From: Escherichia coli
GTDB taxonomy: Bacteria > Pseudomonadota > Gammaproteobacteria > Enterobacterales > Enterobacteriaceae
Assembly: GCF_044647545.1 (NCBI RefSeq)
Contig: NZ_CP172818.1
Length of the DNA: 64,000 nt
Direction: 5' to 3' (one strand)
Shown here: one piece after another, positions 1 to 64,000 of the stretch
Position numbering within the stretch: the first letter of the stretch is position 1
Layout: each line of letters begins with the position of its first letter
The notes under the pieces: generated by a model
What the model was told of the DNA's origin: nothing
What the model saw: the letters and a program-made list of their open reading frames with translations, nothing else
Databases searched by the model: none
Position numbers and translations under genes: made by a program

Positions 1-88
1 GCGCTTCATCCTTAAACTGCAACACGTCGATGGTCGCCAGCGCTGAGCCGGAGATCATCAGCATCAGCACGCCCAATAAAAACCTCAT
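1..88 (-). CDS. ccmH: Cytochrome c maturation protein CcmH, 5' end only (start codon at 86-88, rest lies beyond window start)
   Basis: Minus-strand translation from 88 gives MRFLLGVLMLMISGSALATIDVLQFKDEA, matching the CcmH N-terminus; start overlaps ccmG stop (ATGA). Confidence 0.85.
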   Translation of the reverse strand, partial: MRFLLGVLMLMISGSALATIDVLQFKDEA

Positions 89-642
89 TGTGCGGCCTCC
101 TTACTGTATTTCTCCCACAGCGGCTTGATCTCTTCTTCCCAGACGCGAGGATTGAGATCGCCCGCATGGCGATAGCGAATGATGCCGTTGCCGTCGATGA
201 GGAACGTTTCTGGCGCGCCATAGACACCGAGATCCAGCCCTAACATGCCATCGCCATCAAACAGGCTTAGCGCGTAAGGATTGCCCAGCTCTTTCAGCCA
301 GCTGATTGCCTTCTGGCGATCGTCTTTATAGTTCATGCCGACCACGCGAATGCCCTGCGCAGAAAGCTGATTCAGATATTGATGTTCCGCACGGCAGGTC
401 GGACACCAGGTCGCCCAGACGTTAAGCAGCACAGGTTTGCCCTGAGTCAGCACATCCGCCTGATAAAACTGCCCCGGATTGTCCAGTGATTCGAGGCGAA
501 ACTTCGGCACTGGCTTGCCAATGAGCGCCGATTCCAGATTGGTCGGATCATCCCCTTCGGCATTACGCGCCAGCTGCCACAGTAGCGCCGCGGCAATCGC
601 CAGGAAGATAATCAACGGAATTAACAATACTTTGCGCTTCAT
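85..642 (-). CDS. ccmG: Thiol:disulfide interchange protein CcmG/DsbE (periplasmic thioredoxin-like, WCPTC motif)
   Basis: 185-aa ORF with CPTC active site; position in ccm operon. Confidence 0.95.
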   Translation of the reverse strand: MKRKVLLIPLIIFLAIAAALLWQLARNAEGDDPTNLESALIGKPVPKFRLESLDNPGQFYQADVLTQGKPVLLNVWATWCPTCRAEHQYLNQLSAQGIRVVGMNYKDDRQKAISWLKELGNPYALSLFDGDGMLGLDLGVYGAPETFLIDGNGIIRYRHAGDLNPRVWEEEIKPLWEKYSKEAAQ

Positions 643-2582
643 ACAGCCTCCGGCGCAGTTTTTTGCGGACTCACGCGCTTACGATAGCGAGGATCAAACA
701 GGCACAGCAGCCCGCCCAATGCCATCATCAGCCCGCCCGCCCAAATCCAGCGAACAAACGGTTTGTAGTAAAGACGCACGGCCCACGCGCCGTTTTCCAG
801 CTCTTCACCGAGCGCGGCGTACAGGTCACGCGTGATGCCGCCGTCAATCGCCGCTTCGGTCATCATCGACCCGGCAGTGTTGTAATAACGTTTTTCCGCA
901 TACAGCACCGTTTCCGGCTTGCCATCGCGCGTTACGCCGATAGTCGCCACACCGCCACGCCAGTTCGGGCCAGTCACCTCTTTGACATCACGGAAGGTGA
1001 AGCGATATTCATGAATATCGACACTATCGCCGGACTTCATGCGCACATCACGCTCAACGCTATAGTTCTGGCTAAAGGCAATACCAACAATTGTCACTGC
1101 CAGCCCCAGGTGAGCCGCCACCATTCCCCAATAACTGAAGGTGGTTTTCGTGCCGCGTGAAATACGCAGCGCAGCTTCCGCAATTGCCAGCACCGCAATC
1201 CAGCAGGCCATTGCCAGGCCGAGCACCGTCATCGCCACCACTTTGCTTTCGAACAGCCACGGCAACAGCAGCGACAGCACCAGCGTAGAGATGAAGGCGA
1301 TAATCAACAAATTGCGGATTTTACGTGGGCGATCGCGCCCCCAGCGCACCAGAGGACCGACACCAAGCAGCAGCGCAAACGGCACCATCAGCCAGGTAAA
1401 CATGGTGTTGAAGAACGGTTCGCCAATCGAAATACTGCCCAGTCCCAGTTGCTTGTGCACCAGCGGCAGCAGCGTCCCCAGCAACACCACCAGCATCGCG
1501 GCGACCAGCAAAACGTTGTTCGCTAACAACAGAGATTCCCGCGACCACAGCGCATTGTTTACGCGTGAGCGAACTTTGTGTCCACGCGCGGCAAACAGCA
1601 GCAGCGAACCACCAATCACCAGTACCATAAAGGCGAGGATAAACATACCGCGTGCCGGATCAGAGGCAAACGCGTGTACCGATACCAGCACGCCGGAACG
1701 CACCAGGAAAGTCCCCAGCAGACACAACGAGAAGGCACTGATTGCCAGCAGTAATGTCCACGCTTTGAAGCTGGCGCGTTGTTCAGTGACCGCCAGTGAG
1801 TGCATCAGCGCAGTCCCCACCAGCCACGGCATAAACGAGGCGTTTTCTACCGGATCCCAGAACCACCAGCCGCCCCAGCCGAGTTCGTAATAGGCCCATG
1901 CGGAACCGAGCACAATGCCGAGCGTCAAGAAGATCCACGCCGCCAGCGTCCACGGACGAGTAAAACGCGCATAAGTGCTGTCCAGACGCCCGCTCAACAA
2001 AGAAGCAATGGCAAAAGCAAACGCCACCGAGAAGCCGACGTACCCCATATAAAGCAGAGGCGGATGGAAGATCAGCCCCGGATCCTGTAACAGCGGGTTA
2101 AGATCGCGACCTTCAATCGGGAAGTTCGGCAACGTGCGTGAGAACGGGTTAGAGGTAAAGAGAATGAACAGCAAAAAGCCGACGCTGACCATCCCCATTA
2201 TCGCCAGTACGCGGGCCACAATATCCAGCGGAATACGCTGACTAAAAATCGCTACCGCAAAGGTCCAGCCGCTCATCAGCAGCACCCACAGCAGGAGCGA
2301 GCCTTCATGCGCGCCCCAGGTAGCCGCCACGCGATACCACACCGGAAGCTGGGTATTGGAGTTGCTGGCAACATAGGTGACGGTGAAGTCGTTGACCACG
2401 AAGGCATTGACCAGTACCAGAAATGCGCCAGCCACAGACATAAACAGCAGCCAGGCAAACAAGCGGGAAGACGCCATCATGCGCGCATCTCCGCGCGCTA
2501 CGCCCCATAGCGGATACACGGACAGCAGCAGCGCAATTCCTAGCGCCAGACACAGCAGCCCGTTACCAATTTCCGGCATCAT
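639..2582 (-). CDS. ccmF: Cytochrome c-type biogenesis heme lyase subunit CcmF
   Basis: 647-aa polytopic membrane ORF; stop/start overlaps with ccmG and ccmE. Confidence 0.95.
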
Positions 2583-3058
2583 GATGCTGGGTCCTTATAA
2601 ACACTCGCCGGGCGACGGTGATTGGCTTCCATCGCTTTCTCAACTTCTGGTGGCGTGTAGTTTTCGTCGTGTTTCGCCAGCACTTCTTTCGCGAGGATAT
2701 GATTGCCTTTTTCCAGTTCGCCCTGCACCACAACGCCCTGCCCTTCACGGAACAGATCCGGCAAAATGCCTTCGTAAGAGACATCTACTGAACCTTCAGC
2801 GTCGTAAATGGTGAAAGTTACTTTTAGCGAATTGGGATCGCGCTGCACACTACCCGGCATCACCATCCCGCCAACGCGCAGACGCTGACCGACTTCCGGC
2901 ATTTGCTGAGTTTCACGCTTGCCGTAGAGAATTTCCCCCGGCGTATAAAAGAGATCGATATTCGAGCGCAGCGCATATAGCACCAGACCGATAGTCAGCG
3001 CCAGCCCCGCCAAAACGGCACAGGCAATCCACAAGCGGTTTTTACGGCGAATATTCAT
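2579..3058 (-). CDS. ccmE: Heme chaperone CcmE
   Basis: 159-aa ORF, N-terminal membrane anchor, operon context. Confidence 0.95.
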
Positions 3059-3264
3059 GCAGCCTCCTGCTGTTGCGCAGCACGTAAACGCGCCTCACGC
3101 GCCCGCTGTTGCGCCACGCCACGCAGAATTGCGCGATGCTGCATCACCGAGTGCACGACCAAAACCACCAGAGGAATGACGGTCATCACCACCGCCAGCC
3201 AGACAAAAAAGGCGTAACCGCCCATTGCGAAAAATTCATTCCAGGAAGCAAATGCAGGGGTCAT
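3055..3264 (-). CDS. ccmD: Heme exporter small subunit CcmD
   Basis: 69-aa ORF overlapping ccmE start and ccmC stop. Confidence 0.9.
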
Positions 3265-3998
3265 TTACGGCCTCTTTTCAGTATCAGTTCACTCACCCAC
3301 GGACGGCGTTTTTCCATCAGCAAAATCAAATTACGCATCCGCATCAGCGTCAGCGTGGCAGACAGGAGCAGGAAGCCAAAAATCGACCAGCGCAGCGGCG
3401 AACGCATCGCCGGATCGATACTTTGCTGCATCCGCGTTGATCCCTGATGCAGGGTGTTCCACCACTCCACGGAGTAATGAATAATCGGCAGATTCACCAC
3501 GCCAATCAGCACCAGAATACCTGCAGCACGGCCCGCCAGACGGCGGTCGTCGAAGGCGTGCCACAGGGCAATGACACCAACATACAAAAACAGCAGCACC
3601 AGTTCAGAAGTCAGACGTGCATCCCATACCCACCAGGTGCCCCACATCGGTTTTCCCCATGCAGAGCCGGTAACCAGGGCAATAAAGGTAAACACGGCAC
3701 CAATGGGGGCCATCGCCGCCACCGCCAGGTTGGCCATTTTCATCTGCCAGACAAGGCCAATAAACGCCGCCACCGCCATTGATGCATAAATGCCCATCGA
3801 CCAGATCGCCGCAGGCACATGCAGGTAGATAATGCGGTAGCTATTTCCCTGCTGATAATCAGCCGGAGCAAAGCCGAATCCCCAGATCCAGCCGACGGTA
3901 AGCACGACCACACTGGCAATTGCCAGCCACGGTATAAACCAGCCACAGATTTGATACAGCCGTGGTGGGATCGCCAGTTGATGCAGTGTTTTCCACAT
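3261..3998 (-). CDS. ccmC: Heme exporter protein CcmC
   Basis: ORF track extends to 4022 (TTG); conserved N-terminus MWKTLHQ starts at the ATG at 3998, giving 245 aa. Confidence 0.9.
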   Translation of the reverse strand: MWKTLHQLAIPPRLYQICGWFIPWLAIASVVVLTVGWIWGFGFAPADYQQGNSYRIIYLHVPAAIWSMGIYASMAVAAFIGLVWQMKMANLAVAAMAPIGAVFTFIALVTGSAWGKPMWGTWWVWDARLTSELVLLFLYVGVIALWHAFDDRRLAGRAAGILVLIGVVNLPIIHYSVEWWNTLHQGSTRMQQSIDPAMRSPLRWSIFGFLLLSATLTLMRMRNLILLMEKRRPWVSELILKRGRK

Positions 3999-4039
3999 AG
4001 TTTCGATACCAGACTCGAACAAAAATCAGTAATCCAGCG

Positions 4040-4702
4040 TTATTGAATGCTGATTCGTAACGCTGCCGCCGTCGCAAAAGGACTTAAAGTCGCGGTGCCT
4101 GCCAGCAACGCGCCTAAAATTGCCAGATACCCATCAACGGGCAAATGCATAGAAGCCGCGTCCATCGCGGCGGTGGCAAAGATGAGTAATGGGATAGTCA
4201 GCGGTAACACCAATATGCTGAGCAGCACACCACCGCGCTTAAGTCCCACTGTCAGCGCCACGCCCGGTGCACCGAGAAAGCCAAGCGTAGGGGTTCCCAG
4301 CAGCAGCGTCAGCGCCATCACTTGCCAGCCATAAACATCCATTCCCAGTAGCATTGCTACCAGGGGCGAAAGGATGAGTAACGGCAGACCGGTTACCATC
4401 CAGTGCGCCATCACCTTCGCCAGCACAACGGCGGGCAAGGGTAACGGCAACAACATCAATTGTTCAAGACTGCCGTCCTGCAAATCGTCACGGAACAATC
4501 GTTCCAGCGCCAGCAAGGATGAAAGCAGCGCAGCAACCCAGATAATGCCCGGTGCAATACGCGCCAGCAGTTGCGGCTCCGGACCGATACTGAGCGGAAA
4601 AAGGGTAATGACAATCAGGAAGAACCACAGCGGGTTGGCGATTTCGGCGCTATGGCGAAACGCTACGCGCAGCTCAAGACGGAAAATGCGCCAGAACATC
4701 AT
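4040..4702 (-). CDS. ccmB: Heme exporter permease CcmB
   Basis: 220-aa membrane ORF; overlaps ccmA stop. Confidence 0.95.
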
Positions 4703-5322
4703 GCGGCCCCCGTTTGCGTCAGTGAAATGCGGCGAATTTTACTTTCAGCAACGTTGAGCGGCTGGTGGGTAGTCAGAATCACAGTCCCCCCCTGCTCCGT
4801 ATGCTGCGCCATACGCTTGGTCAGACGATCGACGCCGTTAACGTCAATCGCGGTAAAAGGCTCGTCGAGTATCCATAACGTGGCACGGGTCAGCCACAGA
4901 CGCGCTAAAGCGACGCGGCGTTGTTGCCCGGCAGAAAGTTGATTTACCGGAATATCTTCGAATCCGGCAAGCCCAGCCTGCGCCAGGGCTTCCAGACATT
5001 GTGCGGTATCGCCATCGCGATGATAAAAGTGCAGATTTTCTAACGCCGTCAGCCGGGTTTTGATCCCCGGCTGATGGCCTATCCATAACAGGTTTTGATG
5101 GTAGCTGTCGCGTACCTGATGCAAGGGCTGCCCTTGCCAGAGAACGTCACCCGCATCAGGGCGAGACAACCCCGTCAGCAAACGGAGAAGCGTTGTCTTC
5201 CCCGCGCCGTTGCTACCGGTGATTTGTACCCACTCTCCTGCGTTCAGCGTAAATGACAAGCCACTAAATAAGGTTCGTTCATCCCGCTCGCAAAGTAACT
5301 CTCTGGCTTCAAGCATACCCAC
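4699..5322 (-). CDS. ccmA: Heme exporter ATP-binding protein CcmA (ABC ATPase, Walker A GSNGAGKT)
   Basis: 207-aa ORF with Walker A and LSAGQ signature; apparent GTG start. Confidence 0.93.
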
Positions 5323-5334
5323 GCAATAACCCTG

Positions 5335-5937
5335 TTAAAAACCTGGCTCGACTTCGCGCATATCGGGCAGCTTGTGCGCTATCCCTTTATGGCAATCAAT
5401 ACAGGTTTGCCCATCTTTCACCGCCTGGTCATGCATCTTCGCGGCAACTGATTTCTGGGCGGTTGTATCCATATACTCGAAGTTGTGACAGTTACGGCAC
5501 TCCTGCGAGTTATTGTCCTTCATGCGCCGCCACTCATTCTGTGCCATCGTCAGGCGATGAGCTTCAAATTTCTGCGGCGTGTCAATAACGCCAAAAATTT
5601 TACCATACAGCTCTTTACTTGCTTTGAGCTTGCGTATCATCTTCGGCACAAACTCGTGCGGAACGTGACAATCCGGACAGGTCGCACGAACGCCGCTACG
5701 GTTGTTGTAGTGCACGGAATCCATGTATTCCTGATACACCGTGTTACGCATTTCGTGGCAGCTAATGCAGAACTCTTCGGTATTGGCTTTTTCCATCCCG
5801 GTGTTAAAGCCGCCCCAGAAGACGATACCGCCGACAAAACCGATCAACAGCAGCGTCCCCAGCGCCAGACGGCTGGGGGTACGCCACCATTTCCACAGGC
5901 GCTTAATCAGACCAGGCTTACGGTCAGAATTTCCCAT
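5335..5937 (-). CDS. napC: Membrane-anchored tetraheme cytochrome c NapC
   Basis: 200-aa ORF with four CxxCH motifs. Confidence 0.95.
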   Translation of the reverse strand: MGNSDRKPGLIKRLWKWWRTPSRLALGTLLLIGFVGGIVFWGGFNTGMEKANTEEFCISCHEMRNTVYQEYMDSVHYNNRSGVRATCPDCHVPHEFVPKMIRKLKASKELYGKIFGVIDTPQKFEAHRLTMAQNEWRRMKDNNSQECRNCHNFEYMDTTAQKSVAAKMHDQAVKDGQTCIDCHKGIAHKLPDMREVEPGF

Positions 5938-5946
5938 AATAACCTC

Positions 5947-6396
5947 TTATTTCCCGTAACCTTTTGATGGGGTAAAGGTATTCCCCACGATTGGCGCGGT
6001 ATCGGCCTGCGGTACGTGACATTGCAGACAGAAATAACGACGCGGAGCCACTTCCGCGCCCACTTTGCCGTCGCTGTCCATAAAGTGAGTAGGACTAATG
6101 CGCGGCGCGCCAGTGGTGCGATAGCTTTCGACACCGTGGCACTGCAAGCAGCGGTTGGTATTGGTCGTTACCTGATAACCTTCAACGCTATGCGGGATCA
6201 TTGGCGGCTGATTCACATAGTTCAGCGGCATCCGATCCTGCTCTTTTGGCATCCGAATGGCCCCTTCCTGCGTCCCGGATACTTCCGGCGACTGGCTAAA
6301 ATCGACGCCATTAGCCGCCCAAACCGCGCCGCTTACCACCAGGGCCAGCATCGCCGTCCATTGACACAGCGCTTTCTTCAGGTCATGGCTTTTCAT
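5947..6396 (-). CDS. napB: Periplasmic nitrate reductase diheme cytochrome c subunit NapB
   Basis: ORF track starts at 6417; conserved start MKSHDL at 6396 overlaps napH stop (ATGA); two CxxCH motifs. Confidence 0.92.
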   Translation of the reverse strand: MKSHDLKKALCQWTAMLALVVSGAVWAANGVDFSQSPEVSGTQEGAIRMPKEQDRMPLNYVNQPPMIPHSVEGYQVTTNTNRCLQCHGVESYRTTGAPRISPTHFMDSDGKVGAEVAPRRYFCLQCHVPQADTAPIVGNTFTPSKGYGK

Positions 6397-7256
6397 GATT
6401 TCGCTCCCGAACTCCATCGTGTAGTTATTGTAAATACATCCTCAGAACAGACATCCACGCAGCGACCGCACGTCATGCAATCGCGGCTGGTGACCTGCAC
6501 CGGGCTTTGTTCATCCAGCACCGGGGCACGTAGCACATGCGGTTCCGGGCAAACATGAAAACAATCCATACAGCGGTTACATTTCTGCCGATCGTTGGCA
6601 GCAACGGTAATCACACCTTTGCTACCCAGCACGCCATACAGCGCGCCAACCGGACAAATGTGCCCGCACCAGCCGTGTTCAACGACCAGTAGATCAAATA
6701 AAAACAGCGCGAGAATAAGCAGCGCGCCGCTGCCGAATCCCATTACCAGACTGCGCCCCATCAGGGAAACGGGGTTGATCCATTCCCAGATGAGCGTGCC
6801 GGTTAAGGCCGATCCCACCAGAATGACCACCAACAACACGTAGCGAATGTGGCGTGGGATCGTCGCAGACTGATTGAGGTCAAAGCGCCTGCGTAACCAG
6901 TTCGCTAAGTCGGTAATCGGGTTCAGCGGGCAGACCCAGCTGCAAAATAATCGCTTTCCTGCCAGGGCGTAGAGCACGGTGATAATCACCGCACCAGTCA
7001 GCGCTACCGTGGCAGGCAGATGACCGCTGGCAAGGCTTTGCAGCGTCATCAGCGGATCGGTCAGCGGAACGGTGTCGAATAACAGGCTACTGCTGTAGTT
7101 GCCGTGCAAGATCCACACACCAAACCACGGACCGCTCAAAAACATCCCCAGCACGAAGAACTGACAAAGGCGACGTAACACTAACCAACGGTGACTGCGC
7201 CACCAGCCTTTTTTCTCCAGCGCCTCGCGCCCGGCGTCACGTTTACGATTTGCCAT
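6393..7256 (-). CDS. napH: Ferredoxin-type membrane protein NapH
   Basis: 287-aa ORF with TM segments and Cys clusters. Confidence 0.95.
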
Positions 7257-7938
7257 TGTTCCCCTCCAGCCAGCCGAAGCGGTAATGGTGACCTAACTCC
7301 CCTTTCGCTAGTGACAGCGGTAACACCTTGATTGCCGGTTGTTCCAGCACGCACACTTTTTCGCACTTACCGCAACCGGTACAGGCGTCGCTGTGAACCG
7401 TCGGCAGAAAGCGGGCGTGCTTACCGGTACGCGTGTTGCGCTCCAGCTCCAGGGTGATGGCCTCATCAATTTTCGGGCATTCGCGATAACAAACATCGCA
7501 GCGCAGCCCCTGAAAGTTGAGACAGTTTTCCTGGTCCACCAGCACCGCCAGCCCCATCCGCGCGTCGTCGATCGATTCGATCTCACGATCCAGCGCACCG
7601 CTCGGGCACACTTTGGCGCACGGAATGTCCTCACACATTTCGCAAGGAATATCCCGCGCAACAAAATATGGCGTGCCCGCCGACAGGCCTGAGGCCAGCG
7701 TCGCCAGTTTTAAGGTGTCGTAAGGGCAAGCCTGAACACACTGACCGCAACGCACACAGGCACTGGCAAAGGCGTTCTCGTTTATGGCTCCGGGCGGGCG
7801 CAACCGCACGCCAGATGCGCGTGCGGTTTGCTGTTGTAACCCCAGCGCCACACCCACGGCAGCCAGCCCGCCTGCTGTGCGAACAACATCGCGCAGAAAG
7901 CGGCGGCGACCATTTTGAGGTTTCGCTGACCGGGACAT
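7243..7938 (-). CDS. napG: Ferredoxin-type protein NapG (Tat signal, 4Fe-4S clusters)
   Basis: 231-aa ORF with RRRFLR twin-arginine motif and multiple CxxCxxC motifs. Confidence 0.95.
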
Positions 7939-7944
7939 AATGGC

Positions 7945-10431
7945 TTACACCTTCTCCAGTTTGACCGCGCACTTCTTGAAGTCCGTCTCTTTCGAGAGCG
8001 GATCGGTCGCGTCCAGCGTCAGTTTGTTAACCAGCTGTGCGGCATCGAAGAACGGCATGTACACCAGGCCCTGTGGCGGACGGTTACGACCGCGCGTTTC
8101 GACAATCGAGATCACTTCGCCACGGCGAGAAACTACTTTCACTTTGTCGCCACGGCGCAGATCGCGCGCTTTCGCATCCAGCGGGTGAATAAACAGAACC
8201 GCTTCCGGGAAGGCACGGTGCAGTTCCGGCACACGGCGAGTCATACTGCCGGTGTGCCAGTGCTCCAGGACGCGTCCGGTAGAGAGCCACAGGTCGTACT
8301 CTTCATCCGGTGCTTCCGCCGCCGGTTCGAACGGCAGCGCGAAGATCACCGCTTTACCATCCGGTTTACCGTAGAACTTATAGCCTTCGCCCGCTTTCAC
8401 GTACGGGTCGTTACCTTCGCTGTAACGCCACTGCGTTTCTTTACCGTTCACCACCGGCCAGCGCAGACCGCGCGCTTTGTGGTAGTCATCGAACGGTGCC
8501 AGATCGTGACCGTGACCGCGACCAAACCATGCGTATTCTTCGAACAGCCCTTTTTGCAGATAGAAGCCCAGCTCGCGGGATTCATCGTTCAGCTGATCTT
8601 CCGCCAGTTCGGATACCGGGAATTTGCTCACTTCCGGGGTGGCATACAGAACTTCGTACAGCGTTTTGCCACGCAGTTCCGGTTTCTTCGCCAGCAGCTC
8701 TTCCGGCCATACTTCTTCAGTTTTAAAGCGGCGGGAGAACTGGACTAACTGCCAGAGATCCGATTTCGCTTCGCCCGGTGCCTGTACCTGCTGACGCCAG
8801 AACTGAGTACGGCGTTCGGCGTTACCGTAAGCGCCCTCTTTCTCTACCCACATTGCGGTCGGCAGGATCAAGTCGGCGGCCAGCGCACTGACTGTCGGAT
8901 ACGGATCGGAAACGATGATGAAGTTGCGCGGATCGCGCCAGCCCGGCATACGCTCTTCATTAATGTTCGGTCCGGCCTGCATGTTATTGGTACACATGGT
9001 CCAGTAAACATTCAGTTTGCCGTCTTTCAGCGCACGGTCTTGTGCCACCGCGTGCAGACCGATTTTCGCCGGAATGGTGCCACTCGGGATATTCCACTTC
9101 TTCTCGCAAATATCACGATGTTTCTCGTTAGTCACCACCATGTCCGCAGGCAGACGGTGAGCAAAGGTGCCCACTTCACGCGCAGTACCACACGCGGAAG
9201 GCTGCCCGGTCAGGGAGAACGGACCGCAACCCGGCTGGGAAATTTTGCCGGTCAGCAGGTGCAGGTTGTAGACCAGGTTGTTGGCCCACACGCCACGAGT
9301 ATGCTGGTTGAAGCCCATCGTCCAGTAGGAGATGACTTTCTTGTTCGGATCGGCATACAGCTGCGCCAGTTGTTCTAACTGGTCTTTCGGCACGCCGGTC
9401 ATTTCGGCAGTTTTTTCCAGCGTATACTCAGCAACGAAGGCTTTGTAATCTTCAAAGCTCATCGGTTCGGAGGCGTCAGAACCTGGATTCTTCGCTGCTT
9501 TTTCCAGTGGATGGGTCGGACGTAAACCGTAGCCGATGTCCGTCGCCCCTTTGCGCAGGTTAACGTGTTTGCTAAAGAAGTCCTGATTTATCGCATTGTT
9601 TTGAATGATATAGTTGGCGATGTAGTTCAGAATCACCAGGTCTGATTGCGGCGTAAAGATGATGCCGTTATCCGCCAGCTCGAAGCTACGATGCTGGTAG
9701 GTAGAAAGCACCGCCACGGTAACGTTCTGGTTAGAGAGACGACGGTTAGTGATGCGCGACCAGAGGATCGGGTGCATCTCCGCCATGTTTGCGCCCCACA
9801 GCACAAACGCGTCAGCCTGCTCGATGTCGTCATAGCAGCCCATCGGCTCATCCATACCAAAGGTACGCATAAAGCCAACTACTGCCGACGCCATACAGTG
9901 ACGCGCGTTCGGGTCGATGTTGTTCGAACGGAAGCCCGCTTTAAACAGCTTGGACGCGGCATAACCTTCCCAGATAGTCCACTGACCAGAACCGAACATA
10001 CCGATCGATTCCGGCCCTTTTTCTTTCAGGGCGGTTTTGAATTTCTCTTCCATCACATCGAAGGCTTGATCCCAGGTGATTGGGGTAAATTCGCCTTCTT
10101 TGTCATATTTACCGTTTTTCATACGCAGCAGCGGCTGCGTCAAACGGTCTTTACCGTACATGATTTTGGGCAGGAAATAGCCCTTAATGCAGTTCAGGCC
10201 ACGGTTAACCGGTGCATCCGGGTCGCCCTGACAGGCCACCACACGCCCCTGCTGCGTTCCGACCAGAACGCCGCAACCAGTACCGCAGAAACGGCACGGC
10301 GCTTTATCCCATTTAATGGCTTCCTGCTGACCAACAACGGCGCGGGCAACGCCCGGCACGCTGAGACCGGCAGCCGCCGCAGCGGCCGCAACGGCGTTAG
10401 CTTTCATAAAGCTACGACGACTGAGTTTCAT
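7945..10431 (-). CDS. napA: Periplasmic nitrate reductase catalytic subunit NapA (molybdopterin)
   Basis: 828-aa ORF with Tat signal (SRRSFMK) and N-terminal Cys cluster. Confidence 0.97.
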
Positions 10432-10691
10432 GGTGTTTCCTCACCTTGCTCTTCCTGCTGGTGATAAACCAGCGACACCGCCAGCACGCCCTCTACGTTG
10501 CGTACTGACTCAATGGTTTGAATCAGCGTTTCGCTGTCTTCTGCTTCCACCACCACAATCAACTGACCGCTCGGCGCGTCGCTGACAGCAACTTCACAGC
10601 CGGGAAAGGCGTTCAGTTGGGTGCTGATGTCTGAAATTCGTTCGCTTTTGGCCTGCACGACCAGACTGCAAACTTGCCAGTTAGTGTGCAT
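10428..10691 (-). CDS. napD: NapA chaperone NapD
   Basis: 87-aa ORF overlapping napA start and napF stop. Confidence 0.93.
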
Positions 10692-11175
10692 GGAGATACT
10701 CCGCAGTTATGGCTGATACCGGACAGCTGGCTGCACATGCTCCACATCCGTTGCAAAGTTGGCTATTAAGTTGCGGCTGGTAGATCCCGGAGAGCGTCGG
10801 GCGAAAGATAATTGCCATTGGCTCACAGCTATCCTGACAGCGGCGGCATTCAACTGACTGATACGCCAGGCACGCGTCCCCAATGGTGAACTGCAAATCC
10901 CAGGCCCTGGTGTGGCGCGGAGAAAATAGCGATTCGGGGCAAGCCTGCGCGCAGGCGTAACAGAAGCTGCACTCGTTATTTTTGAAATTAACGCTCGGAT
11001 AGCCACCCGCGCCGCGTTGCAGAATGTTGTTTTCACAAGCATTAATACAGGCGTCGCAGCGGGTGCAATGGGTCAGAAAATGAGATTCATCACCGGACCA
11101 GGGCGGACGGATACCGTTACTGGCTTTGCGCCAGCGACCAGTGAGTATGCCCCGACGGGATGCATCAATCTTCAC
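10681..11175 (-). CDS. napF: Ferredoxin-type protein NapF
   Basis: 164-aa ORF with several 4Fe-4S Cys motifs; GTG start. Confidence 0.93.
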   Translation of the reverse strand: MKIDASRRGILTGRWRKASNGIRPPWSGDESHFLTHCTRCDACINACENNILQRGAGGYPSVNFKNNECSFCYACAQACPESLFSPRHTRAWDLQFTIGDACLAYQSVECRRCQDSCEPMAIIFRPTLSGIYQPQLNSQLCNGCGACAASCPVSAITAEYLHAH

Positions 11176-11288
11176 ATTGACCTTCCATCATTAACGCGCT
11201 CTGAAAATTGAGAGCGACCAAATAAACCGCATAATTAATAAGCCATTTTTATAGCCGCTAAGATATTAAAGGATGTGTCAAAGATGCA

Positions 11289-11304
11289 TACCCCGATCGG
11301 GGTA
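11289..11304 (-). promoter_or_regulatory. NarP/NarL 7-2-7 heptamer pair in the napF promoter (TACCCCGATCGGGGTA)
   Basis: Perfect 16-bp palindrome about 115 bp upstream of the napF start; matches the known nap promoter NarP site. Confidence 0.75.
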
Positions 11305-11582
11305 AAACCTGTAGCAGGATCAAAAGAGTGGCGGGAAGCGTGGCAAAAACGGGCTTTTGCTCACATTTCAAATGGTTATAAACATATTTATATAGCGATT
11401 AATTCGCCAGAGATATTTCTGCTGGTTTGTTTTCTCATCAGAATTTAACACTAAAAGAGCAGGTAAAATTATCTGAATGTTCTTTAAGTTATTCATAAAG
11501 CAAATTAATAAATCTGATGAATATGTTAACCTTCAGCGACATCATCGGTGAAAACCTATAAATGAAGAAGGAAAGCAAAAAA

Positions 11583-12071
11583 ATGAAGACCATTCTACCT
11601 GCAGTATTGTTTGCCGCTTTCGCCACCACTTCCGCCTGGGCGGCAGAAAGCGTCCAGCCGCTGGAAAAAATCGCACCTTATCCACAAGCTGAAAAAGGCA
11701 TGAAGCGTCAGGTGATTCAGTTAACTCCGCAAGAAGATGAATCTACCCTGAAAGTAGAACTGTTAATCGGTCAGACGCTGGAAGTCGATTGCAATTTGCA
11801 TCGTCTCGGCGGGAAGCTGGAAAGCAAAACGCTGGAAGGCTGGGGCTATGATTATTATGTCTTTGATAAAGTTAGCTCGCCGGTTTCCACGATGATGGCC
11901 TGCCCGGATGGCAAGAAAGAGAAGAAATTTGTCACCGCGTATCTGGGCGATGCCGGAATGCTGCGTTATAACAGCAAGCTGCCGATCGTGGTGTATACGC
12001 CAGACAATGTGGATGTGAAGTACCGCATCTGGAAGGCGGAAGAGAAAATTGACAACGCGGTTGTTCGCTAA
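11583..12071 (+). CDS. eco: Ecotin, periplasmic serine protease inhibitor
   Basis: ORF track starts at 11562; conserved start MKTILPAV at 11583 with signal peptide. Confidence 0.93.
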
Positions 12072-12079
12072 ACTACTGG

Positions 12080-12195
12080 AGGATAAGGCGGTTACGCTGC
12101 ATCCGACATCTAACGCCCGAGCCGGTTGCCTGATGCGACGCTGACGCGTCTTATTAGCATACGCCACATCCGGCAAACCATGCCGGATGTGGCAC
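12080..12195. repeat. REP/BIME-like palindromic repeats plus hairpin between convergent eco and mqo
   Basis: GCCTGATGCGACGCTGACGCGTCTTAT-type REP motifs and inverted repeat GCCACATCCGGCA...TGCCGGATGTGGC. Confidence 0.7.
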
Positions 12196-12199
12196 ATCA

Positions 12200-13858
<1,659 letters not shown>

Positions 13859-14024
13859 TTACTTTTAGTCGCTTTATTGCAGGTGAGATTTGCGCGGCAT
13901 CAACGGTAACACTTAAGTAACAACATTTAAATAATGTTTATAAATTATATTCTAATTTTAGAAACATTATAATTTCGTTGATTAATTATAGGGTTATTAG
14001 AAACGAAGGGATTTTTAGCATATT

Positions 14025-14051
14025 GACCTGGCGGCAGCAGTCCGCCAGGTC
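14025..14051 (-). terminator. Stem-loop just downstream of the yojI stop (putative terminator or stabilising hairpin)
   Basis: Inverted repeat GACCTGGCGG-N7-CCGCCAGGTC; no clear U-tract follows, so intrinsic-terminator status is uncertain. Confidence 0.4.
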
Positions 14052-14063
14052 AGCGTCGAAATA

Positions 14064-15707
14064 TTATGCCGTCCGGGCAACGGCATCACGCGAAGCAGCA
14101 TCGCGCTCTTCGCCTGTCAGCTCGCTAAGTTGCCCGTTGCGCATTTCCAGCAGGCGGTCAGCGTGGATAAAGTAATGATCATCATGACTGATGGCGAAAA
14201 TCGTTTTACCCATCTCCTGCATCAGCGGTAGCAGCACCTGATAAAACTCACGACGGAAGTGTGGGTCCTGATCCGCCGCCCATTCATCCAGCAGGATAAT
14301 ATCGCGTTCTTCTGCCAGCGCCAGCAACAGCGCGACGCGTTTTTTCTGCCCTTTTGATAACTTCAGGTTAACAATACGCCCGTTACTTAACTCAAGCTTA
14401 TGAGCCATTTTCAGCTGCGCCAGCCACTTCTCAACCAGTTGCGGGTTAGCGGGTTGCCCCTCCGGCCCCAGCAGTTGATCAAACAGCCAGACATCGGTAA
14501 ACACTGCCGAAAACAGTTTGCGATAATCTTCCGGTTGTTCGCCGCTGACAGGTTTGCCATCCAGCAAGATTTCGCCGCTTTGTGGCTGATACAAGCCCGT
14601 CAGCAACATCGCCAGCGTCGATTTTCCGCTACCGTTGCCACCAATCAGAAACAGCAGTTCGCCACGTTTGATGGTGAGGTTAATCGGCCCAACGGAAAAC
14701 GCGTTATCCTGATAAGCAAACGTCACGTTACGCAGCTCCAGCGTTTGCCAGTTGGGAAACGCCTGCGGGCGTGGAAACTCTGCTTTGAAAGGTGCGAGCG
14801 CGAATTTGTTCAGCTTGTTAAACGCCACCTGCGCCGTCAGCAGCGTCGGCAATGCGCCAACTGCCGAAAGCAGCGGCGTACGCAGGAATAACAGCGTCAA
14901 CGAATAGGTCGCGGCAACGTTGGTATCAGCCCAACCGAGACTGTTCGCCATCCAGAACACCAGGCCGATAGCGCCCAGCATCATGATGTTTGACCAGTTC
15001 ACGGCACTAAGATGGAAGGTGTCTGCGCGGATAATATGATGGCGATACTCTTGCGCATCAGGAATGTAGAGGTTGTTAAACACATACTCGGCGCGTTCCC
15101 GGTTCAGAGTCAGCTCTTTGCGCCCTTCGAGTACGGTTTGAAAATCCGTGTACAGCTTATCTTCGGTTTCACGCAGGGTCGCCATATGTTTGTACACCCG
15201 CGCCACCAGCACAAAACCGCCCCAGATGGTGACTGCCATCCAGATAGCCGTTACCAGCAACATTTTGCCCGACAGCATCCACAAATACGCCGCGGAACCG
15301 ATAGTGAGAATGATCCCCTGCACCAGTTCCGGCAGACGCACAAAAGCAATGGTGATATTGCGCACATCGCTGGTTAACCCCGCCAGCAACGAAGCGCTAC
15401 CAAGTTGTTCAATGCGCTCGACGTGGGTATCCAGAATCCGCTTGATAAATTCACTACGCAGTCGGTAAACGAAGTGATGCCCCAAAGTGGTGAGCGCCAG
15501 TTGCGATCCGAGAGTGACTGCCATCAACAGCAACAATAATCCCAGAAACTCCGGCAACACCAGCAGACTGGTATCCGCCGTTTCGATAAGGCGCTGATTG
15601 ATAAAAGCAATTAAGCCAATGCCTAATGCCGCACTGGCGAGGCTTAGCGCCATCACACTGATAAATGGCCAGCGATACTGCCGCCAGACAAGTACAAGAA
15701 GTTCCAT
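14064..15707 (-). CDS. yojI: ABC transporter YojI (fused permease/ATPase; microcin J25 efflux in K-12)
   Basis: 547-aa ORF with N-terminal TM domain and C-terminal Walker A (GGNGSGKST). Confidence 0.93.
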
Positions 15708-15782
15708 GCAGAAAACCCGGACAATGAATTACAGCCCGCAGTTTAAACATCTTCGCGCGCACAGCAATAATAATTCTTATTT

Positions 15783-16433
15783 TTATTCTTTTTTACCTGC
15801 CTGCCGGAATGTCAGGTTGTAGCGGCAGTCGGTGGTGAGTGGATGCCCCCCCACTTTCAACGGTTGAATGCCATGATAAAACAGCCGCGACTCACCACCC
15901 CATACCACCACATCGCCATGTTCCAACAACAAACGTTTGAGCGGATCATTTCGTTTCAGGCCGCCAAATTGAAAAATCGCGGGTAAGCCCAGAGAAACAG
16001 AAACAATTGGCGCGCGCAGATCCGGTTCGTCTTTATCCTGATGCAGCGACAGTTTCGCGCCAGGAACGTAGCGGTTGATCAAACAGGCATCTGGCTGGAA
16101 ATCTGGATAGCCCGCCGCCGTAGCCGCACGTTGGCATAAATCATGAAAACTCTGCGGCATGGCGGGCCACGGTTTATTTGTTTGCGGATCAATGGGCGAA
16201 TAGAGATAACCTTGCCGATGGGTCGTCCAGCCCAGATGCCCACAGTTGGTCATCGCCACCGACATGGTATATCCGCCTGGAGTGACCATCTGGCGAAACG
16301 GCGACTGGCTGGCAACATCATTAATATCGCGGATCAGTTGCTCCGCAGCGTTAAAAGCGAAACGCCGTAAAATTACCGCACCAGCCGCCAGTGGCTCTTG
16401 CCACGGTTCAGCATCGGCAAACAGATCCAACAT
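15783..16433 (-). CDS. alkB: Alkylated DNA repair dioxygenase AlkB (Fe/2-oxoglutarate dependent)
   Basis: 216-aa ORF; start overlaps ada stop. Confidence 0.95.
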   Translation of the reverse strand: MLDLFADAEPWQEPLAAGAVILRRFAFNAAEQLIRDINDVASQSPFRQMVTPGGYTMSVAMTNCGHLGWTTHRQGYLYSPIDPQTNKPWPAMPQSFHDLCQRAATAAGYPDFQPDACLINRYVPGAKLSLHQDKDEPDLRAPIVSVSLGLPAIFQFGGLKRNDPLKRLLLEHGDVVVWGGESRLFYHGIQPLKVGGHPLTTDCRYNLTFRQAGKKE

Positions 16434-17497
16434 TACCTCTCCTCATTCTCAGCTTCGCGGCGCAGCAGTTGCGCTTTGCGCGACACGCCCCAGCGGTAAC
16501 CGGAAAGTGTGCCATCACCACGGACCACCCGATGACAAGGTATAACGATAGCTAGCTTGTTGGCGGCACAGGCGCTGGCAACAGCCCGTACCGCTTTCGG
16601 TTTGCCGATGGCATTAGCCAGTTGCTGATAACTGACGGTTTCACCGCAAGGTATCGTGCGCAGGGCCTGCCAGACTTGTTGCTGAAAAGCAGTGCCGCGA
16701 ATGTCCAGCGGTAACGTCAGCGGCGTATCGCGTTGATTGAGGCTGGCGATCACTTCACGCACATGTTGCTGAAACATCAGATCGGCAGGCGCGTTGTCGG
16801 CAGCGGGAAACATCTGCTGCAACTCGCTGATTAGTGTCGCGTCATCATCGCCCAGCAATATCGCGCAAATCCCCCGCTCGCTTTCTGCCACCAGGCAACG
16901 GCCCAGCTCACAATCAGCCAGCGCGTAACGCACCGCCAGATTTTCGCCACCGTGACGGAATTGTTTAGCCGTCATGCCCAGCGTTTCGTCGGCTTTGCGG
17001 TAGTAACTGCTGCTGTCGGGGAATCCGGCGTTAAGAATAGATGTAGTCACGCTCTCCCCTTTCGCCAGCAATTCGCGCAAACGGCGAGCGCGCCAGGCCT
17101 GTTGCCAGGCTTTAGGCGTCATTCCGGTAGTCGCTTTAAACAACCGATGCAAATGAAATGGACTCATCGCCACCTGGTCGGCTAAGGCTTCCAGCGTTAC
17201 AGGCGTTTCCTGTTCCAGAAGTCGACACGCGTGGGTGATTTTATCCAACCGATGTTGCTGGGCATTGGCTTTATCGGGTTGGCAGCGTTTGCAGGGGCGA
17301 AATCCGGCGGTGAGTGCCTCACTGGCATTTGCGTAGAAGGAGACGTTTTCCCGCAAAGCATGTCTGGCGCGGCAAGACGGACGGCAAAAGATGCCTGTGG
17401 TGCGCACGGCGAAAACGAATTCGCCGTCGGCATTCGGGTCGCGGGCTAAGACAGATTGCCAGCGTTGATCGTCTGTTAAGCATGTGGCGTTTTTCAT
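16433..17497 (-). CDS. ada: Ada bifunctional methyltransferase / transcriptional regulator
   Basis: 354-aa ORF with N-terminal Cys cluster and C-terminal PCHRV active site. Confidence 0.95.
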   Translation of the reverse strand: MKNATCLTDDQRWQSVLARDPNADGEFVFAVRTTGIFCRPSCRARHALRENVSFYANASEALTAGFRPCKRCQPDKANAQQHRLDKITHACRLLEQETPVTLEALADQVAMSPFHLHRLFKATTGMTPKAWQQAWRARRLRELLAKGESVTTSILNAGFPDSSSYYRKADETLGMTAKQFRHGGENLAVRYALADCELGRCLVAESERGICAILLGDDDATLISELQQMFPAADNAPADLMFQQHVREVIASLNQRDTPLTLPLDIRGTAFQQQVWQALRTIPCGETVSYQQLANAIGKPKAVRAVASACAANKLAIVIPCHRVVRGDGTLSGYRWGVSRKAQLLRREAENEER

Positions 17498-17564
17498 AAT
17501 CAGCTCCCTGGTTAAGGATAGCCTTTAGTCTGCCCGGTCACCATCGCACAAAAACCAACAATCT

Positions 17565-17577
17565 TGCGCTTTAATTT
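17565..17577 (-). promoter_or_regulatory. Ada box (AAATTAAAGCGCA) of the ada promoter
   Basis: Minus-strand sequence matches the AAANNAAAGCGCA consensus about 70 bp upstream of the ada start, overlapping the apbE 3' end. Confidence 0.7.
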
Positions 17578-18626
17578 TTTTCGCTGATAAGGAAGCTTTT
17601 AAACTGCGGCGACATCCAGGTTTTAAAGCTATCGCCCTCTTTGGTGATCATATAGACCGCCAGCCCTTCCCGGCGAACAACTTCTTTGGCTTTATCCGGC
17701 CCGAGCACCATCAAACCTGTGTCCCAGGCGTCGGCTTCCAGCGCCGTCGGGGCAATCACCGTCACGGATACCAGATTATGTTCAATGGGACGCCCGGTTT
17801 GCGGATCGATAACATGAGAAAGACGTTTGCCGTCCAGTTCGTAATAGTTGCGATAGCTGCCGGAGGTGCTGATACCGTGGCCGTTGATATCCACCACCGC
17901 CTGAACCGCGTTTTCTTTATCGGTTGGTTTTTGAATCGCCACTCGCCACGGCTGGCCTTCACCGTTCATACCACGGCTGTTCAGCGCGCCGCCCACCGAC
18001 ACCAGATAGCGGGAAATCCCTTCCTGCTCCATCAAGAGTGCCAGATGATCCGCCGCATAACCTTCACCGACGGTAGAGAGATCGACATATAAATCCGGCA
18101 GGTCTTTTTGCAGATATTGCTGGTGGGACTGATTAATCACCGTCAGGTGCTGTAAGCCGGTTTTGGCTTTCATCGCATCGATCTGTTCCTGGCTCGGAAT
18201 TTGAACCGGCTGTTGTTCCGGACCGAAACCCCACAGATTCACCAGCGGCCCGACGGTTATATCCATCGCGCCATCGGTCTTCGCGCCAATGCGCAGCGAG
18301 GTGGTGACGATATCGGCCATCGCTTCACTTACTGGCCACGGCGACAAACTTTGCGAGTCGTTAAAGCGCATCAGCGCGGAATCTTTTTTATAGGTCGAAA
18401 GCAGCTGATCGTCGGCGTCCAGCTGGGTCTGAATCTTTTCTTTAAGTTCGGCACTGCGTTTGGCGTCAATGCCCGGGATGCTGGCACGCCAGAAGGTACC
18501 CATAGTTTTGCCTTCAAGAACGGTAACTTCAGTAGCGTGGGTTTTGGCGGGTTGTGGTTTTTGATCGCAACCAACAAAGAAGAGCGCGGCAGCCAGCAGT
18601 GCCACGCGGGTAAAGCTTATTTCCAT
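17571..18626 (-). CDS. apbE: FAD:protein FMN transferase ApbE (lipoprotein)
   Basis: 351-aa ORF with lipoprotein signal (LFFVGC). Confidence 0.93.
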   Translation of the reverse strand: MEISFTRVALLAAALFFVGCDQKPQPAKTHATEVTVLEGKTMGTFWRASIPGIDAKRSAELKEKIQTQLDADDQLLSTYKKDSALMRFNDSQSLSPWPVSEAMADIVTTSLRIGAKTDGAMDITVGPLVNLWGFGPEQQPVQIPSQEQIDAMKAKTGLQHLTVINQSHQQYLQKDLPDLYVDLSTVGEGYAADHLALLMEQEGISRYLVSVGGALNSRGMNGEGQPWRVAIQKPTDKENAVQAVVDINGHGISTSGSYRNYYELDGKRLSHVIDPQTGRPIEHNLVSVTVIAPTALEADAWDTGLMVLGPDKAKEVVRREGLAVYMITKEGDSFKTWMSPQFKSFLISEKN

Positions 18627-18696
18627 ACGTGATTATCCTCATGCGAACGGTCGCAAGAGTACACCAAAAAACTGTGTTTGTACGCTGAAAACAATG

Positions 18697-18720
18697 AAAA
18701 AAGGGCCCGCAGGCCCTTTG
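18697..18720 (-). terminator. Rho-independent terminator of ompC
   Basis: Minus strand GGGCCTGCGGGCCC stem followed by a T-run, 18 bp after the ompC stop. Confidence 0.8.
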
Positions 18721-18737
18721 TTCGATATAAATCGAGA

Positions 18738-19847
<1,110 letters not shown>

Positions 19848-19929
19848 TTATATGCCTTTATTTGCTTTTTTATGCCACTGCATACTGATTAACCCTCATT
19901 AATCAGTCGGCAGGTCCATTCTCCCCAAA

Positions 19930-20015
19930 AATGCAGAATAATCCAACACGAATATGATACTAAAACTTTTAAGATGTTTCATTTATCGCTATAGATGTTT
20001 CAAAATGTAAATGCA
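19930..20015 (-). promoter_or_regulatory. ompC promoter region with OmpR-binding boxes (TTTACATTTTGAAACATCTATAGCG...)
   Basis: Minus-strand sequence matches the known ompC upstream OmpR site region. Confidence 0.6.
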
Positions 20016-20166
20016 AGGGAACTTTTTAAGATTATTGCGGAATGGCGAAATAAGCACCTAACATCAAGCAATAATAATTCAAGGTTAAAATCAATAACTT
20101 ATTCTTAAGTATTTGACAGCACTGAATGTCAAAACAAAACCTTCACTCGCAACTAGAATATCTCCC

Positions 20167-20259
20167 GCTATCATCATTAACTTTATTTATTACCGTCATT
20201 CATTTCTGAATGTCTGTTTACCCCTATTTCAACCGGATGCCTCGCATCCGGTTTTTTTT
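20167..20259 (+). ncRNA. micF: MicF small regulatory RNA (antisense regulator of ompF)
   Basis: GCTATCATCATTAACTTTATTTATTACCGTCATTCATTTCTGAATGTCTG... ending in terminator hairpin CCGGATGCCTCGCATCCGG plus T8; divergent from ompC. Confidence 0.9.
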
Positions 20260-20570
20260 ACCCTTCTTTACACACTTTTCATTATTCTGTGCTACCACAG
20301 AAAAACTATAACGCTTGTTAACTATTTCACAAATAATTAACATCAGCATAATTTCCAGCAATCTTCGTTTATTTGCAATTAATTTCATTGGGCTTTTTGT
20401 AGGTTATTTGTACAGCAAAATGGCGCTTGTACATCTATTTCCCCCAATGCAGGATGATAAATATCACGGGAGAATAGAAAATCATCAATCAGGTAAGAGT
20501 CTGGAATTTCACACTGTACCCTTTATACTGCCCTATCACTTCGCGAAGTTTTAACAGGTCATAAACACGA

Positions 20571-23243
20571 ATGCGTCAGAAAGAGACAACGGCCACGACC
20601 CGCTTTTCACTCCTACCGGGGAGCATTACCCGCTTCTTTTTACTGTTGATCATTGTGTTACTGGTGACGATGGGGGTAATGGTACAAAGTGCCGTTAACG
20701 CCTGGCTGAAAGATAAAAGTTACCAGATTGTCGACATTACCCACGCAATCCAAAAGCGCGTCGATACCTGGCGTTACGTGACCTGGCAGATCTACGACAA
20801 CATTGCCGCGACGACCTCCCCCTCCTCCGGCGAAGGTTTACAAGAGACGCGCCTGAAACAGGATGTCTACTATCTGGAGAAACCACGCCGCAAAACGGAA
20901 GCGTTAATCTTTGGCTCTCACGACAACTCAACGCTTGAGATGACTCAACGGATGTCCACCTATCTGGACACATTGTGGGGCGCAGAAAATGTACCGTGGT
21001 CGATGTATTACCTGAATGGTCAGGATAACAGTCTGGTGCTGATCTCAACCCTGCCCCTCAAAGATCTCACCTCCGGATTTAAAGAATCGACCGTCAGCGA
21101 CATTGTTGATTCACGTCGTGCAGAGATGTTGCAACAGGCCAACGCCCTCGATGAACGCGAAAGCTTTTCTAACATGCGCCGCCTGGCCTGGCAGAACGGT
21201 CATTACTTTACCTTGCGTACCACGTTCAACCAGCCGGGACATCTGGCAACGGTCGTGGCTTTTGATCTGCCGATTAATGATTTGATCCCACCGGGCATGC
21301 CGCTGGACAGTTTCCGCCTTGAGCCAGACGCGACGGCAACGGGAGACAATGATAATGAGAAAGAAGGGACGGATAGCGTCAGTATCCACTTTAACAGTAC
21401 GAAGATTGAAATCTCCTCGGCACTCAACTCTACCGATATGCGCCTGGTCTGGCAGGTTCCTTATGGCACCTTATTGCTGGATACGTTGCAAAACATTCTG
21501 CTGCCACTGCTGCTGAACATCGGTTTGCTGGCGCTGGCGTTATTTGGCTATACCACATTCCGCCATTTCTCCAGCCGCAGTACAGAAAGCGTCCCCAGCA
21601 CGGCGGTCAATAACGAATTGCGCATTTTACGGGCAATTAATGAAGAGATAGTCTCACTGCTGCCGCTCGGCCTGCTGGTTCACGATCAGGAATCGAACCG
21701 CACAGTCATAAGTAACAAAATTGCCGATCATTTGCTGCCGCATTTGAATCTGCAAAACATCACCACCATGGCGGAACAGCATCAGGGGATTATTCAGGCG
21801 ACGATCAATAACGAGCTGTATGAGATCCGCATGTTCCGCAGCCAGGTTGCGCCGCGCACACAAATTTTCATTATTCGCGATCAGGATCGCGAAGTGCTGG
21901 TAAACAAGAAACTCAAGCAGGCGCAGCGTCTGTATGAAAAAAACCAGCAGGGGCGGATGACCTTTATGAAAAACATTGGCGATGCGCTGAAAGAACCCGC
22001 ACAGTCCCTGGCGGAGAGCGCGGCTAAACTCAACGCCCCGGAAGGCAAACAACTGGCGAATCAGGCAGATGTGCTGGTGCGGCTGGTCGATGAAATACAG
22101 TTAGCGAACATGCTTGCGGACGATAGCTGGAAAAGTGAGACGGTGCTGTTCTCCGTGCAGGATTTAATTGATGAAGTTGTGCCTTCAGTGTTGCCTGCCA
22201 TCAAGCGTAAAGGTCTGCAACTGCTGATTAACAATCATCTGAAAGCACACGATATGCGCCGCGGCGATCGCGATGCCTTACGACGTATTTTGCTGCTACT
22301 GATGCAATATGCCGTGACCTCAACGCAATTGGGAAAAATCACCCTTGAGGTTGATCAGGATGAGTCCTCCGAAGACCGCCTGACGTTCCGCATTCTGGAC
22401 ACCGGAGAAGGCGTAAGCATTCATGAAATGGATAATTTGCACTTCCCGTTTATCAACCAGACCCAAAACGATCGCTATGGCAAGGCGGACCCGCTGGCAT
22501 TCTGGCTGAGCGATCAACTGGCGCGTAAACTGGGCGGTCATTTAAACATCAAAACGCGGGATGGGCTTGGTACACGCTACTCTGTGCATATCAAAATGCT
22601 CGCAGCTGACCCGAAAGTTGAAGAGGAAGAAGAGCGATTACTGGATGATGTCTGCGTAATGGTGGATGTTACTTCGGCAGAAATTCGGAATATTGTCACT
22701 CGCCAGTTAGAAAATTGGGGTGCAACCTGTATCACACCCGATGAAAGATTAATTAGTCAAGATTATGATATCTTTTTAACGGATAATCCGTCTAATCTTA
22801 CTGCCTCTGGCTTGCTTTTAAGCGATGATGAGTCTGGCGTACGGGAAATTGGGCCTGGTCAATTGTGCGTCAACTTCAATATGAGCAACGCTATGCAGGA
22901 AGCGGTCTTACAATTAATTGAAGTGCAACTGGCGCAGGAAGAGGTGACAGAATCGCCTCTGGGCGGAGATGAAAATGCGCAACTCCATGCCAGCGGCTAT
23001 TATGCGCTCTTTGTAGACACAGTACCGGATGATGTTAAGAGGCTGTATACTGAAGCAGCAACCAGTGACTTTGCTGCGTTAGCCCAAACGGCTCATCGTC
23101 TTAAAGGCGTATTTGCCATGCTAAATCTGGTACCCGGCAAGCAGTTATGTGAAACGCTGGAACATCTGATTCGTGAGAAGGATGTTCCAGGAATAGAAAA
23201 ATACATCAGCGACATTGACAGTTATGTCAAGAGCTTGCTGTAG
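20571..23243 (+). CDS. rcsD: Rcs phosphorelay phosphotransfer protein RcsD
   Basis: 890-aa ORF with N-terminal TM region and C-terminal HPt domain; precedes rcsB. Confidence 0.95.
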   Translation: MRQKETTATTRFSLLPGSITRFFLLLIIVLLVTMGVMVQSAVNAWLKDKSYQIVDITHAIQKRVDTWRYVTWQIYDNIAATTSPSSGEGLQETRLKQDVYYLEKPRRKTEALIFGSHDNSTLEMTQRMSTYLDTLWGAENVPWSMYYLNGQDNSLVLISTLPLKDLTSGFKESTVSDIVDSRRAEMLQQANALDERESFSNMRRLAWQNGHYFTLRTTFNQPGHLATVVAFDLPINDLIPPGMPLDSFRLEPDATATGDNDNEKEGTDSVSIHFNSTKIEISSALNSTDMRLVWQVPYGTLLLDTLQNILLPLLLNIGLLALALFGYTTFRHFSSRSTESVPSTAVNNELRILRAINEEIVSLLPLGLLVHDQESNRTVISNKIADHLLPHLNLQNITTMAEQHQGIIQATINNELYEIRMFRSQVAPRTQIFIIRDQDREVLVNKKLKQAQRLYEKNQQGRMTFMKNIGDALKEPAQSLAESAAKLNAPEGKQLANQADVLVRLVDEIQLANMLADDSWKSETVLFSVQDLIDEVVPSVLPAIKRKGLQLLINNHLKAHDMRRGDRDALRRILLLLMQYAVTSTQLGKITLEVDQDESSEDRLTFRILDTGEGVSIHEMDNLHFPFINQTQNDRYGKADPLAFWLSDQLARKLGGHLNIKTRDGLGTRYSVHIKMLAADPKVEEEEERLLDDVCVMVDVTSAEIRNIVTRQLENWGATCITPDERLISQDYDIFLTDNPSNLTASGLLLSDDESGVREIGPGQLCVNFNMSNAMQEAVLQLIEVQLAQEEVTESPLGGDENAQLHASGYYALFVDTVPDDVKRLYTEAATSDFAALAQTAHRLKGVFAMLNLVPGKQLCETLEHLIREKDVPGIEKYISDIDSYVKSLL

Positions 23244-23259
23244 CAAGGTAGCCTATTAC

Positions 23260-23910
23260 ATGAACAATATGAACGTAATTATTGCCGATGACCATCCGAT
23301 AGTCTTGTTCGGTATTCGCAAATCACTTGAGCAAATTGAGTGGGTGAATGTTGTCGGCGAATTTGAAGACTCTACAGCACTGATCAACAACCTGCCGAAA
23401 CTGGATGCGCATGTGTTGATTACCGATCTCTCCATGCCTGGCGATAAGTACGGCGATGGCATTACCTTAATCAAGTACATCAAGCGCCATTTCCCAAGCC
23501 TGTCGATCATTGTTCTGACTATGAACAACAACCCGGCGATTCTTAGTGCGGTATTGGATCTGGATATCGAGGGGATCGTGCTGAAACAAGGTGCACCGAC
23601 CGATCTGCCGAAAGCTCTCGCCGCGCTGCAGAAAGGGAAGAAATTTACCCCGGAAAGCGTTTCTCGCCTGTTGGAAAAAATCAGTGCTGGTGGTTACGGT
23701 GACAAGCGTCTCTCGCCAAAAGAGAGTGAAGTTCTGCGCCTGTTTGCGGAAGGCTTCCTGGTGACCGAGATCGCTAAAAAGCTGAACCGCAGTATTAAAA
23801 CCATCAGTAGCCAGAAGAAATCTGCGATGATGAAGCTGGGTGTCGAGAACGATATCGCCCTGCTGAATTATCTCTCTTCAGTGACGTTAAGTCCGGCAGA
23901 TAAAGACTAA
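23260..23910 (+). CDS. rcsB: Response regulator RcsB (LuxR-type)
   Basis: ORF track starts at 23215 inside rcsD; conserved start MNNMNVIIADDHP at 23260 (216 aa). Confidence 0.95.
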   Translation: MNNMNVIIADDHPIVLFGIRKSLEQIEWVNVVGEFEDSTALINNLPKLDAHVLITDLSMPGDKYGDGITLIKYIKRHFPSLSIIVLTMNNNPAILSAVLDLDIEGIVLKQGAPTDLPKALAALQKGKKFTPESVSRLLEKISAGGYGDKRLSPKESEVLRLFAEGFLVTEIAKKLNRSIKTISSQKKSAMMKLGVENDIALLNYLSSVTLSPADKD

Positions 23911-23914
23911 TCAC

Positions 23915-23995
23915 CTGTAGGCCAGATAAGACGCGTTAGTGTCTTATCTGGCATTTGCACTGAATGCCAGATGCGGTGTAAACGCCTTATCCGTC
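23915..23995. repeat. REP-like palindromic elements between convergent rcsB and rcsC
   Basis: GTAGGCCAGATAAGACGCG / GTCTTATCTGGC / GCCTTATCCG motifs. Confidence 0.65.
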
Positions 23996-26845
23996 CTACG
24001 AATCCCGCGATTTCCTGACCCTCTCGGCATATACCGTTAGCGTCTGTTTTATCACATCCAGCGTTACCGGCTTCGACAGGCAGCTGTCCATACCGGACTC
24101 CAGACACCGCTGCTTCTCTTCAGCCAACGCATTAGCAGTTACTCCGATTACCGGCAACGTCAGTCCCAACTGACGAATGCGTTGCGTCAAGCGGTAACCA
24201 TCCATATTTGGCATGTTGACGTCGCTAAGCACGATATCAATATGATTCTTGCTAAGTACATTAAGCGCATCGACGCCATCATTCGCGGTTTTACATTGAT
24301 AACCCAACGATCCCAACTGATCTGCCAGAAGACGCCGGTTAATCGGATGATCATCCACGACCAGAATCATCATATCATCGTTATCGCTGACCGCTTTGTC
24401 CGTCGACGGCAGAGCGTTAGCAGGATCGTCGCTCTCCATCTCGATCAAATAAATACGCGCCAACAATGCCGGTAGCTCATGCGGGGCAGCCACACTGTGT
24501 ACCCACTCCCCTGGCGCTTTCTCCAGCGGAATACCAATATGGCGACGACAGAAGGTCACTACCGCTCTACCCTGCCATTTTTTACTCACTACCTCGTCAG
24601 TAATTAACACATCTTCGGGAGTCGGTTCCTGCCCTTCGTATGTTGTAACGACGATGCCGCTGCGCTGCAAACTGGTTTCCAGGAACTGACAGAGCGACGC
24701 ATTGCGGACCGCCAGCCAGCAGCGTTTACCACTCAACCCTTCCACGCCTTTTTTCTGCGGGTACTGAGCGCCGTACAACGGAATACGCACGGTAAACTGG
24801 CTGCCCATTCCCGGTTCTGAATCTACCGAGATGTCGCCGTCCATCATGCTGATCAGTTTTTCACAAATCGCCAGACCCAGACCGGTCCCCTGGAAGTTTC
24901 GCTGTACGCCCGTTCCGACCTGGAAGAAGGGATCAAACAAGCGCACGACTTCTTTCGCCGGAATCCCCACGCCGGTATCGCGAACACGGATAGAGAGATA
25001 ATCGCCATCAGCGCGAACTTGCAAAACTATACAGCCGGTATCGGTGAATTTTATGGCGTTACTCAACAGGTTGGAGATGACCTGCTGTAAACGCATCGGG
25101 TCGCCATTTAAGGCCACTGGCACATCCGGTTCAATAAAGCAGTACAAGCCTAACTGCTTGCGTACCACCAGCGGTAAATAGTTGGCGGTGATGTGGTTCA
25201 TCACTTCACGCGGTGAAAACTCACGCGGTTCGATCTTCAACTGTTCTGATTCAATTTTCGAGAAATCGAGAATATCGCTGATAATTTTCAACAACAGGCT
25301 GGAAGAGTTGTTCATTGCCGTCACCAGACGATCGACGCCTTTCGGTAACTCTTTGGTTTGCAACAGATCCAGGTTACCGATAATGCCATACAGCGGCGTT
25401 CGCAGCTCATGACTGACGGTGGCAAGGAACATCGATTTTGACTGGCTCGCCTGTTCCGCTGCTTGTGCCATCTCCTGCAACGACTCTTCCATCTTCACGC
25501 GCGAAGAAACATCCACCAGCACACAAATGGCCACGTTTTCATTACGATAGCGCGAATGGACGAAGCTGATTTGCAGATTGGTATTGTTGCTGGTCAGGAC
25601 ATCAACAAAATTGACCTGCTGCCCACAGATAATTTGTGTCAGCCGTTGGCGATCCTCATGCGTAAGCATATTGAGATAGGTATGCGCCAGTTCGTTACTT
25701 AAAATATTGACGCCATCAGCGGTACGCAAAATGCAGATACCCACTGGCGCGGAGGCGACAATCTTGCGATTAAACTGCTCATGTTCTTCCAGTCGCAGGG
25801 CGTCGCTTTCCGCCGGAATGAAAATACGTCGCTCGTACATCCGCGCGAGAGTAAACAATGCAGCTCCGGCAAGCACATTCAGCAAAATTGCGTTAAGGAT
25901 CAACATGCGAATGCGTTCCAGTACCTTATCAACCGGCACCGAATACACGATGCTTAGCGATGAGGGTGGCAGATTTTTCTTCAGCACCAGCTCCCGGAAC
26001 CCTTCCGTATAGCCAAACCAGGAGCGTTCCTGCATCCAGCGAGGATCGCCCTTAATTTTGCTTTCTGGTCCGGTAAGCGAAATCAGGGTATGACCATTTT
26101 CATCAAGAATGGTAACCCCCATCGGCAACGTACCAGGCAAGAAAAAGTTCTCCATCCGGATGGTCTGCTCGACACCCAAAAGCGCCTGCAACCGGTTCGC
26201 CAGATAAACTGGCGTCAAGGCGTAAAAATACCCGACGCCAGGGCGCGGACCTTCGCTGATCCAGTAGAGGTTACTGCCGCTATCATCTTGTGGTGCATTT
26301 CGATATTTATTGATGCGTTCATGCAACGCTTTCAACGCGGTATCGCGTTCCACTGGCATATCACGCAGACCGAAATTGGCCATGCAGAGGTTATCGCTGC
26401 CGATTAAAAATACCCGGTTGAGATCGTAAGCCGCAGAAAAATTATCGCGCCAGTAGCGCATAAACCACGCCAATGACTCCAGAGAACCTCGCCAGGTGTT
26501 ACTCATTGCGGAACAATCGGAGTCGGCAAACAGCGGTTCAAACGCAGGCACATCCGCCTGCGTTTCTCGTCCACGCGGGGAAAGCACACCGTTTTCTGCC
26601 GATAAGCGATTTTCAGCTATGTACTTCAGCTCTTTCATCACATCAGAGGTGCGTTGAATAAAGCGCTGAGCCTGATCAGAACTCAGATTAAATTCCTGAC
26701 GAATTTCCGATTCTCGCTGATGCAACGCATTAACGATGTAAAAAACGGATGAAAAAGCAATCAACAGCCAGAGCACTAACGCCAATGCTCTGAACATGTA
26801 GCGCGAGGCTTTCAGGGTTGTACGAAAAGAAGCAAGGTATTTCAA
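23996..26845 (-). CDS. rcsC: Hybrid sensor histidine kinase RcsC
   Basis: 949-aa ORF with HisKA/HATPase and C-terminal receiver domain; apparent TTG start. Confidence 0.93.
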   Translation of the reverse strand: MKYLASFRTTLKASRYMFRALALVLWLLIAFSSVFYIVNALHQRESEIRQEFNLSSDQAQRFIQRTSDVMKELKYIAENRLSAENGVLSPRGRETQADVPAFEPLFADSDCSAMSNTWRGSLESLAWFMRYWRDNFSAAYDLNRVFLIGSDNLCMANFGLRDMPVERDTALKALHERINKYRNAPQDDSGSNLYWISEGPRPGVGYFYALTPVYLANRLQALLGVEQTIRMENFFLPGTLPMGVTILDENGHTLISLTGPESKIKGDPRWMQERSWFGYTEGFRELVLKKNLPPSSLSIVYSVPVDKVLERIRMLILNAILLNVLAGAALFTLARMYERRIFIPAESDALRLEEHEQFNRKIVASAPVGICILRTADGVNILSNELAHTYLNMLTHEDRQRLTQIICGQQVNFVDVLTSNNTNLQISFVHSRYRNENVAICVLVDVSSRVKMEESLQEMAQAAEQASQSKSMFLATVSHELRTPLYGIIGNLDLLQTKELPKGVDRLVTAMNNSSSLLLKIISDILDFSKIESEQLKIEPREFSPREVMNHITANYLPLVVRKQLGLYCFIEPDVPVALNGDPMRLQQVISNLLSNAIKFTDTGCIVLQVRADGDYLSIRVRDTGVGIPAKEVVRLFDPFFQVGTGVQRNFQGTGLGLAICEKLISMMDGDISVDSEPGMGSQFTVRIPLYGAQYPQKKGVEGLSGKRCWLAVRNASLCQFLETSLQRSGIVVTTYEGQEPTPEDVLITDEVVSKKWQGRAVVTFCRRHIGIPLEKAPGEWVHSVAAPHELPALLARIYLIEMESDDPANALPSTDKAVSDNDDMMILVVDDHPINRRLLADQLGSLGYQCKTANDGVDALNVLSKNHIDIVLSDVNMPNMDGYRLTQRIRQLGLTLPVIGVTANALAEEKQRCLESGMDSCLSKPVTLDVIKQTLTVYAERVRKSRDS

Positions 26846-27011
26846 AGGGGCGAAGCTCCGCCTCAGGTGACCGATGGAGTGTGGTTAAGGTAGCGGTAAA
26901 AGCGTGTTACCGCAATGTTCTCTCTTCTCTGGAATATGATACACCGCCGAGAAATCATCACCTTAACCTCTGATAATCGTCATATACCGGACAAGACTAG
27001 TGGATTTCAGC

Positions 27012-28838
27012 ATGCATTATATGAAGTGGATTTATCCACGCCGCTTACGCAATCAAATGATCCTGATGGCAATCCTGATGGTCATTGTCCCAACGCTTAC
27101 TATTGGTTATATCGTAGAAACGGAAGGGCGTTCAGCAGTCTTATCTGAAAAAGAGAAAAAACTATCTGCCGTGGTCAACCTGCTTAATCAGGCGCTAGGC
27201 GATCGCTATGATCTCTACATCGACTTACCACGTGAGGAGCGTATCCGCGCATTAAATGCAGAACTTGCCCCCATTACCGAAAATATCACTCACGCCTTCC
27301 CTGGCATCGGCGCTGGTTATTACAACAAAACGCTGGATGCGATAATCACCTACGCGCCTTCAGCGCTATATCAGAATAATGTCGGCGTTACCATTGCCGC
27401 AGATCACCCTGGTCGCGAAGTCATGCGTACAAATACCCCTTTGGTTTATTCAGGCAGGCAGGTGCGCGGCGATATTTTGAATTCAATGATCCCCATTGAG
27501 CGTAATGGTGAAATCCTCGGCTATATCTGGGCCAATGAATTAACCGAAGATATTCGCCGCCAGGCCTGGAAAATGGATGTGAGGATTATCATTGTGCTTA
27601 CCGCCGGTTTGCTGATAAGCCTGCTGTTGATTGTCCTTTTCTCCCGTCGCCTGAGCGCCAATATTGATATCATCACCGATGGCCTCTCGACTCTGGCACA
27701 AAATATTCCCACTCGATTACCACAATTGCCCGGTGAAATGGGGCAAATCAGTCAGAGTGTTAACAACCTCGCCCAGGCACTGCGTGAAACGCGAACACTT
27801 AACGATCTGATTATTGAAAACGCTGCCGATGGCGTCATTGCCATTGACCGCCAGGGTGATGTAACCACCATGAACCCAGCAGCAGAAGTTATTACTGGCT
27901 ATCAACGCCATGAACTGGTAGGGCAGCCTTACTCCATGTTGTTCGACAATACTCAGTTCTACAGTCCAGTACTGGATACGCTGGAACATGGCACCGAACA
28001 TGTAGCGCTGGAGATCAGTTTTCCAGGCCGTGACCGCACCATTGAACTCAGTGTCACTACCAGTCGTATTCATAACACGCACGGTGAAATGATAGGTGCT
28101 TTGGTGATTTTCTCTGATTTAACTGCCCGCAAAGAAACCCAGCGCCGCATGGCGCAAGCAGAACGCCTCGCCACACTGGGTGAGCTGATGGCTGGCGTCG
28201 CGCATGAAGTACGTAATCCGCTAACGGCTATTCGTGGTTATGTACAGATCTTGCGCCAACAAACCAGCGACCTAATACATCAGGAATATCTGTCCGTAGT
28301 ACTCAAAGAAATCGATTCAATTAACAAAGTTATTCAGCAATTGCTCGAATTTTCACGCCCACGCCACAGTCAATGGCAACAAGTCAGCCTCAATGCATTG
28401 GTTGAAGAAACTCTGGTACTGGTACAAACCGCTGGCGTACAAGCGCGGGTCGACTTCATAAGCGAACTGGATAATGAATTAAGCCCGATTAACGCCGATC
28501 GTGAACTGCTCAAACAGGTACTACTGAATATCCTGATCAATGCCGTCCAGGCTATCAGTGCACGAGGGAAAATTCGCATTCGAACCTGGCAATACAGCGA
28601 CTCACAACAGGCCATTTCGATAGAGGACAACGGCTGTGGCATTGATCTCTCGCTGCAAAAAAAGATCTTCGATCCCTTTTTCACCACCAAAGCCTCAGGA
28701 ACCGGGCTTGGTCTGGCGTTAAGTCAACGCATCATTAATGCCCATCAGGGTGATATTCGCGTCGCCAGTTTGCCGGGCTACGGCGCAACCTTCACGCTTA
28801 TTTTACCGATCAACCCGCAGGGAAATCAGACTGTATGA
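27012..28838 (+). CDS. atoS: Sensor histidine kinase AtoS
   Basis: ORF track starts at 27000; conserved start MHYMKW at 27012; PAS and HisKA/HATPase domains. Confidence 0.93.
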   Translation: MHYMKWIYPRRLRNQMILMAILMVIVPTLTIGYIVETEGRSAVLSEKEKKLSAVVNLLNQALGDRYDLYIDLPREERIRALNAELAPITENITHAFPGIGAGYYNKTLDAIITYAPSALYQNNVGVTIAADHPGREVMRTNTPLVYSGRQVRGDILNSMIPIERNGEILGYIWANELTEDIRRQAWKMDVRIIIVLTAGLLISLLLIVLFSRRLSANIDIITDGLSTLAQNIPTRLPQLPGEMGQISQSVNNLAQALRETRTLNDLIIENAADGVIAIDRQGDVTTMNPAAEVITGYQRHELVGQPYSMLFDNTQFYSPVLDTLEHGTEHVALEISFPGRDRTIELSVTTSRIHNTHGEMIGALVIFSDLTARKETQRRMAQAERLATLGELMAGVAHEVRNPLTAIRGYVQILRQQTSDLIHQEYLSVVLKEIDSINKVIQQLLEFSRPRHSQWQQVSLNALVEETLVLVQTAGVQARVDFISELDNELSPINADRELLKQVLLNILINAVQAISARGKIRIRTWQYSDSQQAISIEDNGCGIDLSLQKKIFDPFFTTKASGTGLGLALSQRIINAHQGDIRVASLPGYGATFTLILPINPQGNQTV

Positions 28839-30220
28839 CTGCTATTAATCGCATCCTTATTGTGGATGATGAAGATAATGTTCGCCGTATGCTGAGCACC
28901 GCTTTTGCACTACAAGGATTCGAAACACATTGTGCGAACAACGGGCGCACAGCATTACACCTGTTTGCCGATATTCACCCTGACGTGGTGTTGATGGATA
29001 TCCGCATGCCAGAGATGGACGGCATCAAGGCACTCAAGGAGATGCGCAGCCATGAGACCCGGACACCCGTTATTCTGATGACGGCCTATGCTGAAGTGGA
29101 AACCGCCGTCGAAGCACTACGCTGCGGAGCCTTCGACTATGTTATCAAACCGTTTGATCTCGATGAGTTGAATTTAATCGTTCAGCGCGCTTTACAACTC
29201 CAGTCAATGAAAAAAGAGATCCGTCATCTGCACCAGGCACTGAGCACCAGCTGGCAATGGGGGCACATTCTCACCAACAGCCCGGCGATGATGGACATCT
29301 GCAAAGACACCGCCAAAATTGCCCTTTCTCAGGCCAGCGTCTTGATTAGTGGTGAAAGCGGCACCGGGAAAGAGTTGATTGCCAGAGCGATTCACTACAA
29401 TTCGCGGCGGGCAAAGGGGCCGTTCATTAAAGTCAACTGCGCGGCACTGCCGGAATCGTTGCTCGAAAGTGAACTGTTTGGTCATGAAAAAGGTGCATTT
29501 ACTGGTGCACAAACCTTGCGTCAGGGATTATTTGAACGTGCCAACGAAGGTACTCTGCTCCTCGACGAAATTGGTGAAATGCCGCTGGTACTGCAAGCCA
29601 AATTACTACGCATTCTGCAGGAACGGGAATTTGAACGGATTGGCGGCCATCAGACCATAAAAGTTGATATCCGCATCATTGCTGCCACCAACCGCGACTT
29701 GCAGGCAATGGTGAAAGAAGGCACCTTCCGTGAAGATCTCTTTTATCGCCTTAACGTTATTCATTTAATACTGCCGCCTCTGCGCGATCGCCGGGAAGAT
29801 ATTTCCCTGTTAGCTAATCACTTTTTGCAAAAATTCAGTAGTGAGAATCAGCGCGATATTATCGACATCGATCCGATGGCAATGTCACTGCTTACCGCCT
29901 GGTCATGGCCGGGAAATATTCGAGAGCTTTCCAACGTTATTGAACGCGCCGTCGTGATGAATTCAGGCCCGATCATTTTTTCTGAGGATCTTCCGCCGCA
30001 GATTCGTCAGCCAGTCTGTAATGCTGGTGAAGCAAAAACAGCCCCTGTCGGTGAGCGTAATTTAAAAGAGGAAATTAAACGCGTCGAAAAACGCATCATT
30101 ATGGAAGTGCTGGAACAACAAGAAGGAAACCGAACCCGCACTGCTTTAATGCTGGGCATCAGTCGCCGTGCATTGATGTATAAACTCCAGGAATACGGTA
30201 TCGATCCGGCGGATGTATAA
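28835..30220 (+). CDS. atoC: Sigma-54-dependent response regulator AtoC
   Basis: 461-aa ORF with receiver domain, AAA+ sigma-54 activation domain (GESGTGKE, GAFTGA) and C-terminal HTH. Confidence 0.95.
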   Translation: MTAINRILIVDDEDNVRRMLSTAFALQGFETHCANNGRTALHLFADIHPDVVLMDIRMPEMDGIKALKEMRSHETRTPVILMTAYAEVETAVEALRCGAFDYVIKPFDLDELNLIVQRALQLQSMKKEIRHLHQALSTSWQWGHILTNSPAMMDICKDTAKIALSQASVLISGESGTGKELIARAIHYNSRRAKGPFIKVNCAALPESLLESELFGHEKGAFTGAQTLRQGLFERANEGTLLLDEIGEMPLVLQAKLLRILQEREFERIGGHQTIKVDIRIIAATNRDLQAMVKEGTFREDLFYRLNVIHLILPPLRDRREDISLLANHFLQKFSSENQRDIIDIDPMAMSLLTAWSWPGNIRELSNVIERAVVMNSGPIIFSEDLPPQIRQPVCNAGEAKTAPVGERNLKEEIKRVEKRIIMEVLEQQEGNRTRTALMLGISRRALMYKLQEYGIDPADV

Positions 30221-30231
30221 CGCCAAAACTT

Positions 30232-30272
30232 GCTATGCAGAAATTTGCACAGTGCGCAATTTTCTGCATAGC
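30232..30272 (+). promoter_or_regulatory. AtoC operator: 40-bp inverted repeat (GCTATGCAGAAATTTGCACA / GTGCGCAATTTTCTGCATAGC)
   Basis: Near-perfect palindrome about 85 bp upstream of the -24/-12 element, as expected for an enhancer-binding protein site. Confidence 0.75.
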
Positions 30273-30354
30273 CGCTCATTTTCCTTATAAACCCCCATCT
30301 AATTTATCCTTTTCTATTCAATTAGTTAAATAACAACCCCCAATAATCTCATTC

Positions 30355-30370
30355 TGGCACTCCCCTTGCT
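30355..30370 (+). promoter_or_regulatory. Sigma-54 (-24/-12) promoter of atoDAEB: TGGCAC-N5-TTGCT
   Basis: Canonical GG-N10-GC spacing, 46 bp upstream of the atoD ATG. Confidence 0.8.
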
Positions 30371-30415
30371 ATTCCCTGACTGTACCCACAACGGTGTATG
30401 CAAGAGGGATAAAAA

Positions 30416-31078
30416 ATGAAAACAAAATTGATGACATTACAAGACGCCACCGGCTTCTTTCGTGACGGCATGACCATCATGGTGGGCGGATTTATGGGGA
30501 TTGGCACTCCATCCCGCCTGGTTGAAGCATTACTGGAATCTGGTGTTCGCGACCTGACATTGATAGCCAATGATACCGCGTTTGTTGATACCGGCATCGG
30601 TCCGCTCATCGTCAATGGTCGAGTCCGCAAAGTGATTGCTTCACATATCGGTACCAACCCGGAAACAGGTCGGCGCATGATTTCTGGTGAGATGGACGTC
30701 GTTCTGGTACCGCAAGGTACGCTAATCGAGCAAATTCGCTGTGGCGGAGCTGGACTTGGTGGTTTTCTCACCCCAACTGGTGTCGGCACCGTCGTAGAGG
30801 AAGGCAAACAGACACTGACACTCGACGGTAAAACCTGGCTGCTCGAACGCCCGCTGCGCGCCGACCTGGCGCTAATTCGCGCTCATCGTTGCGACACACT
30901 TGGCAACCTGACCTATCACCTTAGCGCCCGCAACTTTAACCCCCTGATAGCCCTTGCGGCTGATATCACGCTGGTAGAGCCAGATGAACTGGTCGAAACC
31001 GGCGAGCTGCAACCTGACCATATTGTCACCCCTGGTGCCGTTATCGACCACATCATCGTTTCACAGGAGAGCAAATAA
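30416..31078 (+). CDS. atoD: Acetate CoA-transferase alpha subunit AtoD
   Basis: 220-aa ORF, CoA-transferase family. Confidence 0.95.
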
Positions 31079-31728
31079 TGGATGCGAAACAACGTATTGC
31101 GCGCCGTGTGGCGCAAGAGCTTCGTGATGGTGACATCGTTAACTTAGGGATCGGTTTACCCACAATGGTCGCCAATTATTTACCGGAGGGTATTCATATC
31201 ACTCTGCAATCGGAAAACGGCTTCCTCGGTTTAGGCCCGGTCACGACAGCGCATCCAGATCTGGTGAACGCTGGCGGACAACCGTGCGGTGTTTTACCCG
31301 GTGCAGCCATGTTTGATAGCGCCATGTCATTTGCGCTAATCCGTGGCGGTCATATTGATGCCTGCGTGCTCGGCGGTTTGCAAGTAGACGAAGAAGCAAA
31401 CCTCGCGAACTGGGTAGTGCCTGGGAAAATGGTGCCCGGTATGGGTGGCGCGATGGATCTGGTGACCGGGTCGCGCAAAGTGATCATCGCCATGGAACAT
31501 TGCGCCAAAGATGGTTCAGCAAAAATTTTGCGCCGCTGCACCATGCCTCTCACTGCGCAACATGCGGTGCATATGCTGGTTACTGAACTGGCTGTCTTTC
31601 GTTTTATTGACGGCAAAATGTGGCTCACCGAAATTGCCGACGGGTGTGATTTAGCCACCGTGCGTGCCAAAACAGAAGCTCGGTTTGAAGTAGCTGCCGA
31701 CCTGAATACGCAACGGGGTGATTTATGA
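31078..31728 (+). CDS. atoA: Acetate CoA-transferase beta subunit AtoA
   Basis: 216-aa ORF; start overlaps atoD stop (TAATG). Confidence 0.95.
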   Translation: MDAKQRIARRVAQELRDGDIVNLGIGLPTMVANYLPEGIHITLQSENGFLGLGPVTTAHPDLVNAGGQPCGVLPGAAMFDSAMSFALIRGGHIDACVLGGLQVDEEANLANWVVPGKMVPGMGGAMDLVTGSRKVIIAMEHCAKDGSAKILRRCTMPLTAQHAVHMLVTELAVFRFIDGKMWLTEIADGCDLATVRAKTEARFEVAADLNTQRGDL

Positions 31729-33047
31729 TTGGTCGCATATCGCGTTTTATGACGCGTTTTGTCAGCCGGTGGCTTCCCGATCCACTGATCTTTGCCATGT
31801 TGCTGACATTGCTAACATTCGTGATCGCGCTTTGGTTAACACCACAAACGCCGATCAGCATGGTGAAAATGTGGGGTGACGGTTTCTGGAACTTGCTGGC
31901 GTTTGGTATGCAGATGGCGCTTATCATCGTTACCGGTCATGCCCTTGCCAGCTCTGCTCCGGTAAAAAGTTTGCTGCGTACTGCCGCCTCCGCCGCAAAG
32001 ACGCCCGTACAGGGCGTCATGCTGGTTACTTTCTTCGGTTCAGTCGCTTGTGTCATCAACTGGGGATTTGGTTTGGTTGTCGGCGCAATGTTTGCCCGTG
32101 AAGTCGCCCGCCGAGTACCCGGTTCTGATTATCCGTTGCTCATTGCCTGCGCCTACATTGGTTTTCTCACCTGGGGTGGCGGTTTCTCTGGCTCAATGCC
32201 TCTGTTGGCTGCAACACCGGGCAACCCGGTTGAGCATATCGCCGGGCTGATCCCGGTGGGCGATACTCTGTTCAGTGGTTTTAATATTTTCATCACTGTG
32301 GCGTTGATTGTGGTGATGCCATTTATCACCCGCATGATGATGCCAAAACCGTCTGACGTGGTGAGTATCGATCCGAAACTACTCATGGAAGAGGCTGATT
32401 TTCAAAAGCAACTACCGAAAAATGCTCCACCGTCCGAGCGACTGGAAGAAAGCCGTATTCTGACGTTGATCATCGGCGCACTCGGTATCGCTTACCTGGC
32501 GATGTACTTCAGCGAACATGGCTTCAACATCACCATCAATACCGTCAACCTGATGTTTATGATTGCGGGTCTGCTGCTACATAAAACGCCAATGGCTTAT
32601 ATGCGTGCTATCAGCGCGGCAGCACGCAGTACCGCCGGTATTCTGGTGCAATTCCCCTTCTACGCGGGGATCCAACTGATGATGGAGCACTCCGGTCTGG
32701 GCGGACTCATTACCGAATTCTTCATTAATGTTGCGAACAAAGACACCTTCCCGGTCATGACCTTTTTTAGTTCTGCACTGATTAACTTCGCCGTTCCGTC
32801 TGGCGGCGGGCACTGGGTTATTCAGGGGCCGTTCGTGATGCCCGCAGCCCAGGCGCTGGGCGCTGATCTCGGTAAATCGGTAATGGCGATCGCCTACGGC
32901 GAGCAATGGATGAACATGGCACAACCGTTCTGGGCGCTGCCAGCACTGGCAATCGCCGGACTCGGTGTCCGCGACATCATGGGCTATTGCATCACTGCCC
33001 TGCTCTTCTCCGGCGTCATTTTCGTCATTGGTTTAACGCTGTTCTGA
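31725..33047 (+). CDS. atoE: Short-chain fatty acid transporter AtoE
   Basis: 440-aa polytopic membrane ORF. Confidence 0.93.
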   Translation: MIGRISRFMTRFVSRWLPDPLIFAMLLTLLTFVIALWLTPQTPISMVKMWGDGFWNLLAFGMQMALIIVTGHALASSAPVKSLLRTAASAAKTPVQGVMLVTFFGSVACVINWGFGLVVGAMFAREVARRVPGSDYPLLIACAYIGFLTWGGGFSGSMPLLAATPGNPVEHIAGLIPVGDTLFSGFNIFITVALIVVMPFITRMMMPKPSDVVSIDPKLLMEEADFQKQLPKNAPPSERLEESRILTLIIGALGIAYLAMYFSEHGFNITINTVNLMFMIAGLLLHKTPMAYMRAISAAARSTAGILVQFPFYAGIQLMMEHSGLGGLITEFFINVANKDTFPVMTFFSSALINFAVPSGGGHWVIQGPFVMPAAQALGADLGKSVMAIAYGEQWMNMAQPFWALPALAIAGLGVRDIMGYCITALLFSGVIFVIGLTLF

Positions 33048-33077
33048 CGGCAACCCTACAGACAGAAGGAATATAAA

Positions 33078-34262
33078 ATGAAAAATTGTGTCATCGTCAG
33101 TGCGGTACGTACTGCTATCGGTAGTTTTAACGGTTCACTCGCTTCCACCAGCGCCATCGACCTGGGGGCGACAGTAATTAAAGCCGCCATTGAACGTGCA
33201 AAAATCGATTCACTACACATTGATGAAGTGATTATGGGTAACGTGTTGCAAGCCGGGCTGGGGCAAAATCCGGCGCGTCAGGCACTGTTAAAAAGCGGGC
33301 TGGCAGAAACGGTGTGCGGATTCACGGTCAATAAAGTGTGTGGTTCGGGTCTTAAAAGTGTGGCGCTTGCCGCCCAGGCAATTCAGGCAGGTCAGGCGCA
33401 AAGCATTGTGGCGGGGGGTATGGAAAATATGAGTTTAGCGCCCTACTTACTCGATGCAAAAGCACGCTCTGGTTATCGTCTTGGAGACGGACAGGTTTAT
33501 GACGTAATCCTGCGCGATGGTCTGATGTGCGCCACCCATGGTTATCATATGGGGATTACCGCCGAGAACGTGGCCAAAGAGTACGGAATTACCCGAGAAA
33601 TGCAGGATGAACTGGCGCTACATTCACAGCGTAAAGCGGCAGCCGCAATTGAGTCCGGTGCTTTTACAGCCGAAATCGTCCCGGTAAATGTTGTCACCCG
33701 GAAGAAAACCTTCGTCTTCAGTCAAGACGAATTCCCGAAAGCGGATTCTACGACTGAAGCGTTAGGCGCATTGCGTCCGGCCTTCGATAAAGCAGGAACA
33801 GTCACCGCCGGGAACGCGTCTGGTATTAACGACGGTGCTGCCGCTCTGGTGATTATGGAAGAATCTGCGGCGCTGGCAGCAGGCCTTACCCCCCTGGCTC
33901 GCATTAAAAGTTATGCCAGCGGTGGCGTGCCCCCCGCATTGATGGGTATGGGACCAGTACCTGCCACGCAAAAAGCGTTACAACTGGCGGGGCTGCAACT
34001 GGCGGATATTGATCTCATTGAGGCTAATGAAGCATTTGCCGCACAGTTCCTTGCCGTTGGGAAAACCCTGGGCTTTGATTCTGAGAAAGTGAATGTCAAC
34101 GGCGGGGCCATCGCGCTCGGGCATCCTATCGGTGCCAGTGGTGCTCGTATTCTGGTCACACTATTACATGCCATGCAGGCACGCGATAAAACGCTGGGGC
34201 TGGCAACACTGTGCATTGGTGGCGGCCAGGGAATTGCGATGGTGATTGAACGGTTGAATTAA
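33078..34262 (+). CDS. atoB: Acetyl-CoA acetyltransferase (thiolase II) AtoB
   Basis: 394-aa ORF with thiolase motifs (VNKVCGSG, C-terminal CIGGGQG). Confidence 0.95.
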
Positions 34263-34274
34263 CCAATAAAAACA

Positions 34275-34305
34275 CCCGATAGCGAAAGTTATCGGGCGTT
34301 TTCTT
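34275..34305. terminator. Hairpin terminator between convergent atoB and yfaP
   Basis: CCCGATAGCGAAAGTTATCGGG stem-loop followed by CGTTTTCTT. Confidence 0.7.
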
Positions 34306-34335
34306 GAACATCGACGGCGAAGGTAACCCCATTAA

Positions 34336-35112
34336 TCACCAGTCAAAACTTTTCACCAGCGTCAGCTCGCCAGCATTACGCATCGGTACAATAAATGTTT
34401 CCTGTTTCTCATTGACCGATCCTTCATCGGTGATCAGCGTCAGTTGGGCGGTGGTTAATTCCGTTTCGCTGCGTCCGCCATAGTAGTTGATATACACCTG
34501 ATAGCGCCCGTGAACTGGCGCTGGCATGGCGAAAATCTCGGGGCCGTACCCCGTCGTGACATCCATATCCAGTGCACCACTGTTGTTCAGCACGGTGTTA
34601 CCGTACCAAGCGTGTTCGCCATCGGGCGTAACAACGTGAAGGTCGAGGTCGGTATCGTCCGTATCCCACGAGAGAACCAGTCGTAAACGCGCGCGGATCA
34701 CTCCAGCACCCGGCGTTGAGTAAAACTGCATTTTTTGCCGGCTTTGCCCATCCGGGCTGATGACCTGCACGCTGTTGCTGCCTTCCGTGAAAATATAAGG
34801 GCGTGCAAATGAACCATCGGATTCAATTCTCTGCGGCATACTGGCACCGTTGACCACCAGCCGGCCCTGCTGAACTTTACCCGCCGCAGCATAATTCTTT
34901 ATTTTGCCGCGGATCTGCGCTGAGATATTTTGATCATCTGCCATGTTGACGGACGACGCCGGGTAATTGATCGATTGTGAAAAACTGGCATCTTCGCCCT
35001 CTGCCGGATGCCAGCCAGAGAGCGGTGCATCAATCTCGACTTCCTGCACACCTTCACTGTGAGCGACAGGCGAAAGCGCCACCAGTAACAACGGAAGAAA
35101 AATCTTTCGCAT
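34336..35112 (-). CDS. yfaP: Secreted protein YfaP (DUF2135 family), last gene of the yfaA-P operon
   Basis: 258-aa ORF with signal peptide (MRKIFLPLLLVALSPVAHSEG). Confidence 0.9.
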   Translation of the reverse strand: MRKIFLPLLLVALSPVAHSEGVQEVEIDAPLSGWHPAEGEDASFSQSINYPASSVNMADDQNISAQIRGKIKNYAAAGKVQQGRLVVNGASMPQRIESDGSFARPYIFTEGSNSVQVISPDGQSRQKMQFYSTPGAGVIRARLRLVLSWDTDDTDLDLHVVTPDGEHAWYGNTVLNNSGALDMDVTTGYGPEIFAMPAPVHGRYQVYINYYGGRSETELTTAQLTLITDEGSVNEKQETFIVPMRNAGELTLVKSFDW

Positions 35113-35116
35113 AGCA

Positions 35117-64000: not shown

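What the first reader, a model, noticed from the sequence alone, without database searches (positions are those of the whole stretch)
85..11175. Fifteen-gene nap-ccm cluster with pervasive stop/start overlaps
Nearly every junction from napF through ccmH is a 1-4 nt overlap or a gap under 20 bp (for example the ATGA overlaps at napH/napB, ccmG/ccmH and ccmF/ccmG), consistent with one polycistronic unit translated by coupling. It is textbook, but it confirms the module is intact here and gives a local baseline for the similar packing in the yfa operon.
Basis: partly seen in the sequence, partly recalled or inferred. Interest (0 to 1): 0.15.

Follow-up and report, generated by a model that had tools for sequence, protein, structure and literature searches.

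The report
E. coli nap-ccm operon, tightly packed

Summary
Window 1-12078 is E. coli chromosome. It is 100% identical to several sequenced strains and 97-99% identical to K-12. It holds napFDAGHBC-ccmABCDEFG on the minus strand. That is 14 complete genes, not 15: ccmH starts at 88 and runs off the left edge, with only 29 codons present.

All 14 genes have K-12 lengths, no internal stops, and full-length matches to their NCBIfam families.

Junction distances:
- Eight are ATGA overlaps (-4): napD/A, napH/B, ccmA/B, C/D, D/E, E/F, F/G, G/H.
- Two are longer overlaps: napF/D at -11 and napG/H at -14.
- Three are short gaps of +6, +9 and +12.
- ccmB/ccmC is a 41-nt gap.
- There are no 1-nt overlaps.

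So "nearly every junction" holds for 11 of 14.

Packing is denser than the E. coli average (p about 0.001), but not clearly denser than other tight operons in the window.

Coupled translation is plausible at the ATGA junctions, which carry strong Shine-Dalgarno motifs. It is unlikely at ccmB/ccmC. That gap recurs across Proteobacteria, and ccmA and ccmC lack Shine-Dalgarno motifs.

One transcript from the napF promoter is established knowledge. From memory only, a second ccmA promoter is reported.

Verdict: already known, low interest.

The parts
10681..11175 (-). napF, ferredoxin-type protein, 164 aa, GTG start
   Evidence: NCBIfam TIGR00402 scores 248 bits (cut-off 102) and covers residues 7-157. 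Identical to the K-12 protein.
10428..10691 (-). napD, NapA signal-peptide chaperone, 87 aa. Overlaps napF by 11 nt.
   Evidence: NF007840 full length, 168 bits. Identical to K-12.
7945..10431 (-). napA, catalytic molybdoenzyme subunit, 828 aa. ATGA overlap with napD.
   Evidence: TIGR01706 1655 bits, full length. One substitution against K-12, D578E.
7243..7938 (-). napG, ferredoxin-type protein, 231 aa. Lies 6 nt after the napA stop.
   Evidence: NF007012 416 bits.
6393..7256 (-). napH, quinol dehydrogenase ferredoxin subunit, 287 aa. Overlaps napG by 14 nt.
   Evidence: NF007013 471 bits. T221N against K-12.
5947..6396 (-). napB, dihaem cytochrome c subunit, 149 aa. ATGA overlap with napH.
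   Evidence: NF008609 matches 1-149 of 149. The upstream ATG at 6417 has no Shine-Dalgarno motif (+1.9 against -6.6 kcal/mol).
5335..5937 (-). napC, tetrahaem quinol dehydrogenase, 200 aa. Lies 9 nt after the napB stop.
   Evidence: NF007906 full length, 463 bits.
4699..5322 (-). ccmA, ABC ATPase, 207 aa. Annotated GTG start lies 12 nt after the napC stop, and an ATG two codons later (5316) is also possible. No Shine-Dalgarno motif above background.
   Evidence: Four substitutions against K-12.
4040..4702 (-). ccmB, ABC permease, 220 aa. ATGA overlap with ccmA.
   Evidence: TIGR01190 317 bits, full profile.
3999..4039 (-). 41-nt untranslated gap between ccmB and ccmC, the only junction wider than 12 nt. 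It has no Shine-Dalgarno motif and no significant RNA structure.
   Evidence: (z = -0.15). A gap at this junction recurs in 48 of 66 proteobacterial loci, median 58 nt.
3261..3998 (-). ccmC, haem-handling membrane protein, 245 aa
   Evidence: TIGR01191 282 bits. The N-terminus MWK.LH is conserved across gamma-proteobacteria, which fixes the start codon.
3055..3264 (-). ccmD, 69 aa. ATGA overlap with ccmC.
   Evidence: TIGR03141.
2579..3058 (-). ccmE, haem chaperone, 159 aa. ATGA overlap with ccmD.
   Evidence: NF009635 322 bits. This -4 overlap is found in 22 of 31 loci across Proteobacteria.
639..2582 (-). ccmF, haem lyase, 647 aa. ATGA overlap with ccmE.
   Evidence: TIGR00353 1016 bits. Positions 1800-1910 are 85% identical to the paralogue nrfE.
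85..642 (-). ccmG (dsbE), thiol:disulfide oxidoreductase, 185 aa. ATGA overlap with ccmF.
   Evidence: NF011941 full length, 422 bits.
1..88 (-). First 29 codons of ccmH only. ATGA overlap with ccmG. The remaining 965 nt lie outside the window.
   Evidence: The strongest Shine-Dalgarno motif of the cluster, -12.1 kcal/mol.
11289..11323 (-). napF control region. FNR-like site TTGATCCTGCTACA (11323-11310) and the NarP/NarL 7-2-7 palindrome TACCCCGATCGGGGTA (11304-11289), with centres 20 bp apart.
   Evidence: Read directly from the sequence. The assignment to the published -64.5 and -44.5 sites (Darwin and Stewart) is from memory, because those papers are not held.

Best explanation
This is the E. 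coli aeg-46.5 operon, napFDAGHBC-ccmABCDEFGH. It encodes the periplasmic nitrate reductase, its electron-donor proteins, and the System I cytochrome c maturation machinery that attaches haem to NapB and NapC.

Transcription starts at the FNR- and NarP/NarL-controlled promoter upstream of napF and reads through all 15 genes. From memory, a second, weaker promoter within the nap genes also feeds the ccm genes.

I infer the following for translation:
- At the eight ATGA junctions, the ribosome terminating on UGA most likely reinitiates on the overlapping AUG, helped by a Shine-Dalgarno motif inside the upstream gene. This links output within napD-napA, napH-napB, ccmA-ccmB and the train ccmC-D-E-F-G-H.
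- At the short gaps (+6, +9, +12), initiation is probably mostly independent.
- At the 41-nt ccmB/ccmC gap it must be independent.
- ccmA and ccmC have no recognisable Shine-Dalgarno motif. They probably act as weak entry points that keep Ccm output low relative to Nap.

Shown here: gene identity, integrity and junction geometry. Inferred: coupling and its consequences.
For: Identity and conservation:
- 12 kb is 100% identical to complete E. coli genomes. 5416 of 5426 genomes carry at least 80% of it.
- RefSeq annotation gives the same 15 genes.

Integrity:
- All 14 in-window proteins have K-12 length with 0-4 substitutions.
- All pass their NCBIfam cut-offs over the full length.

Geometry:
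- Eight junctions are ATGA. All 8 TGA stops in the cluster sit in an ATGA, and the other 6 stops are TAA.

Shine-Dalgarno strength:
- Mean is -8.3 kcal/mol at ATGA junctions against -4.7 at gapped ones (Mann-Whitney p = 0.024).
- ATGA junctions against background give p = 1.6e-6. ccmA and ccmC are at background, at 0.32 and 0.41.

Published tests:
- Four of 5 native E. coli -4 pairs were translationally coupled (PMC6728339).
- Coupling was almost lost at +38 nt (PMC10666635).

Conservation across species:
- Enterobacterales keep the same pattern.
- Across 120 proteobacterial loci, ccmA/B, D/E and E/F are mostly -4, while ccmB/C is gapped.

Operon status:
- Sense-strand terminator-like sites are not enriched, and the best of them lie inside translated genes.
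Against: - No experiment on any nap or ccm junction was found, and one of five tested E. coli ATGA pairs (bioBF) was not coupled.
- Two junctions (-11, -14) lie outside the -8..+6 class for which coupling was measured.
- Start codons in the cross-species survey were called by homology, not verified.
- The single-transcript picture is incomplete if the internal ccmA promoter that I recall is real.
- One data set reports ccmA responding to cAMP differently from napFDAGHBC.
- A hairpin in napB (6060-6039, -13 kcal/mol, broken T tail) and one in ccmD (3223-3210, -7.6 kcal/mol, TTTTTG) cannot be excluded as partial attenuators.
Confidence: 0.85

Rival explanations
1. The overlaps are only a by-product of genome compaction and mutational drift of start and stop codons. 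Each gene is translated from its own Shine-Dalgarno site, with no functional coupling.
For: - Thirteen of 15 starts have a Shine-Dalgarno motif in the top 7% of background, enough for independent initiation.
- The bioBF ATGA pair initiates de novo.
- Against other tight pairs of the same window, the excess of -4 overlaps is not significant (p = 0.12).
Against: - Four of 5 native ATGA pairs tested in E. coli were coupled.
- The -4 geometry at ccmA/B, D/E and E/F persists across alpha-, beta- and gamma-proteobacteria despite low sequence identity.
- Short overlaps are enriched 4.5-fold among heteromeric-complex genes in E. coli.
Confidence: 0.15
2. The cluster works as two or more expression units rather than one. 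The nap genes are driven by the nitrate- and FNR-regulated napF promoter. The ccm genes are supplied largely from an internal promoter, so that cytochrome c maturation does not depend on nitrate induction.
For: - My recollection of Tanapongpipat et al. 1998, not verifiable here.
- Ccm is also needed for Nrf, Tor and other c-type cytochromes.
- ccmA follows a non-overlapping gap and has no Shine-Dalgarno motif.
- ccmA showed a cAMP response different from napFDAGHBC.
- In most other Proteobacteria, ccm is not linked to nap: only 5 of 120 loci show napC next to ccmA.
Against: - The 12-nt napC/ccmA gap cannot hold a terminator plus a promoter.
- The scan found no sigma-70-like site on the sense strand anywhere in 1-12200.
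- The FNR-like match 70 nt upstream of ccmA is the napC CIDCHK haem motif, and such matches occur at chance frequency.
- This rival complements rather than excludes read-through from napF.
Confidence: 0.4
3. The ccmB/ccmC gap is a deliberate expression step. It uncouples CcmC-H from CcmA-B so that the two blocks are made at different rates.
For: - The gap is present in 48 of 66 loci. Even with the longest possible ccmC reading frame, the median is still 36 nt.
- The ccmC start is fixed by the conserved MWK.LH N-terminus.
- ccmC has the weakest Shine-Dalgarno motif of the cluster.
- Reinitiation is almost lost at +38 nt.
- Haemophilus haemolyticus has a strong hairpin plus T run in this gap (z = -5.8).
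- The complex has been solved both as Ccm(AB)2CD and as Ccm(ABCD)2.
Against: - The gap varies in length (1-166 nt) and in sequence. The E. coli gap has no significant structure (z = -0.15).
- Shewanella and Rheinheimera have only 1 nt at this junction.
- No expression data were examined.
Confidence: 0.2

Closest known systems
E. coli K-12 aeg-46.5 operon, napFDAGHBC-ccmABCDEFGH (b2208-b2194)
   Same: Same 15 genes, order, strand and lengths, and identical junction distances at every junction. Nucleotide identity is 97.3-99.6% per gene, with 0-4 amino-acid changes per protein.
   Different: Only strain-level polymorphism: NapA D578E, NapH T221N and four changes in CcmA. In the window the last gene, ccmH, is cut by the edge.
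E. coli nrfABCDEFG operon (formate-dependent nitrite reductase with its own haem-lyase genes)
   Same: A paralogous haem-lyase module: nrfE is related to ccmF and shares 112 nt at 85% identity. Packing is equally tight in K-12: nrfB/C -4, nrfC/D -4, nrfE/F -8, nrfF/G -4.
   Different: A different locus and a different enzyme. It has no ABC transporter or CcmE, and it depends on the ccm genes studied here.
Overlapping gene pairs translated by termination-reinitiation (Huber et al. 2019 and the 2023 follow-up, PMC6728339 and PMC10666635)
   Same: [quoted passage not shown]
   Different: None of the nap or ccm pairs was among the pairs tested. Six of the 14 junctions here are not -4 overlaps.
ccm clusters of other Proteobacteria (for example Haemophilus, Vibrio, Citrobacter, rhizobia)
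   Same: ccmA/B, ccmD/E and ccmE/F are mostly -4, and ccmB/ccmC is mostly gapped.
   Different: Most are not linked to nap. Linkage of napC to ccmA was seen only in Escherichia, Citrobacter, Enterobacter and two further loci.

Membership tests
Periplasmic nitrate reductase (Nap) gene set, E. coli type napFDAGHBC | All seven proteins present, full length, each above the curated cut-off of its own equivalog model | tested here: met
   NapF 248 bits (cut-off 102), NapD 168 (113), NapA 1655 (931), NapG 416 (269), NapH 471 (234), NapB 329 (230), NapC 463 (349).
Periplasmic nitrate reductase (Nap) gene set, E. coli type napFDAGHBC | Gene order F-D-A-G-H-B-C on one strand, with no interruption | tested here: met
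System I cytochrome c maturation (CcmABCDEFGH) | CcmA to CcmG present, full length and above cut-off | tested here: met
   CcmA 330 bits (cut-off 195), CcmB 317 (156), CcmC 282 (186), CcmD 67 (26), CcmE 322 (264), CcmF 1016 (569), DsbE/CcmG 422 (359).
System I cytochrome c maturation (CcmABCDEFGH) | CcmH present and intact | tested here: inconclusive
   Only 29 codons lie in the window. The gene is intact (350 aa, 348/350 identical to K-12) in NZ_AP022098.1, which is identical to the window over 1-12078. The window's own source cannot be read past its edge.
Single polycistronic operon | No room for a terminator plus promoter at any junction, and no enrichment of terminator-like sites | tested here: met
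   The largest gap is 41 nt. Fifteen terminator-like sites were found against 14.2 expected, and all sense-strand ones downstream of the napF start lie inside coding sequence.
Single polycistronic operon | One mRNA shown to span all 15 genes | not testable with these tools
   This needs RNA data. The literature names the unit as one operon. The paper on ccm transcription is not held.
Translational coupling by termination-reinitiation | Stop and start codons overlap (-4 or -1) or lie within a few nucleotides | tested here: met
   Met at 8 of 14 junctions (ATGA), and borderline at napA/napG (+6). Not met at -11, -14, +9, +12 and +41.
Translational coupling by termination-reinitiation | Shine-Dalgarno motif inside the upstream gene, ahead of the downstream start | tested here: met
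   All 8 ATGA junctions score -5.8 to -12.1 kcal/mol, within the top 7% of background.
Translational coupling by termination-reinitiation | Downstream translation depends on ribosomes reaching the upstream stop codon | not testable with these tools
   This needs reporter constructs with premature stop codons, as in PMC6728339.

The most novel reading that the evidence does not exclude
The junction pattern may act as a conserved code for expression. Two starts without Shine-Dalgarno motifs (ccmA and ccmC), each after a non-overlapping gap, would set low entry rates, and ATGA trains would then propagate those rates. The ccmB/ccmC break, which recurs across Proteobacteria, would make CcmC-H at a rate different from CcmA-B. 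If so, measured synthesis ratios could help decide between the two published stoichiometries of the haem-release complex, Ccm(AB)2CD and Ccm(ABCD)2.
Probability: 0.15. Interest if true: 0.3.

Novelty: already known. Interest (0 to 1): 0.07.

Why it matters
It matters little beyond annotation quality. The check confirms that this strain carries a complete, unmutated Nap and Ccm A-to-G gene set. It corrects the gene count and the junction table. It also shows that the window alone cannot vouch for ccmH.

The one mildly useful by-product is the ccmB/ccmC junction. It is the only uncoupled junction in the ccm block, it is gapped across Proteobacteria, and it coincides with starts that lack Shine-Dalgarno motifs. 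That gives a cheap, testable handle on how Ccm subunit ratios are set.

Tried and rejected
1. An FNR-dependent ccmA promoter. A 1-mismatch FNR match at 5386-5399 lies 70 nt upstream of ccmA. However, such matches occur at chance frequency in the window (3 found, 2.4 expected), and this one is the napC haem motif C-I-D-C-H-K, degraded in Citrobacter and Enterobacter. Rejected.

2. A regulatory RNA structure in the E. coli ccmB/ccmC gap. The fold is no better than shuffles (z = -0.15). Only Haemophilus haemolyticus shows a strong hairpin.

3. Genes on the opposite strand. The six longest antisense reading frames (160-272 aa) and yojO have no Pfam match. I treat the antisense frames as shadows of the sense genes.

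4. RNA families. Rfam finds nothing inside 85-11175.

5. Alternative starts that would change the junction table.
   - napB ATG 6417 has no Shine-Dalgarno motif, and the family profile fits the 149-aa form.
   - ccmC TTG 4022 is contradicted by the conserved MWK N-terminus.
   - ccmA ATG 5316 remains possible and would widen the napC/ccmA gap from 12 to 18 nt.

6. The second megablast place per genome. It is the nrfE paralogue of ccmF, not a duplication of the cluster.

7. Primary papers on napF and ccm transcription (PMC193976, PMC1219697, PMC107417, PMC2632075). None is held, so statements about promoter positions and the internal ccmA promoter rest on memory. Text searches for them gave nothing usable.
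Full report
**What the sequence is.** A megablast of window 1-12000 against 5,426 complete E. coli genomes matched 5,425 of them. Of these, 5,416 carry at least 80% of the query in one place, and several strains are 100% identical. RefSeq annotation of one identical strain (NZ_AP022098.1) places these genes on the minus strand, read in the direction of transcription from high to low coordinates: napF, napD, napA, napG, napH, napB, napC, ccmA, ccmB, ccmC, ccmD, ccmE, ccmF, dsbE (ccmG) and ccmH. K-12 MG1655 has the same genes with the same lengths. The window is identical to NZ_AP022098.1 only up to position 12078. It therefore comes from a closely related but different strain.

**Checking the observation.** I recomputed every gene and junction from the window.
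- The stated range 85-11175 contains 14 complete genes, not 15.
- Position 85 is the last base of the ccmG stop codon. ccmH begins at 88 and runs off the left edge, so only 29 codons are present.
- All 14 genes have a start codon, a stop codon and no internal stop.
- All have exactly the K-12 length, with 0-4 amino-acid differences.
- Each matches its own NCBIfam model over the full length, above the curated cut-off.
- ccmH is intact (350 aa) in the identical strain, but that cannot be read from the window itself.

Junction distances, in the direction of transcription:

| Junction | Distance (nt) |
|---|---|
| napF/D | -11 |
| napD/A | -4 |
| napA/G | +6 |
| napG/H | -14 |
| napH/B | -4 |
| napB/C | +9 |
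| napC/ccmA | +12 |
| ccmA/B | -4 |
| ccmB/C | +41 |
| ccmC/D | -4 |
| ccmD/E | -4 |
| ccmE/F | -4 |
| ccmF/G | -4 |
| ccmG/H | -4 |

- All eight -4 junctions read ATGA.
- All eight TGA stop codons of the cluster belong to an ATGA. The other six stops are TAA.
- There is no 1-nt overlap.
Two junctions are longer overlaps, and ccmB/ccmC is a 41-nt gap.

**Is this more than chance?**
- A published census counts 2,987 co-directional gene pairs in E. coli. Of these, 24% lie between -8 and +6, and 7% lie in a small peak at +9 to +12 (PMC10666635).
- Here 9 of 14 junctions fall in the first class (binomial p = 1.4e-3). Two fall in the second class, which is unremarkable.
- Against the other 21 same-strand neighbour pairs of this window, -4 overlaps are 8/14 versus 3/21 (p = 0.011).
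- Against only the 13 tight pairs (distance 30 nt or less), the count is 8/14 versus 3/13 (p = 0.12).
- The cluster is therefore dense, but not clearly denser than other operons nearby.

**Transcription.**
- The literature treats the 15 genes as one operon, called aeg-46.5 or napFDAGHBC-ccmABCDEFGH.
- Upstream of napF the sequence shows an FNR-like site (11323-11310) and a perfect 7-2-7 palindrome TACCCCGATCGGGGTA (11304-11289), with centres 20 bp apart. Further upstream lies a ModE-like TATAT-rich element.
- From memory, this matches the published napF control region. The primary papers are not in the held library.
- Terminator-like sites are at chance frequency: 15 found against 14.2 +/- 4.7 expected.
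- The most convincing sense-strand hairpins lie inside translated genes. One is in napB at 6060-6039 (-13 kcal/mol, interrupted T tail). One is in ccmD at 3223-3210 (-7.6 kcal/mol).
- No junction is wide enough for a terminator plus a promoter.
- From memory, Tanapongpipat et al. 1998 reported an additional promoter that feeds ccmA from within the nap genes. I could not read that paper, and the consensus scan found no sigma-70-like site on the sense strand.
- One data set reports that ccmA responds to cAMP differently from napFDAGHBC. This fits a partly separate supply for ccm.
- A 1-mismatch FNR match 70 nt upstream of ccmA looked promising. It is the napC haem motif CIDCHK, and such matches occur at chance frequency. 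I rejected it.

**Translation.**
- I scored pairing between the 16S rRNA 3' end and positions -18 to -3 of every start, against all 16-nt windows of the sense strand as background.
- Thirteen of 15 starts are in the top 7% of background.
- The eight ATGA junctions average -8.3 kcal/mol. The four gapped junctions average -4.7 (p = 0.024).
- ccmA and ccmC are indistinguishable from background. These are the two genes that follow the widest gaps.
- Published reporter experiments on native E. coli pairs found coupling at 4 of 5 ATGA pairs (PMC6728339). Reinitiation dropped 40-80% at +14 nt and was almost lost at +38 nt (PMC10666635).
- The best-supported reading has three parts:
  - termination-reinitiation at the eight ATGA junctions;
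  - mostly independent initiation at +6, +9 and +12;
  - necessarily independent and probably weak initiation at ccmC.
- The -11 and -14 overlaps are outside the tested range. None of this has been tested on the nap or ccm genes themselves.

**Related sequences.**
- A DNA pattern for the CcmC tryptophan-rich motif retrieved 120 loci from alpha-, beta- and gamma-proteobacteria.
- With homology-guided start calls, -4 overlaps were found as follows: ccmA/B in 28 of 61 loci, ccmD/E in 22 of 31, and ccmE/F in 32 of 53.
- By contrast, ccmB/ccmC is gapped by more than 20 nt in 48 of 66 loci, with a median of 58 nt.
- Even with the longest possible ccmC reading frame, the median gap is 36 nt.
- The ccmC start is fixed by a conserved MWK.LH N-terminus.
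- Enterobacterales keep the whole E. coli pattern, including -11, -14, +6 and +9 in the nap part.
- The gap varies in length and sequence. The E. coli gap has no significant structure (z = -0.15). Haemophilus haemolyticus has a strong hairpin with a T run (z = -5.8).
- The CcmABCD complex has been solved as Ccm(AB)2CD and as Ccm(ABCD)2. An uncoupled ccmB/ccmC junction would allow unequal synthesis, but this is speculation.

**Other strand and other features.**
- The six longest antisense reading frames and yojO have no Pfam match.
- Rfam finds nothing inside the cluster.
- The second megablast place per genome is the nrfE paralogue of ccmF.

**Verdict.** The feature is real and correctly named, and it is already known in full. 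One operon is established, though probably with a second promoter. Coupling is plausible at eight junctions and unlikely at ccmB/ccmC. Interest is low.

Noticed in passing
window 12077-12159 (+), between eco and mqo: A sub-threshold match to Rfam naRNA4 (40.6 bits, gathering score 59.5), a REP-derived nucleoid-associated RNA. This is exactly where the window stops being identical to NZ_AP022098.1: the first difference is at 12079, with indels.
   Followed up: partly
window 11284-11448 (+): The 54-aa yojO reading frame, annotated as hypothetical, lies on the opposite strand directly over the napF control region (FNR-like, NarP/NarL and ModE-like sites). It has no Pfam match.
   Followed up: partly
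window 43762-46389 (-), gyrA: GyrA carries Leu83 and Asn87. These are the classical double substitution for fluoroquinolone resistance (wild type is Ser83 and Asp87, from general knowledge). It differs from the NZ_AP022098.1 protein at residue 272, R instead of S.
   Followed up: partly
window 36767-41281 (-), yfaS homologue: The sequence is identical to a CDS that RefSeq marks as a pseudogene with an internal stop (alpha-2-macroglobulin family) in NZ_AP022098.1.
   Followed up: partly
window 56369-56830, between inaA and glpQ: NZ_AP022098.1 has a LysR-family regulator and an MFS transporter gene here, about 1.9 kb. The window has only 462 nt, so this is a strain-specific insertion or deletion.
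   Followed up: no
window 1800-1910 (ccmF) and K-12 nrfE (L124 6131-6241): A 112-nt stretch is 85% identical between ccmF and its paralogue nrfE. It explains why almost every E. coli genome gives two megablast places.
   Followed up: yes
L041 (Haemophilus haemolyticus), ccmB-ccmC gap: A perfect 9-bp hairpin followed by a T run sits between ccmB and ccmC (z = -5.8 against shuffles). It looks like an intrinsic terminator or attenuator inside the ccm cluster.
   Followed up: partly
L043 and L044 (Citrobacter werkmanii): There are two ccm clusters in one genome. One is linked to nap (CcmC 93% identical to E. coli) and one is not (80%).
   Followed up: no
window 5316-5322 (-), ccmA start: GTG-GGT-ATG offers two possible starts. 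Citrobacter keeps only the ATG and Enterobacter only the GTG, so the true E. coli start, and hence whether the gap is 12 or 18 nt, is uncertain.
   Followed up: partly
L001 2001-2036 versus L002 3148-3359 (outside the window, downstream of ccmH): The convergent ccmH-narP spacer is 34 nt in NZ_AP022098.1 but 210 nt in K-12, so the region that should hold the operon terminator differs between strains. The eco-mqo spacer also differs: 149 nt against 714 nt.
   Followed up: no

What the first reader, a model, noticed from the sequence alone, without database searches (positions are those of the whole stretch)
11289..11304. Perfect 16-bp palindrome TACCCCGATCGGGGTA in the napF control region
A perfect 7-2-7 heptamer inverted repeat of the NarL/NarP type lies about 115 bp upstream of napF. 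An adjacent TTGAT half-site near 11316 could be the partner FNR site, but it is non-consensus in my reading. This fits nitrate/nitrite and anaerobic control of the nap-ccm transcript that runs through to ccmH.
Basis: partly seen in the sequence, partly recalled or inferred. Interest (0 to 1): 0.25.

Follow-up and report, generated by a model that had tools for sequence, protein, structure and literature searches.

The report
Known NarP/NarL site of napF promoter
The 16-base palindrome is the long-known docking site where the nitrate-sensing regulators NarP and NarL control the E. coli periplasmic nitrate reductase operon, next to the known FNR oxygen-sensor site, so the finding is correct but ordinary.

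Summary
TACCCCGATCGGGGTA lies at 11289-11304, with its centre 121.5 bp upstream of the napF start codon (napF is on the minus strand, 10681-11175). The window is E. coli chromosome, and from the FNR site to napF it is base-for-base identical to K-12 MG1655.

Curated K-12 binding-site tables (supplement of PMC2718512) list exactly these sequences for b2208 (napF):
- The two NarL heptamers TACCCCG/CGGGGTA, marked as a 7-2-7 pair.
- The FNR site TTGATCCTGCTACA (window 11310-11323), whose centre is 20 bp upstream of the palindrome centre.

Published positions (heptamers at -40 and -49, PMC4549865) put the palindrome at -44.5. By inference FNR is then at -64.5 and the start of transcription at window 11252.

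Conservation supports function:
- The 63-bp NarP+FNR segment is unchanged in 4930 of 5421 E. coli genomes, against 1259 for a control segment in the same intergenic region.
- Across Escherichia, Citrobacter and Leclercia, 13 of 16 palindrome bases are invariant. Only heptamer positions 5 (C or T) and 7 vary.

Neither palindromy nor a NarL weight-matrix score exceeds chance in 64 kb, so identity, position and footprint carry the case. The overlapping yojO reading frame and a hairpin do not explain the conservation.

The parts
11289..11304 (.). NarP/NarL 7-2-7 binding site TACCCCG-AT-CGGGGTA. The centre is 11296.5, which is -44.5 relative to the inferred napF P1 start. The promoter-distal heptamer is 11298-11304 and the promoter-proximal heptamer is 11289-11295.
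   Evidence: Sequence. Identical to the curated b2208 NarL sites. Published position -40/-49. 13 of 16 bases invariant across three genera.
11310..11323 (-). FNR site TTGATCCTGCTACA, read in the napF direction. The centre is 11316.5, 20 bp upstream of the NarP/NarL site centre, which puts it at -64.5 by inference. The left half is consensus and the right half is degenerate.
   Evidence: The curated b2208 FNR site is found exactly. The TTGAT half is invariant in 5 of 5 columns and the spacing has no indels in 8 sequences. An FNR ChIP-seq peak lies upstream of napF.
11259..11278 (-). Core promoter block ACACATCCTTTAATATCTTA (about -26 to -7). It holds the overlapping -10-like hexamers TAATAT and TATCTT. 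It is the most conserved stretch of the whole control region.
   Evidence: 14 of 16 invariant columns in the best 16-column windows. The hexamers were assigned by inspection from the inferred +1. No consensus sigma-70 promoter was called on this strand, as expected for an activator-dependent promoter.
11252..11252 (-). Inferred napF P1 transcription start (an A on the minus strand), giving a 77-nt leader.
   Evidence: Inference only. It rests on the published heptamer positions -40/-49, the fact that the region contains only one 7-2-7 site, and identity to K-12. It was not mapped here.
11375..11397 (-). Probable ModE operator CGCTATATAAATATGTTTATAAC, centred about -134. The window carries G at 11383 where K-12 has A.
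   Evidence: Conserved as TCG.TATATAA...TATATAAC in Escherichia and Citrobacter and absent in Leclercia. ModE activation of nap is stated in PMC8139620. The position of about -133.5 is from my memory of McNicholas and Gunsalus 2002, which is not held in the library.
1..11175 (-). The regulated unit, on the minus strand:
- napF 10681-11175
- napD 10428-10691
- napA 7945-10431
- napG 7243-7938
- napH 6393-7256
- napB 5947-6417
- napC 5335-5937
- ccmA 4699-5322
- ccmB 4040-4702
- ccmC 3261-4022
- ccmD 3055-3264
- ccmE 2579-3058
- ccmF 639-2582
- ccmG/dsbE 85-642
- ccmH, first 29 codons, 1-88
   Evidence: ORF list and NCBIfam equivalog hits above cut-off. ccmD is assigned by position and length only.
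11284..11448 (+). The yojO reading frame (54 codons), annotated in K-12, running opposite to napF across the NarP/NarL and FNR sites. Probably not a constrained gene.
   Evidence: Annotated as yojO or 'hypothetical protein'. No NCBIfam family. The frame is cut to 15-20 codons in a divergent E. coli, E. albertii, Citrobacter and Leclercia, and the start codon is lost in C. werkmanii.

Best explanation
The palindrome is the common NarP/NarL operator of the E. coli napF (periplasmic nitrate reductase / cytochrome c maturation) promoter.

Mechanism. Without oxygen, an FNR dimer occupies the weak site centred about 64.5 bp upstream of the transcription start. That alone gives little transcription. 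With nitrate or nitrite, phosphorylated NarP binds as a dimer, one subunit per TACCCCG heptamer, to the 7-2-7 site centred at -44.5, next to the -35 region. Together with FNR it recruits RNA polymerase. Phosphorylated NarL, which predominates at high nitrate, binds the same palindrome but activates poorly. It displaces NarP and lowers expression, so nap is expressed best at low nitrate.

Taken from the literature: that binding occurs and how the regulation behaves.

Inferred: the exact +1 (window 11252) and the -10 hexamers.
For: Identity with K-12 and with curated sites:
- The window equals K-12 MG1655 at every base from napF up to about -130.
- The curated NarL and FNR site strings for b2208 are found exactly at 11284-11309 and 11305-11328.

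Literature:
- A 7-2-7 site at -40/-49 of napF (PMC4549865).
- napF is one of four genes with a reported 7-2-7 site, and NarP binds only such sites (PMC2718512).
- FNR and NarP-P induce, and NarL-P prevents NarP-P binding (PMC9262595).
- FNR-dependent transcription needs NarP co-activation, and a ChIP-seq peak lies at 2301675 (PMC3688515). With napF at 2303497 in NC_000913.3 and the roughly 1978-bp offset between genome versions (my knowledge), the FNR site centre falls about 15 bp from that peak.
- The outer six bases of each arm (TACCCC/GGGGTA) equal those of the engineered high-affinity site TACCCCTAAAGGGGTA that was co-crystallised with NarL.

Conservation:
- The 63-bp NarP+FNR segment is identical in 4930 of 5421 E. 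coli genomes, against 1259 for a control segment 120 bp away.
- The common variant (O157:H7) is TACCTCG, still inside TACYYMT.
- The most divergent strain keeps the palindrome and TTGAT amid many flanking changes.
- Across 8 sequences from 3 genera, 13 of 16 palindrome columns are invariant, against 38% overall and 21% upstream of FNR. Variation is confined to heptamer positions 5 and 7, and the spacing is fixed.
- Fnr and NarP sites were predicted upstream of nap in ten other gamma-proteobacterial genomes (PMC1805755).
Against: Nothing found here contradicts it. There are four caveats:
- The primary footprinting and in vitro transcription papers (Darwin and Stewart 1995; Darwin et al. 1998; Stewart et al. 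2003) are not held in the library. Binding is therefore cited second-hand, through curated tables and later papers.
- Each heptamer departs from TACYYMT at position 7 (G instead of T). Each scores 5.5 bits, slightly below the median curated heptamer at 6.0.
- Motif score and palindromy do not exceed chance in 64 kb.
- The right half of the FNR site is poor (2 of 5).
Confidence: 0.96

Rival explanations
1. The palindrome is conserved because it is part of the coding sequence of the small protein YojO, read on the + strand (codons 2-7, H-T-P-I-G-V), and not because it is an operator.
For: yojO is annotated over it in K-12 and in many RefSeq genomes. The ORF is intact at 54 codons in the window, K-12 and O157.
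Against: The frame stops after 15-20 codons in a divergent E. coli (MFDS1006657), in the SCPM lineage, and in E. albertii, all four Citrobacter and Leclercia. The start codon is GAG in C. werkmanii. Conservation ends where the FNR site ends, at 21% invariant beyond it, although that part would still be yojO. The common O157 variant is non-synonymous in this frame (G to E). No protein family matches. No CDS is annotated there in MFDS1006657.
Confidence: 0.01
2. The palindrome acts as a nucleic-acid hairpin, either a transcription terminator or RNA element on one of the strands, or a DNA cruciform.
For: It can form a 6-bp G+C stem with a GAUC loop, at about -10 kcal/mol and z about -2.2 to -2.6 on either strand.
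Against: Any G+C-rich palindrome folds this way. There is no T-run after it and the terminator scan does not call it. No Rfam family overlaps it. It lies upstream of the napF start, so it is not in the nap mRNA. The position-5 C-to-T change occurs on one arm only in O157, E. albertii and Leclercia, with no compensating change. The symmetric position-7 change in two Citrobacter falls in the loop of this fold.
Confidence: 0.01
3. It is a chance palindrome with no function.
For: Perfect 16-bp palindromes (2 against 1.4 expected) and 7-2-7 repeats (3 against 4.7 expected) are as frequent as chance. The weight-matrix score is within the shuffle range.
Against: It is identical to the curated, experimentally derived sites. 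It sits at a fixed 20-bp distance from an FNR site that has a ChIP-seq peak. It is selectively conserved within E. coli and across three genera.
Confidence: 0.01
4. In Escherichia the central GATC makes the operator sensitive to Dam methylation, or protein binding protects it from Dam. This would add an epigenetic layer to NarP/NarL competition.
For: GATC lies exactly at the dyad (11295-11298). It is kept in every Escherichia sequence examined and in C. werkmanii.
Against: The centre reads AATT, GATT or CATT in three Citrobacter and in Leclercia, with the rest of the site intact, so GATC is not required. No paper in the library links Dam to this site. Position 7 and the spacer are the least constrained part of the motif.
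Confidence: 0.03

Closest known systems
E. coli K-12 napF (aeg-46.5) operon control region: NarP/NarL 7-2-7 site at -44.5 with the FNR site at -64.5 (Darwin and Stewart 1995; Darwin et al. 1998; Stewart et al. 2003; curated in RegulonDB)
   Same: It is the same locus. The sequence is identical from napF to about -130, and the curated NarL and FNR site strings are found exactly.
   Different: Nothing differs in the sites themselves. This strain differs from K-12 only further upstream, by 8 substitutions in the intergenic region, one of them inside the probable ModE operator at 11383.
Other 7-2-7 NarL/NarP sites (nirB, nrfA, fdnG, yeaR) and the engineered narG -89/-89 site TACCCCTAAAGGGGTA that was crystallised with the NarL output domain
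   Same: Inverted TACYYMT heptamers with a 2-bp spacer. The outer six bases of each arm are identical to the engineered high-affinity site.
   Different: The napF site has G rather than T at heptamer position 7, giving a central CGATCG. It lies at -44.5 (next to the -35 region, downstream of FNR), whereas at nirB and nrfA the site lies upstream of FNR (my knowledge). At napF, NarL acts mainly as an antagonist of NarP.
   Same: The same TTGAT...TACC.C.AT.GGGGTA architecture with fixed spacing in the enterobacterial loci. Fnr and NarP sites are predicted upstream of nap in all ten genomes of PMC1805755.
   Different: Position 5 is T in E. albertii, O157 and Leclercia. Position 7 and the centre vary (AATT, GATT, CATT), so the palindrome is not always perfect and the GATC is not always present.

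Membership tests
NarL/NarP 7-2-7 operator | Two heptamers resembling TACYYMT in inverted orientation | tested here: met
   TACCCCG on each arm matches 6 of 7 positions (position 7 is G, not T). Each arm scores 5.5 bits on a matrix of 70 curated heptamers with napF left out, where the curated median is 6.0.
NarL/NarP 7-2-7 operator | Exactly 2 bp between the heptamers | tested here: met
   The spacer is AT at 11296-11297. The spacing is invariant in 8 orthologous promoters.
NarL/NarP 7-2-7 operator | Located in the control region of a nitrate/nitrite-regulated operon at a position from which it can act | tested here: met
   Its centre is 121.5 bp upstream of the napF start codon and 20 bp downstream of the FNR site. 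The published position is -40/-49. The sequence is identical to K-12.
NarL/NarP 7-2-7 operator | Bound by phospho-NarP and phospho-NarL, and mutations abolish nitrate/nitrite control | not testable with these tools
   Known only from the literature: the curated site tables and statements in PMC9262595, PMC2718512 and PMC4549865. The primary papers are not held.
NarL/NarP 7-2-7 operator | Motif score stands out from the genomic background | tested here: not met
   It ranks 4th of about 64,000 positions at 11.0 bits, while the shuffle maxima average 12.4. This reflects the low information content of the motif. It is not a defining feature of membership, but it shows the site could not have been called from sequence statistics alone.
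FNR (CRP/FNR family) site TTGAT-N4-ATCAA | Match to the consensus inverted repeat | tested here: inconclusive
   TTGAT matches 5 of 5 and CTACA matches 2 of 5. It is nevertheless the curated FNR site for b2208.
FNR (CRP/FNR family) site TTGAT-N4-ATCAA | Occupied by FNR in vivo | not testable with these tools
   A published ChIP-seq peak at 2301675 is assigned to napF. It lies about 15 bp from the site after coordinate conversion (plus my knowledge of the version offset).
FNR (CRP/FNR family) site TTGAT-N4-ATCAA | Conserved with fixed phasing to the co-activator site | tested here: met
   TTGAT is invariant. In the other half C, A and C are invariant. There are no indels between the FNR and NarP sites in 8 sequences.
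Intrinsic terminator / structured RNA | Stable hairpin followed by a T-run, or a match to an RNA family | tested here: not met
   A hairpin is possible, but there is no T-run, the terminator scan does not call it, and there is no Rfam hit.
Protein-coding constraint (yojO) | An intact, conserved reading frame in related species | tested here: not met
   The frame is truncated to 15-20 codons outside the main E. coli clade.

The most novel reading that the evidence does not exclude
The most novel reading not excluded concerns the Dam site (GATC) at the exact dyad of the operator in the genus Escherichia. Methylation there could modulate the NarP-versus-NarL competition, or NarP/NarL occupancy could protect the site from methylation. 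Lineage variants such as the O157:H7 and E. albertii TACCTCG arm might then retune the nitrate dose-response of nap. Neither has been reported in the library searched.
Probability: 0.04. Interest if true: 0.3.

Novelty: already known. Interest (0 to 1): 0.05.

Why it matters
This site is a textbook case of two homologous response regulators competing for one operator to set a dose-response to nitrate. It lets E. coli use the periplasmic reductase when nitrate is scarce, which is relevant in the gut and urinary tract. Confirming it here adds no new biology. It does show three things: the first-stage reader identified a real regulatory site from sequence alone, the site is essentially fixed across 5,400 E. 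coli genomes and neighbouring genera, and the annotated yojO gene lying over it is probably not a real constrained gene.

Tried and rejected
- Primary papers. I tried PMC107417, PMC193976, PMC135098, PMC3034140, PMC2632075 and PMC1251606. None is held, so binding is cited through curated tables and later papers.
- Full-text searches for '44.5', for '64.5', and for the 16-mer itself found nothing useful.
- The repeat finder did not report the palindrome under my settings, where the minimum arm length of 10 exceeded the 7-8 base arms. Direct counting replaced it.
- The statistical route (palindrome counts, degenerate consensus, weight matrix) does not lift the site above chance. I rejected it as a basis for the call.
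- The sigma-70 consensus scan finds no napF-strand promoter. This is consistent with activator dependence, but it means the -10 hexamers and +1 are inferred.
More distant taxa are covered only through PMC1805755.
- No supplement with the napF fusion endpoints was available to fix +1 independently.
- The rivals (yojO coding constraint, hairpin or terminator, chance) were tested and rejected.
- The Dam-methylation idea found no literature support and is weakened by loss of GATC in Citrobacter and Leclercia.

Full report
**1. Observation**

The sequence at window 11289-11304 is TACCCCGATCGGGGTA, a perfect 16-bp palindrome made of two 7-base arms and a 2-base spacer.

The flanking genes are as follows:
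- Minus strand: napF (10681-11175; TIGR00402, 248 bits against a cut-off of 102), then napD (10428-10691) and napA (7945-10431).
- Plus strand: ecotin (11562-12071).
- Minus strand beyond that: mqo (12200-13846).

The palindrome's near edge is 114 bp upstream of the napF start codon, and its centre is 121.5 bp upstream.

It starts the 14-mer TTGATCCTGCTACA (11310-11323, centre 11316.5), exactly 20 bp upstream of the palindrome centre (11296.5).

**2. Is it more than chance?**

By sequence statistics alone it is not.
- The exact 16-mer is unique.
- The window has 2 perfect 16-bp palindromes against 1.4 expected in shuffles, and 3 perfect 7-2-7 inverted repeats against 4.7 expected.
- The degenerate consensus with up to 2 mismatches gives 3 hits against 2.2 expected.
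- A weight matrix built from 70 curated NarL heptamers, leaving napF out, scores the site at 11.0 bits. That is rank 4 in the window and below the mean maximum of shuffled sequences, 12.4.

The case therefore has to rest on identity, position and conservation.

**3. Identity**

The window is E. coli chromosome. The 541-bp query around the site is found in 5,421 of 5,426 complete genomes and is 100% identical to several strains, such as SK1144. Compared with K-12 MG1655, the napF-eco intergenic region differs at 8 positions. All of them are distal, and from about -130 down to napF the two are identical. Published K-12 data therefore apply directly.

The supplement of PMC2718512 reproduces the curated (RegulonDB/CoryneRegNet) sites for b2208, which is napF:
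- NarL sites GGTTTTACCCCGATCGG and CCGATCGGGGTATGCAT, flagged as 7-2-7 pair 4a/4b.
- FNR site CTCTTTTGATCCTGCTACAGGTTT with core TGTAGCAGGATCAA.

All three strings occur exactly in the window, at 11293-11309, 11284-11300 and 11305-11328.

**4. Position and mechanism (from the literature)**

- PMC4549865 places the napF 7-2-7 site at heptamer positions -40 and -49, i.e. centred at -44.5.
- PMC2718512 says 7-2-7 sites have been reported for fdnG, napF, nirB and nrfA. It also says NarP binds only such sites as a homodimer, while NarL binds them with high affinity.
- PMC9262595 summarises the regulation. FNR and phospho-NarP induce. Phospho-NarL binding prevents phospho-NarP binding. Expression is therefore highest at low nitrate.
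- PMC3688515 states that FNR-dependent napF transcription needs NarP co-activation, and reports an FNR ChIP-seq peak centred at 2301675 assigned to napF.

On the ChIP-seq peak: napF starts at 2303497 in NC_000913.3. The offset between the two MG1655 sequence versions is about 1978 bp (my knowledge). With those, the FNR site centre falls about 15 bp from the peak. Read as version-3 coordinates, the peak would lie inside napA, which contradicts the paper's own assignment.

On the inferred promoter: there is only one 7-2-7 site in the region, so -44.5 fixes the inferred P1 start at window 11252 (an A on the minus strand). That puts FNR at -64.5, gives a 77-nt leader, and places the overlapping -10-like hexamers TAATAT and TATCTT at about -16 to -8. 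These last points are inference. My recollection of Stewart et al. 2003, which described two overlapping promoters 3 bp apart, agrees but could not be checked. No consensus sigma-70 promoter is called on this strand, as expected for an activator-dependent promoter.

**5. Conservation (tested here)**

Within E. coli:
- A 63-bp segment spanning both sites (11275-11337) is identical in 4,930 of 5,421 genomes.
- A control 63-bp segment 120 bp further upstream in the same intergenic region is identical in only 1,259. In most genomes it is too divergent for megablast to seed.

Of four variant genomes examined:
- Two (O157:H7 F8798 and strain 472) carry TACCTCG in the distal arm, a C-to-T change at heptamer position 5 that stays within TACYYMT.
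- One has a change outside both sites.
- The most divergent (MFDS1006657) keeps the palindrome and TTGAT perfectly while many flanking bases differ.

Across species, an unbiased fetch of napF loci returned seven true orthologues: a second Escherichia lineage, E. albertii, four Citrobacter and Leclercia. In the alignment of 260 bp upstream of napF:

| Region | Invariant columns |
|---|---|
| Palindrome | 13 of 16 |
| Whole alignment | 38% |
| Leader | 42% |
| Upstream of the FNR site | 21% |

Further points from the same alignment:
- Only heptamer positions 5 (C or T) and 7 (G, A or C) vary, which are the positions the consensus leaves loosest.
- TTGAT is invariant.
- There is no indel between the two sites.
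- Two Citrobacter have TACCCCAATTGGGGTA, which is again a perfect palindrome.

PMC1805755 predicted Fnr and NarP sites upstream of nap in ten genomes of Yersinia, Pasteurellaceae and Vibrionaceae.

**6. Rivals**

(a) yojO. K-12 annotation places a 54-codon gene on the opposite strand (11284-11448), so the palindrome would encode H-T-P-I-G-V. The evidence against coding constraint is:
- The frame is cut to 15-20 codons in every sequence outside the main E. coli clade, and the start codon is lost in C. werkmanii.
- Conservation stops where the FNR site stops.
- The O157 variant is non-synonymous in this frame.
- No protein family matches.

Coding constraint does not explain the footprint.

(b) Hairpin. 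The palindrome can fold at about -10 kcal/mol with z about -2.4, as any G+C palindrome would. There is no T-run, no terminator call, no Rfam family and no compensatory change in the stem.

(c) Chance. This is excluded by sections 3 to 5.

(d) Dam. A GATC lies at the dyad (11295-11298), but it is replaced by AATT, GATT or CATT in three Citrobacter and Leclercia, and nothing in the library links Dam to this site.

**7. The regulated unit**

On the minus strand, napFDAGHBC, ccmABCDEFG and the first 29 codons of ccmH follow one another with overlaps or gaps of a few bases, from 11175 down to position 1. Terminator-like hairpins are no more frequent than chance. Transcript structure was not tested, and only the start of ccmH is in the window.

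**8. Verdict**

The feature is the well-characterised, database-curated NarP/NarL operator of the napF promoter, together with its FNR partner. Novelty: already known. Interest is low. The only unexplored angles are minor and improbable: a possible influence of Dam methylation at the dyad, and possible functional consequences of the O157 and E. albertii arm variant.

Noticed in passing
window 11284-11448 (+): The annotated small gene yojO (54 codons; 'YojO' or 'hypothetical protein' in RefSeq) lies antisense over the NarP/NarL and FNR sites. Its frame is truncated to 15-20 codons in a divergent E. coli, E. albertii, Citrobacter and Leclercia, and C. werkmanii lacks the start codon. It looks like an unconstrained ORF that exists because of the promoter sequence.
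   Followed up: yes
window 11375-11397 (-), SNP at 11383: A probable ModE operator (CGCTATATAAATATGTTTATAAC, centred about -134) is conserved in Escherichia and Citrobacter but not in Leclercia. This strain (and strain PM06121) has G at 11383 where K-12, O157 and strain 472 have A.
   Followed up: partly
window 11259-11278 (-): The most conserved block of the whole control region is ACACATCCTTTAATATCTTA (about -26 to -7), which is more conserved than the palindrome itself. It covers the overlapping -10 hexamers. It might also hold another regulator's site (IscR represses nap according to PMC8139620), but that was not tested.
   Followed up: partly
window 11295-11298: A Dam site (GATC, within CGATCG) lies exactly at the dyad of the operator. 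It is present in all Escherichia sequences seen and in C. werkmanii, and absent in three Citrobacter and in Leclercia.
   Followed up: partly
L003 / L006 (O157:H7 F8798, strain 472), equivalent to window 11300: A lineage variant of the operator, TACCTCGATCGGGGTA, makes it an imperfect palindrome. The same T occurs in E. albertii and Leclercia. About 490 of 5,421 genomes have one to three differences in the 63-bp segment. Only four were inspected, and two of those carry this change.
   Followed up: partly
window 11214-11230 (-): A terminator-like stem-loop (GCGGTTTATTTGGTCGC followed by TCTCAATTTT) lies in the napF leader, about +23 to +39. The total number of such calls equals chance. PMC8139620 mentions an ArcZ sRNA-napF mRNA interaction detected by RIL-seq, but the site of that interaction was not examined.
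   Followed up: no
window 11208-11235 (+): A promoter-like TTGAGA-16-CATAAT lies on the + strand inside the napF leader, pointing towards yojO and eco. Another (TTAACA-16-AATTAT) lies at 11445-11472 upstream of eco. The number of such calls equals chance.
   Followed up: no
window 1003-1020: The only longer perfect palindrome in the window, CGATATTCATGAATATCG (18 bp), lies inside ccmF.
   Followed up: no
window 20072-20111; 20166-20259; 23920-23996: Two of the best 7-2-7 weight-matrix hits (TAATAATTCAAGGTTA and AACTTATTCTTAAGTA) lie 24 bp apart in the A+T-rich ompC-micF intergenic region and are probably chance hits. Rfam finds MicF at 20166-20259 (+) and naRNA4 at 23920-23996 (-).
   Followed up: partly
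loci L007-L027: No Salmonella napF locus was among the hits.
   Followed up: no

Follow-up and report, generated by a model that had tools for sequence, protein, structure and literature searches.

Four genes within a 64,000-nucleotide stretch of DNA from Escherichia coli (hereafter the window) appear to begin at codons other than ATG: rcsC at TTG, and napF, ccmA and yfaQ at GTG. This raises the questions of whether these codons are the true initiation sites, whether their number in one region is unusual, and whether a weak start could be a means of keeping expression low.

Non-ATG start codons in the window

The window is a segment of the E. coli chromosome with the gene order ccm-nap ... rcsDB/rcsC-ato-yfa-gyrA ... 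glp. All four codons, first proposed in a sequence-only reading, were found on the minus strand at the positions given in Table 1. Each was the first ATG, GTG or TTG past the upstream in-frame stop and hence the longest-frame start, and the RefSeq (PGAP) starts are the same four codons. That reading also described the starts as consistent with conserved N-termini, which was borne out for three of them; the exception is ccmA, whose conserved N-terminus starts at an ATG 6 nt downstream.

Table 1. Positions of the coding sequences, start codons and Shine-Dalgarno (SD) elements considered in the window
Feature	Position	Strand	Remarks
rcsC CDS	23996..26845	-	949 codons; sensor kinase of the Rcs phosphorelay; ORF list, PGAP, translation
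rcsC TTG start	26843..26845	-	decoded as fMet, then invariant AAA; conservation, TetRP, N-terminal peptide, Ribo-RET
rcsC codon 17 ATG	26795..26797	-	former annotated start, not the initiation site; comparison, SD, TetRP
rcsC SD-like GAGGCGGAG	26856..26864	-	10-11 nt upstream of TTG; within partly conserved leader motif GGCGGAGCTTCGCC
ccmA CDS as annotated	4699..5322	-	207 codons from GTG
ccmA annotated GTG start	5320..5322	-	doubtful or secondary; 12 nt past in-frame napC TAA stop (5335-5337)
ccmA ATG, codon 3 of annotation	5314..5316	-	candidate start, immediately followed by LEAR; conserved in all homologs examined
napF CDS	10681..11175	-	164 codons
napF GTG start	11173..11175	-	4 codons past tandem stops; 5 residues before conserved SRR(G/S)xLTG motif
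napF SD GGAAGG	11181..11186	-	5 nt before GTG; -6.7 kcal/mol
yfaQ CDS	35117..36766	-	549 codons; secreted DUF2300 protein
yfaQ GTG start	36764..36766	-	abuts yfaS TAA stop (36767-36769), junction TAAGTG
yfaQ SD AGGTGA	36772..36777	-	inside yfaS end; 5 nt before GTG; -6.8 kcal/mol

The listing of four such genes within 32 kb could be taken as a meaningful local cluster reflecting translation control across the region. However, the 49 annotated CDS in the window start with ATG in 44 cases, GTG in four and TTG in one, the fourth GTG belonging to the yfaS pseudogene. The usage of ATG, GTG and TTG in E. coli is 83, 14 and 3% (Hecht et al., bioRxiv 10.1101/063800), so the five non-ATG starts (10%) compare with a genome-wide frequency of about 17%, or about eight expected (P(<=5) = 0.14, P(>=5) = 0.94). 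Non-ATG starts are not enriched in the window, their count being no higher than expected by chance. The four genes also sit in four unrelated transcription units. Local enrichment was therefore rejected on the CDS count, and region-wide control has next to no probability.

The non-ATG starts in the window are thus an ordinary feature that is already annotated. It is very probable that all four are ordinary near-cognate codons with nothing specific to the region, the starts of rcsC, napF and yfaQ being genuine and ccmA starting at the ATG at +6 or at both codons. GUG and UUG would be decoded by fMet-tRNA once the SD sequence has positioned the 30S subunit, and their initiation strength is 10-100% of that of AUG (Hecht et al., bioRxiv 10.1101/063800). 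For annotation, the longest-frame rule is unreliable in this window, as atoS and rcsB would be misplaced by it too.

Published initiation data cover the four genes unevenly. None of them was among the annotated INRI-seq sites in the portion of the table that was covered. The N-terminomics table (PMC13245402) did not contain napF, ccmA or yfaQ, which is unsurprising for genes that are expressed anaerobically or poorly, and no initiation-site or N-terminal data published for these three genes under expressing (anaerobic, nitrate) conditions were found. N-terminal proteomics and initiation-site profiling, which had been put forward as the way to check the starts, are already published for rcsC and both agree with TTG.

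The initiation site of rcsC

In K-12, tetracycline ribosome profiling (TetRP) placed a new rcsC start at -48, on TTG, with a signal of 117/39/44 versus 0/0/3 at the old ATG (PMC4909307 Table S2). The N-terminal peptide MKYLASFR corresponds to the TTG site, which is also supported by Ribo-RET (in BL21) and REPARATION (PMC13245402 Table S1). The 60-nt start context of K-12 rcsC (b2218, 949 aa, verified TTG) is identical to that of the window, so that the site carries no difference at all, and an exact 28-30-mer around the TTG was present in 5412 of 5426 complete E. coli genomes. RcsC is initiated at TTG, as proven by published experiment in K-12. This was already known, and what is new here is only the comparative survey.

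For this survey, 80 species genomes and the window were compared, giving 81 Enterobacteriaceae sequences. Codon 1 was TTG and codon 2 was AAA in every one of them, while TTG made up only 8% of the internal Leu codons of the same genes. From codon 3 to codon 16 the amino acid was kept and the third position was free, as many as 11 different codons occurring at one site. Coding-type evolution started at the TTG and not before it; the sequence upstream fell into unrelated families. Six distant orthologs (29-48% identity) began with TTG-AAA, TTG-AAA, GTG-AAG, GTG-AGA, TTG-AGA and TTG-AAA. The start among the 87 orthologs was therefore TTG in 85, GTG in two and ATG in none, although these orthologs share descent, and fewer independent events underlie them than the count suggests.

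Before 2014, rcsC was annotated from the ATG at codon 17, giving 933 residues, with the TTG then being an in-frame Leu codon or part of an untranslated leader. ATG is the commonest start codon, it directly precedes the first transmembrane segment here, and it occurs in Escherichia and in a small number of further genera. However, this amounts to only 8 of 81 sequences; the other 73 species have CTG, CTT, TTA, CTC, CTA or TTT at that codon. Evolution across codons 2-16 is that of coding sequence, and the ATG lacks an SD (-0.1 kcal/mol); the near-zero TetRP signal at the ATG, together with the recovered peptide, refutes initiation there. We therefore regard a start at codon 17 as practically excluded and the TTG annotation of rcsC as trustworthy. 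It had been cautioned that such assignments could reflect annotation tradition; for rcsC the history ran the other way, with an old ATG annotation replaced by TTG in agreement with profiling, and the caution holds for ccmA only, where GTG is the longest-frame choice.

The rcsC leader

The duplex of GAGGCGGAG with the 3' tail of 16S rRNA was calculated at -7.5 kcal/mol. GGCGGAG was found before rcsC in 58 of 79 species, and the other 21 had a weak or different upstream sequence (-1.5 to -3.7 kcal/mol). The leader sequence GGCG-GAGCTT-CGCC is also able to pair with itself. A structured GGCG/CGCC hairpin was considered and set aside: pairs are lost in the variants of Kosakonia type (CCCC) and Klebsiella type (GGCC) with no compensating change, and an Rfam search with the leader gave no match. 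A leader bound by CsrA has been proposed for Salmonella rcsC by authors who also note that CsrA binding maps had not recovered rcsC (PMC7241856). We treat the GGCG/CGCC element as conservation of the SD, and it may possibly be a CsrA site, as others have proposed.

No promoter was detected between rcsC and atoS when this intergenic region was scanned with the sigma-70 consensus. The species comparison also showed a conserved block, TTGCG(A/G)...TACCTTAAC, upstream of rcsC.

Is the weak start of rcsC selected?

The idea that weak start codons set a low basal level of translation had been raised for both RcsC and the nap operon. Evolutionary support for it is found for rcsC only; it does not extend to napF, which has ATG in the Salmonella-like and other enterobacterial nap operons. 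Across the Enterobacterales examined, TTG or GTG has been kept at rcsC while the SD was not always kept. A near-cognate codon that persists while the SD comes and goes would suggest that the sub-optimal start is selected to hold the level of the RcsC kinase/phosphatase low. In the Rcs phosphorelay RcsC has kinase as well as phosphatase activity, and changes in RcsC of 1.3-1.9-fold accompany altered RcsB output in Salmonella (PMC7241856). Since output shifts along with such modest changes in amount, a weak start built into the gene would offer a simple way of setting dosage. The weak start could then fix RcsC at a low level relative to RcsD and RcsB, or couple RcsC to initiation-factor status.

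The opposing explanation is that slow start-codon turnover has left the non-ATG codons, the rcsC TTG among them, in place as neutral remnants with no role in expression. The napF and yfaQ starts do switch between GTG and ATG among relatives, and the rcsC sequences are phylogenetically non-independent, both of which favour neutrality. However, synonymous sites are saturated in the same 81 rcsC sequences, with all four bases found at four-fold sites, and the first positions of Leu codons in rcsC switch between C and T repeatedly while the first base of the start codon never changes. In the distant orthologs this base changes to G only, never to A. Genome-wide, start-codon evolution favours UUG/GUG to AUG (Belinky et al.), and it is because the general trend runs towards AUG that the long-held UUG of rcsC is notable. 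On this balance, neutrality for all four codons seems rather unlikely. That rcsC kept a sub-optimal start since the common ancestor of the sampled Enterobacterales lineages, with a weak, IF3-discriminated start as the selected feature itself, is a tentative proposal from the comparison, to which we give a little less than an even chance. The invariant T could also be held by some other constraint, such as a site across CCCU-UUG-AAA to which an RNA or protein binds. The strict retention of TTG/GTG on rcsC is the sole item of some biological interest among the four starts.

Sub-optimal start codons are known in other regulatory genes. The infC gene has an AUU start and is autoregulated through IF3, and the UUG start of cya limits the synthesis of adenylate cyclase. 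By analogy, rcsC may share with them a sub-optimal start in a regulatory gene that is harmful when overproduced, with IF3-dependent discrimination against non-AUG codons; for rcsC, in contrast, the link of the TTG to dosage or to IF3 is drawn from conservation. A role of IF3 in the choice of start codon has been mentioned (Hecht et al., bioRxiv 10.1101/063800). Of 688 annotated starts verified by N-terminomics, 60 were GTG or TTG (PMC13245402). The verified TTG of rpsT and GTG of cra (PMC13245402), and the TTG of uvrY/sirA in Salmonella, resemble the rcsC start in their near-cognate codon, upstream SD-like motif and iMet N-terminus. The rpsT gene encodes a highly expressed ribosomal protein, which shows that a TTG start alone does not mean low abundance.

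The GTG starts of napF and yfaQ

NapF contains no Met codon anywhere downstream of the GTG, and napF starts at GTG because the frame offers no other start upstream of the conserved N-terminal motif. An exact 28-30-mer at the napF start was found in 5414 of 5426 E. coli genomes, and GGAAGG was kept in the Salmonella-like and other enterobacterial contigs. The start codon itself was not conserved among orthologs. The Escherichia-type sequence is GTG-AAR-ATT-GAT, while Salmonella and the other contigs have ATC/GTC-ATG-GTT-GAT, so that the Salmonella-like contigs and L088-L094 use an ATG one codon downstream and carry ATC or GTC at the position of the GTG. The napF GTG is real, being forced by the frame, but Escherichia-specific; NapF would accordingly begin MKIDASR. 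Between lineages the start has shifted by a single codon (GTG-AAG-ATT versus GTC-ATG-GTT), which suggests that the weak codon is a lineage accident and not a conserved design. No napF footprint was found in the published initiation-site data covered, the only signals nearby being out of frame and in vitro. An upstream ORF over the napF start (out-of-frame ATGATG...) was considered and is not regarded as functional, since its signals were seen in vitro only and it is lost in two Salmonella-like contigs.

For yfaQ, no start other than the GTG keeps the signal peptide intact; the frame is closed by a stop directly before it, an SD is present and the position is conserved. A signal-peptide-like N-terminus was present in 19 of the 22 homolog N-termini listed, the other three being shorter calls that lack it; in YfaQ, cleavage is predicted after TLA. 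The position of the start was kept in five lineages, as GTG in E. coli and L105 and as ATG in L103, L104 and L106, and GGTGAAATAA at the SD was conserved in L103 and L105. The yfaQ GTG is thus real, but its codon identity is not conserved among relatives, with GTG and ATG alternating.

At yfaQ, the GTG comes immediately after the TAA of yfaS and the SD sits inside that upstream gene, and the ccmA start lies 12-18 nt past the napC stop; both junctions resemble the stop-start coupling known from operons. This architecture is kept in relatives at yfaS-yfaQ and at napC-ccmA and would be consistent with coupling here. Ribosomes terminating at the yfaS stop would probably re-initiate at the yfaQ GTG. 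As yfaS in the window is a pseudogene with an internal stop, ribosomes may not reach this junction.

The ccmA start: GTG, ATG or both

The homolog search for CcmA returned almost only near-identical E. coli entries and therefore little diversity. Two Salmonella entries carry internal duplications and one of these is a second, non-nap ccm copy; the start region is usable in both. The arrangement GTG-GGN-ATG is common to Escherichia and the Salmonella nap-linked copy only, and neither the GTG nor the residues that it adds are conserved among orthologs. In contigs L088-L092, from a related enterobacterial lineage, the sequence is TAA-CCA-GGT-ATG. The TGC-GTG of E. coli is replaced there by an in-frame stop and CCA, which leaves the ATG as the sole possible start of ccmA in these contigs. 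The second Salmonella copy has ATG-ACA-ATG-ATG in place of GTG-GGN-ATG, and both this copy and a distant homolog (L100) lack the GTG and keep ATG-CTT/CTC-GAA.

Translation of ccmA from the annotated GTG only, with the ATG two codons later as an ordinary internal Met, is what the PGAP and K-12 annotations imply. The spacing of a weak SD-like AGGG also favours the GTG (7 nt, compared with 13 nt to the ATG), and GTG-GGN is kept in E. coli and the Salmonella nap-linked copy. As GTG-GGN-ATG has been kept between these genera though the flanking spacer diverged, the GTG is arguably not meaningless. One TetRP sample also has signal at the GTG only. However, the in-frame stop in L088-L092 and the homologs that lack the GTG stand against this, as do the many gene calls of 205 aa (databases being divided between 207 aa and 205 aa) and the Gly/Ser polymorphism at codon 2 within E. 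coli. TetRP lists ccmA as "ATG +6, multiple" (PMC4909307), with 75/14/0 at the ATG versus 0/14/17 at the GTG, that is 75 versus 0 in one sample; these counts are low and the 6-nt spacing is near the limit of resolution. We consider exclusive use of the GTG improbable.

Probably, the GTG was annotated as the start of the longest frame, with the conserved ATG following downstream. Initiation would then occur at the ATG, and the GTG may serve too, giving dual starts and proteins of 207 and 205 residues, or be an artefact of the longest-frame rule. Genes with dual starts are known, and ccmA is one of 22 with TetRP signal at the annotated and the new site alike (PMC4909307). Among 101 downstream alternative starts in N-terminomics, 52 give proteoforms fewer than 15 residues shorter, and 37 of those differ by no more than five (PMC13245402). 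Like the dual-start genes of both data sets, ccmA has signal at two close in-frame starts, at low read counts. An annotation of ccmA should give the ATG at +6 as its start or mark the gene as having dual starts.

Retention of a weak start codon at rcsC

A TTG or GTG start codon was strictly retained at rcsC in 87/87 orthologs examined, and this is the modestly new item of the analysis. The 5' regions of rcsC from 80 species-representative Enterobacteriaceae genomes were combined with that of the window, and in all 81 sequences codon 1 was TTG and codon 2 was AAA. At codons 3-16 the amino acids were kept while the third positions were free, with as many as 11 codon types at one site. Codon 17, which is ATG in the window, was ATG in 8/81 and otherwise CTG, CTT, TTA, CTC, CTA or TTT; TTG made up 8% of the internal leucine codons of the same genes. 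Because TTG is invariant, codons 3-16 are of coding type and the codon-17 ATG is present in so few sequences, translation must begin at TTG; judged by this comparison, the codon-17 ATG cannot be the start for the family. A Shine-Dalgarno (SD)-like GAGGCGGAG lies 10-11 nt 5' of the TTG (-7.5 kcal/mol), and the complementarity check found no SD before the codon-17 ATG.

The TTG start has already been settled experimentally in K-12, whose rcsC start is identical to that of the window over a 60-nt context. Tetracycline ribosome profiling (TetRP) shifted it by -48 nt to TTG, where the signals were 117/39/44, compared with 0/0/3 at the former ATG (PMC4909307), and a 2026 N-terminomics study reported the peptide MKYLASFR from this site, together with Ribo-RET (BL21) and REPARATION support (PMC13245402). 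The check that the sequence-only reading had proposed, N-terminal proteomics or initiation-site profiling, was therefore already published and agrees with TTG. An exact 28-30-mer centred on this codon was found in 5,412/5,426 complete E. coli genomes.

Six distant RcsC orthologs, each adjoining rcsB, were obtained by a representative-protein search and then DNA look-ups, and shared 29-48% identity across the N-terminal 359 residues. They begin TTG-AAA, TTG-AAA, GTG-AAG, GTG-AGA, TTG-AGA and TTG-AAA, the gene caller having picked a later ATG in the last of these, which gives 85 TTG, 2 GTG and 0 ATG overall.

It had been proposed that weak start codons on rcsC and on the first nap gene may set low basal translation, and evolutionary support for this was obtained for rcsC only. 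As synonymous sites in the rcsC genes are saturated and genome-wide start-codon change favours the direction towards AUG (Belinky et al.), the persistence of TTG or GTG suggests that selection has favoured a sub-optimal codon. Such selection would fit the SD, which is not conserved, being -3.7 kcal/mol or weaker in 21/79 species, and the Salmonella dosage data, in which 1.3-1.9-fold RcsC changes go with changed RcsB activity (PMC7241856). A putative CsrA site has also been proposed in the Salmonella rcsC leader (PMC7241856).

A TTGCG(G/A)-N17-TACCTTAAC block, located ~40-75 nt 5' of the rcsC TTG and kept in most of the 80 species, could be an rcsC promoter or regulator site. Its Escherichia version carries a 7-bp inverted repeat (GCGGTAA/TTACCGC), which came up, on the opposite strand, in a terminator scan. 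For the small leader hairpin GGCG/CGCC, the species comparison gave no compensatory changes and Rfam gave no match. Rfam did identify the MicF sRNA 5' of ompC and a REP-derived naRNA4 element in the 85 nt that separate the convergent 3' ends of rcsB and rcsC.

Coordinates of the features discussed; each of the first four is the first ATG/GTG/TTG past the upstream in-frame stop and the PGAP start
Feature	Window position	Strand
rcsC start, TTG	26843-26845	-
napF start, GTG	11173-11175	-
ccmA start, GTG	5320-5322	-
yfaQ start, GTG	36764-36766	-
ccmA codon 2	5317-5319	-
napF upstream ORF	11165-11191	-
eco/mqo indel	about 12072-12199	
MicF	20166-20259	+
rcsB longest-frame TTG (23215) to annotated ATG (23260)	23215-23262	+
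naRNA4	23920-23996	-
Conserved block 5' of rcsC	26880-26925	-
atoS longest-frame GTG (27000) to annotated ATG (27012)	27000-27014	+
yfaS pseudogene	36767-41281	-
yfaS annotated start, GTG	41279-41281	-
inaA-glpQ interval	56368-56831	

Start codons of napF, yfaQ and ccmA

For napF, tandem stops lie four codons 5' of the GTG, Met codons are absent from the 61 codons translated after it and from the whole NapF protein, the conserved SRR(G/S)xLTG motif begins at residue 5-6, and GGAAGG is found 5 nt 5'. GTG is therefore the sole possible start, in agreement with the sequence-only assignment, and 5,414/5,426 E. coli genomes carry its exact context. Across enterobacteria, the start is displaced by one codon between lineages: GTG-AAG-ATT-GAT in E. 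coli corresponds to ATC-ATG-GTT-GAT in Salmonella and to GTC-ATG-GTT-GAT in a second group of metagenome contigs, GTG being confined to Escherichia-type sequences, while more distant homologs start with GTG or ATG. Since the GTG is not conserved beyond Escherichia, low basal translation through a weak first nap codon is not a conserved design.

An upstream ORF of 8 codons, ATGATGGAAGGTCAATGTGAAGATTGA, extends over the napF SD and GTG in a different reading frame. INRI-seq recorded initiation at two ATGs, the first of this ORF (-16) and another at +10; both signals were seen in vitro only, and in-vivo Ribo-RET signal was absent. One Salmonella contig and the enterobacterial contigs L088-L094 have the ORF's ATG, which two Salmonella-like contigs have lost.

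The yfaQ GTG, likewise correctly assigned, abuts the yfaS stop (TAAGTG), with AGGTGA 5 nt 5', and opens a typical signal peptide, MNWRR-IVWLLALVTLPTLA-EE. Of the 22 YfaQ homolog N-termini listed, 19, ranging from Enterobacteriaceae to Pseudomonas, have a similar signal-peptide-like sequence, which the three shorter gene calls lack. In four relatives the start lies directly or 1-2 nt past the stop of the yfaS homolog; one of them, an enterobacterial MAG, has GTG there, and the other three (Superficieibacter, Entomohabitans and Pseudomonas) have ATG. The start is real and conserved in position, with a codon identity that drifts, and the architecture suggests yfaS-yfaQ translational coupling. In the matching RefSeq genome an internal stop makes yfaS (alpha-2-macroglobulin family) a pseudogene, and no SD complementarity was found at its annotated GTG (-2.3 kcal/mol). 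If yfaS translation ends early, yfaQ would no longer be coupled to it in the window strain.

The caveat that the assignments could reflect annotation tradition was apt for ccmA. Here the napC stop TAA is followed by 12 nt and GTG-GGT-ATG-CTT-GAA; the nap-linked Salmonella copy reads TGA-GTG-GGA-ATG-CTT, the second Salmonella ccm copy ATG-ACA-ATG-ATG-CTT and a distant homolog CCC-CTG-ATG-CTC. Four contigs of another enterobacterial lineage (L088-L090, L092) read TAA-CCA-GGT-ATG-CTT, with an in-frame stop two codons 5' of the ATG and no GTG. In this alignment the sole start that is conserved is the ATG before LEAR. In the TetRP data, where ccmA is entered as "ATG +6, multiple", the signals were 75/14/0 at ATG and 0/14/17 at GTG (PMC4909307), and public gene calls are divided, some giving 207 residues and others 205. 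The annotated GTG may reflect the choice of the longest frame, and is at best a second start.

Codon 2 of ccmA varies between Gly and Ser in E. coli: the window and K-12 have GGT, MNCRE44 and R14 (loci L113 and L114) have AGT. The exact 30-mer around the start is present in 4,889/5,426 genomes, compared with 5,412 for rcsC and 5,414 for napF. In two Salmonella CcmA entries, P0001 and P0002 (loci L085 and L084; 306 and 309 aa), ~100 residues are internally duplicated in tandem; these duplications could be assembly errors or real. The second Salmonella ccm operon lies 3' of a tor-like cluster, its ccmA overlapping the preceding gene (ATGA).

Start-codon usage and genome differences

The window runs ccmH-A, napCBHGADF, eco, mqo, yojI, alkB, ada, apbE, ompC, rcsD, rcsB, rcsC, then atoSCDAEB, yfaPQ-S-T-A, gyrA, ubiG, yfaL, nrdAB and on to glpQT/glpA. 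All four non-ATG codons were located on the minus strand where they had been placed. The 49 annotated CDS mapped, with NZ_CP033850 as RefSeq annotation source, start with ATG (44), GTG (4, the fourth being the yfaS pseudogene) or TTG (1). As E. coli gene starts are ~83% ATG, 14% GTG and 3% TTG (Hecht et al., bioRxiv 10.1101/063800), ~8 non-ATG starts would be expected, and the 5/49 in the window are no excess (P(at least 5) = 0.94, P(at most 5) = 0.14). In E. coli, GUG and UUG initiate at 10-100% of the AUG level (Hecht et al., bioRxiv 10.1101/063800), and GTG/TTG accounted for 60/688 verified annotated sites by N-terminomics (PMC13245402). Such codons are common, verified starts in E. coli; those in the window are ordinary and were already annotated. 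In atoS and rcsB the longest frame opens 5' of the annotated ATG, so a longest-frame rule would add two spurious non-ATG starts.

Several complete genomes match the rcsC region at 100% identity, and at >=95% identity it matched 5,423 records (5,422/5,426 complete genomes). In O157:H7 genomes yfaQ lies only ~2.7 kb from rcsC, and the ato operon is therefore absent there. Compared with the otherwise matching NZ_CP033850, the window is without ~2.3 kb (MFS transporter and LysR regulator) between inaA and glpQ, and the two also differ between eco and mqo by an indel of 21 nt.

Follow-up and report, generated by a model that had tools for sequence, protein, structure and literature searches.

Is the atoC-atoD intergenic spacer of this Escherichia coli chromosome, in which a long inverted repeat precedes a sigma-54-like -24/-12 element, an intact enhancer-dependent promoter for the atoDAEB operon, and are the genes that it would serve complete? 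The locus was analyzed within a window of 64 kb, the term being used here for the whole stretch of DNA under analysis (64,000 nucleotides), in which the gene order, following the annotation of matching records, is rcsD-rcsB, rcsC, atoS-atoC-atoD-atoA-atoE-atoB and yfaP-yfaQ. The 401 bases around the element are 100% identical to FDAARGOS_497 and 97% identical to K-12, and by the annotation of both records they run from the end of atoC, across a spacer without annotation, into the beginning of atoD.

The control of atoDAEB has been the subject of several experimental studies. The AtoC-binding site is described as experimentally verified by Pilalis et al. (2011; PMC3118216), who give it as an inverted 40-bp palindrome, lying upstream of atoDAEB and composed of two 20-bp sites. 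According to the summary of Matta et al. (2007) given in that paper, the palindrome governs induction by acetoacetate and is occupied in vivo, and acetoacetate-activated AtoC acting on it drives sigma-54-dependent expression. Published genomic SELEX data for K-12 place an RpoN-holoenzyme site in the spacer between atoC and atoD, and a published K-12 Pato-GFP reporter is acetoacetate-responsive in an atoSC+ background and silent in strains deleted for atoS, atoC or atoSC.

Results

The palindrome is formed by a left arm, GCTATGCAGAAATTTGCACA (30232-30251), and a right arm, TGCGCAATTTTCTGCATAGC (30253-30272), each 20 nt long, which are complementary at 18 of 20 positions (90%) and leave a single unpaired G (30252) at the centre. 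It is the sole inverted repeat in the window with 20-nt arms, at least 18 of 20 matches and a loop of 0-5 nt, and no comparable repeat arose in 30 second-order Markov simulations of the window. The near-perfect inverted repeat that the initial annotation had placed upstream of the sigma-54 element is therefore well founded; its length, given there as 40 bp, is 41 bp, the second arm had been drawn to take in the central G, and the gap to the promoter, given as about 85 bp, comes to 82 bp between the end of the palindrome and TGGCAC. The palindrome starts 11 nt past the atoC stop codon, and its centre lies 104 bp upstream of the -24 GG. Counted from the atoD start (ATG at 30416), its half-sites GCTATGCAGAAATTTGCACA and GCTATGCAGAAAATTGCGCA occupy -184 to -144 and match the published AtoC sites letter for letter and at the same offsets, the published table listing GCTATGCAGAAATTTGCACA at -184 to -165 (+) and GCTATGCAGAAAATTGCGCA at -163 to -144 (-) from the atoD start, both scored positive (Table 5 in PMC3118216). 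The features of the region are collected in Table 1.

Table 1. Features of the atoDAEB control region and the ato genes, in window coordinates, with the share of invariant columns in the Escherichia/Citrobacter spacer alignment.
Feature	Position	Strand	Basis or content	Invariant columns
atoS, sensor histidine kinase, 608 aa	27012..28838	+	FDAARGOS_497 annotation, Pfam	
atoC, sigma-54 enhancer-binding response regulator, 461 aa	28835..30220	+	Pfam, motifs	
AtoC enhancer (UAS), 41-bp palindrome	30232-30272	.	two 20-bp half-sites, inverted, on either side of a central G	76%
Candidate IHF site, ATTCAATTAGTTA	30316-30328	+	one mismatch to WATCAANNNNTTR, centred at about -58	40% (IHF-like block)
Sigma-54 promoter, -24 TGGCAC / -12 TTGCT	30355-30370	+	exact consensus, conservation	69%, every consensus position conserved
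Start-site region and atoD leader with Shine-Dalgarno AAGAGGGA	30371-30415	+	predicted start near 30380	62%
Two spacers				7% and 4%
atoD-atoA-atoE-atoB operon	30416..34262	+	CoA-transferase alpha and beta subunits, SCFA transporter, thiolase	

The TGGCAC-N5-TTGCT promoter described earlier is present as an exact match on the + strand, TGGCACTCCCCTTGCT at 30355-30370, which is the only exact TGGCAC-N5-TTGCW match in the window. Taken alone, such a match is only modestly improbable, with a chance expectation of 0.16 per window and at least one occurrence in 14 of 100 shuffled windows; what makes it convincing is its conservation together with its placement, correctly oriented, 61 bp ahead of the atoD ATG. 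A scan of positions 29800-30800 returned no sigma-70-like promoter. From the geometry of the -12 element, transcription would be expected to start near 30380. The AtoC footprint is reported to extend from -146 to -107 relative to the transcription start, which would presumably place +1 at about 30378-30379. The leader that follows (30371-30415) is invariant at 62% of columns across Escherichia and Citrobacter, a level of conservation that exceeds the needs of a Shine-Dalgarno sequence alone.

That the spacing between the two elements leaves room for an IHF-induced bend, as had been proposed, is plausible: a candidate site lies roughly halfway between enhancer and promoter and is better conserved than its surroundings, with 40% invariant columns in the cross-genus alignment versus 4-7% in the flanking spacers, but the motif itself occurs at chance frequency, the window holding 56 one-mismatch matches against 49 expected. 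Because the motif is not above chance, it is position and relative conservation that point to 30316-30328 as the best candidate, and the likely location, for an IHF site. The site is unchanged in seven of eight intact E. coli alleles, EcPF16 differing at 30328, and its ATTCAA-N4-TTA core is retained in most Citrobacter, with variable flanks. IHF is reportedly required for activation; the literature searched gave no explicit statement of IHF dependence at atoDAEB.

The completeness of the ato module, which the initial annotation had read from the promoter, does not follow from the promoter alone, and the genes were therefore checked one by one. The products of atoS, atoC, atoD, atoA, atoE and atoB measure 608, 461, 220, 216, 440 and 394 aa, equal to their K-12 counterparts, with no internal stops and 0-5 amino acid changes with respect to K-12 (four in AtoS; V400A as the single change in AtoC), so that all six genes are full length and uninterrupted and the module is complete. 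AtoS presents PAS, HisKA and HATPase_c domains above the Pfam cut-off and a faint HAMP domain below it. AtoC combines Response_reg, Sigma54_activat (E 1.5e-75), AAA_lid_14 and HTH_8 domains with a GAFTGA motif (residues 220-225), a Walker A motif (GESGTGK, 173-179) and D55, and the operon products fall into the expected families: CoA_trans for AtoD and AtoA, SCFA_trans for AtoE and Thiolase_N/C for AtoB. The genes rpoN and ihfA/B lie outside the 64-kb window.

Within E. coli, the 195-bp spacer (30221-30415) differs from that of K-12 at 12 positions (6.2%), versus 1.1-2.0% in the ato genes, and the 12 differences all lie outside the palindrome, the -24/-12 element and the 13-bp IHF-like site. 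Across eight intact E. coli alleles (94-100% identity), comprising the present one, that of K-12 and six others, the palindrome carries one substitution, in one strain, the -24/-12 element carries none, and variation clusters at 30281-30314 and 30335-30339. The spacer present here is a minority allele, found at 99% identity or more in only 131 of 3,923 E. coli genomes, and of 5,426 complete E. coli genomes, 1,503 (about 28%) show no match to the region. In E. coli CUVM53 (L084, 2440-2760), a 147-bp deletion runs exactly between two copies of TGGCACTCC, located here at 30355-30363, in the -24 element, and at 30502-30510, inside atoD. The -12 element is thereby lost along with the leader and the N-terminus of atoD, and the result is, as predicted from the parts lost, a natural promoter-null allele.

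A wider comparison is provided by a scan with AtoC over one genome per species. The atoC-atoD arrangement recurs there in five Citrobacter species, whose AtoC is 83-86% identical, and in a divergent Escherichia, with 90% AtoC identity; hits outside these two genera were mostly distant paralogues of the NtrC family and tell nothing about the promoter. The TGGCA and TTGC cores show no variation among the eight sequences of the cross-genus comparison, the distance from palindrome to TGGCA is 123-126 bp, and the TGGCA-to-ATG distance is a constant 61 bp throughout. Conserved elements and spacing, set in spacers that drift, are the pattern that would be expected of a functional enhancer, a looping spacer and a promoter, and this footprint independently bears out the published AtoC site and sigma-54 promoter. 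In these relatives (L005-L010), substitutions in the palindrome are concerted, with G>A at position 9 of both arms in the divergent Escherichia and A>T at position 12 of both arms in Citrobacter. At arm position 18 the A/G asymmetry persists throughout, and the AtoC helix-turn-helix is invariant across Escherichia and Citrobacter. The variable arm positions lie within an A/T tract between invariant TGCA and TTGC(A/G)CA blocks, and they probably tolerate any A/T base.

Several features elsewhere in the window are also of note. The gyrA gene (43762-46389, - strand) encodes Leu83 and Asn87 in place of Ser83 and Asp87, which is the classical double quinolone-resistance mutation and makes it very likely that the strain is fluoroquinolone resistant. 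Between inaA and glpQ (56543-56555), the window lacks 1,867 bp with respect to the otherwise 99.95%-identical FDAARGOS_497, including in the latter most of an MFS transporter gene and most of a LysR-family regulator gene, and the two parts of the alignment share 13 bp where they meet. In yfaS, of the alpha-2-macroglobulin family (36767-41386, - strand), one in-frame stop yields ORFs of 809 and 704 aa; FDAARGOS_497 and K-12 alike carry the gene as an annotated pseudogene, interrupted by an internal stop. Antisense inside nrdA, a sigma-54-like sequence with one mismatch, GGGCACGCGCCTTGCT (53533-53548, - strand), was dismissed, the chance expectation for such matches being 3.8 per window.

Discussion

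The palindrome and the -24/-12 element together most probably constitute the native acetoacetate-inducible promoter of atoDAEB, an AtoC enhancer acting on a sigma-54 element, and we put the probability of this reading at about 95%. An AtoC-bound enhancer acting on a sigma-54 promoter, as the initial annotation had it, agrees with the identity of both arms to the published bound sites and with the published RpoN binding and dependence on atoS and atoC. In the mechanism that these elements suggest, sigma-54 RNA polymerase would occupy the -24/-12 element (30355-30370) as a closed complex unable to open the DNA alone. Acetoacetate sensed by AtoS would lead to phosphorylation of AtoC, and phospho-AtoC would then assemble on the 41-bp palindrome (30232-30272). 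The intervening AT-rich DNA would loop, probably aided by IHF at about 30316-30328, allowing the AtoC AAA+ ring to touch sigma-54 via its GAFTGA loop. ATP hydrolysis would open the promoter, and transcription would proceed from near 30380 through atoD, atoA, atoE and atoB.

The position of the palindrome at the end of atoC raises the alternative that it serves, mainly or additionally, as an RNA hairpin at the 3' end of atoSC, either an intrinsic terminator or an mRNA stabilizer, insulating atoDAEB from read-through. The repeat begins 11 nt after the atoC stop codon, its predicted RNA fold reaches -23.3 kcal/mol (z = -5.35 versus shuffles), and at two positions other lineages show parallel changes in the two arms. 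The stem is followed, however, by CGCUCAUUUUCC instead of an adjoining U-run, a consensus terminator scan made no call, and the downstream sequence is C-rich and devoid of a T-run in the divergent Escherichia and in all five Citrobacter; an intrinsic terminator as the primary function was rejected on these grounds, stable as the fold is. A search of 29500-31000 for structured RNAs gave no Rfam match at E <= 1. Furthermore, the A/G asymmetry at position 18 has been retained everywhere, unrepaired, the symmetry of the arms is equally expected of a site for identical protein subunits, and the conservation of the palindrome is explained by experimentally verified AtoC binding, which leaves the hairpin very doubtful as an account of this element. 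A related and speculative proposal would have the AtoC palindrome double as a stem-loop at the 3' end of the atoSC mRNA, stabilizing the transcript and partly insulating atoDAEB, with its arms kept matched either by selection for symmetry or by quasipalindrome template-switching. Such a dual role, if true, would account for the appearance of the same substitution in both arms while the AtoC helix-turn-helix stays invariant; we deem it rather unlikely. Given the probable tolerance of the variable positions for any A/T base, the parallel substitutions may have arisen by template-switch mutation or through a preference for symmetry.

Two further readings bear on the promoter itself. Were the palindrome and the -24/-12 match products of chance, atoDAEB would depend on an ordinary sigma-70 promoter, and the exact sigma-54 consensus does arise in 14 of 100 shuffled windows. 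Against this stand the lack of any sigma-70-like site in 29800-30800 and of any comparable palindrome in the 30 simulated windows, the conservation of elements and spacing across genera while the spacers diverge, and published binding and genetic data that apply to the identical K-12 sequence. Because of this conservation and the published experiments, the chance reading is effectively refuted and its probability negligible. It is also conceivable, if unlikely, that the elements are intact and that this minority allele nonetheless differs from K-12 in basal level or inducibility. The 12 spacer substitutions include AACCC at 30335-30339, where K-12 has TAAAT, and C at 30374, where K-12 has G, the latter falling shortly after the -12 element and before the predicted start; the intergenic divergence of 6.2% stands out from the 1.1-2.0% of the ato genes, and the allele is shared, at 99% identity or more, by only 131 of 3,923 genomes. 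The substitutions nevertheless spare palindrome, IHF-like site and -24/-12 element alike, spacer lengths are unchanged, and the C at 30374 is the state of every sampled E. coli allele not of the K-12 type and of all Citrobacter.

The AtoC/sigma-54 promoter is an ordinary, natural allele of the already known and well-studied AtoSC/sigma-54/atoDAEB control region, and beyond annotation it carries little significance other than indicating that the strain has a complete and apparently functional system for the utilization of acetoacetate and short-chain fatty acids. The presence of the ato region in E. coli is nonetheless not a given, since about 28% of complete genomes are without it and in at least one strain the promoter has been deleted.

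Among known systems, this promoter stands closest to K-12 Pato, with which it shares locus, gene order, both half-sites, the -24/-12 element and the spacing of these elements to the atoD ATG, and from which it differs by 12 spacer substitutions outside the elements and by AtoC V400A, as a natural allele of the same promoter. The Citrobacter promoters (L006-L010) present an orthologous palindrome, GCTATGCAGAATTTTGCACA-N-TGCGCAAAATTCTGCATAGC, followed by TGGCA(C/T)-N5-TTGC(A/T) at 61 bp from the ATG; in contrast to the E. coli promoter, half-site position 12 is T instead of A in both arms, the spacers are largely unalignable, and the distance from enhancer to promoter is 0-3 bp longer. The textbook paradigm of the sigma-54 enhancer is the NtrC-dependent glnAp2 promoter of enteric bacteria, which is not known to need IHF. 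On the one hand, the ato promoter resembles glnAp2 in relying on a two-component response regulator of the NtrC family, on paired dyad sites that lie over 100 bp ahead of the -24/-12 element, and on looping and ATP hydrolysis. On the other hand, the two differ in regulator, in site sequence and in signal, acetoacetate versus nitrogen status, and, unlike those of glnAp2, the ato sites abut into one 41-bp palindrome and IHF is reportedly needed.
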